Below, one piece after another: positions 1-64,000 of a DNA stretch of 64,000 bases. The position numbers were made by a program, and so were the translations under genes. A model generated the notes under the pieces. That model saw only the letters and a list, made by a program, of their open reading frames with translations, was not told where the DNA came from and searched no databases. The number at the start of each line of letters is the position of its first letter. The first letter of the stretch is position 1. The DNA lies in NCBI RefSeq assembly GCF_036321535.1, contig NC_087446.1:248001-312000 (forward strand). Reading direction: 5' to 3'. The DNA comes from Camelus dromedarius. Its lineage: Eukaryota.

Positions 1-289
1 ATTAAGCATTTTTCATGAGCCTATTGGCTATCATACAAATTACTTTTAAAATAAAGAGTACTACCATTAATTTTACTTAAGAATTTAAATTGAATTGAAA
101 TGAAGAAATTCTTCACTTAAAATAAATATTTCTTCAAGATAAAAAATACACTAGCTCCTATAAGATTGTTCCAAAATTAAGGAAGTTTGTGGGAAAACAA
201 TAAGGAATCTAGTGTTATTTCTTCAGTTATATCTTTTTTATCTTTATTCAGGACCTAATAATACTAATCAGTAATGTTCATTCGGTACT

Positions 290-435
290 TAGTAATTGCT
301 AGATTACTATTCTATTCTAGTTAGGTGCTATTCTGAGCACTATGTGAATTAGTTTACTTAATCCTCACAAAAATTTTATGAGATTATAGGAACTCTTATT
401 ATCCCTATTTTAGAAATGAAGAGACTAAGACACAA
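290..435. mobile_element. MIR SINE remnant
   Basis: Typical MIR core (aatcctcaca..attatccctatttta..atgaagagactaag). Confidence 0.55.
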
Positions 436-879
436 CCGTCATTCATTATATTATTATTTGTATATTGTCAAGTACAAGTAATGTTTACATTCACAGCATT
501 TACAATATTTACATTCTATTCTGTAGTCATAATTCCTATGGTTGTTGAGATTCACGTTCTGTATTCAAATAATTCAAACATTTACCCTAGTAACTATAGC
601 TATAGACATTGTGTTTCTTGAATTCATAAATGCTTAAGAATATGTCTATGTTTATAACTGGGTGGTAACTTGGTTAGGTGTATAATTATTTTCTTTTTTT
701 TCATTTTTCAGTTTTATTAGGTAGAATTGTTACAATTTGCACATATAAATATATATCGCATGTAAATACATATACACAATATACTGCACATATTTTTTAA
801 AATTGACATATATGTACTGTTCATTGTTTCTAAGAACATTTAGAGCTTTAGCTTTTTAAACTTACATCGTTATCAAAGG

Positions 880-1440
880 AATAAAGCCAACCACAAAATA
901 ATAATTCAAAAAGATACATACACCCCGCTATTAACAACAACAGTTGTTATAATTACCAAGATATGGAAGCATCATCAGTGCACATCAATAGATGAATGGA
1001 TAAAGAAGATGCAGCATATATATGTAATGGAATGCAACTCACCCATAAGAAAGAAGGATATTTTGCCATTTGCAGCCGTTCATTCACTTTTTTTTCCCAC
1101 TTCAAAAACCAGAATTTTATAACTGGCATAAACATTTCCATTACATCAAAGACAATAATATACCTAGAAATAAACTTAACCAAGGAGGTTACCTATACTC
1201 AGGAAACTGTAAAACATTGATGAAGAAAATTGAAGATGATACAAAGAAATGGAAAGATATCTTGTGCTCTTGGATTGGAAGACTCAACACTATCAAAATG
1301 GCTGTATTACCCAAAGCAATCCACAGATCCAATGCAACCCCTGTCAAAACACTCATGACATTTTTCACAGAACTAGAACAAACAATTCCAAAATTTATAT
1401 GGAACCATAAAAGACCCCGAACTGCCAAAGCAGTCTTTTG
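880..1440 (+). mobile_element. LINE-1 ORF2/3' fragments
   Basis: Translation [39 protein letters not shown].. is typical L1 ORF2p. Confidence 0.85.
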
Positions 1441-1445
1441 TAGGT

Positions 1446-3655
1446 CTTTTTTTTTTTTCTCTCTCTCTCTTTCTTCTTTTTGTTCTCTTACAGTTTGATG
1501 ACTAGAGAAGTCCCTTTAACACTTGTTGTAAAGCTGATTTGGTGGTGCTGAATTCTTTTAGCTTTTGTTTATCTGTGAAGCTTTTGATTTCTCCATCAAA
1601 TCTGAAAGAGAGCCTTACTGAATAGAGTATTCTTGGTTGTAGGTTTTTCCCTTTCATCACTTTAAATAAATCGTGCCACTCCCTTCTGGCCTGTAGAGTT
1701 TCTGCTGAAAAATCAGCTGATAACCTTATGGGAGTTCCCTTGTATGTTATTTGTTGCTTTTCTCTTGCCAATTTTAATATTTTTTCCTTACCCTTAATTT
1801 TTGTCCATTTGATTATTGTTTGCCTGAGTGTGTTCCTCTTTGAGTTGATCCTGTGTGGAACTCTGCGCTTCCTGGACTTGGGTGACTGTTTATTTTCCCA
1901 AGTTGGTGAAGTTTTCGGTTATTATCTCTCTGAAAATTTTCTCAGGTCTTTTCTCTCTTTCATCTCTTTCTGGGACCCCTGTAATGCAAATATTAGTACA
2001 CTTCATGTTGTTCCAGAGTTCTTGTAACTATCCTCATTTCTTTTCATTCTTTTTTCTTTTTTCTATTCTGTACTAGTGATTTTCACTAGTCTGTGTTCTA
2101 GTTCACTGATCCGTTCTTCTGCCTCATTTAATCTATTCTTGGTTCCTTCTAGTGTATTATTCATTTAAATGATTTTATTCTTCAATTCTGTTTGGGTATT
2201 CTTTTTTTGTTTTGTTTTTAATTGAAGTACAGTCAATCACAATGTATCAATTTCTGGTGTACAGCACAATGTCCCAGTCTTGCATATACATACATATATT
2301 TGTTTTCATATTTTTTTCCATTAAAGGTTCTTATAAGACATTAAGCATAGTTCCCTGTGCTATACAAAAAAAGTTTTTTAAATCTATTTTTATATATAGT
2401 GACTAACATTTGTAAAGCTCAACTAAGTTTAGGTATTCTTTATATTTTCCAGCTCTTTGCTAAAAACTTCACTCTCTGCATCTATACTCCTCTTGAACTC
2501 TCTGAAAATCTTTGCCATCATTTATCTTTCTCAGATAAATTGCTTATCTCCTCATCACGTATTTCTTCTTCTGGGATTTTTTTTTAACATTTTTTATTGA
2601 TTTATAATCATTTTACACCACTTCTGGGATTTTATCTCGCGCCTTGGCCTGGAAGATATTCCTCTGCTGCCTCATATTGTTTATCTTTCTATTTGTATTT
2701 TTAGGTAGGTTAGTTACATTTCTTGACCTTGGAGAGGTGGCCCTCTGTGGGAGAGGTCCTATGCGTCCCAGCAGTACACTCCTCTCCTATCACCCAAGGG
2801 CCAGGGTCCAGCTGGTCCTAATGTAGAGTCTGGCCTGTGTTTGTGGATTCTTTCCACAGGCTTTGGGATTGCTGTTTTCTTGTTTCTGGCATCTGCCCCT
2901 GGTGGGTGAGGCTGGACTAGAGGCTTATGCAGGTTTCCTGGCAGGAGAAGCCGGGGCCTGCACACTGCTGGATGGAGCTTGGTCCTGGACCTCTGGTGAG
3001 AAGGGCCGTGTCTAGAGGCCTCTGTGGCTCAGGAAGTCTGCTGATGGGTGGGGCTCTGCAGGAAAGCTCATGTACATGAACACTCCTGGAATGTCTGCCA
3101 CCAGCTTTTATGTCCCCTGGGTGCGCTGTAGCCATCCCCCGCGTCCCCAGGAAACCCCCCAAAATAGGCAGGCAGACCTGGCCCAGGTTCCTATGAAATC
3201 ACTGCCTCTGCCCTTGGACTTGGAGCACATGAGTTTCCATGTATGCTTCCCAAGCAAGTGAAGTCTCTGTTTCCCCCAGTCCTGTTGGGCTCCCGGAGCC
3301 AAACCCCACTGGCCTTCAAAACCAGATGTCCTGGGGTTTCCTTCTCCCAATGCCAGAACCCCGGACTGGGGAGCCTGACGTGGGGCTCAGAACTCTCCTA
3401 TGGGAGGGTCTCTGCGACTTAACTATTCTTCAGCTTGTGGGTCGCCCACCCAAGGGGTATGGGGCCCAATTTTATCTCAAGCATACCCCTCCTACCGTCC
3501 TGCTATGGTTCCCTCTTTATGCTTCCAGTTGCAGAAGATCTTTTTCGCTAGGTTCCAGTCTTTTTTTCAATGGTTGTTTAGCAGTCAGTTGTGGTTTAAT
3601 TGTAGTCATGAGGCGAGGTGAGCTCATGGTCCTACCCCTCCGCCATCTTGACCGG
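1446..3655 (-). mobile_element. LINE-1 5'UTR + ORF1 (3' part missing), interrupted by younger L1 tails
   Basis: ORF1p C-terminus at 1502-1771 (QITYKGTPIRLSADFSAETLQARREW), GC-rich 5'UTR ~2700-3655, YY1 motif CAAGATGGCG at 3641-3650 on -. Confidence 0.85.
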
Positions 3656-5789
3656 AAAATCTGTTTCGATCCCAATCTTAAAAGGAGTATAGCCACGGTT
3701 TCTCCATTAAGTATAATGTTTGCTATTAGTTTTTGGTATATCACCTTTACTAAGTTAAAATGTCTCCTTCTATTCCTAATTTGTGAGAGTTTTGATTTTC
3801 TAAAGTCAAAAATAGGTATGGGCATTATTAACTGCCTTTTTTTTTTTTTTTTTTTGCATTAACTGAGATATTCCTATGATTTCCCCCCTTTTATTGTGGT
3901 TAATTATTACTGATTTTCTGACACTCAGCTATCCTTGAATTTCTTTACAAACTCTACTTGATCATAACATTATTTTAACACATTGTTAGACTTGATTAGA
4001 TAATATCATATTTAGGATTTTACATCTATATTCATGTTAGGCAGACCTATAATTTTTTCATATACTCTTTGTCTGATTTCAAAATAAACCAGCTCAGGGA
4101 AAGTTATGTTTTTATTTTTGCTTATCTCTGTTCTCAAATCTTCTACAGTGTAAATAGAATGCTTCTATAAAATCCTTTTCTTAAAAAGTTACACCAGTCC
4201 ATACAGCGAGCTTATCAGTCTTCTCTCTTTCTCTAGTTTCTGAAATCACTTATATTAGATAAGAATTAACTGTTCTTTCAATGTCTGGCAGAACTCCTCT
4301 GTGAAAGGACCTGGGACCCGAGACTTGAGAAGATAGAACGTCACCATTTGCGTTTTACAACGTTGATTATTCTGTTTTGCAAGTGATGTGAGTTTGTCTG
4401 TGGGCTGGAAACTCCAGGCTGGCTTATCTTCATCTCTTTATCCCTGGTCAGCTGGCCTTCTTTTCATTCCTTTTTCTCTGCTTCCCCCTTTTAGGCTCAA
4501 AATAAATCCACTTTATTGCATCCCATAGTCCTCCCCTCTCCCATACAGATTTTTGGAACACTTTATCTTCATTCTTTACTGAACCCGGCATTTAGGTGCA
4601 CATCTTGACCATTTTTTAAAATTTCTTTCTGTGTGCAGACCTGGCCCTACCCAGCAGGTAAAGCCACAAAGTGTGTGGGGTGAGTCCTAATTAGCATCTC
4701 AGAATATCTGCTGTTCAGGTCCCTCTGGAGATTATGCCCTTGGCTTTGCTACTGTGCAGGCCTTCCCTAAAGCCCTTTGAGAAGTCTTGCCCTCGCCACC
4801 TGCTCTAAAATAAGGCTTCTCCTACCACATTTCTCTGTCACAACATACACTGCTTATTTCCTTCACAGCACTGTTCACAACCTGCAGTCGTCTTGTGTGT
4901 TTATGATCTGTCGCCTCCCACTGCAGCTGGCAGAGACACTTCATGAGGGCAGGATGTGTCCATCCTGTAGCAGACAGATGGCAGGGCTGTCTTAGCAACT
5001 GCCAACACAGAGCAGGTGCTCAGTAAACACTAGATGAACGAAAACCTCAGGAGGCATGTATTTCTGTAGAGTTTTCTAAATGTGCATCCGTCCTATTCTG
5101 TGTGTATTCTGGTTTTCTCCCTTGGATCAGGTCATGGGAGAGCTGTGCCTTGGTGCCGTGTTTCGGTGCTCGTTGAACCGCCTTCTCTGAGCTGTGCTCT
5201 GCTGCTATGCCACCAGGTTCTTTCACCAGTGGTTACACTATAGACATAGAAGAGTCTCCTTGTATTTAGAGCAGGGATTTGTCAAGGGCATTTTCAGCTA
5301 TATTGCATACCTCCCATAGGCTATGCCTATAGGAAAATTCTTGGGTCTTAAACAACGGAACAATGGATTTGTTTTTATTTTATGGTCACTGAGTCGTATA
5401 ACTAAGCATGTTTCCTTCTCTGCTTTGGCCTCAGGAAACTCAGGGCTAGAATTCCAGCTGCTGTGTAGGACGGACTATATGACATTCATTTCTGTGAGCT
5501 GTTTGTTTTTTTTTTTAAACCCACCCTAATTCCTTGCCCTGAATACCTCATTTATTTTTTAGTAAGAGTTTCTTATTTCTGAGCACCTAATATGTGCATG
5601 GCCGTTTACATATATCATCCGCTCAATCTTCACAGAAAGCCATGGAATCAGGACATTGTCTGTCCTTTACGTATGAGGAGACTGAGGTTAGTAAGTTTAG
5701 CCACTTATTCCAGGTTACACTCCCAGCAGGTGGGGAGCTGGGAAGCACAGTGCTCTCACTTCCGGGTCCGGGCTCCACCTGCTATCCAG

Positions 5790-5960
5790 GTGGTCTGCAG
5801 GCTTCCTGCACCAGAATTATCTGGGTTACTTATTAAGATGCAGGTTCCTGGGCAGCATTCCCAACCTGCTACACAAGAACCTCTTTGAGTTCTGGGAGGG
5901 GCCAGCAGTCTGCATTTTAACGAGTGTTCCAGATGACGCTCATGCTTCTAAAAACTGGAG
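5790..5960. mobile_element. MER5-like hAT DNA transposon remnant
   Basis: agaattatctggg..aagatgcaggttcctggg..tctgcattttaac signature. Confidence 0.5.
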
Positions 5961-7030
5961 AACTCTTGTGCTGGCTGTATAGTCATGTGCCCTCTATCTG
6001 TTGGGGTGTATGGCACAGGTCTTTTCCGACAATTTTCTCTAACCAAACAGATGCCACTTTCTGTAAATCTTCAAGTCTGCCATGCTGCTGACCTCGGTTG
6101 TCTGCAGACATACATGTACATTTATTAGTGATCGTTTTGTCTCTTTTTTGCTTAGTTTCCTTAAGGACATAGTTTCCCAGAGTAGCCAGCCAGGCGTAAG
6201 CAGTTCAAGCAGATATACTTACTGCCCGGAGAGACGACCCTGTTCTTCATGGTTCTAAAGGGGGAACCATGCCAGTGGCGCGGGAGCCGCGGAGAGAAGG
6301 TGTGGAGGTGGGGCTTCTGCACACAACCACTGGATTTGTACAGGAAGCACATGTCCCCCTGTAGGCCCAGGGAGCATTGCCCTCAAGTTCTTCTCAAAGG
6401 GAATGAGTGAGAAAGTGGGTCACAGTGTAGCGGTGGGCACCAAAGGACGCCTAACATGGAACACAGCAAACTTCCTCAGGAAGAGTCCCTGGACTGGCCT
6501 TAATGAAAGCACAGAGGTGCCCAGGTGGAGGTGGGCAGGCATCCCAGGCCAATCGGCATGAGATAACCCGAGGCTCAGGGCCTTGCAGGAGTGGGAGTGG
6601 TCAGCCCTACCTGTGTACGGGGGGGGGGGGGGGGTGTTATGACTTCTTGGGGGATCATCCTGTAACCACTAATTGTGAGCTGCAGATAGGTATGTTTGCT
6701 CTAATTTTTCCTCACACTTACTGTCAGTCTGGGCTTCAGCCTTGTAGTGTTGTGGGTTGGTGAAGTAGAGACTTGTGTGAGATTAAGGAGGTTTCATTAA
6801 TGCTCTGTGTAGAGAGGAGTTTTAATAGAGTTTGTTTTTATTTTTGGTTTTTTTTTTTTTGAGGCCTGTATAACGCATGGCCTACCAGCTTTCTCTCCTT
6901 AGAGTAATTGGGCGATTCAGGGGTTCTGGACCCCAGGACCCTGGACACGACTGGAGGCACCCAGCCCTCCATGGGGGCCCAGGGCTGCAGCCGCCCCGCG
7001 GCCTGACCAGGGCCTCTCTGATTGTTGCAG

Positions 7031-7188
7031 TGCAGGCCACGTGGATGGCCTACGACATGGTGGTGATGCGCACCAACCCCACGCTGGCGGAGTCCATGCG
7101 GCGGCTGGAGGACGCCTTCCTCAACTGCAAGGAGGAGATGGAGAAGAACTGGCAGGAGCTGCTCAGTGAGACCAAGCGCAAGCAGTAG
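7031..7188 (+). CDS. SYCE3: Synaptonemal complex central element protein 3, last coding exon (earlier exons lie upstream of the window)
   Basis: Acceptor ttgcag ends at 7030. The exon encodes (V)QATWMAYDMVVMRTNPTLAESMRRLEDAFLNCKEEMEKNWQELLSETKRKQ*, matching the SYCE3 C-terminal half; TAG at 7186-7188. Synteny next to KLHDC7B. Confidence 0.95.
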
Positions 7189-7420
7189 CCCCCACTCGCC
7201 ACCCAGCCGCACCACAGCGCACAGAAGCTTCACAGAGGGAGGGCGACCCCAGTGCACGGCCTTTGGCGCAGAACTTACTTCTCAGTAAACCTATTTTCAA
7301 GCACAGCCCGAGGACCCTTTCTGTCCCACCAGCTGCACATCAGTCCTTGTGAACAACACATGAGAAGTGCAAGATGCTCTTGAGGAATTAAATGTACTTA
7401 GTGCCAGTGGTGCCGAACAG

Positions 7421-7426
7421 AATAAA
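7421..7426 (+). terminator. Candidate SYCE3 polyadenylation signal (AATAAA)
   Basis: First AATAAA after the SYCE3 stop. Variants AGTAAA (7284-7289) and ATTAAA (7387-7392) lie upstream, so the site actually used is uncertain. Confidence 0.5.
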
Positions 7427-7494
7427 GGGCAAAAAAGAAGCCAGCTGGGGACAAACCAGGTCAGAGGGTGGGACAGGCAGCGGTTTCAGTCGGA

Positions 7495-7500
7495 TTTATT
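7495..7500 (-). terminator. Candidate KLHDC7B polyadenylation signal
   Basis: tttatt on + (AATAAA on -), ~1.1 kb downstream of the KLHDC7B stop. Confidence 0.6.
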
Positions 7501-8584
7501 TACCTTCCTACAGGGAGTTCCAAAGCGGGTGAGAGGGAACATTATGTATTCAGTTCTGTGTCCTGGGCGCGCTGCTGGGTGCTCAGTATGTCCCTGTGTT
7601 TTCACAACTCTCCTGAGAGGCAGGTGTCCACCAGCCCCGATTCACAGACAAGAGAAGGGATGTTAGATGTCTCATCCAAGTCCACTCAGCTAAGAAGGGA
7701 CAGAGTGAGGGCAAAACCCAGGCCTCACCTAGGAAAAGGACTGGTGGGAAGTGGAGCAGGCTTCTGGAGGGGCTAAGCAGGTGGCAGAGACCCCACAAGG
7801 CTGCGTAGGGGCATGAGCTGAGTAGTCCTGGCCAGTCTGGGCTGGGCTCTGGGCAGCAGGATGCTTTCACAGACAAGGGTTCGAGGCCCTTGAGGTCAGA
7901 CAAAGGAGGGCTTTGCTTCCAGGGGAGAGCAAAGCAGGGTCCCAGAGGCCTCGGGACAGGCAGGCAGTCCCAGAGGCAAGGATGTTTTCCTGGGGACTTC
8001 TTTGCTCCTTGTTCCCCCTTCCCACCCCGTGAGGGCTCCTTGCCTGGCCTGTAGCCCCAGGGACAGAACACGAATGTGTTCCCAGTCATCTCCTTCCCTC
8101 GGCTCAGGGGTCCCCAAGCTCCTTGGTGAGCCAAGTTCTGGCCCCCGGGGACACATCAGGCTCTCGGAGCCCAAGGAGTCCCACGTGCAGATTATTTCCA
8201 GGCAGTGGGATGGTACTGTGAGAGAAGAGCTCTGCCTGGAGGAGTGTGTGAGCCAGCTGAGGTGCTGTGTAACCAGGGAGGGAAGGAAGTCACAAAGGCA
8301 GGAAACAGCCTGGGTTTGGTGGGAGGTGAGGAACCAGTGTAGGGAACCAAGGACCAGCTCCCAGGTGCAGGGAGCCTGGGCTTAGACACGGAGAGGGCTC
8401 AAGAGAGGGGAGGGGAAAGGCGTCAGGAGGCTGATTAGAACAGAAAACGAAAGTTGTCCCAGAAACAACAGCAGAAAGTTCTGGATCCCAGCCTCCTCCC
8501 TGGGCCCCACCTGCCCTGAGATCCCCCGAGGCCCCAGTGTCTCCCTGGAGAGCAGCACTGAAGTCAGGTTCCTCCCGCAAACAC

Positions 8585-11500
8585 TCAGAGCTCTGTCTGC
8601 AGCGGGTCTGCCGGGGGCAGAGTCAGGATGAATGGGCAGAGGACCCCTTTGGTCCTCAGGGGAAAAGGCTGTAGCTCCTTGGCCTGGAACTGGGCAGTCC
8701 CCTCAAAGACTGTGAAGGTGGCCGTGACCTGGTGGTTGAGGCAGTAGATGGTGTTGCCCAGCACAGCGCAGCGAAGCGGGGCCGGGTCGGGCAGGGGCAG
8801 AGAGGCAGCCCGGCTCCAGGAGCCCGTCACCGTGTTATAACGCATCACCGCAGCGCCCACACCCCGCAGCAGGTCGAAGCGGTACAGGAAGCCCCCCAGG
8901 GCCACCATGTCACTGGACCGCCGGTGGCTGGCACTGTAGGGGCACTCGTCCCACACGTCCTTCGCGGGGCTGTATCTGAGCAAGCGGTAGAAGAGATGGC
9001 CCCCAGTGACATAGATGTCCCCACGGCAGGCCACAGCCTCATGAACCACCGGGAAGGTGCCTGCGGGGAGGGGCGCGCGGGAAGTCCAGGCGTCTGTGCG
9101 CGGGTCGTAGCGCTCCATGCTGTACAGGCACTCGCCCCCAATGGCGTAGAGCAGCCCGTCCAGTGCCACCAGTTTGAGCTGGGCACGGGCCTGCTGCATG
9201 GGCCGCACCTGGCTCCAGATGTTGGTCAGAGGGTTGTAGCAGAAGACCTCGTTGGAGCAGACGGCCTTGGCGCCTGATCCACGGATGCCCCCCGCCAAGA
9301 ACAGGTAGTTGTGCAGGGTGCAGAGACCGCAGCCCCGAAGCGGGACCTCTGGGGGAACCTGGGTCAGGGGCCGCCAGGTGTTCTCTCTGGGGTGGAACAC
9401 GTGCAGGTATGTGTGGAGAGGCGGGGGCACAGGCCCCACCGCAGGAGCCTCGGCAGCACAAGGGTGCCTTGTGAGTCCCGAGCGGCTCACCTGGTAGAGG
9501 CTGGGCAGCACGAGGGCCCCCAGCACAGCCTGGCCCCGGCCAGTGCGAAGGCTCAGGATGCGCTCCCGGTCAGCCCCACTCAGCTGCCGGTAGAGGCTCG
9601 GGTCTCCCAGCACGTGCAGCAGATTGTCACTCATCAAGGCGTAGGTCTCCTGGGCCAGGCCGGGCGCCCCATGCTGCTGGGCGAAGGCCAACACATCCAG
9701 GCAGCTGCCCAGGTCCCGCCACCGTGGCAGAGCCACTGCCGCGGTGGAAGCTGGGTCCCCTGCGGAGGACCTGGGCTTCTGGGGCCCCTCCACCACCCCC
9801 CAGCCCCCAGGCCTCTGCAGAAACACCATGAGTTTTTGGGCCTCCTTCTGCTTCTCCATGAGGACCTCTCTGCTGCCTGCTGGGCTGGGCCTCTCCCCTG
9901 GTGCTTGTGCTTGGTGTTGCCCTGAGGCCACCTGGCTGACCTCCTGCTCAGAGTTCTCGGATATTTCGCACATGCTGCGTTTCCACGGCCGGGGGACAGG
10001 CCTTGTAGCAGGGGATGGTACAGGCCCAGCCTGGGTCTGTGCAGGTGGCCATGAGGGGGCCCTGGGCATTGTGGCTCTGGGCAGCAGCAAGTCTGGACAG
10101 TCCTCCTCAGCTCTATCCCCTCTTGGGCCTGAGGGAGGGACTGTGGTGGGAGACTCCTTGGTCTCCGCACTGCTCTGCTGTGGTTGACCTCCAACCTCAG
10201 CCAGGCCCCCTGTGCCTGGCCCTGTGACCAGTCCGGCTGAGCCTGGCCTGTCCTCACAGCTGTGGACAGCCTCTTCAAGGGGAGAATCAGACTCTTTGTT
10301 CTCAGAGGATGTGGAAGTGCTAGGATCTCTAGGTCTCTCCAGAGCTGCCCTTGGGGCTCTCCTTTGGGGCCTCTCTTGCCTGGGGAAGGGGTGACTCCTA
10401 AGAACCATTGAAATAAGGTTTCCCCAGCTAGTTGAGAACTGCCCCTCCTGGTTGCCCTTGCAGAGAACACTGGGTTCCCGAGATGCTAGCCTTGACCCAC
10501 CAGCAGGTGCAGGGGCTGTGGCTGGGGCTGGAGCTGGGGCTGGGGCAGGGGCTGCAGCTGGGGCTGGTGCGGGGGCAGGGGCTGCAGCTGGGGCTGCAGC
10601 TGGGGCTGGGGGAGAGGCTGCACCTGTGGGAGGGGCTGGGGCTGGAGTGGGCGCTGCAGTTGGGGGAGGGGCTGGCACTGCTCTGAGATTTTCATCCTCT
10701 GCAGGACTCTGGTTAACTCTGAGGGGCAAAGAGTCTGAAGGAGACAAGGTCAGAAGAGTTGGGGATACAGCTAAGAGACCTTGGTGGGGATGTGCTGTGG
10801 ATGGGGAAGCTGAGGGTGGGAGGGGTTTAGAGATGCATGGAGGGGGCAAGACTGAGGGGCCCCGCAAAGGGGTGCAGCTGCGGATGTCTGGAGCTAGCTT
10901 AGCTCTGTCGGAACCACCAGCCACCTGACCTTGCAGGGATCCTCTCCCTTCGATGCTGTGGCCTCCTCGCTTGTTTGTCCCTCCAGGCCCTGAACTGAAG
11001 ACAGCGTCGTCTCCAGCGCCATTAGCCCCAGCTTCTCCCACGTTGCAGGCCTCTGTGGTCCCCTGCCCTTGGGACAAGAGTGGGCGTCCCCACTGTGGCC
11101 CCTCTGGTGATGGGCCAATGGAGCCTGGGGCCTGGCTGAAGCTCCTCATGACCACCTCCCTCCGTGCCCAGGGCCAGCATTCCATGGAGGCTGGGGACCC
11201 CTGAGACTCCCTGGGGGCCAGGGTCCCAGCCTCCCTGCTCTCACCAGCTTTGGCTTCTGAGTCCAGAACTAGGACTGGGGCTGGCTGAGGTCTGCTCTTC
11301 CCACGCCCCCTCTCTAAGACATCCTTCAGGGGCCCAGTCTGTGCAGTGTGTGATGGGGGCAGCTCCCGGAGGAAAGGGAGCCCCTGGGAGCCTGCAGGGA
11401 GGCTACCGGCTGCATCCACAGCATCCCACACGCTCACCACAGTGCCCAGGCAGGCTCTGCCTCCTGAGCTGTGGCCCACCTGCCACCGCCAGCTGCCCGG

Positions 11501-12211
11501 GCCCCTCCCCAGTGAGCCAGGTGACCCTACACCTTGTTGCCAGGGCCTGGTGTCCTGTTCCACTGTGTGGACTGGGGCCTGGTGAGCTGGTGACTTGGCT
11601 CGGATGCCTCCTGCCTTCACCTGCACCTCCACTTCTCTGTCAGGACTCTGAGGGGTGAAGTGTATCAGGAGGGGTGTAGATGCCCCCTGTGCTTTGCTCC
11701 TACCCAGGAGGGCAGCACCTGGCCTGCGAGGCTCCCTTCCTTTTCCTCGGGGGGCTTCCGGGGTGGCATTACCATGCTGCTGTCCCAAGGCCCCTCCACT
11801 GGTCACCTCACCACGTGTGTTGGGTGGAGGTGCGGCTGTGGCAGCCAGACCTCTACCTCCCAGGAGCTCCTGATTTTGTGCCCTTGCTGCCGCCAGGCTC
11901 CCCTGGCCACATCCTGGAGGCTCTGACTTCCCCTGCCCTGAGCTGGGCCCCTTGATGCCACCACTGACCTTGGACTTTGGGGGCAGGGCTGGCCCAGTTC
12001 CTCCCACCTGAGAAGTCTGGGTCCGAGGGGCTGTGGATGCTGGTCCTGCTGCCTCCTGGTCCTGCCCAGAGCCAAACCAGTGCAAGGCCAGTGCGGTGGC
12101 GGCCACCACAGCCAGCGCCAGCAGGGTCAGCACGGCGCCATCCCAGTCGTCGTCCCCGTCCCCGTCCCAGCCCCAGCTGGGGCCGTCAGCCTCTGAGGCA
12201 CCCTGGATCAT
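8585..12211 (-). CDS. KLHDC7B: Kelch domain-containing protein 7B, long single-exon form (1208 aa)
   Basis: Uninterrupted ORF. ATG at 12211 in accATG context (the ORF track's 12223 start is GTG); TGA at 8585-8587. Begins MIQGASEADGPSWGWD..AVLTLLALAVVAATALALHWF, has a central Pro/Ala repeat, and ends in C-terminal Kelch repeats (YLFLAGG, LYAIGG, IYVTGG). Confidence 0.96.
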   Translation of the reverse strand: MIQGASEADGPSWGWDGDGDDDWDGAVLTLLALAVVAATALALHWFGSGQDQEAAGPASTAPRTQTSQVGGTGPALPPKSKVSGGIKGPSSGQGKSEPPGCGQGSLAAARAQNQELLGGRGLAATAAPPPNTRGEVTSGGALGQQHGNATPEAPRGKGREPRRPGAALLGRSKAQGASTPLLIHFTPQSPDREVEVQVKAGGIRAKSPAHQAPVHTVEQDTRPWQQGVGSPGSLGRGPGSWRWQVGHSSGGRACLGTVVSVWDAVDAAGSLPAGSQGLPFLRELPPSHTAQTGPLKDVLERGRGKSRPQPAPVLVLDSEAKAGESREAGTLAPRESQGSPASMECWPWARREVVMRSFSQAPGSIGPSPEGPQWGRPLLSQGQGTTEACNVGEAGANGAGDDAVFSSGPGGTNKRGGHSIEGRGSLQGQVAGGSDRAKLAPDIRSCTPLRGPSVLPPPCISKPLPPSASPSTAHPHQGLLAVSPTLLTLSPSDSLPLRVNQSPAEDENLRAVPAPPPTAAPTPAPAPPTGAASPPAPAAAPAAAPAPAPAPAAAPAPAPAPAPATAPAPAGGSRLASREPSVLCKGNQEGQFSTSWGNLISMVLRSHPFPRQERPQRRAPRAALERPRDPSTSTSSENKESDSPLEEAVHSCEDRPGSAGLVTGPGTGGLAEVGGQPQQSSAETKESPTTVPPSGPRGDRAEEDCPDLLLPRATMPRAPSWPPAQTQAGPVPSPATRPVPRPWKRSMCEISENSEQEVSQVASGQHQAQAPGERPSPAGSREVLMEKQKEAQKLMVFLQRPGGWGVVEGPQKPRSSAGDPASTAAVALPRWRDLGSCLDVLAFAQQHGAPGLAQETYALMSDNLLHVLGDPSLYRQLSGADRERILSLRTGRGQAVLGALVLPSLYQVSRSGLTRHPCAAEAPAVGPVPPPLHTYLHVFHPRENTWRPLTQVPPEVPLRGCGLCTLHNYLFLAGGIRGSGAKAVCSNEVFCYNPLTNIWSQVRPMQQARAQLKLVALDGLLYAIGGECLYSMERYDPRTDAWTSRAPLPAGTFPVVHEAVACRGDIYVTGGHLFYRLLRYSPAKDVWDECPYSASHRRSSDMVALGGFLYRFDLLRGVGAAVMRYNTVTGSWSRAASLPLPDPAPLRCAVLGNTIYCLNHQVTATFTVFEGTAQFQAKELQPFPLRTKGVLCPFILTLPPADPLQTEL
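10495..10680 (-). repeat. Coding GC-rich low-complexity tandem repeat (APAPAA-type) inside KLHDC7B
   Basis: Reiterated ggggct/gcagct/gcaggg hexamers on +, encoding PPAPAAAPAAAPAPAPAPAAAPAPAPAPAPATAPAPA. Confidence 0.85.
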
Positions 12212-15200
12212 GGTCTGGGCCACTGACCCAGCGTGAGGAGCCAGGCAAGAGACTGGAGGCCGCGAGCGCTGAGTGCACCACTCCTGCTTCAGGCCTGGGC
12301 TCTTTCCATGCAGATGGCATCAGTGACGCACCCTGCCCCGCCCAGAGGGCTGCCCAGTTAAGGTGGACCTGGGCTGGGGCAGTGCTCTGCTGTCCTGGGA
12401 GGGGTGGGTCTCTGTGTCTGTGCCTGGGCTTGGGGGTTTGTCAGGAGGCCCCCCGCTGGAGGTGTCAGGAGACAACACAGTCGACAGCAGCTCCAGGAGC
12501 TCAGGCCCCCCACCAAGCTCCTGCCCCTTCTCTTTTTCCGTAGGTTCTAGTGGCAAATGGCAGTGTTTCTCAATACTGTTCGGGCATCCCAGCCAACTGG
12601 CTTCTGCCTAACAGACCTCACACCCCCAAGCTCGTCCCCCACGCCCCGTGTCCCTCCTCTGAGCTCGGGTCCAGCCTCAGGGGGCTCCGGCAGGGAAGAG
12701 TTACCCACAGGAAGATGTTCTCTGTAGTTTCAGCAACATGATGCGGCCCTGATGAAATTACCAGAAACCTGAGGAGACCATTCCACTGTGAGCTAACAGG
12801 AGAGGAGGGGGCTGGTCTCCCTGAGGAGGGCGTGCAGGGGTCAGGGGCATCTGTCCGCCCCAGCACAGGGATGGGCTGCTGAGGAAGTTGTGCCCTCCCG
12901 TCACCACATGCGTGACGTGGAGGCTAACACTGTTCCCCTCCCAGGGTCCACAGCAGAGCCCGAGCGGCCAAGGCTGAGCCTCCCACACCCTCGTCCAGCA
13001 GCCCCTGGACCTTCTTACCCCGAGTTCAGCAGAGATATCGAGAGTGAAAAATGAACGAAATAAAGAAAATCCAAAAGTTGTTTTTCCCTCCTCATTGGCC
13101 TGGCCTCTTGGGCCTCCCCCTGTGCCCTCTGGAAAGTCTTGACTGCCAGGTGCCACTCACACCGGTGGGGAACCCGGCCGGCTCCCATTGCCGTCACTGG
13201 GCCCTTCGGAAAGCCTGGGAGTCATCCTGGGTGTCTCATCTCAGTTCTCGGCCTTCCCTCATCCAAACTCCTCCTCGCCAGGACTCGGGCCCCTCCAGGC
13301 CTGTGTGCAGATGCTTCTGGGGGTGCATACGCCTGGCCTCCTCTCAGTGCTTGGTTTCCCAGGGACAAGCCCTGTCTCCTGCATCTTCTTCTCACTTAAT
13401 CTGAGGAGTAAGTCAGTCTTGGGACAGATGCCAGATAGGGCCCAGACATGAAAAAGAGCCTGGAGTTCCTGGGACAGAGGCAGGCCCCCCACAACACATG
13501 CTTGTTTCTTCTTCTGGGACACAGGTGCTCCCTGACGCAGGCAGCAGGCTGGCCAAGGCACACCCCTGGCTCCCAGCCTGGGCTCTGCTTATCCTCAGGT
13601 ATCTCACCTACCTGCTCCTCCCAACACCCCCTGCCCAGTGTATCAGATGGCAGTAAAGGATGGAAGGGGCCCTGCCTTAAGGTGGACCTCAAGCTGGAGG
13701 CCAGCTTTCTGGACACTGCCCTGATTCTGTCCCTGTCCCAGGCTCTGCCTCCTGGTTAAGTTTGGGATCCAAAGACCTTGAGAGGATGGAGATGCACCTC
13801 CCCATTGGCCATGTGTCTCCCTGCAGCATCACCTGTCTGAGTGCCAGGCTGCTGTCAGAGAGCAGAAGTGTCCACTTGAGATAGCTTAGGACATCCTGGT
13901 GGGGAGATCACCCTAACCAACTTCACAAGGTGCAAGGACCGTGATGGGTCCTAGAGACACACAGGTGACCAAGGAAGGGTCTAGTCCCCTTCTCTACGGA
14001 GAGAAAACACCTTACCTTGTCAAAACCCAGACTGAGGGCAACCTCAGCCCCGCATGGAGAAACTCACTACTGGGAAGGTGACTAGAGACATGTTACCTCC
14101 TGAAATAGTGGGACTTCTGCCGTCTTAACTTTCCAGAGAGAGTAAAAATGTGGCACTGACGGAAAGGTGACAGAACTTCAGAAGCACACAGGATCACCCA
14201 CGGAAACTGTGAGACATAAGTAATTGTCCTGGTTATGCTATGATGGCATAAATATCACAAATTCCCATCGAGGTAAAAATTAAAATCAAGAAAGTGGGTC
14301 CTGGGAACGTCCAAACTTTAGTGGCCTCCTTAGAGCTCCTTTTCCGATTGCCTGCTGAGGCAGGAATCCTGTTCCAGTCTATACAAGGAAGAGAGAGGGA
14401 CCTGTGCCTATGTACCTGAAGATACTGTTTCCTCAGAGACAACACAAGCAGAGCAGGAGTGGAGGCAGTCACCTGCCTGCCAGCAGCCAACACCAATGGA
14501 CACTGGGGGCCTGGGAGGTGGGGAAATCCATCCACATATGAGCTGGTCCACTGCAGCACCCACAAGAAAAAGAACCCCCACTGCCTGGTCACTGAACCCC
14601 AACAAAGCTGGGCGGTACCCTGGCCCCCACTGTGCCCTTCCTGAAACATATACTGGAGGAAAAGCCTAGTGAAATGAAGACGTAATTCCACGTGGAGTGC
14701 TAAATACAAGTGAACAGCTGATATAAATAAGACAGTAGACAGCAGCAAACCCCGCCTAATGTAGAGTTTCTCTATTGGAATTTTTTAAAGGTAGGAAATA
14801 CATAATCAGAAATGATATAAAACAAGGACTATAATATATAATCATATTTATGCTAAAAGCATATATTATTTTTATATATATGTTAACAAATCTAGAATAA
14901 TGTTTAAGGCTTAAAAAATATAAATCTCAGATTTAATAATTACATCCAACAGGGAATACCGCTTAAGGAATCTGGCTGATGTGGGAAAAGGCTTATGCAA
15001 AAACGTTTTTAAAAAGGACAATGCAATATGATTTATAATGGAAAAAAATTAGAACATGTAAGCATTCAACAATATGGGAATGATTAGGAAAACATGCTCA
15101 TGACTTTAAAGTGTGGTATTGAAAATGAATTTAAATAGTTATTAATAATATGGCTGAAAAGCTCAATACAACTATTAACAGGGAGTCTTAGAAGAGGCAA

Positions 15201-16028
15201 AAAATAAAATATTTAAATAATGACAAAGTATAAAAAGGGAGAGAGAAGAAAGAGAGAAAGTATAATGAAGAGTCACCTCTATTCCAAGAAGAATAGTCAC
15301 TGCCTAAATCTTGAGACCAGTTACTAAATTCAGTTCAAATGTAAGTTTAAATTTTTTTAGTTCTAAGTTGCTGCCACTATTTACAACATTCGGGGATTAG
15401 AAAACCTAATGTTGTAAAGATGACAACTGATGAATTACAATTCAGAGATTCAAAAGACTCAATGCATCTCAAGCAGAAATAAAAGGAAATGAATACCAAG
15501 ACACAAAACAAGTGAAACACAGAAATCACAAAAGACAGAAAATCAAAGCAACCACAGAAAAAGGCAGGTTACCTAAAAGGAATGACAGCCTTACAGCTGA
15601 CTTCTCAATGACAGAAAAATGGAGGCCAGAAGATGATGCAACGAAACTTTCGATGTGCTGAAAGACAATAATTACCAACCTAAAATTCTATACTTAAAAG
15701 AAATATCTTTCAAAAATGAGGCAACATAAAAACATTTTCAGACAAACACTAAGAATCTTCACTAAAGGAAATTCTAAACTATGTATTTCAGCATAAAGAA
15801 AATCATACCAGATGAAAGGATTAAGACTGATGTAACGACAGATGGGCAACCACAGCAGTGAGAATGGTAAGAAAGTGAGTGAATCTAAACAAACATTGAC
15901 TCTACAAATCATGTAGAATTAAAAATATATATAATCAATGAAACCAAAGTTGTTTCTTTGCAAAGATCAACAAAATTAACAAACTTTTAGCTAGACTGAC
16001 CAAGAAAAAAACGGAAAAGACAAAAATG

Positions 16029-17034
16029 CAGTTGACACTCAAACAACACGGGGGTTAGGGGAACTCACCTCTGTGCAATCAAAATTCCACACGTAATTTT
16101 GACTCCCCCAAAACAGAAGACAACTACTGATAGCCTACTATTCACCGGAAGCCTTACCAATAAGACAAAGTCAATGAACACATCTTTTATGCTATATATT
16201 ATATACTGTATTCTTACAATAAAGTATCTACAGAAAATATTATACAGAAAACCCTAAGGAAGACAAAATACATCCAGAATTCTGTACTGTATCAATATCA
16301 TTAGTTTATCATGAGTTGTGTCATCATCTGCTTACAAGATGAGTCGTTTCTGTCAGTACTTACATCAGTATTGTGTTAGACGATACAAAACACTGTCGGT
16401 GTTACACATATTACTAAAGCTAGACATGACGAATGAGAAGATAATATGAAAATAAATTCACACTTACTTACGGGTGTAACAGTTCATGCACTGATGATGA
16501 AGCAGCAGTCATACAACCGCTTCATGGCCATCTAGTGTCATCGACACCACTGCTCACGGCAGCCCAGTCTGTACACTGATGAACGAGTCGTTATAAAACC
16601 TCTAAGGCTTGCAACATCAGTCATGTTCATAACGCAGCACTGGGAATCTTGTTACAGGCTTGAAAGCCACTTACCTGTGAGGTCAGGCTGACAAACAATT
16701 TCTCCCAATACGAGAGAGAGAGAGGAATACTATATGGTAATGTAATTCTTTAAAAGCAAAGTTATAAAACAGTAAGAAAAGTAACATTACTAATTTTATG
16801 TAGAATATCACTCTCCCTATACCTATTTACAGATAGACAAATATCTACATATATTTTATGCATTCATGACATAATTTTTTCTTATTTTTTTATATTTCTA
16901 GGCTATGTAGTTCATCTGTGAGTTTTTAAATAGTGTCATAAATCTCCAAAATTTTTTCCAAAATATTTATTGGAAAAAATCTGCTTATAAATGGACCTGT
17001 GCAGTACACATCTATGTTGTTCAAGGGTCACCTG
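16029..17034. mobile_element. Tigger2-family (TcMar) non-autonomous DNA transposon, ~1 kb
   Basis: Terminal inverted repeats cagttgacactcaaacaaca / tgttgttcaagggtcacctg; TA at 17035-17036. Confidence 0.8.
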
Positions 17035-19724
17035 TATCTAAAACCAGAAACAAAAATGGGAACATTACTCTTGATTTTACAGGAAAAGGAAAAGGATTAT
17101 AAGAAAATACTATGAACAATTATATACCAACAAATTAGATGACATAGATGAAATGGACAAATTCCTGGAAACACACAAACTACCAAAACAGACACGGAAG
17201 AAATAAAAAATCTCAACAGATCTTATAACAAGTAAAGAGCTTGAATTAGTAATTTAAAACTTCCCAGCAAGCCCATAAGTCAAAGATGGTATCAAAAGAA
17301 AAATGAGAAGTTACTTTGGACTGAATGAAACATTCTGCAACACGTATTTCAAAACATATCAAATTACACTTTAAATATGTGCAGTTTGTTGTATGTCAAA
17401 TAATTATATCAAATTATTTTTAAGATGTATGAATTAATCAGAATGTAAGACTATAACTCACTTCCCACTGCTATAATGTCCATAGCTCAAAGAATCTCAG
17501 ATTTCAAAGAACTGCAATCTGTTAGTAGGAAAGTTAAATTTCAGAACTGATTCACACAGTTTACTATGTTTGAATCATGCTTTGAGTTTGAAATACAAAG
17601 CTTAGGATATGTTTAAATTATAAACTGTACGCAACATAAGATCAGCCAGGTTCTAGAGGAACTAAGATAAAAGTAAACTAGGCCCACCAAGAAGCCAGTG
17701 TTCCTGGACTTTTAGAAAAGAGCATGTGAATTCTATAAATATCCTAAAATGTCTTTTATATGGTCTAGCTCTGATCAATGTTTGAGTTTATCTGGCTCTA
17801 TGAAAGTGGATTCTCTTTTCAGAATTTCTTATCAAAGGCGAAAGGCACTTGAAATGTAAATCCTAGAATAAATAAAACAATGCCCCAGATAAATACAAAA
17901 AAAAAAAAAACAAGAAACCTCCCAACAAAGAAAATTCCTGGGCCAGATAACTTCACTGGTGAATTTTACCAAACATTTAAAGTATTAAAACCAATTTTTC
18001 TGAAACTCTTCCAAAAAATTTACAAGGTGGGAACACTTCCTAATTCATTTTGTGAGGCCAGCATTACCCCCCTTGATATCAAAGCCAGGTGAAAATATCA
18101 CAAGAAAAGAAAATTATAAACCAATATCCCTTAAGAATACAGATGCAAAAATCAACAAAATACTAGCAAACTAAATCCAACAGCGTATTAAAAGGACTAT
18201 ATATACCATGACCAGATGGGATTTATCCCAGGAATGCAAAAATGCTTCAACATAAGAAAAATCAATCAATGTAATACATTGATTAGAATACATTCATTAT
18301 TAGACAGTGTTCATGTACTAGAGTACATTAACAGAACAAAGAGGGGAAGCACATGATCATCTCAAACAACAGAGAAAGACAACTACAAAATCCAATACCC
18401 TTTCCTGATTTAAAAAACAACAAAAACAACAACAACAACACTCAGCAAACTAGAAATCAAGGGGAACCACTTCAACACCATAAAGGGCATTTAAGGAAAA
18501 CTTGTGGCTAACATAATGGTGAAAGATTGAAAATGTTCATTCCTCGTAAATCAAGAATAAGGAAAGAATGTCCATGTTCACTGCTGTTACTCGACATTGT
18601 ACTGGAGGTTCTAACCAGAGCTATTAGTGAGGAAAAAGAAATAAAAAGGCATACAAATACTAAAGGAAGAGGTAAAACTAACTCTATTTACAGATGACAT
18701 GATCTTATACATAGATTATCCCAAGGAATCAATAAGAAAGCAGTTAGAGTTAATAAATTCAGCAAAATTACAAAATACAAGATCAACATATAAAAATCAG
18801 TTGTTTGTATACACCAGCAATGAACAATCTAAAAAGAAAACTAAGAAAGTAATTCCACTTAACAATATTATTTAAAAGAATTAAATACTTGGGAATACAT
18901 CAAATCAAGGACATAAAAGGCTTGTATGCTGAAAACTATAAAACACTGCTGAAAGAAACTAAAGGCATAAATAAATGGAAAGACATCCCATATTCGTGGA
19001 TTGGAAGACAATATCATTAAGATGTTAATTCTATTCAAAGCAATCTTCAGACTTAAGCAAGTTCTATCAAAATGGACATTTTTGTAGAAATGGCAAAGCC
19101 AATCCTGAAGTTCATATGGAATTGCAAGGGGCCCTGAATAGCCAAAACAGTGTTGAAAAGGAACAAAATGGGAGGAGTCACACTTCCCAAGTTCAAAACT
19201 TACTAGTAGTTCAAAACAGTGTGGTACTGGCATAAGGATGGACATAAAAACCAACGGAATATTACTGAAAGAAGTAAACCCATACATCTATGGCAAAAAC
19301 TGATTTTCAACAAGGGTGCCAAGACCATTCAATGGAGAAAGAATAGCATCACCAATAAATGGTGCCAGGACAACTAGATATCAACATGCAAAAGAATGAA
19401 GTTGGACCCGTACCTCACACTGTACATAAAAATGAAATCAATATGGATCAGCAACCTAAATATGAAACCTAAAGCCATGAAACTCTTAGAAGAAAACACA
19501 GGGGTAAACCTTCACGACCCGTATTCTTGGCAGTGGATCCTTAGATATGACATCAACAAAAATGAGCAATAAAAGAAAAAATAGAAATTAGACCAACTAA
19601 ATGTAAAATTTTGTGCATCAAAGGACATTATTTTAAAAAGTAACAAAACAACTTGCAGAACAGGAGAAAGTATTTTCAAATTGTGTTTCTGATAAGGGTC
19701 TAACATCCAAAATGTATAAAGAGT

Positions 19725-19789
19725 GGGGGGGGGGGTCCTAGCTCAGTGGCAGAGCACATGCTTCGCATGCATGAGGTCCTGGGTTCAAT
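19725..19789 (+). mobile_element. tRNA-derived SINE (Vic-1-like), truncated by an assembly gap
   Basis: G-run head, A-box tagctcagtggcaga, B-box gggttcaat, inserted in L1. Confidence 0.8.
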
Positions 19790-19945
19790 NNNNNNNNNNN
19801 NNNNNNNNNNNNNNNNNNNNNNNNNNNNNNNNNNNNNNNNNNNNNNNNNNNNNNNNNNNNNNNNNNNNNNNNNNNNNNNNNNNNNNNNNNNNNNNNNNNN
19901 NNNNNNNNNNNNNNNNNNNNNNNNNNNNNNNNNNNNNNNNNNNNN
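19790..19945. other. Assembly gap (N run); further gaps at 56939-57067 and 57284-57548
   Basis: Runs of n. Confidence 1.
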
Positions 19946-21954
19946 TAATGGGCAAAGGACCTGAATGGACATTTCTCCAGAGAAGAAATGCAAATGACCA
20001 GCACTCATGTGAAAAGATGCTCAGCATCATTAGGGAAATGCAAATCAAAGCCACAATGAGATGCCACTTCACATCCACTAGGGTGACTATAAATTAAAAA
20101 AATAGAAAATTAAAGTGTTGGTGAGTGAGCCATGAATAGGAAAACAAAGGGCCATTAAGGAGGCTATAAGCCAAATACTTTTGTTTACACCCTCATGATC
20201 TTAGAATAGTTAAGTAATCAGTTAATACCAAAAAATAAAGCTAAATAAGTTAACAATTTTAAAAAAAATTATTGGTGAGGATGTGTGTAAACTAGAACTC
20301 TCATATATTGCTGGTGGGAATGTAAAATTGTTCAAGCACTGTGGAAAACAATTTGGCAGAGTTTGAAAAAGCTAAACATGAAATTACTATATAATCCAGC
20401 AATTTTAGATACACATCTAAAAGAATAAAAACAGGTACGTAAATATATGTATACACACGTTCATAGCAGCATTATTCAGAATAGTCAAAAGGAAGAAACA
20501 GCCCAAATGTTCAACAAATGGATAAATAAATTGTGATCTATGCACACACTGGATCAGCCATTAAAGGAAGGAAATCCTGACACACTCTACAACATGGATG
20601 AAACTTGGAAACCTCATGCTCAATGAAATAAGCCAGACACAAAAGGGCAAATATTGCATGACTTCCCTCATACAAGGTACCTAATGTAGTCAAATTCATA
20701 GAGACTGAAAGTAGATCAGAGGTTACAAAGGGCTGGGGGAGGGGAATGAGGACTTACTGTTTAGTGGGGACAGAGTTTATCTTAGCAACGATGACAGTTT
20801 GGGGTGTAGACTATGGTGATGGGCACATAGCATTGTGAATGTATTAAGTGCCACTGAACTGTACCCTTACAGATGGTTAAAATGATAAAAATTAACACAC
20901 AGTCCCCAAACTATCATCATTCTGCAGCACAGGCCAGTCGTAGATGTTCTGAAGACACCATGTAAGGTCGCAACAGCCAGGGTGACCAGAAGCACGCGTC
21001 ACGTTACACATCTGCAGGCTCCCCAAAGAGGGACTAGGCATAGCTAGCTTCTCCAAGTAACCAGAAATGAGTCAAAGTACATCCAGGCCCAGGAACAGCG
21101 CCCAGGAGAGTGCCTACCAAGAACAAAGGCTGCACGTGACAGTCCTGGCACTGGACACCGACGGCAGCCAAGGTCTTGATGAGACACGGTCAGTCCGACG
21201 GGTCTGTTCTCAGCTAAGCCACCTGAAGAGGGAAGGAACGTCTACCCTCGCGGTCAACAACTGAGAAATCCCATTAATAATCAATAGGCTAATGCTTAAC
21301 ATCAACAACCAATATGTAATAACTAAACAAGTAATCAAGAAGTAACAGTTGAGAAAACAAATAAAATTAATTATATTTTATTTAGAAGCACTGAGTACAG
21401 AGCAGATGGAGAAGAGGAGGGTGCCTCCCATGACAGCAGTGGTAGCGTTGAAGGTAGAAGTCATACAAACCATATGTATTTGTTCTTAAATTTGTGACAA
21501 ATAGAACAAAGTAAATTTTTTTAAAAACCTAAATTTCATCCTTGATAAATATTACAGAAAAGTTCACCAATGATAAACAAATCCTGGCTAATAATTAGGC
21601 AAACTGAGCAAACAGTAGGGAAGTCTGGGGGGGGGGGGCGTGGCGTGTACAGAGCGCCCTCTGGGGGTGGGTGCTATGCACCACTTCTTCCAAAATAATG
21701 ACGAGTTTATGGAGGAGCCTCAGAAATTGTTCAAGAGTAAACTAAACCGAGTAAACTTTTAAGTAACTATTTAAAAACTAGATTATAATTTACCTCCGCA
21801 GAAAACAGACGTCCATTATTAGCTCAAGGCACATCTGTAATTCATTTGTGACACCCCACTGTGCCTCATCTCACTGGCTGGTATTTTCTGCTATAAACAG
21901 TGAAAATACAGATACAGCAAGAGTGTGGGTGAATCTCAGCAGCATGACAGTGAG

Positions 21955-22083
21955 TTTTTTCTTTTTCTGTTTAGGAGGGGGAGGTTTATTTGCTTATTTA
22001 TTTTTAGAGGCGGTACTGGGCATTGAACCCAGGACCTCTTGCATGCTAAGCACACACTGTACCATTTGAGCTATACCCTCCCC
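21955..22083 (-). mobile_element. tRNA-derived SINE (Vic-1-like)
   Basis: Reverse complement has ggggagggtatagctcaaatgg..gtcctgggttcaat plus an A-rich tail. Confidence 0.8.
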
Positions 22084-22469
22084 TAGCATGATGGTGATTT
22101 AAAAAAGCAAGTCACATGGTGAGAATGTAAAATGGTACAACCACTCTGGAAAAGTCTGGCAACTTCTTTAAAAAAAACAAACATATACTTACCATATACC
22201 CAGCGATAGCACTCCTGGGCATTTATCCCAGAGAAATGGAGGCTTACGTCTATACAAACAGCTGCACATAAATGCACAGAGGTGAGGAGCAAGGTGCCTC
22301 TAGCCAGTGGCTACAGGAGGTGGCTGCCAAGTGTCCCTACAGGTGGATCAGCCCAAGGAGATCTAAAATGGGCATAAGAGCGTCTGATAAACTAACAAAT
22401 AATTTTTTTAGGTAGCTAAAAGAAAGGAAGAATAGTTAAAAGCAGAAAATGGACAGAAACAAAAAAAAA

Positions 22470-25240
22470 AGGTTCTGGCTTCACAGGTGAATTCTACAAA
22501 ACATTTAAAGAAGAGTTAACACCTATTCTCAAACTATTCCAAATATTGCAAAGGAAGGAACACTTCTAAACTCATTCTGCGAGGCCAGCATCACCTTGAT
22601 ACCAAAACCAGAAAAAAAATCACACAAAAAAGAAAATTACAGGCCAGTATTACAGATGAACATAGATGCCAAAGTCTTCAACAAAATACAGCAAACCAAA
22701 CTCAAAAAATATAGTAAAAGGATCATATACCATGATCAAGTGGACTTATCACAAGGATGCAAGGACTGTTCAACATCACAGATCAGTCAGCGTGATGCAG
22801 CACATTAACAAACTGAAGAATAAAGACCCTATGATTATCTCGATAGATGCAAAAAAAGCTTTTGAAGACACAAAGTAACTTACAAAACAGAAACAGACTC
22901 ACAGACATAGAAAACAAACTTATGGTTACCAGTGGGGAGAGGAGTGGGAAGGGATAAATCGGGAGTTTGAGATTTGCAGATGCTAATTAACATATATAAA
23001 GTAGATAAACAACAAGTTTCTACTGTATAACACAGGGAACCATATTCAATACCTTGTAGTAACCTATGGTGAAGAAGAATATGAGAACAAATGTATGTAT
23101 GTTCCTATGTGACTGAAGTATTTTGCTGTACACTAGAAATTGACACAACATTGTAAACTGACTGTACTTCAATAAAAATATATTTTTTAAAAAAGTTTAA
23201 AAAAAGATTTGCAGATACTAACTACTATATATAAAAATAGATAAACAACAAGTTTCTACTGTATAGCACAGGGAACTATATTCAGTACCTTATAATAACC
23301 TATAATAAAAAAGAATATGAAAAGGAATATATGTATGTATATGTATGACTGAAATATTATGCTGTACACTAGAAATTGACACATCATCAACTGACTATAC
23401 TTCAATTTAAAAAAAAAAAGAGAGAGAAAAGAAAAAAAGCTTTTGACAAAATCCAACGTCCACTTATGATTAAAACGCTCTGCAAAATGGGTATAGAGGA
23501 AACATACCTCAACATAATAAAGGCCATATATCATAAGCCCACAGCTAACATCACACTCAATGGTGAAAGACTGAAAGCACTTCCTCTAAGATCAGGCACA
23601 AGACTGATGTCCACTTGGGATGCCCACTCTCACTACTCTTATTGAACATAGTATTGAAATTCTAGCAACAGCAAATAGACAAGAAAAATAAATAAAAGGA
23701 ATCGAAATTGGAAAGGAAGAAGTGAAACTGTCATATGCATATGACATGAAACTATGCATAGAAAATCCTAAAGACACCACCAAAAAAACTATTAGAATTC
23801 ATCAGTGAACTCAGTAAAGTTGCAGGATACAAAATTAATACACAGAAATCTGTTTTGTTTCTTTACAATAGCAATGAACTATCTGAAAGAGAAATTAAGA
23901 AAGTAATCCCATTTGCCATTGCATCAAAAAGAATAAAATACCTAGGAATAAATGTAACCAAGGATGTAAAAAACCTGTACTCAAAAAACTATAAGACACT
24001 GATGAAAGAAATTGAAGACAACACAAACAAATGGAAAGATACACTGTGTTCATGGATTAGAAGAATTAATATTGTTAAAATGACTGAACTACCCAAGGCA
24101 CTCTACAGATTCAGCTCAATCCCTATCAAAACACCAAAGGCATTTTTCACAGAACTAGAACAAATAATTCTAACACTTGTATGCAAACACGAAAGACCTC
24201 AAATAGCCAAAACAATCTTGAAAAAGAAGAACAGAGCTGGAGGAATCATGCTCCCAGACTTCAGACTATGCTACAAAGCTACAGTAATCAAAACAGTATG
24301 TTACTGGCACAAAAACAGACACATTGGTCAATGGAATAGAATAAACAGCTCAGAAATAAACTCATGCACTTATAGTCAGTTACCTTATGACAAAGGAGGC
24401 AAGAATATACAATGAGGAAAAGACAATCTCTTCAATAAGTGGTACTGGGAAAACTAGAGAGCTACATGTAAAAGAATGAAATTAGAGCATTTTCTCACAT
24501 CGCATACAAAAATAAACTCAAAATGAATTAAAGATCTAAATGTAAGACCAGAAACCATAAAATTCCTAGGAAATATGGGCAGAATACTCTTTGACATAAA
24601 TCATAGCAACATTTTTTAGATCTGTCTCCTAAGGCAATGGAAACAAAAGCAAAAATAAACAAATGGGACCTAATTAAAGTTAAACACTTTTGCACAGCAA
24701 AGGAAACCATCAACAAAAGAGAAAGACAACCTACTGAAGGAGACAACATTTGCAAATAGTATGACTGATAAGGGGTTAATATCCAAAATATATAAATAGC
24801 TTGCACAACTCATTATCAAAAAACCAAACAACCTAATTTAAAAATTGGCAGGAAAGTACTGAACCACTAAGCTGTACACTCAAAACTAATATAATATTGT
24901 AAATCAGTGACAATTTAGTTTAAAAAAGAGAAAAAGAAAAAAAAAATAGAAGACCTGAATAGACTTTTTTTTCCAAAAAACACATAAGGATGGCCAACAG
25001 GCACCTGAAAAGATGCTCAACATCATTAATCATCAGGGAAATGTAAATCAAAAGCACAGTGAGATATCATCTCACACGTGTCAGAATGGCTATTAACAAA
25101 GAGCTAAGCAATAACAAGTGTAGGCGAGGATGTGGAGAAAAGGGAACACTTGTACGCTGCTGGTGGGAATGTAAATTGGTGGAGCCACTCTGGAAACAGT
25201 ATAGCAATTCCTCATAAAACTAAAATTAGAACTACCGTCT
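22470..25240 (+). mobile_element. LINE-1 ORF2 (RT to C-terminus) with a nested L1 3'-end insertion at 22866-23431
   Basis: ORF2p translations at 23376-23645 and 23855-24415 ([34 protein letters not shown]). Confidence 0.9.
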
Positions 25241-26721
25241 CCCTCTCCCTCAGCATCTAGGTTTCACTGAAATGGTTTAATTTTTATTAGAACCTGTTTG
25301 TGAAGTGGGGGAGATTCATGGCTCCACAACGTCTCCTCTCTCCCTCCATTGCAGAGTCTGGCTCTGGTATATTTGCTGTTTGTTTCTACTCTTCCTGGAT
25401 TTTCCTCTCGGGCACTGATGCTCTGCTCTCTGAGATCCCATCACCCCAGCACCCCTCCCACGCAGGTAGGTGGAGGCTCTCCTGGGGAAGGACCCTGCGT
25501 GTGTCTTTCCCTGCAGGAGACCTTTCTTGCTATCTTGCCATCCTCCAGCTTCCACTCTGATGTTTCCTTTTGTAGGTAATTTGGGTTTTCTTCCTAGAAG
25601 CTTGTAAGATATCTTTGTCTTGTAGCTGAACAGTTGCCTTTCCCATCAGGCCGCCCCGGGGTCCAGAAAGCACCTCAGGTAACAGACTCCAGTCTGGCTT
25701 CAGCCGAGAAGAGTTCTCGTCTGGTGTTGACTGAAGCACCAGTTTTTCCTCTTCTCCTTCTAGAACGCCTGTGTTTAGCCAGGTACATACCTCCTCAAGC
25801 TGTTTATCTTTTCCCTCACGGCTTCCCCTGTATTTTTCCTCCGTGCTTTGGGGGCTTTCCTGCTCTTGGGTCTCCGAGGCACCAGCTCAGTTTCTGGCAC
25901 CACCGTTCCCCGCTGTGGTTCAGATACTGGAAGTTAACTGCTTGCATGTTATATATCGTATTAGACCATGTCAGGGGCTGTTTGGGGATGGGGTTTCAGT
26001 GTGCAGGGGCGCAGGCCGCGCTGTTTCTTTTCACCGTGGTTTTTTCCTCATCAACAGCTCCATGTCACCAGCCTCGGCAGACTGGCCTTCCTCAGCTTCT
26101 CCAGACATTAAACAGCGACCCCTCAGCCCTCCTGAAACTCTCCACGCGGTCCTCCTAGTGCCGCCACTCTTGGTCTTCCTTCCATCTCGCTGGTTGCTGG
26201 CTCCCCCCTATCTTACAAAAAGACGCTGTGTGGGCCCGGCCAGACCTGCCTGAGCCAGGTCCCTGCCAAGCCTTGGGGACAGTCCCTGTCACACGGTGGC
26301 AACGCATTTCCCTATGAACGACGCCTAACCATCATTACGTAAGCCGAGGGCAAGCCAGCGAGATGGCCCTGGCGACATAAAGAGAAAGTACACCAGGAAC
26401 CCGGATGCAGATCTAAGTGTCGTTTCTTGCAAATGGCACTTTTAAATAACCACGTCAGGTAATTCATCATGCGGGAGTTTCACTGTAAGGCGGTTGGGAT
26501 GTGTCTGCGGCATTCACTCTGGTGGCGAACGCGAGAGTCGCCCACGGGGCGGTGGAGCCTTGAGGAGCTGTGCTGCCCGAGCACCCCAGCACCTGCAGCT
26601 CGCGAAGCAGTCAGCCGAGCCCGGGAGACTGGAACTTCCAGATGATTCACACGTCGGAGCGCTCCCTTCTGCCAAATCCCTCGGCCTCTGCTGCGGCGCC
26701 CTCGCGCTCCGCCCTCCAAGG

Positions 26722-26850
26722 CAGAGGTCAGCAAAGGTTTTTTGTAAAGGGCCAGATAGTGACGTTTTTTGTCTTTGCAGGTCACGAGGTCTCGGTTGCT
26801 ACTACCCAACTCTGCCGTTGTAGCAGAACGTGGAAGCGGCCGCGGACAGC
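26722..26850. mobile_element. MER58-like hAT element
   Basis: cagaggtcagcaaa..tgtaaagggccagatagt..tactacccaactctgccgttgtagc. Confidence 0.6.
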
Positions 26851-26989
26851 ACCACAGGAGTGGTGGCTCTGCTCCAACCCGCCGCGCGGCTGGATTTGAT
26901 GACCCCATAATCCCCAGGACGGCTGATGCCTCCCAGGCCACCTCCGCCTGGACCCCTCCACCAAGCCCCGCGCTTCTGTCTCTCCGTAC

Positions 26990-27118
26990 TTTATTTTTTT
27001 GTCAGGGTGAAGGAGGGAGGTAATTTGGGTTATTTTTTTAATGGACGTACTGGGGATTGAACCCCAGGACTTCGTGCATTTAGCACGCGCTTTACCACTG
27101 AGCTCTACCTCCTCCCCC
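26990..27118 (-). mobile_element. tRNA-derived SINE (Vic-1-like)
   Basis: Reverse complement: gggggaggaggtagagctcagtggtaaagcgcg..gtcctggggttcaatccccagtac. Confidence 0.75.
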
Positions 27119-27199
27119 ATTCTGTACTTTAGAACCTAAAAACTAAATTTTTCATTCTCACTTGAAGCTGAACTTCTGAGTGGAGTTGTTGAGTTAGGC

Positions 27200-27510
27200 A
27201 CAGCCTTGTGAGGTCGAGAAGGCAGCATGTCTTCTCATTTGCCTGCAGACAAATGAGGCAGTGGAGACAGCTGCTAAGAGAGGGTGCAGTGCAGGCAGCA
27301 GGAGCTAAGTGTCACCACCCCGGGTTCCTGGCCTCACGTCGCAGCTACCAAGTCTCTTCTTCAGCTCAATGGCCCCTCACCATCCCTCTCAGTCCCTACA
27401 CCATCAGCTCATCGAATAATTTTATAATATCCCATGGTATAAATCCATTTCTGCCTTAAAAACATAAGAGTTGTTTCTGTTTTCTGCACTGAGCCCTGAC
27501 TGACACACCC
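27200..27510 (+). mobile_element. MLT2-like ERVL LTR remnant
   Basis: 3' end ..ttgtttctgtttctgcactgagccctgactgacaca resembles the MLT2 terminus. Confidence 0.45.
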
Positions 27511-27621
27511 ACCAAAACAGCCTGGCCCTGTCATCCTCACCTCAGAAAATGACATCTCCATCCACATCCATGAATCAGGCTCCAGGCAGAAGATAAAAAC
27601 CACACTGGCAATGTGAAAAGG

Positions 27622-27687
<66 letters not shown>
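27622..27687. repeat. A-run followed by (TA)n microsatellite (~25 units)
   Basis: Directly visible. Confidence 0.95.
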
Positions 27688-27689
<2 letters not shown>

Positions 27690-30686
27690 AATTGTTAACG
27701 AGTAAAAGGAGGTTACCTACTAAGTAGGTAAGAGAGACTCCAAGGGTTACAGAAGCATCCAGTGCCGGCAGTTGGTACTACCTGTGGGGCTGAAGGGATG
27801 GGGAATCTGGAAGAGCCCTGCTCCCTGCTGCACAGTGAGGCTTACAGCTCCTTGGAGGGGCAAGGCTTCCACAAAAAATGTGCAGCTGCTGATGAGGAAA
27901 GAGGCTGCAAGTCAGAGCTGGTGCATAAGAGCAGCTGCCACATGAGAACATGAATTGGTAACAGGCACACAGTGACCAAGCCAAAAAACAAGAGGTGATT
28001 CCTACCTGCCCTCCTCTCTGATGTCCAACATGTCACCAGAGCAGCTCAGTTCTACCTCTGAAACATATCTCCAGCCACTTCCTTCTCTGTCTTCACCGTC
28101 ACTGTTTTAGTCCAAGTCACAACAGCTCCAACTTGGACCTAGAAAAAATACAACCTGTTCCTAAATTGGTAAACTCAAAACTATAAACCAGCCAGTCATT
28201 GCCCCAATTAATCTATACAATCAGTGCAATCCCAGTCAATTTCAAATGATTCAGAAATTCACCTAGAAAAAAATGCATACAATTAACCAAGAAATTTTGG
28301 GGAAGGAAGGCACAAGAAAAGGTACTTACTCTATCGGAAATCAATATAGTTTAAACATACTAGACCTTATAAAGATGGAATTCTTTTGACAAGCAAAAGA
28401 TTACCAATAACAAAATAGAAAGGAAAATAAAAAATCCAGAAAACATATGATCCCCAAAAAGTTAACATATGTAACATAAAAATATCTTACAAATCAATAA
28501 GAAAATACCACAAAGCCAATAGAAAAATTGGCCAAAACACACAAACAGGCAGTTCACCGTAATACATGTGGCCAATAAATACATGAAACAATCTATTCCT
28601 CTAAAACCACTGAAATGAAATCTCAGCAGAACAATAATCTGTTTTCATCTCAGAATGGCCAAGGTTTAGAGATTCTGTGGTGGGAGCCACAGTCCAAATC
28701 CGAATCTCAGCCCCACCACTTTCTAAACATGTAGCCCTTCGTGCCTCAGTTTCTTTGCCTGTAAAACTGGAATAAATAATAGCACTTGACTCAGAGCTTT
28801 GGTGTGAAGATTAAACAAAATAATTTTGGTAAATCAGTATTCAGAATAATGCCTGCCATATAACACAGGCTTTATAAATCCTACTTGGCTACCATTATAT
28901 AAAAGGTTGAACTTAACTTTCATTGGCTAGGGTTTCAGAAATAGAAACATTCATAATCCACTGGAGAAAGTGTAAATTCATTTACTTATTCACAAAATGT
29001 TTGCCACCTCATGGGACATGACAGTGAACAAAGGAGACAGTTCCTTCCCTCACTGGCCAGCATTCTAAGAGAATGCACTTTCGAGGCAGGCAATTAAGCA
29101 AAATATGCCGAAATACGAAATGTTTGCACCGACCTGAAGAATCTGGCCCCTGAGTAGATCTTTTGTTAGCACCCGCTCTTCTATAGAGCAGTATGATTGT
29201 CAGTAATAATCATGGAATAAGCAGCAATAATGATTACTTTATTGACTTATTCTTTACTTCTAACTAGCCATTAAATTTGTGGCTTCTAAATAATAATTTT
29301 CAATCTTAAAAATATTCAAATTCAGTCAAATAATTCACACATGAAATAAAGTTTGCACCAACAAAACCTTTCAACAAAACAATTACTTTGCAGTTTGCCC
29401 TACTTCACTATTTTAGATGTTAGACGCAAAGACTCTCAGTGGTCAGGTAGAAAAAAAAGAGTTAAGAGAACTCAAGTTCTGTTTCTTCCTGTTACAATTG
29501 CTCTGGTATCATTTTTCATCTCAAATCTACTACTTAAAGGGAGAAATATGTGTTGTAACAGGGAGAGGAGACCTTAACTGCCCAGGCCTGAGCTCTGAAG
29601 ACCACTCGTGATACCCAAGCATGACACGGTTACCCTCCCAAGGAAAGCTTGTCTGCCAACCATCAAGCTGAAGTCCTCTAAATTAACTTCTATACACAAT
29701 ATGTTCACTGAAGGGGAAAGGATAATACAAGTTGCTAATTGGAAACATACGCATATGCTACTAAAACTCAGTAGTGACCACAGTATTGTTTAAAACAATA
29801 AAGATTTGAAGGGAGGAATATTTTATGTCTAACGTTCTTTAGAGCTGCTGGGCTCATGAGGATGCTAAAAAGCAGGTCAACTTTGGAACACTTTGAGTAT
29901 TGTTTTAAGACTCTCTACCAAAGCACCCTTGCAGGCTTCTCCCTTTCAACCCTAGGAGGCCCCTTGGAGGCTCCAGACCACAGGGGCTCCCAGCAACCCT
30001 GGTCTTGGTTCTCACTCCATAGGAGCACTGGCTGAGAGCTCTGGTCACAGGCTAGGAATTCCCACCAGATCACTGGGCAGTCCTCCTGGCCCTTCTTTTC
30101 CAGGGGGAGGTAGGCAAGTGGCCAAGTTGGCAGAATAGATCCATTCTTTTAGGTTACTTGACTGTTCTTTTTTCTAATGTTTGTAAGATAAATGCTAAGT
30201 GTCTTTATTTAAAATTTTTCTTCATTAATAATGAAGTCATTTATGGCTATATGTTTTCCTCTGAACACAGCTTTAGCTATGTCTTCTAAAGCTGGGTGTG
30301 AAGGGATCTGCCTTTGCAGTTTTATGTATAATTTGTAACTTCACATTTGAGTTTCTCTTTGATCCAGGGCATTTTCAAAGAGAATCTGTTAATTTCCAAG
30401 TAATTAACTTTTTAAAAAATATTTTACTGTTTGCTTAGAATTGTTTTGGATTGTGATCAGATAATGTGTCCTGTTATATATAGCTCTTTATTCAACCTGA
30501 ATGGGCTTTTTTGTGGCCTGGTACATGGTTATTTTCTGCAACTATTCCATGGGCTTAAATAGATGCAAAGTTCTCTCTCTACACATAATAATTAAACTGA
30601 GCTTGATTTCTTTATTCTCCCACTAGCTTCTGTCTGCAGATCTGTCCATTTCTGGAATGGGTCTAGTGAAGCCCGTGAAACGGTGA

Positions 30687-32792
<2,106 letters not shown>

Positions 32793-32859
32793 TCGGCCGG
32801 GCGGGCGCGGCCCCACAAATGTTTTTCTTAAAAGATTCGGGAGCCAGCAGCGTGTCGCC

Positions 32860-33105
32860 TTCCCTCTGCTTGCGGCGCGGCGGGCGGGCAAGAGAGGCCG
32901 CAAGCGGGCCCTCGTGATTGGTCGGGATACCCGCCCCTCCAAGGCGGTGATTGGCCCAGAGCCCCGCCTGTCCGCGAGGCCCCGCCCCTCCGTGGATCTG
33001 GCCGGAGGCGCCATCCCGCCGCTCCCACGCTGTGGCCGCCGGCAAGACAGAGAGGAACCCGCTAGGATTCGAAAGAAGACGGGCTAGGGCCTCTGTGCAG
33101 GACAG
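32860..33105 (+). promoter_or_regulatory. Retained TYMP-position CpG promoter and non-coding exon 1
   Basis: CpG-dense. Two inverted CCAAT boxes (ATTGG 32917-32921 and 32950-32954), several CCGCCC GC boxes, and an intact donor cag|GTACGG at 33106. Confidence 0.55.
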
Positions 33106-33289
33106 GTACGGACCGGGGTCAGTTGTGAGACCGAGATGTGGGAGCCAGACATGGAGACATGCACACGGGCGACACAGACACAGGACTGAGGGGACTACAC
33201 GAGAGAAAAACGGGAACCGGGTCGGGACAAGTGAGCCTGGCTGCAGTGACACGGACACAGGGCGGCGACAGGTTCCAAGTGTGTCGCAG

Positions 33290-35865
33290 CCCGGAGTAGT
33301 TGCGGACCCCTGTCCCCACCTGCCCCAGTTGAATCTGCTGAACTCTCCCAGGGAGGGAGCCGGAGCCCAAGCAACTGCCTACTGAAGTCAGGGGTTTCGT
33401 GAGTGCCGTCCTGGAAGGCACAGGGCGCGCAAATCCATGCGTGGCGACGGCTGGCCGCCCCTGACTCCGACCCAAAGGTCAGGCCCAGAGACTGCCTGCC
33501 CCCGGCGACGCCATAGCGCCCCACCACTGCCACTGCCACTCAGGATAACCTACTGCAGGGGGAACGCCCTCCCTCCTTGTGCTGCCTACACCACTGTACC
33601 CACGCCTAGGGGCCATGATCTTGCCAACCGCCTGCGAGGCATGGATCTGGTGGAGACTGCAGCGCTGACCCGTCCTGGGCAAGTCTGGGCAGCAGCTGGA
33701 GTGGCCTGGTGCCTATAGCTCGGGGACAAACGTGCCCTGAGGCAGAGTCTTGGCACCTGCCCTGCCTGCCTGTGGCTGCAAGGTTAAAAGATGCCTCCTC
33801 TCAAGACCAGAAACTCTGACCTCAAAGAGGTCAGCAGCCCAATTCAAGCCTGGCCCAAACAGGACCCCAGGACAGAACCTGAATCTCCCTTCCCATCAAC
33901 CCCCAAGAACAGGAACAAGTCTTCCAGCTCTCCCTCCTAGATTCCGCAGGCAGGACTCCCAAAGGAAGAGCCGGTACTGCTACCCCTCCACCCCCAGACT
34001 TGTGCCTCAAGCGAGAGGTACTTGCCTCCTCCCCCACTGACACCCCCATCCCAAACCAGGACAATCTGTTTTCAGTTCCCTCTCCAGTTGAATACCCACT
34101 ACACTGCTTAGTAAATATTTAACTCCAGTTGAAGTTCTAACCAGGGAAGGTGAGGAGAAATGTGGGGGTGGGGATGTGACTATGCAGGTGTACTCAGCAT
34201 CCCTGTCCAGCATGTACCAATGATCAGTGGACATGGTCTGGGGCACATGGGGAGCACCTTGGATATTTCTGGATTTAGTGTCACCTAGAGCCCAGAGCAG
34301 GTACAGGTGGGCCACTGATGGGTCATTGACCTGGGTTATTGATGGATACATTGGCCAGACTCTCTAGAAGATCATTAGTGAGGATATTGACCAGTTATTC
34401 ATGGCGCCTAGGACTTTGATCAAGATCATCAATGGAAATTTGATTGAAGTCATTAATAGGGACTTTGTAAAATACTGACAGGCCTCTGATTAATCATTAA
34501 TGAGCCACAGGACATTGATCAATATTCTGGACGAGTCATTAGTGAGGACTTATCAGAATCATTCCTAAGTCACTGGTCATGATTTTGAACATTTTGTCAA
34601 GGTTGCTGATGAGTTTTCAGTCGGGGTCAGTGATGAGGTTACTGATCAGAGGCCACTGAAGGTCACCAAGAGCCCTTATGCGGGGGGGGGGGGGGGGGGC
34701 TGGCCAGATGCAAGGGCTGCCGGGGCAAGTAGCTGCTGTATTGTGGGTCAGAGCAGGAAGCTGGTTCTTGCAGATGGAATCCTGTATGAAGCAAGAGATG
34801 TAACAGACACTGTCGACAGCCTGCCACTCATCACAGGTGACCTCACCCCAGACTCCACCTCCTGCATGTTAAAGACCCCAAGCTGTGAACACACACAATC
34901 ACCGGTGATTTGACCCAAACCCAGGGTCAGTGTATGCTCATCACAGGATACCTGATCACCCACTCAAGAGGGTGACCTGACTGATGCACAACCTGTCATC
35001 CCATCACATAGGGAACTTTACCCCATGCTCTGGATCCCTGACCCCTCATGACAGACCGGAGATTCAGCATCCTCCACATCTCCTGGGAAGCTCCAGGATC
35101 TCCATCATCTCCAGACCCGTAGCCTCCCCCACAGCCCCCATCCTCAGTGAGAAGGCGACAGACAGCCTGTCTGCTCTGGTGGTAGACAGGAAGTTCAGGG
35201 AAACCGCAGTCGTCCCTATTCAGCCACAGGCGTGGGAGCAGGCAAGCACCAGTGCCTTCTGGAGCCAGTGTGGCCTCTCCGTAGGGGTCGCCGTGTGGTT
35301 GTGTCCTCTCTGATGGTGTGGATCTCATGTGGCCCCAAACTCCCCTTCATAACTTGGGCAGCCTGGTCCCCACGAACCTTTTAGTCCTCCCAGCAGCCCT
35401 GTCTCACCCTGCCTCTGCTGGGACTGGACTCCGTGCTGGCATTCCTCCTTCTTCAGCTTTATCTGAGCAAGGCTGATCTGGTCTGGGGAAACCCTCCCGC
35501 CCGGGCCAGGTACAAGGCTTTCCTGACCCCCACCGCTTAAGTCAAGCACACTGCCTGCTTCAGGTCTCTCCCGTCCCCTCCCAAGCCTTCTGTGATCCCC
35601 TCACTCCACGGGAACTGGCAACCAAGGATGCATCAAGGACTGGAGTCTGACGACACGCAAGATAATGGGCGGGTCCACGCTGAGCCGTGTCTCCGCAGGT
35701 TGGCGCGGGGCGGTTGCTCTGACCGCCAAGGACAACCCCAGCGTAGGCCACTCCCTGGAGTGGAGAAGGCGCTGCTGTGCGGAGGCCCCCGGGCCTGCGG
35801 ACCCAGTCACCCGTCACCAGGCTCGGTGAGGGGACTGGTAGAGGGGCACCCGCTCTGGCTCAGCC
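33290..35865 (+). pseudogene. TYMP: Unitary (unprocessed) pseudogene of thymidine phosphorylase
   Basis: Exon remnants in order: ex2 33290-33436 (PEPKQLP..EVRGFVSAV; no ATG; donor reads AT at 33437); ex3 33610-33782 (RLRGMDLVET..; frameshifts; TAG 33716-33718); ex4 34214-34300 (VPMISGHGLGHMGSTLD-ISGFSVT*SPEQ; TAG 34286-34288; acceptor CAT); ex5 34708-34836 ([34 protein letters not shown]; 1-nt deletion); ex6 35135-~35251 (PILSEKATDSLSALVVDRKF); ex7 35699-35825 (ALTAKDNP..VGHSLE..EKALLC); start of ex8 ~35845-35865 (LWLS). Located between ODF3B and SCO2, as TYMP is in human. Confidence 0.93.
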
Positions 35866-36099
35866 CTACGCCCAGAGACCTCCGTCCGTCCAGTAGCCCA
35901 TGCCCCTCCCTTCCTGAGCCCAGCTTTTCACCCCCAGCCCCCCGCGCCCGCGAGCTGGCCGACACGCGGCAACGAACCCCGAGAGGCGCTCATTGGTGCG
36001 GGTGCCCGTGCGGCTCCACGGGGGCCGGGAGCAAGAAGGTGGAAACCCCGGGCGAGTGCAGACCGCGCCGGGCGAGGCGTGGCCGCCGAGGATGGGCGG

Positions 36100-36200
36100 G
36101 GCTTCCTCGCACCGCCCTCCGGCACGTGACTTCTGACGGGGGGAGTCCTGCACCTTTGGCGCATGCGCACGGCCCGGCGCCCGCTGGCTCCACGCTCGTC
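36100..36200 (+). promoter_or_regulatory. SCO2 core promoter region (CpG island)
   Basis: Palindromic NRF-1 site GCGCATGCGC 36159-36168, E-box CACGTG 36123-36128 and GC boxes, ~1.2 kb upstream of the SCO2 coding exon. Strong donor cag|GTAAGG at 36612 is a candidate end of a non-coding exon. Confidence 0.6.
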
Positions 36201-37406
36201 TGCGCGAGCGCGACGCCGTTAACGCATACGCCCAGGGACCGAGCAGGGCGGGCGCCAAGCTCTGCTTCCTGGGTCTCATCCACAGGCACGCGGCATCGAC
36301 GCCGGCGTCCGGAGGACCTGGAAGGCCACCCAGCGCGGCGCGTTCCTGGAGGGCGCTCTGGAGGGGGCTCCTTGAGAAGAGGGGCCTTCTGGAGGAGAGG
36401 GGCCCTGGAAACGTCCACAGGCTGCCTTCGCTTGCAGGCCCATTTCATGCACCGCTTACAGCGCACTTTGCAAAGGAGGAAGCTGATGTAGACACTAAGG
36501 GACGTGTCCAAGGTCATCCAGCCCAGAGCCCAAGCCCAGGAACCTTTGGACCGGGCAGAGGCCGGACATTTAGTAGTCTTCGAGAAGGCCCTTCCAGCAG
36601 CAGCGGAGCAGGTAAGGCGGAGTCCTAAGACCTCCTCCTAGCAAACCTCCAGAGGACCCTGAGAAAGGGTCGGAGGTCACCGAAGCAACAGCAGAGCGTG
36701 GGCCGCCAGCCCAGAGCTGCTGTCGGATACCCGGCTGTGGACAAGGTAGGCTCCAGACAAGTGGAAACCTTGTTTCCCTTCCAGGTGACCACCACCCAGA
36801 AAGGTTCAGGGTGGAAGGGGCGGCGGCGGAGCGGCATCAGGAGGTAACTGCAGACTGGGTGCGGGTGACGGGGGGTTTCGGCTGAGCCTGGGGAGGGAAC
36901 CAAAGCTCCATGGTTGGAGCGGTCCTCAAGAGAAAGGCTGCAGAAGGGTCGGAGTCAGTCTTTGGGGATTGAAGCCAGAGACTCACCCACTTCCTGTCAA
37001 GAAATGGGAGTTTATTGCACACAGACTAATATGCTCAGGAATCCCAACAAGCATGCACTTGGAATGCTTTCAGTCAGCTCACTCAGACACAGGCAGCGCT
37101 GGGCTAGGCTGGTTAGAGCTGCAGGGGCAGGCCAGCCAGCAGCAGGACCAGGGGGCAGGGGCCAGGTGGGATGAGATGGATGAGGGTCTCAGGCTGGAGG
37201 ACAAGAGGAACAGGCAGGGACATTTGATAACACCTAGGCCAGAGTGCGAAGTTTCAGAGGTGAAGCACTTCTGAGCCCAGCTGAGCCCGTGTGGGGTTGG
37301 TCCTTCAGATGGTGGCGAGTCTCCCCAGAATGATGGAGGATGACCCAGGAGGCCGAGGCACCTCCTGGTTCCAAAACCTTTGCTCTTTTCCAGGAGCACC
37401 AGGTCC

Positions 37407-38207
37407 ATGCTGCTGCTGGCTCGGGCACCCAAGGCTTGGCACGGGCTCTCTCAGCTCAAGCCTCCTGCCCTCCCCAGGACCCCAGGAGGCAAGGCCCCAC
37501 ATGTGAGGTGCCGGCTCCTGTCAAGGCAGGGCCCTGTGGAGGCTGGCAGGCAGGGCCGGCCCCAGGGTCCTGGGCTACGAACTAGGCTGCTGATCACAGC
37601 CTTGTTTGGGGCTGGGCTAGGTGGGGCCTGGCTGGCTGCAAGGGCAGAAAAGGAGCAGCGGCGGCAGCGACAGCGGACAGAGGCACTGCATCAGGCTGCT
37701 GTGGGCCAGGGTGACTTCAGCCTGCTGGACCACTGGGGCCAGGCTCGCTGCAAAGCCGACTTCCGGGGCCAGTGGGTGCTAATGTACTTTGGCTTCACTC
37801 ACTGCCCCGACATCTGCCCAGATGAGCTGGAGAAGCTGGTGCAGGTGGTGAGGCAGCTGGAGACAGAGCCTGGCCTGCCCCCCGTGCAGCCCCTCTTTAT
37901 CACCGTGGACCCTGAGCGGGATGACGTGGCCGCCATGGCCCGCTACGTGCAGGACTTCCACCCAAGGCTGCTGGGCCTGACTGGCTCAGCTGAGCAGATT
38001 GCCGAGGTCAGCCGCAGCTACCGCGTGTACTACAGCGCTGGCCCCAAGGACGAGGACCAGGATTACATTGTGGACCACTCCATCGCCATCTATTTGCTCA
38101 GCCCTGACGGCCTCTTCACAGACTATTACAGCAGGGCCAGGTCAGCTGAGCAGATTGCAGACAGCGTGCGGCGCCACATGGCTGCCTTCCGCAGCGTCCT
38201 GCACTGA
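37407..38207 (+). CDS. SCO2: Cytochrome c oxidase assembly protein SCO2 (266 aa; whole CDS in one exon)
   Basis: Acceptor ttttccag ends at 37393 and ATG is at 37407. [11 protein letters not shown].. targeting peptide, TM segment [18 protein letters not shown], copper-binding CPDIC and conserved His in [10 protein letters not shown]; TGA 38205-38207. Confidence 0.98.
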
Positions 38208-38215
38208 GCAGGGTC

Positions 38216-38221
38216 ATTAAA
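38216..38221 (+). terminator. SCO2 polyadenylation signal (ATTAAA)
   Basis: ATTAAA 8 nt after the SCO2 stop. Confidence 0.7.
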
Positions 38222-38395
38222 GGGATGTGACCCAGTAGTGTGTGCGTGTGGTCTGTACCAGCAGCTTTCAGAGGCCAGTGCAGAAAAGGGGCTCAGGACC
38301 TGGTTGCTCCCTGAGGTGCAGGAGATGGCCAGCCCTTTCCTCCACACAGAACAGTTTTGTAAAGGTTTTTTAAGGGATTGGTGGGATGGCAACAC

Positions 38396-38401
38396 TTTAT
38401 T
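38396..38401 (-). terminator. NCAPH2 proximal polyadenylation signal
   Basis: tttatt on + (AATAAA on -), ~100 nt after the NCAPH2 stop. Confidence 0.7.
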
Positions 38402-38502
38402 AGGCTGGGCCAGCCAGGAAGCAAGGCGAGGTGAGCAGATGCATGCCCAGCACCGTGGCAGACAGGGCTCCAGGGCCCACTCCTGGTCTCAGTGCTCCCT
38501 GC

Positions 38503-41500
38503 TCAGGGCTGGGCCATGGAGGGGGCGGCATACGTCTGGAAGCGCTTGTGGGCCCGCTGGTATGTGAGCAGTCTCAGGGACATGGTGTCCACAGCTGCCT
38601 CCAGCCCCGGCTGCTGGGTGATCTCCACCGTGTGGTCGTTGGCCTGGAGGGACAACATATCAGCAGAGACCAGGGACCACCCTCCCCACACACAGGCTCC
38701 TAGGCCACTCACCAGCTGCAGGGAGGCCAGCATGGAGCGACACACCTCGAAGGCAGGCTGCCCGGCCACCAACTCCGCAAAGGGACACCACTGGTTGAGT
38801 TGCCTGAACCTTGAGACCACCTGGTCCCCATAGGTGTGGATGTCAAAAGGCATGTGCTGCTCCTGCAAAAGGGAGGGGCACAGTCCTGGGGCTAGCCCAC
38901 CAGGCAGTGGGATGCTCCTGTTCTCAGCCAGAGGCCCAACCAGCACACCTCACCTGCTCCTGGAGCAGGGGCTGGATGGTGTCTTCCCACTCCCTGATGC
39001 GCTGGCTCAGCTCTGTCTCCTGGACAAACTTCTGAGACGTGGTGATGAAGAGCTCCTAGGGGCGGGCCAGGGGCTGTATCGCCTTCTGTGCAGGGGCCCC
39101 TCTCCCCACTCCCCACAGCTCCCACCTGGGCCTACCACATTCCTTCGGACCAGTTCCTCATAGCTCAGGGACGCCGGCATGGCTTCTGCTTCTGGACAGT
39201 GGGCAGCTGTGAGCCACAACCTCTCCTTCCTCCCGTTTTCAGAGCCCCTCATGGCCCGCCAGCCAGCAGCCCACTCCCAGACCTACCTAGGTCTCCATCT
39301 TCCTCGGGCTTTGCCCCCTCAGGCTCTGCATACTCCTCAGGCTCTAGAAAGTCACCTGTTGGGAGCAGAGGACCCCAGCAGGAAGCCGGTCAGCCGGCAG
39401 CAGGTGCTGAGTCCCGACCTGGCCTGCCCCAGTAGGTGCCCACCTGCCACTCCCAGATCCTCTAAGGAGTCCTCCAGGCGGTCCTCCTCCGCAGGCCATA
39501 GCCCCTCCTCGGTCCTTGGCGGCCACCGCTCAGCCACCTGTACAGAGAGAGCATCTGAGAGGCACTGCTGTCTCCCACCAGTGGGGCCAAGTGTGGTCTA
39601 GACAGTGGCCAGTACTTGCCTCCCTCCTCTGCAGCTTCCGCAGGGTCTCCAGTTGCTCCTTCACGTGCCTCCAGTACAGATCCTCCATGTCTGCACACAA
39701 AGGCCTTGTGAGAGGGGGCTCCCACAACCCGCCTGGGTCCACCCTAGTCCACCCAGGGCCTCGGGTATTCCTGGGCTGAGGGGAGGGGGCAGAGTGTGGG
39801 GCCCTCATCCCCCAGGAGAGCACACAGAAGGCCCCCACCTCACCTGCAAAGGAGGGGCCCTTCCGCCGGGGACTCCTGCTGTCAGCGTGGTCAGCATCTA
39901 CAAGAGGACTGGGTCAGCAGGAGTTAAGCCAATGGCCCGCAAGCCACACCTGGACCCTCAGCCCTGGCCCAGGCCCAGGCCCACAGCCCCACGCACAGGC
40001 AGCCAGGTACCACTGGTGGAAGTCCTGCAGCTTGGCCGTGCCCTTCCTCTTGCGCTTCTGTCCCGGAGCCGCCTCCACACAGGGGGGCACGGAGTAGGGC
40101 CTACCTGGGGGCAGGCAGACAGTCTTAGAGCACAACCATGGCCCAGGGCAGGCCACTGTGCCCACATGCCCTAGGAGCCCCAGCCTCCATGCAGGCCAAG
40201 TGAGCCCCACTCGGGTGCCCAAAGGGAGTGCCCCTCCCCCAGTTACCTTTCCTGAAGGGCTTCGAGTCCAGGGAGTCGAAGGGGTCCAGGCCCTGCCAGG
40301 GGTCTGGGGTCTCCTGAGCACAGAGCACAAGCAGACACGAGAATATGGTAGACAGGAACCCTCCCCCAGTCTGGACACACAGGGAGAGAGATGCCCAAGC
40401 GAAGTTCAATTATGAGGCAAGGAATATTCCTCACAAGCCAGGCGCAGGGCCTCAGGCTAGGAGCCTGGCATCCAAGAGCGCTGGCAGCAGTGAGGCGGTG
40501 GGTTGTGGGCCTCAAGCACGCATGCCCTCCCTGGGGTCCAGACCCCACGACCCCTCACCTTCAGCCGGGAGGCAGGCTCCCGCAGCAGGCACTTCCTGGG
40601 CTGGGTGATGCCCTGCAGAGAAATGCCTGGATTCCCCTCTCTCCTCCACCTGAGGCTCCAGCAAACCCCCCCCCCCCATAGCAGCTCTGCTCTGGGCCAG
40701 ACACCAAGAACCCTGCAGGGACCCTGGGGGTGGGGCAGGAAGTTCAAGTAGTTCAGTGACAAAACTAAAGCAAAAATTCTAGGAAAAACGTTAAGAGAAC
40801 ACACAAACTAGTAAATTAGTGATCATGGGGTACTTTTTCTCAAAAAAAATACAAAAAAAAAAAATATGATAAACATCTATGCATCTACTAACCAAAGTTA
40901 TCAAATGTTAATAGTTTCTCCTGAGCGTAACAAGGTTTTTTCTTATAACGAACAAAAAGATTTCTTAGCTCTAGGCTAGGGCACAGAGCTGACCCTCGGG
41001 GGGAGAGGGAGGCAGGCCCCTTGGTGCCGGCCAGCCTGACCTCAGGGGCGTCAGCTCAAGGCCAGCTGCCACTCAGAGGAGCAGCCAAGAGCACCAGAGG
41101 GCATGAGAAGCAGCAGCTGCTCAGAGAAGGGAGGGACATGAAAGCCACCGCTCAAAAGGGCTGGGTGCAGGACCAGTCCAGGGTGGCTGAAGGACACACC
41201 CACTGCCCTGGTGTGCAAGGACCAGAGAGGCAGAGTGGGGCAGAGACCATGGGATTGCCTTTCCTGGATAAGCGTGGCTGCCCCCCGCCAGGGCTGGCCT
41301 GGCTGAGGGCTGAAGCTTGGCAGGCCTCACTGTGGGTCCCACCTGCTCTGGACTCCTGGGCTCCTGGGGCTCCATAGGGACCTCGGGGGCCACGGCCTCG
41401 GGGAGCACTGCCGCCCCCTCTGCATCCTCTTCGTCATCCCTATATCCAGGCACTGGGCCTTCCAGAGAGGTGCCTGGGCAGGGAAGCAAGAAACTGGTCA

Positions 41501-44500
41501 GTCCCAGGGAGCCTGAAGACCAGACAGCAAATGGGGAGCTGCCTCCCCCTCAGCTGCATCTGTCAGAACCAGAGAGAACAGCAGAGCATGTTACACTCTC
41601 ATCTGCTGCTGCGTCTCATTTGGTTCATTTTATGCGTTAGAAATTTTCCTCTTTAAATGCTGCCACCTATGTCTGCCTGGAGAGGAGGGGGTGGGTCCAA
41701 ACCTCAGAGGCCTGCCCCAATGCCTCACCCTCAACAAGGGGGCAGAGGTGGGCAGGCTGGGCTGCCTGAGTGCAACCCCAAGCAGAGTCCCCCTACTCCC
41801 ACCCACAAGTCCACCAGGGAGCTCTCTCCTCACCTGGCTCCTGGGAGACGCTGAGTACAGGGGCCAGACTTCTGCACACAGAGACTTCCATTGGCTGCTC
41901 CTCAGCTCTCCCAGCCACTAGGAAAGACGGGGGATTGAACGGGGTAGGCCCAACTCCCCTGCAGAAGGCCCCTCCCAGGGGCCCGGCAGAGCCAGGGCTG
42001 GGGAGGGGAGCACAGCGCAGGTGCAGGACTCAGGCACCCTGGGACGGAACTGGCTGTGGGCAAAGATGGGCAAAGGGGCCCTGTCTTCAGAGTGGGTGCC
42101 CGGTGAGGGAGGGACTCCCAGATCCAGAGCTGGTGAGCACAGGGTACCTGACAAATAGCCCACCCCAAAGACCCTGCCTTCCCACCAGGCCCCTGGTGCC
42201 CAAGCCTCACACTTCTGGTCCCTCGGCAGCAGGGCCTCCATAGGGGACATGCCCCCTGGCTCCAACATGAAGGCTCCTCCGGGGTGGGGGGTGCACGTAT
42301 TCATCCTGAAATCCTTCCGGCTGGCCAGGACCTCCCCATGACAGCTGTGCTAGCAGAAACACAGGCAGTAGAGCCCCCTCCCAGCATACCCCAGCCCCCG
42401 CCCACTGGGCTCAGGCCCCCACCTGTATAGGGGGTTACTGTTCTTCTCCATCTCATCCGGGGCTACCAGGGCCATAGGCAGGAGGGGGACGATGAGGGTG
42501 TCCTGCACAGAGGCCGAGAACAGGTGGGCCGTGGATCTGGGCAGGGAGCCCATGTGCACAACACCACCTTCCAACACCCCCATCAGCTAAGTGTGGCCCC
42601 CACCCACAGGGGAGGGGCACTCACACTGGGGGCCTGATCACCCCTCAGATCCACGTTAGTGCGGGAGTCGGGGAGGTCATCCAGCAACAGGAACTGTGGG
42701 GAGACCAAGAGCTCAGGGGTGTGCTCAGCAGGTGCAGCGGCCAACGCCACGCACCCCAAAAATCTCACCTCATCCTCCTCCCTGGGGGCCCTAGAGCTGC
42801 CATCCCCGTCGGCCCCGTCTTCCCGGGCAGAGGAGAGCTGCTTGGCCCGCCTGAGAGAGAGTCAGCATGTGAGCATCACTGAGGCTGCAGGACCTCCCCG
42901 CCCCACACACAGCAGACACGCAGGCCCCATCTCCTGCCGTGTGCTTCTAGTACTCACTTCTTGCCGGAGATGAAATCGAGAGCCTGGTAGACCAGCGAGT
43001 AGAGGTATTCCACCTGCCAACCATAAGTAAGACTTGAGGACGCAGAACAGAGGGTCCCACCCAAAATGCTCAGGGCCCTCTCCAAAACCTCCAGCACAAT
43101 TCCACCCAATCTGGCTGCCAAAAGCACTTCTTCAATTGAACCAGTACATTTCATCAGAACTACCTGAGGGCCGAAGCTCCCTGCTGCTCCTCCTCTGTCC
43201 CCTCACACCACACAGCAGCAGCAGGCGTGGCCACTGCAGTGCGTGGCACCCACCCCGCTCCAAACGCAGCCCTGTGTGCCCTCCCTCTAGGCACCCCAAC
43301 CAGCCTGCCTGCAGCCTGCATCCGTGCTGCCCCCAGCCAGCACCCCATGCACTGCCCCTGCAGGCTCAGCCCACCGCCTCCCCCTCCCAGGGGCACCTGT
43401 GAGTCTCCACTGGCCCCAGCACAGCTCCAGCCACAGTCTGGGATGCCCCACTGTCAGGGTGAGGGTTGGGATTTTCCAGATCCTGACCACAAAGCACTCA
43501 CCAGTAGGGCAGGGATAAGGGCTGCCTCTGGGCTACTCCCTCCAGGCTGACATGCCTAACACAACAGCGAGCAAAACCTGACCCACAGATCCCACGCGCC
43601 AGAAACAATACACATGCGCTTCTGCAGGTGTCTGCCACACACACGGGCCTCTGCTTCGTCTCATCTCATCTGTCCGAGTCACCAGCTCTTGCTATTCTCA
43701 CTGTGCACGAGGGTCAACTGAGACTCGGAAACAAGGTAACCTCGGTCTGTGGGAGCCCAGGGACCTGCGCCCGGGGGTGCAGGAGTCCAGCGCTGCACTA
43801 CCGAACACAGCAGCCTCAGCCACGTGTGGCTTTATCGATTCAAGTTTAATTTAAAGTGAGTAAAACTCAAGACTCTTCCGTCACACTGGCCATGTCTCAG
43901 GGGCTCAGGAGCACACATACATGACAGCACAGATCATACTTCCATCCCCCCAGAAAGCCCACTGGTCAGTGCTGACTACGGCCTGCACACCTCACACACG
44001 CCTTGCAGACCCCATGCTAACGTGTCACTACACTTGTTTCACCACATACTTGTCTATCAGTTCACCTTACGTTTTCTGCTTTCAAAGTTAGTTGTAGACA
44101 CTCCTCCTTAAGACAAGCACAAGATACAGGAATCTGACTTCATGGAATTATGCAGGACAAACACCAACGAAATCTCAGGCTGTCTTGATGTCTCCTGGTG
44201 CCGAGGTAGGTCCACTCCACCCCACACACATGGGCTACCTTCCCTCCTGTCTGGTTGGGACCCCACTACCGAGCTCCTCAGTACACTCCTGAACTCTCCC
44301 CTCCTGGGCACCTTTTAGTCCCCACCCCCCAACTAGATGCCAGTTTTGGACCAGCACTGTGGTCCACAATCCTCGCTCTCATACTCGGGGCAGCTGAGCA
44401 CTGCTGGAAGGAAGTCTCATAAATGTGGCCACTGGTCCCCGTGCAGACAGCATGGTGCATGGGCTCTTCCCCAGACTAGCAATGCTTTCCATTAACCTTT

Positions 44501-47500
44501 TATTTTGCATTCCCCTCAGCAAAAAAAAAATGTTGAACTTTTGCCAAACTTCACTCTCCAAATTTCTGTCCAGTCACTGATGGTCAGTAGTTGACTTACA
44601 TTCTCCATCATGAAGACCAGGACCTTTGGCATGAACCCCCAGAGCCGGTGCCCAACTTTGCTACATAGACATTCGTCTCCCCTGTGTCTTGAGAGGAGGT
44701 GTCTTTCCCTCTTCAAGGCAAGCCGGTCAGCCCAGGTCCCTGACCCTGGGACTCTGTCTCACCCATTTTCCTCTCCCTGCTCCCCTTCCCTGTCCCCCCA
44801 ACCCAGGCCAGCCACCCCTAGCTCTGTGGTTTTCGCTCCTGGCCGTCACTGAGGATATTTCAAGAAATCCTGCTACCTGCCTGTGTGCCCCCCACCCCCA
44901 GGATTCTGGATCTGCTTTACTCTGTTGGGTGCGGTCCAGGCCCTGGTAGCCATCCCAACTGGAGCCTGGGTGGAGAGCCACTGCTTTAGTTACCACCCAA
45001 TCTCTTCCCTCCCTTTCAGTAAAATTTCTCAAGAGGAACCCACATTTACTGTGTCCTTTCTCATCTCTCATTACCCCCCATCTCCAGCAGTCTGGCTCTC
45101 CATTCACTAAACTCCCTGGCGACTTTCTCACTGCAGACCCCACAGATACCTGGAAGTCCTTACTGTATGGATCAAATTAACTTCAACCTTTTTGGTCTTT
45201 TTTCTTCAGCCTTGAGATTCCCTGTTACTGTGACTTCCACAACTGGACTTTTCTTGAGTTACCTTCCTCCGACCTTTCCTTCTCGTGGGCGTGTCCCAAA
45301 CACTGGTTTTCCCCAGTGGTTCTGCTTTTCCTTACTCTACAACAGAGTGCGGACTCCTGCCACCTTGGACTGGGTGAGCCTTTGTTGTATGAGGCTCTCC
45401 TGTACACTGCTGGGTGTCTGGAAGTGAGCCCTGCGATTTTAAATTCAAGCTTGTTCTTTGGCATTAAAAGGTCGCAAGGAATCATAGAGGAGGCAGGTCA
45501 GAGATGGGGAGCCTGTCACCTGCCCCAGCAGGACCACAGACCTCGGTCCCATTGGATACTAAAATGCCAAGACCAAGGGCAAGTGGGACCCACCTTCTTA
45601 CTGTAAACACAGGCGGAGCCCTGGATCAGCAGTGCGGCCTCAATGAAGTTCATTGTGGTTTTGCCTTCATCAAAAGAGATGCAGATCTGGTCCAGCTGCA
45701 AGACACAAGAGCAGGGTGGTGGGAAGCGAGTCTACACATACCTCTCCCTGACGGGTCCCAAGAGCAGCCCTCAGACTGACAGCTCTGGCTGTTTGGGACT
45801 CATGAGTTGTCCACTTTGGGGGACAGAAAGACAGATCTCCATGATTTCCCCTACTTCCTGTGATCTCCGAGACCTGGTGTTTTGGAAGAGGGAGGCCCCT
45901 AGAGTGCATCATCCACAAACAACCAGAGCTACACACCAGCTCCTCTCTGGAGGTGCTCCATACCGCTTCCCTCCTAGTTGAGGCCAAGTTGGGCAGACTG
46001 GCAGGAAGACCCCCACCCTGGGAGAAGGACTGGGGAGCCTCTAGGGTGAGGCAGACAGAGATAAAACACTGGGATCTCAATCCTCTGAGCAAAAAACTCA
46101 GGAAATGCTTTCAAGTGAGCCCTTTGTTCTCTGCAGCATCCAACTCTCCCAGCCTCCCGAGTCCCATTTGTAACCACCCATTAAATGTCTGTGTCCACCG
46201 ACTGTATGCCAACAGTTTCCAAGCCCATCTAGACCAGCTCTCTCATCAGCTGCTGCCCACTAGGTATCGCCACTGAGATGCCACTGTCCCCAGACTTTAT
46301 CTCCACCTGTAACTCAGGGTCTTCCCCACAGCCTGGCCCCTCCCCTACTCTTCTCGGGGTCAATACTTTGAAGGCCCAACATGGTTTTCAAGCTCTTCAC
46401 CTTTGATCTCCATCTGCCTGGAACACCCACTCCCAGCCATGCCCACTATAAACTCTTCAGTCTCCCTCGGACATGCCTTGGGCCTTGCTGCCCTATCTGG
46501 GTGGTCCTGTCACACTGTTGGGGGTCTCTCCTCCCCCAGGGGACTGTGAGCAATGTTAGGGTAACTCCAGCCTCTAGTCCAGTCACAGTGTGATGAACAA
46601 AGTGGTGGTGTCGGGGCTGAGACAGACGGGAGAGCCTGCTCCCGGGGCAGGGGGAGGGAAAGGCCTTTCGGGAAGAGCGGCCACCACACAAAGGCACTCA
46701 GCAGACACAGGACTCAACTAGTTAGGAAAACAAGTATCACGCAAACACGTCCAAAGCAAAGGGCGTGCTGGGAGAGAGGCGGGGCTGGGGCCCCACTCTG
46801 GCACACGTTCCTGAGGACAGAGGGAGTCTGCGAGGTCAGTCTGGGAAGGAGAGGAAACAGGAGCACACCGGTCCGGGGGAGTGCAGAGCATCCTGGATGT
46901 GTGGACGTGCAGGGAGGGGACAGAAGGAGAGGGAAGCCAGGCCTCCCGGGCTCTGAGCTGAGGAGGTGGCCCTTTCCTCCAACGCTCCCAGGACCTCACA
47001 TTCCATTCACCTTGTAACGACTCCTAAATGCACACTCCGGGTTGGACCTCCCACTGAAGCCCAACCCTTACGTCCAACTGCCTTCTTCAAACTCCACTGG
47101 GATGTCTTAATCGGAACTCTCACTCAACAGGTTCACACTGCTCTCTAGCTGTCCACTGCCCGCCCGCCCAGCCACCCACTAGAGACCTGGGCTCTTAGCT
47201 CCATCTCGCCTTCTCTCACAGTCCCTGTCCAACCTCTGCCCAGGTCACGCCGATCCCATGTTCCGCTTCATCCTGCCAGCCGGCTCCTCTCCACAGTGCC
47301 CGGACTCTCGCTCAGCCAGCCTCACCTCTGGCCTGCCGCCAGCACTAACTGGATTCTCCTGCCTTCCACTCACCTCCTCACACGCCAGCTAGCGCTTGTC
47401 TTAAGATCTGAGGTAGATTACCTCACCCCACTCAGAACCCTAACAGGCTTCAGCCACTCTTAGAAAAAAACCCTAACCCTAAACAGAACCCCCATCTGAC

Positions 47501-50264
47501 AAGACTCCCCTCCAGTCCTCGGCCCTCCCCGGTGCCAAGCACGTTCCGCCCCAGAACCATAGAACACTTTTCAGCTCGCTACAAGGCCACATCTTTCATC
47601 CCAAAGTTAGGTCACAGGCACAAAAAAAAGGAAACCAAAGTTAGGTCCCCCAGTCAAACTCCTCATGGAACCCTCAACTTTCTTTTCAAACCTCTCAGCA
47701 GTTTGTGGTTACACAAAGACACACGAGTGGGGAGGAGGGTGGGCTCTGCTCTGGCACCTGCTAGCCAGGACTTTGAGCATTTAACCTCTCTACCCCTCTG
47801 TAGAACCGGTATCTGTACTAACAGGGCTCTCGTGAGGATGAAATGACTTTATATACACAAAGCACATAAAACAGTGCTTGAGTGAGCACTGAATGCATGT
47901 TATGTTTACAACTCTGGGTGGTTACTGCATTAGATCCAACTTCCCACAAGAATGAAGCAGGGACTGCTGTTCGCTTGCCACTGTTTCCTCAGTGTTTGAT
48001 GGTTCTTAGCACACAACAGTCAACAATTATGAGTCAATAAATGGATGAGAGAGAACTACAACATAAAATGTGTTTTTAAAAAAAGAAGAAAAGTATTCTG
48101 GTAGCTGTGTGTAAAATGAAAGGAGGAGGAAAACAAAACCAGAGGCAGGGAAACCAGGGCTTCACAGGGCAGAGAAGGTTTGGAAAAGCAGACCTACGAA
48201 GCAGGAGGGGAGCTGACCAAGAAAGGAAGTAGGTTTACCAGGCACCCCCAAGCACCCTGCTCCATGTGGAAGCCTGAATTTGCAGTAGCCCCACCTGGCA
48301 CAGTTCTCTGCATTCTCTCAGGAGATTGTACGTTCAAGCATGTAAGGCCCATCATCAGATCAACTGTTCTTTTAACAAACATTTATTCTGCACCTACTAT
48401 GTGCTAGGCGTTCTATTAAGCAAAGGGAAGAGCGCATGAACATGGTCCCTGTCCTCCCAGAATTTACATGCTGGCGTGGAAACAGACCACAAACAAGGTA
48501 CAGAACAGCCTGTAATGAGCATTCTAAAATACAGAAGGCACTACCAGAGAGAACTATTTTAGACACAGTGGTCAGCTGGCATTTACACTGAAACATACAG
48601 GACAACAAGGAATCAGTCATAAAAAGAACTGGCGAAGAATATTCCCCAGCAAAGGCAAAAAATATAAAAACCCTCAGCAAAGAATGAGCTTGGGTGTTGC
48701 AGACTAACTGGCTGGAAAGAACAGGTGAAGAGCCTAAGACAAGGCGAAAGCAGTGAGCAATGCCAGATTCAGAGAAGGGAGGTTTGTTTTTTATTTGGGG
48801 GTGGTGGGTATTAGGTTGATTTACTTGTTTATTTTTAATGAAGGTACCGGGGATTGAACTCAGGACCTCGTGCAGAGCTAATCCACCACTGAGCTGTTCC
48901 CCTCACTCCCAGAGAAGGAAGTTTGGATTTTATTCTGAGAGCAGTGGAAAGCCACTGAGAGGTTTTAGCCAGGGCAGTGCTGTAGTCTGATTTTAACTTT
49001 AAAGAATAATACTTGTAGCTGGGTGGAGCATGAATTGCATAGGGCCAAAAACAACAGTAGGGAGTCTGGGAAGGAAGGTTTTTACATGAATCTGAGCCAG
49101 AGGGTGGCCTGAACCAGAGAAAAAGGAAAACGGGTGAATTCAAGTGAAATTCTGATGGCATAACTGACAGAACTCATGGGTGAACTGGTGTGGAGTGTGC
49201 TTTTCTTAGCTTTCCCTTGGTTAACAGTGGTGCCATGTACCAGGATCAGGAACACTGGGATTTGAGCAGGAAAATAAAGAGCTTTCCTTTAAGCATATTA
49301 AGTCTGAGATGCTTGTGTGACATCTAAGTGGAACGTCAAGATGTAGCTGTAAACACAAAACAGATTCAGAGAAAAGGCCTGGAATGTAAATATAAATGGG
49401 AGGAGGGCAGGGGGAAAATAAACCAATTTAGGAGTTGTCCTCATACACGAGATACCTAAAGTCATGGAAATAAATTAGATTGTTTAGGGGAAGTGTGTAG
49501 AGAGATGGCTCAGGCCACACCCTGAGGAGCTCAACACTGAGACTGGAGAGAAACAGTCAGCAATGAAATTAGAAGAAAATCAGAATACCAAAACCTGTTT
49601 CAAAAAAGAGGGTGTGGTCAGCCCAACAAATGCTGCTAGGATGACACTTGTGGTGACCCTTGGATTTGGTAAGAGGGAGGTCATTACTGATCTAAGCAAG
49701 AGCAACACAAGTGCGCTGAGGAGTAAAAGTGAAGTACAGAAATGCGGCGGACAGCTCCTTAACGAGGTCTAGACATAGTTGTCAAATATGGAGAAAAGAT
49801 TAATGGTGATGCGATGAACATGGCAGTAGCCTGAAACTGGTTTGAAAATCTAAGATAAGAAATCTCTTATATCATGATCCAGATCTCTCACACACCCAAA
49901 CATGCACACAAATTCTATTCTACTCTATTATAGAAAAGTGCTGGTCACCACCCACTAAATCAATTTCAGTGCTCACTGGACCTGTAATGACAGTTCCAGC
50001 TTAATCTAATAAGGGATGTCTTCTCGGGGCAGAAATGGATAAAAGAAACGAGCCTGAGGACGAGTGCGGTTAGAGCGCCGGACGGACACACACCAGGAGG
50101 CGGCGGGGATGCCCGGCAGCTCGCGCCCCGCGCCACTCCCCGGGGGCCGCCCTCACCTCCTCCAGATATTCGCCCAGCTGGGCCGCCACGTCCACCTCCC
50201 AGTTCTTGGTGAGGTCCCGAATGGGCTGTAGGAGATGGGCGAAGCGCGCCTCCACGTCCTCCAT
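38503..50264 (-). CDS. NCAPH2: Condensin-2 complex subunit H2 (kleisin beta), 603 aa, 20 exons
   Basis: Exons (minus): 50264-50157, 45695-45594, 43013-42958, 42850-42769, 42693-42625, 42502-42423, 42344-42211, 41917-41834, 41473-41343, 40612-40559, 40313-40247, 40104-39997, 39897-39844, 39690-39620, 39537-39444, 39355-39287, 39191-39136, 39055-38954, 38862-38713, 38643-38503, total 1812 nt, in frame. [25 protein letters not shown]...[13 protein letters not shown]. One GC donor, after exon 14. Confidence 0.95.
43785..43975. mobile_element. MER3/MER33-like hAT element in NCAPH2 intron 2
   Basis: cagcgctgcactaccgaac..agccacgtgtggct....ccactggtcagtgctg termini. Confidence 0.5.
48370..49800 (-). 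mobile_element. L2 LINE remnant, with a Vic-1-like SINE at ~48781-48910
   Basis: L2 3' hallmark (aacatttattctgcacctactatgtgctagg) and a nested tRNA-derived SINE on -. Confidence 0.55.
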
Positions 50265-50589
50265 GTCCGGGAGGGGCCGGGTTGGCCCGGGGACCACAGC
50301 TCCGGCTTGGAGGGGGCCAGTAGCCTCAGCCCGCCACTAGTTCTGGCGCCATTTTGCTGTTCCCGCCCAGGAAACGATGTAGCTCAGGGCGACCCGCGCA
50401 CACCTCTGACGTACAGCGGCCGAAGCGCGACGGAAGTGACCTCAGCGGGGGGGGGGGGGGCGGGGCACGTGTGGGGGCGGGGCGTGTGCCGGCGTGGGGA
50501 CGGATGGGCGGGGTTTGCAGTTGCCGCCGCGGAGCGGGGCGGGGCCGGGCGTGACCCCGGGCTCCAGTCCAGCCCGCCGCGTAGCGGAC
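50265..50589. promoter_or_regulatory. Bidirectional CpG-island promoter shared by NCAPH2 and LMF2
   Basis: ATGs are 325 nt apart, head to head. YY1 CGCCATTTT 50347-50355, ETS CGGAAGTG 50431-50438, TGACGT 50407-50412, GC boxes. Confidence 0.85.
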
Positions 50590-53500
50590 ATGGCGGGCTC
50601 CCGGCTCCCACGGCAGCTCTTTCTCCAGGGCATGGCTGCCGTCTTCATGTTTGCCTTCGCTTCCCTCTACACGCAGATCCCAGGTGAGGGCGCGGGCGGC
50701 ACACCCCCAGCCTGCGCCATATGACCCCTCATCTCCCCACCGGACACTCCGCTGTCCCGGGGTAGAGGGGTGAGGTCCAGGCCCTGATGCTTGGGGTAGG
50801 GGGCTGCGGTTCGTGTTCTGCAGGCCGCGAGGGTGTGGGCGGTGGGAAGGTGTGCAATGGTCCGTCTCCAGTAGGGTTCCGGGTTCTGACCTGCGGCGGG
50901 GGTGACCTGAGGTGGGGGTGGGCCAGACCTAGTAGGCTGGTGAGAGAGAAGGCTCTGACCTGAAGGAAAGGGGAACAGGGATGTGCTGGTGGCAGACCCT
51001 GACCTGCGGAGTCGAGCAGGCCTTCTGGGGCCTGACCTTGGTTGGGATGTTAGCTGGTTCTGGCCTGAGTGGATCTGGAGAGTCTGCAGGCCTTGATCGG
51101 GGGGTGGGGGGGGGGGGCAGAGTCTGCAGTCTGCCTGTCATGACCTAGGTCTCAGGGGGAGGTGGGGGCGGTCTAACCTTGGTGGGCAGTGTCCAGGGCC
51201 TAGCCCTGACATGCCCTCCCACAGGCCTATATGGTCCTGAGGGCATCCTCCCTGCACGGAGGACCCTGAGGCCGCAGGGAAAGGGACGCTGGCAGCAGCT
51301 GTGGGAGACCCCGACACTGCTCTGGGAGGCGCCACTGCTGGGGCTGGACACAGCCCAGGGCCTGGAGCTTCTGAGCCTGCTGGGCACCCTGCTGGCCCTG
51401 GGTGCACTGCTGCTGCCCCAGCTGCGCCACCTCCTCACCTACCTGCTGCTCTGGGCCGCCTACCTGTCTGCCTGCCAGGCAAGTGCCCCTCTGGGACCCT
51501 TGTCACCAACTCAGTCCAGGCCCATCCATCCTCCACCCCACCCCATCTCTGCCTTGCCTGCCTCTGCAGACACACACCCCCTGCTCCCTGACAGCCCTTC
51601 TCCCTGCAGGTGGGCCAGGTGTTTCTTTATTTCCAGTGGTGAGTGACTGTTGGGTGTGGGGCTTCAGGAGGCTGGGTGGGTGGGATGGGTGGGGTGCTTG
51701 TCTCTCTGGGAGGACCCCCGGGGGGAGCAGTCTTGATGGGGAGGGGCCCTTTGTGCTACTCTTTCTCCCCACAGGGATTCCCTGCTGCTGGAGACTGGGT
51801 TCCTGGCTGTGCTAGTGGCCCCTCTGAGGCAGCCCCCCCACCACAAGCAGGCTCCCCAGGGCAGGGTGGCAGGGGCCTCACCCCACGAAGGCCTACCCTT
51901 CTGGCTCGTACGCTGGCTGCTGTTTCGTCTCATGTTTGCATCGGGCGTGGTCAAGCTGACCAGCCGTTGCCCCGCATGGTGGGGGCTCACCGGTGAGGGT
52001 CCCTGCCTGGACATGGGGCCATCTTGGGGGCTCTGCCCAGCTCTGATCACCTGCCTGTTACCTGCAGCCCTCACCTACCACTATGAGACGCAGTGCCTGC
52101 CCACACCAGCCTCCTGGTTCGCCCACCACCTGCCTATCTGGCTGCACAGGCTCTGCGTGGTGGCCACCTTCCTCATCGAGATCGCAGTGCCCCCTCTGTT
52201 CTTCGCTCCTGTTCGCCGCCTGCGCTTGGCTGCCTTTTACTCCCAGGTGGGTGGGGTCCTCAGCCATCAGAGAGACATGGCCTTCTTCTGCACTGCTCAG
52301 AGGGCCCAGAGAGCGGGGATGGGGTGTCTGGTGCCAGCAGTTTCAGAAAGGCTTCATGGGCAGAGGAACACATTAGCTTGAGGTGCGAAGCTGTGCCTGT
52401 GGGGCAAGGCTGCAGCCTCGCTGGAGGCTGTTCACCTTAAGTTAGCAGGGGCAGGTGGGGAAGGGCCACACGAGGCATGCTGAGCTTGGTGAGGAGCCAA
52501 GGAAGGTGCGAGCAGGGGGCGAGAACAGTTGGAGTGGGAACAGCAGAGGCCAGGAGGTGATGAGGAGGGCACAGGGGCCTGAAGGAGAGACCCGGGTGTG
52601 GGGCGCAGAGGGGCCTGGAAGCAGGCTCTGAAGGGCCCAGGAAGGGGGCGGCCCTGGGAACCCTGAGTCCAGCCCCTCCCCAGGTCTTGCTGCAAGTCCT
52701 GATTATCATCACGGGCAACTATAACTTCTTCAACCTGCTCACCCTGGTGCTCACCACTGCCCTCCTGGATGATGCTCACCTGCCTGCGAAGTTGGGTAAC
52801 AGCCGCCGCAGGAGGACGCCCACCTGTGAGTGTCAGCCTGTCCCAGGCAGCTAGCCATCCTCACACCTGCTGCCCGCCAGGGTGGTGCCAACACCCCCAA
52901 GTGACCCCAGCCCCCGGCCATATATGGACCCTCCAGCCCTGTTCCCAGCCGACCGATGACTGTCTTGCCCTCCAGCCTGGCCCAAGGCTCTGCTGGCCAT
53001 GCTGTCCCTGCTCCTGGAATTGGCAGTCTACGGGCTGCTGGCCTACGGCATGGTACACTACTTTGGCCTGGAGGTCGACTGGGAGCAGCACACTGTTCAC
53101 TCCAAAACAAGTGAGTGCCAGAGATAACCTCAGAAGGCAGGGGCTGGACCACCTTCCTCACACCCTCCAGCCCCCCTCACACCCTCTTCCTTTCACAGCC
53201 TTCACCTTCCACCAGTTCTCCCAGTGGCTAAAGACGGTGACCCTACCCACCATGTGGCTGGGGGCAGCCTCCCTTGCCTGGGAACTGCTGACTGCCTTCT
53301 GGAGGTATACTGTCTGAGGGGGTGGGATAGGGCTGTGCAGGGCAGGCCTGACTGCACTTCGGTCCCCTGCCCCCCAGGTGGACCCAGGTGCAAGGATGGC
53401 TGCAGAAGTTCTGTGCTGCAGTCCAGCTGTCCATCTTTGGCACCGCCACGGTGGCTCTGTTCATGATCAGCCTGGTGGGTAGCCCTTCAGGGGAGGGGGA

Positions 53501-54797
53501 GGGGTTGGGAGAGGACTGGAAGGTCTTTGCTGAGCCTCTGCGTACCTGTCTCCAGGTGCCATACTCCTACATGGAGCCCTCAACCCATGGACGTCTCTGG
53601 ACTGGAGCCCACCGCCTGTTTGGCGCCGTGGAGCACCTGCAGCTGGCCAACTCCTATGGTCTCTTCCGCCGAATGACTGGTCTGGGTGGGCGGCCTGAGG
53701 TGGTGCTGGAGGGCAGCTATGACGGACATCACTGGACGGTGAGGGCACCCCCGGTCCCCTGTGAAAGGCACCAGGCTGGCTCCACAGAGTTGGGGAGAGT
53801 GGGGAACCACGTCCTACTGGCTGTGTTAAGGTGACTCTACCCGGCAGGAGATTGAGTTCATGTACAAGCCCGGAAACGTGAGCCGGCCGCCCCCCATCGT
53901 GACACCCCACCAGCCGCGCCTTGATTGGCAGATGTGGTTCGCGGCCCTGGGCCCCCACACGCACAGTCCCTGGTTCACGAGCCTGGTCCTTCGCCTGCTG
54001 CAGGGCAAGGAGCCTGGTGAGGCTGGGTTGGAGGGGTGGGGCCTTGATGGGCAAGGGGCTGGGGCAGGGCCTTGGTGGGGTGGGGCCGCGGCAGCCACCA
54101 AATGCTGAGTACCGTCCCCACCCCCCGCAGTGATCCGCCTCATCCAGAACCACGCATCTGGGTACCCCTTCCACAAGCAGCCACCAACCTATGTGCGAGC
54201 TCAGCGCTATAAGTACTGGTTCTCGCAGCCTGGGGAGCAGGGGTAAGGCCGGGTGCCAAGCCGGGTACTGGGGCCCGTGGGATGCTGGGCCTGTGCGCCG
54301 CCGCCGCCTGAGCGCCCTGTGCTGTTGCAGACAGTGGTGGCGCCGCCAGTGGGTGGAGGAATTTTTCCCACCTGTGTCCCTGGGGGACCCGACGCTGGAC
54401 ATGCTACTCAGGCAATTCGGCCTTCAGGTAGAAAGGTGTTAGCCAGGCTGGGGCAGATGGCAGGGTGGCCACAGGGTGGCCCCCTGAACTTTCCTCAATC
54501 CTGCCTCCACAGGACAAGAGCCCACCTCGGGCCCGCAGCTCCAGCAACACCCTGACCCAGGCCCTCCACTGGGTACGGAAACAGCTATCTCCCCTGGAGG
54601 CCCCCACTATCCTCTGGGGGCTCCTCCTGACCGTGGCAGGCATTAGGGTCATGCAGGCCCTACTGGGCCCCTGGGCCCCGCCTCTGGCCAGGGAGGAGAA
54701 GCACAGGCCAGCCCCCAGGGAGGACACTGCCAGCAAACAAGCTGCCTCAGCCCCCAACGACAGCAGTGGTTCCCAGACCCCCCGACGGAAAAAGTAG
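50590..54797 (+). CDS. LMF2: Lipase maturation factor 2, 699 aa, 14 exons
   Basis: Exons 50590-50683, 51225-51478, 51610-51638, 51775-51992, 52068-52246, 52684-52825, 52976-53110, 53199-53304, 53378-53474, 53556-53738, 53848-54016, 54131-54242, 54331-54427, 54513-54797 total 2100 nt, in frame. [14 protein letters not shown].., LMF motifs ([24 protein letters not shown]), C-terminal RRKK*. One GC donor, after exon 2. Confidence 0.96.
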
Positions 54798-55227
54798 TTG
54801 CGTCCTATCAGCTGCACATCTTGAGGGGGTCGGGGTCCCAGCTCCTCTCTGGCCTTCTGCAGCAGGATACGGCCCAGCCACCGTGCCTTAGCCAACCGCC
54901 ACACAGACCCAGGTTGGGGTGCTGCCCTTCTGCTCCCAGGGCCCACCTGTCCCCCCACGCCAGCCACATTCTGTCCGAGGTCACCTTCTCACCTGATCGA
55001 TGGCTCAGGAGGGCCGTGTGTGACGTGGCTCGGGGTCCTTCCCAGGACGTGGTCAGCAGGCCTGTGGGAGGCTCTTTCCCTCTGCCCCTACTGTAGGGGT
55101 CCGAGTCTGATGGCCCTGGCCCCAGCCCCTGCACAAGGGATGAGGCTGACCTGCTGAGGAAGAGGTGGAAAGACGGCCCTGAGGTCATGTCCACACCAGC
55201 CTGTCCCATCATTTGGATCCGTGAGCC

Positions 55228-55233
55228 AATAAA
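55228..55233 (+). terminator. LMF2 polyadenylation signal (AATAAA)
   Basis: First AATAAA after the LMF2 stop. Confidence 0.75.
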
Positions 55234-56134
55234 GGCAATTTGTGCTTGACCATGTGCCTGACTTTTCCTTCCCACTGGGGAGGCCTGAGGACAGTGGGCC
55301 TGCCCTGCCTTGGGTGGTGGACACAGCCCAGATGCTGTCCGGCTGATAGCTGGCCTGGCTTCGTGGGTGCCTTAGCTGTCTAGTCCTCCACGTTCCCGTC
55401 TATAAAGTGAATACAAAGCCCTGGCCCAGCGCTGCCTGAGGCCCTCAGCCTCAGCCTGGCACAGCCTGGCTGACCTGTCAGCTCCACACATCAAGGCTGC
55501 GAGGCCAGGGCTAGATTGTGGAGCCTGTGAGGGCTGGAGGATTCCCCAGAACCCAGCCCCTTCCCACTCTCCTGCTCCCGCTTCCTCATCTCAGGGGACT
55601 GAAGGGTCAGCCCACTGGACCTTGCTTAGGCAGGGGTGAAGGAGGAGGGGAGGGGAGGTGGGAAGGGCGGGCATGGGCACCATGTCAGGAAGCTTGTCAG
55701 GCCCCTGGCAGAGCGGAATGGGGTATGCGTGGGGAGAGGAGCATGGAATGGAGGCCCTGGGCCAGGGGCAGAAGAGGGAGGATGCATCTGACCACCTGTA
55801 TTCTGACTATTTCCTGGGAACAAGAGTTGAATGCACTGTCCAGGTTTCTGTTTGGGGATCAGTTGTCAATCAGGAGGTCACGGCCCTCCCTGTGCCTGGC
55901 TCTGTCTTCAGCCCCCACCCCTCATGCTTCACCTTACAGACCCCTGGACGGCCCTTCAAGGTGCCCAGCTCCTCTGACTGACCCAAGTGGCTGGAGCTGC
56001 ATGCTCAGCCTGTGCCCACAGTCACACACGGCTCAAGGGGACCTATGACTGAGCCTTCCGATGCTCTCACACATGATTAAATCATCTACAAGCTGACTTT
56101 TTTGCTCAAGCCTGTATAGCTGGCCATCTTTCCT

Positions 56135-56430
56135 CAGCATCTACAGCCACAAACTCCACCAACTGCAGATTGAAAAGAATCGAAAAAAATTCCATGAAGT
56201 TCCAAAAAGCAAAACTTGAATCTGCTGCACAACCAGCAACTAGTTGCACAGCATTTGCGTTGTATTAGGTATTACAGGTAGCCTAGAAGTGATTTAGGGC
56301 ATATAGGAGGGTGTGTGTAGGCTTATGCAAGCACTATTCCATTGTATACTATGTACTTGAGCATCCACAGATTTTGGTATCTGGACAGGGATTCCTGGAA
56401 CAAACCACCTGGAATACAGAGAAAGGATGG
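56135..56430. mobile_element. MER2-like (Tigger) element
   Basis: aagttccaaaaagcaaaacttgaa..agcatccacagattttggtatc..cctggaacaaac. Confidence 0.6.
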
Positions 56431-56499
56431 TAATATAATAAAACGTTAAAACCTGTTCTTTTTCTTAAGCTTTTGAGCTTAGTGTATGAATCTGCCTTT

Positions 56500-58140
56500 G
56501 GGGTTATTGTTTTGTTTTCTGTAACAGCCTTCCTGAGATATAATTCATATGCCTACAATTCACCCACTCACAGGGCACAATTCAGCAGATACAGGGTTGT
56601 GCATCCATCACCGTAATCAATTGTAAAGCCTTTTTATCAACTCGAGAAGAATGCCTGTTCCATGTAGCAGGCATCTTCCGCCCTGCTCCTTCCCATGCCC
56701 TAGGCAACAACTAATCTACTTTTTGTCCCCATGGAGTTACCTATTCTGGACACTATATGTAAATAGAATCATACAATTTGTGCCCTTTTATGTCTGGCTT
56801 CTTTTGCTTAGCATAACGTTTTCAGAGTATGTCCGTATAGTAGCAGGTGCCAGAACTTCGTTCCTTTTTATGGCTGAATAGTATTCCATTATATGTTGAT
56901 ACCGCATTTTGTTCATCCATTGATCCATCAATAGACATNNNNNNNNNNNNNNNNNNNNNNNNNNNNNNNNNNNNNNNNNNNNNNNNNNNNNNNNNNNNNN
57001 NNNNNNNNNNNNNNNNNNNNNNNNNNNNNNNNNNNNNNNNNNNNNNNNNNNNNNNNNNNNNNNNNNNGATTTTATGGTTAACTTTTTGAGGGGCCACCTA
57101 ACTTTTCCACAGCAGCTGCACCCTTTCACATTCCCTCCAGCAGTGTCCCAGGGCTCCTGTTTCTTCACATCCTTACTGACACTTGTTATTTTCCCTTTTT
57201 TGACAACATCCATCTCTTTATAGTGTCCTTTGACACACAAAAGTTTTTAGTGTTTATAAAGTCCAATTAATTTTTTTTTATTGNNNNNNNNNNNNNNNNN
57301 NNNNNNNNNNNNNNNNNNNNNNNNNNNNNNNNNNNNNNNNNNNNNNNNNNNNNNNNNNNNNNNNNNNNNNNNNNNNNNNNNNNNNNNNNNNNNNNNNNNN
57401 NNNNNNNNNNNNNNNNNNNNNNNNNNNNNNNNNNNNNNNNNNNNNNNNNNNNNNNNNNNNNNNNNNNNNNNNNNNNNNNNNNNNNNNNNNNNNNNNNNNN
57501 NNNNNNNNNNNNNNNNNNNNNNNNNNNNNNNNNNNNNNNNNNNNNNNNCTGACTGCATATGTAAGGGCTCTGTTACGGAATGTCTGTTCTGGTCCATGGG
57601 TCTGTACATCTGTCTTTATGCCAGCGTCACACTGTTTGGATTACTGTAGCTTTGTAGTAAGTTTTGAAGTTGGGAAGTCTGAGTCTGCCAGCTTTATTAT
57701 TCTTTTTCAAGACTTTTTGACTATTTGGGGTCCCTTGAGATTTTAGAATGGATTTTTCTTTTATTTCTGCAAAAAAGTCCCATTGGGATTTTGACAAAGA
57801 TTGCATCGAATCTGTAGATCACTTTGATAGTACAGTTGACCCTTGAGCAATGCCAAGGTTAGTGGTGCCGACCTCCATGCAGTCAAAAATCCAAGTATAA
57901 GCTTAGAGTTGGCCATCCACATCCAAGGTTCTGCATCCATGGATTCAACCAGCCAAGGATTGTGTAGTACGGTGGTGGTAGCTAGTGGGGAAAATCCACA
58001 TATAAGTGGACCCTTGCAGTTCAAATTGGCATTGTTCAGGGTCAACTGTATCGTCTTAACAATGGTAAGTCTCCCAATCCATGTACTTTTATTTTCTCTC
58101 TTCTATTTGAATCTAGCCGGTTTTAGCAATAACTCTCAAG
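56500..58140 (-). mobile_element. L1M(B)-type LINE-1 fragment containing two assembly gaps
   Basis: Reverse-strand L1 3'UTR/ORF2 phrases; MEYYSAIKRNE in the translation. Confidence 0.8.
57833..58048. mobile_element. 216-bp Tigger2-derived MITE
   Basis: TIRs cagttgacccttgagcaatg / cattgttcagggtcaactg; TA duplications at 57831-57832 and 58049-58050. Confidence 0.85.
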
Positions 58141-58924
58141 GGCTCCACTTATAAATTTTAAATGCCTAAAATATTTTAACTGCTTTACAAATTTAACTTG
58201 AATTTATTTTTTAACTGCTCAGTTATCTAACCTAACAAACTTTCCAAGCTTCAAAAAAAAAAAAAAACCCATAAATAAATAGCTGTACAAATGCAGTGAG
58301 CCAATGATTCTCTTGAATGTCCCTATACCAGGAATAAACTTCCTAAGATTGACCAGGGGCAAAGCTGTGCCACAGCCCAGCCTGGTGAGGACACAGGGTG
58401 CCTGGATCCAGGGCAGACTGACTCCCAGCTTCAGATGCAGAGTCCAGTGTGGCTAGAACATGGTCCCATTGCTGCTGGTGAGTGCCAGGGCTCTCTCCTT
58501 CTTGCCTCCCACCCAGACTCCTGGAAGGGCAGATCCCCTCCATGGGAGGAGTCCCAACACTGGAAAACCTGATGCCCACTCCAGGTGCCTGGCCCCTGAT
58601 GAACCCATCTTTCTGATTCACACTCACACGGTGTTCCACTGACACAAGGCAGTCACTATGTCTCCCTGACCCTAACCCTGGCTCATGCCAAGGCCGGAGG
58701 CCCCCAGGTCTACTCCTCTTCCACACCCACCCCTTCGAGCTCAGCACAGCCCAGTCTCAAAATTCCACGATTCCCACAGTGAACTGTGAGGTTAGCCACC
58801 AAAAGAGACAAAAAATTGACTCATGTTTGAAGGACAACAAAGGAGAAGATGCCTGTTGTGCTTGTTCCTGCAATAATCCCCAGCTGGTGTTTAGGGCCTC
58901 CTCCACCCGCACCGTTTAGAGGCA

Positions 58925-59540
58925 CCTTGTTACCAAAACTAGCTTGGAAAATTAAGCCAATCTGCGACCTGGTTGTGGTGAAGGAAAGCACAGCGTTTCC
59001 TGCAGGTGCCCAGCTAGGAGTCCAAGCAGCTGGCGCTCAGAAGGCCGGAACTCCCCGAAGGCTTTCAGGGAAAAGTTTTTAAAGACAGGGTGAGGGCAGG
59101 AGTTGTGGGCTGTGTGATCAGCTGGAGAACACTCTCTGATTGGTGGGTAGTGAGGTCTTGGGGCGTCAGCATCATCAGCCTTCTGGTTCCAGCTGGTCTG
59201 GGGTCTCCGGGCTGGTGGGCAGCACAGTTAACTTCCTCCGCCTGGTGGGGGTTTCAGCACCTGCAAAGTAGCTCAAAGGATGGGGCTCAGAGTATGATCC
59301 ACAGACCCTGAGGAGGAGCTACAGGTCCTTGACTTTGTTTAATAGCTAAACTATTATTATTTTGTCTTGCTGGACTGTTTTCCTTTCTTTCTGTGTTTTC
59401 TCACTTCTCTGATTAAGTGTACTATTTGGAACTCAGGGAGGCCTATGAGGCTAAAGTTTTTCTAGAAACCAGAGGCAGGCAGAGGACATGGGGGCCAAGG
59501 GGGGCCTGTCCTGGAAAGGCCCCAGAGGGTCCTGCTTGGT
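58925..59540. mobile_element. Probable ERV1-class solo LTR
   Basis: Begins tgttacc..; internal composition typical of ERV1 LTRs. Family not identified. Confidence 0.45.
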
Positions 59541-60364
59541 GACAGTCTGAGCCCTTGGGCCCATCTGCAGAGGGCACTGTGTCTTCCACTGACCCTGGCC
59601 GCTGGGCCTGGTGGTTTTCGAGCATCCCGGGGTCTCCTGGAGCTTGTTCCGCATCCTCCCGCCTCTCAGCCGCCCGCCAGCAGCCCTTTCCCGGTGGGGG
59701 TCCACGCCAGCCACACCTGCGCGTCCAGTGGCAGAGGTGCTCTAAACTGTGTCCCACTCAGAGGAGATGCTGCTGTGTCTCTGGGAGGAGGCCCTGCTTC
59801 CTCAGGAGCCACAGTCCACATGCGGCATCACCCGGTCACTGGGACAGGCAGCCACAGCCTCGCCTGGGGTGGCAGGTGTAAGAGTGAGAGCCGCTCCCCT
59901 ACAGACACCGGACTGTTCGGGGCTCCCCGCCGGGCATTTTCCGCAGCCTGACTCCCAAGGGCAGTGTCTCTGAGCTGGCACCAGGGCCGGGTCTTCAGTG
60001 GTCTCTGCACCACTCACTCCCTCAGATCATTGGTTTGGGGTCATGGGGTGTAGGGGGTCCTGCGAACACCAGCCTCTCCTTTAAGCAGAGGCAGCGCTGC
60101 ACAGGCCCCTCAGTGAAGGGCGTTTGTGAGTCAGTGGACGGCAGTGCTGAAGGGAGCATGGGGTGGGTGGCAGGTCCACACACAAGTGGGTCAGTGGTGA
60201 CAAATTGCCGCTCACTACATGGGAGATCCCTTTGGGAGTGGCCACCTGCTCCCCTTGGGCTCTGGGGTGGCCATGCTGGTAGCCCTGGAGTTTGGTGAGA
60301 AAGCTACACGTGGCCTCCACTTCTGCCTGCATGGAGCCCCCGGGGCCAGCTTTGCGGTTTCTGC

Positions 60365-60830
60365 AAAAGGAAGTCACCAGGCCATCTGGTCTCAGGACCC
60401 CTGTACATTCTTAAAAATTACTGAGGACCCCAAACAGATTTTGTTTATTAGGATTCTTTCTGTCAATGTTTACCACATTGGAAATCACACTGAGAATATC
60501 TTTAAATATTTGCTTATTAATTTTATTTAAATGTAAAAATGAACTCACTATGTGTTATCATAATAAATTTTTAATTGAAAGGTAACTATTTTTCAAGATA
60601 AAAATGAGTGAGAAGAGTGGCATAATTTTATGTTTTTGCAAAATCTCTTTAATGTCTGGCTTCTTATATCCACTTCTGGTCAATGTTACAATATGCTTTG
60701 GTCAAAATATATTAAGACAGTCCGGCCTCAGCAAGATGTTTTGTTGGAAAAGGGACGAGTATTTTACATTATTTTATTTTACTTTTTATTGTAGTTTTGA
60801 TTTGCATTTCTCTAGTAGTGACACCAAACA
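60365..60830. mobile_element. Charlie-like hAT remnant
   Basis: ggtctcaggacccct..ttaaaaattactgaggacccc signature. Confidence 0.55.
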
Positions 60831-62149
60831 TTTTCTCTATATTGAGTGATACTGACCATTTTGTTGGCCTATTGTGAGAACAGCAGTGACCGCACAGGCC
60901 CCCTGCGGACCCAGGCCTTCAGGGGCAGCCAGGCCACTGCTGGCCACACTCCAGGAGCTGTGGTCTGGGCACAATCACAGACCTTCCTGTTTCAGTCCAA
61001 GCCTTGAGCCTGAAGTTTAGGGACCTGAACTGGTTGTACTCCCGTGGGCCATCTGTGCCCCTAGAAGCAGCCCTCCTCCCCTGGTGCCTGCCCCCAGTGG
61101 TCCCCATGACCTGTCCAGGGCTGCAGAGCCTGTAAGCAGCAGCTCTGCCCCTGCAGGCCAAGAGCCGCCTCCAACCCTCGCAGGGCGTTCGCAATGTTCG
61201 GCCCCAAATGGGCCTGATAACAAGTCCTAGGTTCCTCTTGGACTCTCGTTGCTTGCAACCACTTTCTTGAAGGAAACTGGCTCATTTCAAGAGAAATATA
61301 ACTCATTAGAAGGGTGCTGGAAGGCCACAGTTGGCACAGGAGGGGCTGGAGGAGGGGCTGTGTGCAGCGAGCGGGCATCAGGGCAAAGCCGAGCCCCCTT
61401 CTTTCTGCGGGCTCCTCAGTGGCCCCAGTGCCTGCGCCCCCGACCCCGTAAGGCCTGGCAGTCCCCTGGGTAGACAGAAATATGGAGGCCCTGGCCCCCA
61501 CTCCCCCAAACCTTGGGGCCCTTCTGCAGGTGGCCAGGTTAGGGTCTGCAGGGCCACAGAGAGGCTCAGGGGTGGGGGGAGGTGGCCACTCCTGCTCTGC
61601 ATGGAGGAGGCTCCTCTGGGATGGCAGACTGCCGGGCCTCGCCCCCAGCTTTGGGCTCCCGGTTCTCTTCCCCCGCAGCATCCTCAGAGACCTGCCTCTC
61701 TAGCACCCCCTGCACCCCACAAGCAGCTCTAGGGAGAGACCCCCCTTGGCAGCCTGCACCTGCCCTGCCTGGGCTCAAAAGCTGAAGGGGCTGCAGCTGG
61801 GGAGGCTGCCTGGGGATGGTACGAGGAAGCCCAGGGTAGGCAGTGATGCTCCAGAAGGAAGCACAGTGAGCGGGGAGGATCTTGGGCAAAGCCTTCTAGC
61901 ATACCTGAGCCAGCCCTCTCCTGATGGCGGCACAAGGGTAGGGCCAGGAGGGGTTTGGGCAGGACTGGAGGGCGGGGCCATGCAGCAGCCGGGCAAGGCA
62001 GGGTCAGGGCAGTGGGCAATGGAGGTGGACATTCAAGTGATTGGGTCTTCAGCCTCAGCACGAGGATTCAAAATACAATTTCCCACTTGGAGAAACCAAG
62101 GTTTGCTGGAGAAATGGCCGATTCCACGTCTAGGGCAGCCTTTGTGGTA

Positions 62150-62550
62150 AGCTGAAAAACGGCCAAATGTAACCTTACTGTGCAAAAGCATCTTGCAGAT
62201 ATAACTAAGGCTCTTGTGATGAGGAGATCACCCTGGATAACCCGGGAGGGCCCTAAACACTTCACAAGCGTCTTCATAAGAGAGAGGCAGAGGGAGACTG
62301 ACACACAGAGAAGTCACGTAAAGAAGACAGAGCAAAGACACACAGCCACCAGCCCGGGGATCCTGGTGGCCACCTGCCTCTGGAAAAGCTATAGAAGACC
62401 CTCCCAGAGCCTCTAGAGGGCGCCTGTCCCTGCTCACACCTGGATCTCAGACTCCTGGCTTCCAGAACTTGACAGCACATTTCTATTGTTTCTTAAAACA
62501 AGTCACCATGTTTGTGGTAATCTGTCACAGTAGACACAGGATGTTAACAG
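62150..62550 (+). mobile_element. MLT1-family (MaLR) solo LTR
   Basis: gagatcaccctggataacccgggagggccctaa..agagaggcagagggaga..gactcctggcttccagaact..tttgtggtaatctgtcacag. Confidence 0.75.
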
Positions 62551-62930
62551 TCTGGGCATCTTGTTACACCAGATGGCAAGACAACCCCGAGACGGTGTCA
62601 GAAGGACCCAGGAGCCCACCTGCAAGCCCCTCCCCAACCCTGACTGAGCACCAGAAAGATATCAGTTCACTGAGGTGAAGCACAAGTAGCTAACATCTCT
62701 GCGTTCTTGATACAGAAGCAGACAACTTGATCATGTTTGAAGGATGCTGGGGAGCCAGCTCTTGCAAATTGGTAAGTTGAGAGAAAGACAAGAGCATTTA
62801 TTTGCCTCTCCTGCACGAACAGTATCCAAACTGCACTGGCAGATTCACACTTTACCACCCGCCAGGTTCTACGAGGGAAGCGGCTGTTCTTACGCCAATG
62901 GGGAAGGACACCCTTAGACTACCCTGAGGC

Positions 62931-62976
62931 CACACACACACACATGCACACACACGCACACACAGACACACACACT
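62931..62976. repeat. Imperfect (CA)n microsatellite
   Basis: Directly visible. Confidence 0.85.
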
Positions 62977-63575
62977 CCCCAGCTGTACCTCCTACTAAAG
63001 CCAGCTTCCATCCCCAACAAGCCAAACCTGAAACTGAGTAAGCCTCTGAATTCTTTTACTAATTAGCAGGAAATACAGAGAAAACACTGCTGGGTACTGA
63101 GGGGCTGCAATCCGTGAACTCCCACAGGAAACTCCCAGACCAACAACCCACTTTCTTCAGAGATAAACGCTGGGGTGGCAGCGGCTGGCGCTCCCTGCAG
63201 CGCTGAGGGTTACTCCTGGGGGATGAAGCCACAGGGAGGAGGTGACTGTCCAGCCAAGGTGAGGCCGCACCTTGGGGCACCCAGAAAACCAGCCTGGGGG
63301 GCTCTTCAGGGTTGTGTGTTCATTTTATGTTTCTGTAGTGTGTTCTTCTAGCTCACAGATGTTGTGTTTTGTTTAAGGAGACCAAGCCCAGAGGGCTCAG
63401 GGACTGTTTCAAGAATGTGGAGGTGAGCAAGGTGAACCCAGGTTCTGATGCCAGAGCTCAGAGGACTAGTGAGATGCTTATGGCGGCAGCAACAGCAGGA
63501 CGTGTATCCAAGAGGCCGCACACGGACTGAGTGTCCGCCTCAGTGAGGCTCCGACTCACAGGCTGCCTCAAGGTC

Positions 63576-63581
63576 TTTATT
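63576..63581 (-). terminator. MIOX polyadenylation signal
   Basis: tttatt on +, ~135 nt past the MIOX stop. Confidence 0.7.
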
Positions 63582-63715
63582 GCCACCAGGTCAGGGAGTG
63601 CAGCCCATAGGTGGGCACAGTGGGGGCCCCTGGAAAGGCCAGGCAGGCCATCACTGTGCCTGACGGGGACCATCATCAGATGCCCGGCCAGGCCTGCACA
63701 GGGCGGGCAGGCCGG

Positions 63716-64000
63716 TCACCAGCGCAGGACGCCAGGGCAGTACTTATCGATGAGCCCCTGGTAGTAGGGCCGGAGATCGTCCACGTCAGGCAGGTCAGGG
63801 CACTTGGTGTAGAGATCGAACTTGCTGCATTGGGGGAGGTGTGGTGCCTCGTGAAACCCCTCCATGCACCCTTCTTGTCCCCGTCCCCCGTTCCCTCCCC
63901 CCCATCCCCCCCAGGTACAGCCCTACTTGAACTCCCGCACCCAGGGCAGCATGGCCAGGTCCCGCGCACTGCACAGCTGCCGGTAGTCGCCACCCGTGTG
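63716..64000 (-). CDS. MIOX: Myo-inositol oxygenase, last two coding exons (gene continues beyond the window)
   Basis: Partial exon 64000-63927 (HTGGDYRQLCSARDLAMLPWVREFN), GT-AG intron, then exon 63824-63716 (KFDLYTKCPDLPDVDDLRPYYQGLIDKYCPGVLRW*). Confidence 0.95.

What the first reader, a model, noticed from the sequence alone, without database searches (positions are those of the whole stretch)
33290..35865. Thymidine phosphorylase (TYMP) is a dead unitary pseudogene in this lineage
Seen: seven exon remnants in correct order at the syntenic position, each damaged. Exon 2 has no ATG, an internal deletion and an AT donor; exon 3 has frameshifts and TAG 33716; exon 4 has a CAT acceptor, a 12-nt deletion and TAG 34286; exon 5 is 129 nt (1 short); exons 6 and 7 have indels. 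All six neighbouring genes are intact, so this is not assembly noise. Established: TYMP deficiency causes MNGIE in humans through thymidine/deoxyuridine accumulation and mtDNA damage; in mice, uridine phosphorylase 1 also cleaves thymidine. Inference: this animal tolerates a natural knockout of a human disease gene, and the number of lesions implies an ancient loss. Whether this loss is already published needs a literature check.
Basis: partly seen in the sequence, partly recalled or inferred. Interest (0 to 1): 0.85.

Follow-up and report, generated by a model that had tools for sequence, protein, structure and literature searches.

The report
Dead TYMP gene in camel
The camel's thymidine phosphorylase gene (TYMP, the human MNGIE disease gene) really is a decayed wreck at its normal chromosomal place, but its loss in the common ancestor of camels, whales and ruminants was already published in 2019, so this is a correct but known finding.

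Summary
Seven TYMP exon remnants (non-coding exon 1 and coding exons 2-7) lie in order on the + strand at 33005-35825, between ODF3B and an intact SCO2. The ATG is lost and the exon 2 donor is AT. TAG codons sit at 33716 and 34286. The exon 4 acceptor reads AT, and exon 4 has a 12-nt deletion. Exon 5 is 129 nt instead of 130. Exons 6 and 7 carry indels.

The window is a camel, probably dromedary. The same lesions occur in independent assemblies of Bactrian camel, wild camel and alpaca, and in contigs of a separate DNA run. Many are shared with a whale and a deer, including the exon 8-10 deletion junction (whale). So the gene died in the stem of Cetartiodactyla. The exon remnants are no better conserved than the introns.

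Sharma & Hiller 2019 (PMC7671337) report this loss, with alpaca and Bactrian camel in their dataset, and also propose UPP1 compensation. Verdict: a real unitary pseudogene, already known.

One minor extra: an RNA contig joins the retained exon 7 donor to SCO2 5'UTR exons.

The parts
33005..33106 (+). Remnant of non-coding TYMP exon 1, with a GT donor at 33107
   Evidence: A public wild-camel gene model (P0002) uses this stretch as an exon (97% match). The donor sequence was read. Versus whale and deer it is no more conserved than the introns.
33299..33436 (+). TYMP coding exon 2 remnant: start codon lost, five frameshifting deletions, donor AT
33610..33782 (+). TYMP exon 3 remnant: four deletions, one of 20 nt removing most of the conserved TGGVGDK codons; TAG at 33716
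34214..34300 (+). TYMP exon 4 remnant: acceptor AT, 12-nt deletion, TAG at 34286
34708..34836 (+). TYMP exon 5 remnant, the best preserved: 129 nt, 1-nt deletion after 34730, both splice sites kept
35135..35249 (+). TYMP exon 6 remnant: 3' end and donor deleted
35699..35825 (+). TYMP exon 7 remnant: deletions of 22, 9, 1 and 10 nt, 6-nt insertion, both splice sites kept; one RNA contig uses the donor
35845..36064 (+). Stretch that stands in place of about 1.5 kb of horse sequence holding coding exons 8-10 (deletion scar)
   Evidence: camelids and Kogia align with each other straight across the junction
36286..36611 (+). SCO2 5'UTR exon, whose acceptor also receives the TYMP exon 7 donor in one RNA contig
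   Evidence: joints; splice sites read
36785..36843 (+). SCO2 5'UTR exon
37407..38207 (+). Intact SCO2 coding sequence (266 aa), the downstream neighbour and synteny anchor

Best explanation
This is the unitary pseudogene of thymidine phosphorylase (TYMP) in a camel, probably the dromedary. It sits at the ancestral position between ODF3B and SCO2. The gene was inactivated once, in the common ancestor of Cetartiodactyla. It has drifted neutrally since then and picked up further camelid- and Camelus-specific lesions. No enzyme can be made: the start codon is gone, every coding exon remnant is disabled in some way (frameshift, in-frame stop, or lost splice site), most of the codons of the conserved TGGVGDK motif are deleted, and the C-terminal third (exons 8-10) is missing. 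Inferred, not shown here: the animal tolerates the loss because thymidine and deoxyuridine are cleared another way, most plausibly by a uridine phosphorylase (UPP1) that also cleaves thymidine, as in the mouse.
For: - Homology and order of the remnants.
- Lesions mapped against the intact horse gene.
- Synteny KLHDC7B-ODF3B-[TYMP]-SCO2-NCAPH2-LMF2.
- Identical lesions in C. bactrianus, C. ferus and alpaca assemblies. Contigs of DNA run X11 match 32700-37500 with no difference.
- Lesions shared with Kogia and Cervus: ATG loss, 22-nt deletion in E2, 20-nt deletion in E3, destroyed E4 acceptor, absence of exons 8-10. Shared with Kogia only, because Cervus lacks exon 7: the 22-, 9- and 1-nt deletions in E7 and the exon 8-10 deletion junction.
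- A seal has different lesions.
- Exon remnants are 79-91% identical to Kogia and introns 78-88%, against 90% for the SCO2 CDS.
- No TYMP gene is called between ODF3B and SCO2 in Kogia, Cervus, alpaca, Bactrian camel or seal, whereas one is called in horse.
- None of the named proteins among the 120 best TYMP matches in the protein collection comes from a cetartiodactyl or a carnivore.
- Published: Sharma & Hiller 2019, PMC7671337.
Against: The rest of this genome could not be searched, so a functional duplicate or retrocopy elsewhere is excluded only indirectly (and the paper's own check for duplicates). UPP1 compensation is taken from the literature and was not tested for camels. RNA libraries contain the region, and one contig shows a splice from the exon 7 donor, so the locus may not be transcriptionally silent.
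Confidence: 0.95

Rival explanations
1. The remnant has been taken over as non-coding upstream exons of SCO2. Transcripts that start in or read through the dead TYMP gene splice from its retained donors (exon 7, perhaps exon 1) into the SCO2 5'UTR exons, so part of the wreck now serves SCO2 expression. This would add to the pseudogene reading rather than replace it.
For: Contig 15 of RNA run X19 (442 nt) joins 35825|36286, 36611|36785 and 36843|37394, all GT..AG. RNA contigs of X15 and X17 run unbroken from 34.7 kb into SCO2. The exon 5 and exon 7 splice sites are kept. A public C. ferus model joins exon 1 (33005-33106) to the SCO2 acceptor.
Against: The joint rests on 28 letters in one contig of a metatranscriptome, which the tool flags as weak. 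Contig depth is a whole-contig mean. The unspliced remnant is at depth 2-5 against 147-289 for the SCO2 exons. No RNA contig covers 32700-33343. The promoter, exon 1 and exon 7 are no more conserved than the introns. The public models may be prediction artefacts.
Confidence: 0.2
2. The lesions are assembly or sequencing errors, and the gene is intact in the animal.
For: A run of about 20 G at 34682-34702 breaks contigs, so the locus is not trivial to assemble.
Against: The same lesions occur in four independent camelid assemblies and in contigs of another DNA run. Many are shared with whale and deer. There are dozens of lesions plus a deletion of more than 1 kb.
Confidence: 0.01
3. This copy is dead, but a functional TYMP copy exists elsewhere in the camel genome.
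For: None found. The whole genome could not be searched here.
Against: No cetartiodactyl TYMP protein is among the named proteins of the 120 best matches in a 5.8-billion-protein collection that includes annotated camel genomes. Sharma & Hiller report checking that no functional duplicate exists in the loss species.
Confidence: 0.03

Closest known systems
TYMP loss in Cetartiodactyla (Sharma & Hiller 2019, NAR Genomics and Bioinformatics, PMC7671337; cow loss first noted in the cattle genome paper, Elsik et al. 2009, as cited there)
   Same: Same gene and same clade. Alpaca and Bactrian camel were in their 62-mammal set. Shared inactivating mutations and exon deletions were taken as a single ancestral loss. 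UPP1 with broader specificity was proposed as the reason the loss is tolerated.
   Different: The dromedary itself was not in their species list. The paper's figures are not held, so a lesion-by-lesion comparison was not possible. The lesion map here was made independently against horse.
[quoted passage not shown]
   Same: The same gene decays at the same syntenic place. Here the seal Mirounga shows remnants between ODF3B and SCO2.
   Different: The lesions differ. The seal keeps the exon 3 stretch that all cetartiodactyls lack, lacks exon 7, and keeps parts of exons 8-10. This fits a separate loss.
Functional mammalian thymidine phosphorylase (horse locus L001; bat protein P0144; solved human enzyme 1UOU/2WK6)
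   Same: Exon order, exon sizes and 74-91% nucleotide identity of the remnants to horse exons. Residues 180-218 are recognisable.
   Different: No open frame, no start codon, most of the conserved TGGVGDK codons deleted, and no C-terminal domain. No Pfam domain is detectable in any stop-free piece.

Membership tests
Unitary pseudogene of TYMP | Sequence descends from TYMP exons, in the original order and orientation | tested here: met
   tblastn residues 7-303 in order; PDB match E 6e-12; blastn to horse exons 2-7, E 1e-7 to 1e-47
Unitary pseudogene of TYMP | Lies at the ancestral syntenic position, not a retrocopy (introns kept) | tested here: met
   Between ODF3B (SHIPPO repeats) and SCO2, with KLHDC7B and LMF2 further out. 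Introns align to horse, whale and deer.
Unitary pseudogene of TYMP | Disabling mutations: lost start, frameshifts, in-frame stops, splice-site loss, exon deletion | tested here: met
Unitary pseudogene of TYMP | Lesions are real, not assembly noise | tested here: met
   Four camelid assemblies share them. DNA run X11 contigs show 0 differences over 32700-37500. These are contigs, not raw reads.
Unitary pseudogene of TYMP | Loss of selective constraint on the coding exons | tested here: met
   Exon remnants are 79-91% identical to Kogia and introns 78-88%; SCO2 CDS is 90%.
Unitary pseudogene of TYMP | No functional copy elsewhere in the genome | tested here: inconclusive
   No cetartiodactyl TYMP among the named proteins of the 120 best matches. 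The paper reports no duplicates. The genome itself could not be searched here.
Pyrimidine-nucleoside phosphorylase family (Pfam PF02885, PF00591, PF07831) | Detectable family domains in the translated product | tested here: not met
   None of ten stop-free pieces hits any Pfam family at E up to 1. The PF07831 region (exons 8-10) is deleted. This is expected for a decayed gene.

The most novel reading that the evidence does not exclude
Sixty million years after its death, the TYMP wreck still supplies splice donors, and perhaps a promoter, to SCO2. In camelids some SCO2 transcripts would begin in the dead gene and splice from the exon 7 remnant (35825) into the SCO2 5'UTR exon at 36286. That would be a pseudogene recycled as alternative upstream exons of the neighbouring mitochondrial gene.
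Probability: 0.2. Interest if true: 0.3.

Novelty: already known. Interest (0 to 1): 0.15.

Why it matters
TYMP deficiency causes the human disease MNGIE, so natural knockouts are of interest for how thymidine is otherwise cleared. That point, the clade-wide loss and the UPP1 explanation were published in 2019. It gives an independent lesion map for a (probable) dromedary. It shows that the exon 8-10 deletion junction and several small deletions are shared between camelids and a whale. It shows that the exon remnants have evolved like introns. It also gives a weak hint of read-through splicing into SCO2.

Tried and rejected
- A Pfam scan of ten stop-free pieces found nothing. The pieces are too short and too decayed, so PDB phmmer and tblastn were used instead.
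- No full-length TYMP could be reached by word search from fragments. A profile-free phmmer of the exon 5 piece against 1.84 billion representatives gave the intact bat-like TYMP P0144.
- The hippo SCO2 look-up found no contig. Pig was not sampled.
The promoter is 82% and exon 1 is 73% identical to Kogia, against 78-88% for introns. There is also no RNA contig over 32700-33343. A hole in contig data proves nothing, though.
- Assembly error was rejected.
- A keyword search of earlier scan notes for TYMP and UPP1 found nothing.
- A literature search for camel-specific TYMP work found nothing beyond Sharma & Hiller.

Full report
**What is there**

The stretch 33.0-35.9 kb carries recognisable but wrecked pieces of thymidine phosphorylase on the + strand. 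A stop-free piece covering the exon 5 remnant matches solved human thymidine phosphorylase (1UOU, 2WK6) residues 180-218 at E about 6e-12. A phmmer search with that piece against 1.84 billion representative proteins returned intact mammalian enzymes, from which I took P0144 (487 aa) as the reference. It is 97% identical to the Rousettus protein.

tblastn of P0144 against the whole window finds residues 7-303 in order at 33307-35802. It finds nothing convincing for residues 304-487 and nothing elsewhere in the window. Pfam finds no domain in any stop-free piece, which fits heavy decay.

**Which animal, and the neighbourhood**

The downstream ORF at 37407-38207 is an intact SCO2 of 266 aa. It is identical to the C-terminal 266 residues of a Camelus dromedarius SCO2 entry. 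It differs by one residue (H95R) from the C. bactrianus SCO2 (also H95R, with or without Q146R, in the two C. ferus entries), and by five residues from alpaca. The window is therefore a camel, most likely the dromedary.

Domain hits place a Kelch protein (KLHDC7B-like) at 8585-12223 on the minus strand. SHIPPO-repeat ODF3B lies just upstream at about 31.4-32.8 kb, and an LMF-family gene at about 52 kb. NCAPH2 is called tail-to-tail after SCO2 in the sister assemblies. This is the ancestral order ODF3B-TYMP-SCO2-NCAPH2-LMF2, as in horse, where a TYMP gene is called in the same slot.

**Lesion map**

I fetched the SCO2 neighbourhoods of seven species through their SCO2 proteins: horse, Kogia, Cervus, C. 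ferus, alpaca, C. bactrianus and the seal Mirounga. The horse gene gives an uninterrupted 493-aa product from nine coding exons with canonical splice sites. Aligning each horse exon to the window gives:

| Exon | Window coordinates | Length vs horse | Lesions |
|---|---|---|---|
| E2 | 33299-33436 | 138 of 223 nt | ATG is GTT; deletions of 16, 22, 11, 31 and 5 nt; donor GT changed to AT |
| E3 | 33610-33782 | 173 of 203 nt | deletions of 1, 2, 7 and 20 nt (the last removes most of the conserved TGGVGDK codons); TAG at 33716 |
| E4 | 34214-34300 | 87 of 99 nt | acceptor AG changed to AT; 12-nt deletion; TAG at 34286 |
| E5 | 34708-34836 | 129 of 130 nt | 1-nt deletion after 34730 |
| E6 | 35135-35249 | 115 of 119 nt | 3' end and donor deleted |
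| E7 | 35699-35825 | 127 of 163 nt | deletions of 22, 9, 1 and 10 nt; 6-nt insertion |

Homology to horse stops at horse 7206 (window 35844) and resumes at horse 8691 (window 36065). About 1.5 kb holding those three exons is replaced by about 220 nt.

**Real, not noise**

C. bactrianus, C. ferus and alpaca assemblies show the same exon remnants with the same indels. The exception is a few lineage-specific changes; for example, TAG 34286 is TGG in alpaca. Contigs of a separate DNA run (X11) match 32700-37500 with no difference or gap. They break only at the run of about 20 G at 34682-34702 in intron 4. Fourteen DNA runs hold at least 99% of the sampled words.

**Age of the loss**

Lesions shared by camelids, the whale Kogia and the deer Cervus:
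- loss of the ATG
- the 22-nt deletion in E2, and part of the next E2 deletion
- the 20-nt deletion in E3
- a destroyed E4 acceptor
- absence of exons 8-10

Lesions shared by camelids and Kogia only (Cervus lacks exon 7):
- the 22-, 9- and 1-nt deletions in E7
- the exon 8-10 deletion junction, across which camelids and Kogia align with each other without a break

Camelids are the basal branch of Cetartiodactyla (established phylogeny, my knowledge). The gene was therefore already dead in the stem of that order.

The seal has a different set of lesions. It keeps the E3 stretch that cetartiodactyls lack, lacks E7, and keeps parts of E8-E10. That fits an independent loss in carnivores.

Since the camel-whale split, the exon remnants (79-91% identity) have diverged like the introns (78-88%). 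The SCO2 and ODF3B coding sequences stand at 90% and 88%. That is the signature of neutral drift.

**Copy elsewhere?**

I could not search the whole genome. Among the named proteins of the 120 best TYMP matches in a 5.8-billion-protein collection there are bats, perissodactyls, primates, rodents, lagomorphs, eulipotyphlans, afrotherians, xenarthrans, marsupials, a monotreme, reptiles and birds. There is no cetartiodactyl and no carnivore. No TYMP gene is called at the locus in Kogia, Cervus, alpaca, Bactrian camel or seal.

**Literature**

- TYMP is lost in six lineages comprising 21 mammals.
[quoted passage not shown] - The species table includes alpaca and Bactrian camel.
- They note that the cow loss was reported earlier, in the cattle genome paper.
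- They checked synteny, the absence of duplicates, and read support.
- They propose that a UPP1 with broader specificity, as in mouse, makes TYMP dispensable.

Searches for camel-specific work found nothing further.

**How it works**

Shown here: no enzyme can be produced from this locus. Inferred from the literature and not tested here: thymidine and deoxyuridine are cleared by another route, most plausibly UPP1.

**Side observation: transcripts**

RNA libraries contain the region. In two runs, a contig runs unspliced from 34.7 kb to 36611, splices to 36785 and continues into SCO2. In a third run (X19), low-depth unspliced contigs (depth 2-5) cover most of 33364-35572. One 442-nt contig in X19 joins 35825|36286, 36611|36785 and 36843|37394. 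All of these are canonical GT..AG sites.

So the retained exon 7 donor can be spliced onto SCO2's 5'UTR exons. The evidence is thin. The joint rests on 28 letters on one side in one metatranscriptome contig, and the reported depth is a whole-contig mean. No RNA contig covers the exon 1 and promoter region. The promoter, exon 1 and exon 7 are no better conserved than the introns.

Public camel gene models that fuse ODF3B exons or TYMP exon 1 to SCO2 (P0232, P0002) may reflect such read-through or may be prediction artefacts.

**Verdict**

The finding is already known, so interest is low.

Noticed in passing
window 35825|36286, 36611|36785, 36843|37394: One RNA contig (run X19) joins the retained donor of the TYMP exon 7 remnant to SCO2 5'UTR exons and on to the SCO2 coding exon. 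All junctions are GT..AG. Two other RNA runs have contigs running unspliced from 34.7 kb into SCO2.
   Followed up: partly
window 34682-34702: A run of about 20 G in TYMP intron 4, present in all camelids compared. Both DNA and RNA contigs break there.
   Followed up: no
window 31403-32571, 33005-33106 and 37394 onward: Public camel gene models give N-terminally extended SCO2 proteins. The dromedary model (430 aa) fuses ODF3B exons to SCO2. The wild-camel model (391 aa) adds a far upstream exon (about 21.1 kb), ODF3B exons and TYMP exon 1. These are either read-through transcripts or annotation artefacts caused by the dead gene between them.
   Followed up: partly
That is no better than the introns. 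No RNA contig covers them in three RNA runs.
   Followed up: partly
L009 5700-8600 (Mirounga leonina): The seal TYMP remnant has a lesion set different from the cetartiodactyl one: exon 7 missing and parts of exons 8-10 kept. This fits the published independent loss in Carnivora.
   Followed up: partly
window 8585-12223 (-): A single 1212-aa open frame with C-terminal Kelch repeats, the KLHDC7B-like neighbour, in a very GC-rich stretch.
   Followed up: no
window 37689-37691 (SCO2 codon 95): SCO2 has His95 here and in the dromedary entry, but Arg95 in Bactrian camel, wild camel and alpaca. It is a handy marker that the window is dromedary-like.
   Followed up: no
window 19790-19945, 56939-57067, 57284-57548: Three runs of N (assembly gaps or masking). 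They were left untouched, and none lies in the TYMP region.
   Followed up: no
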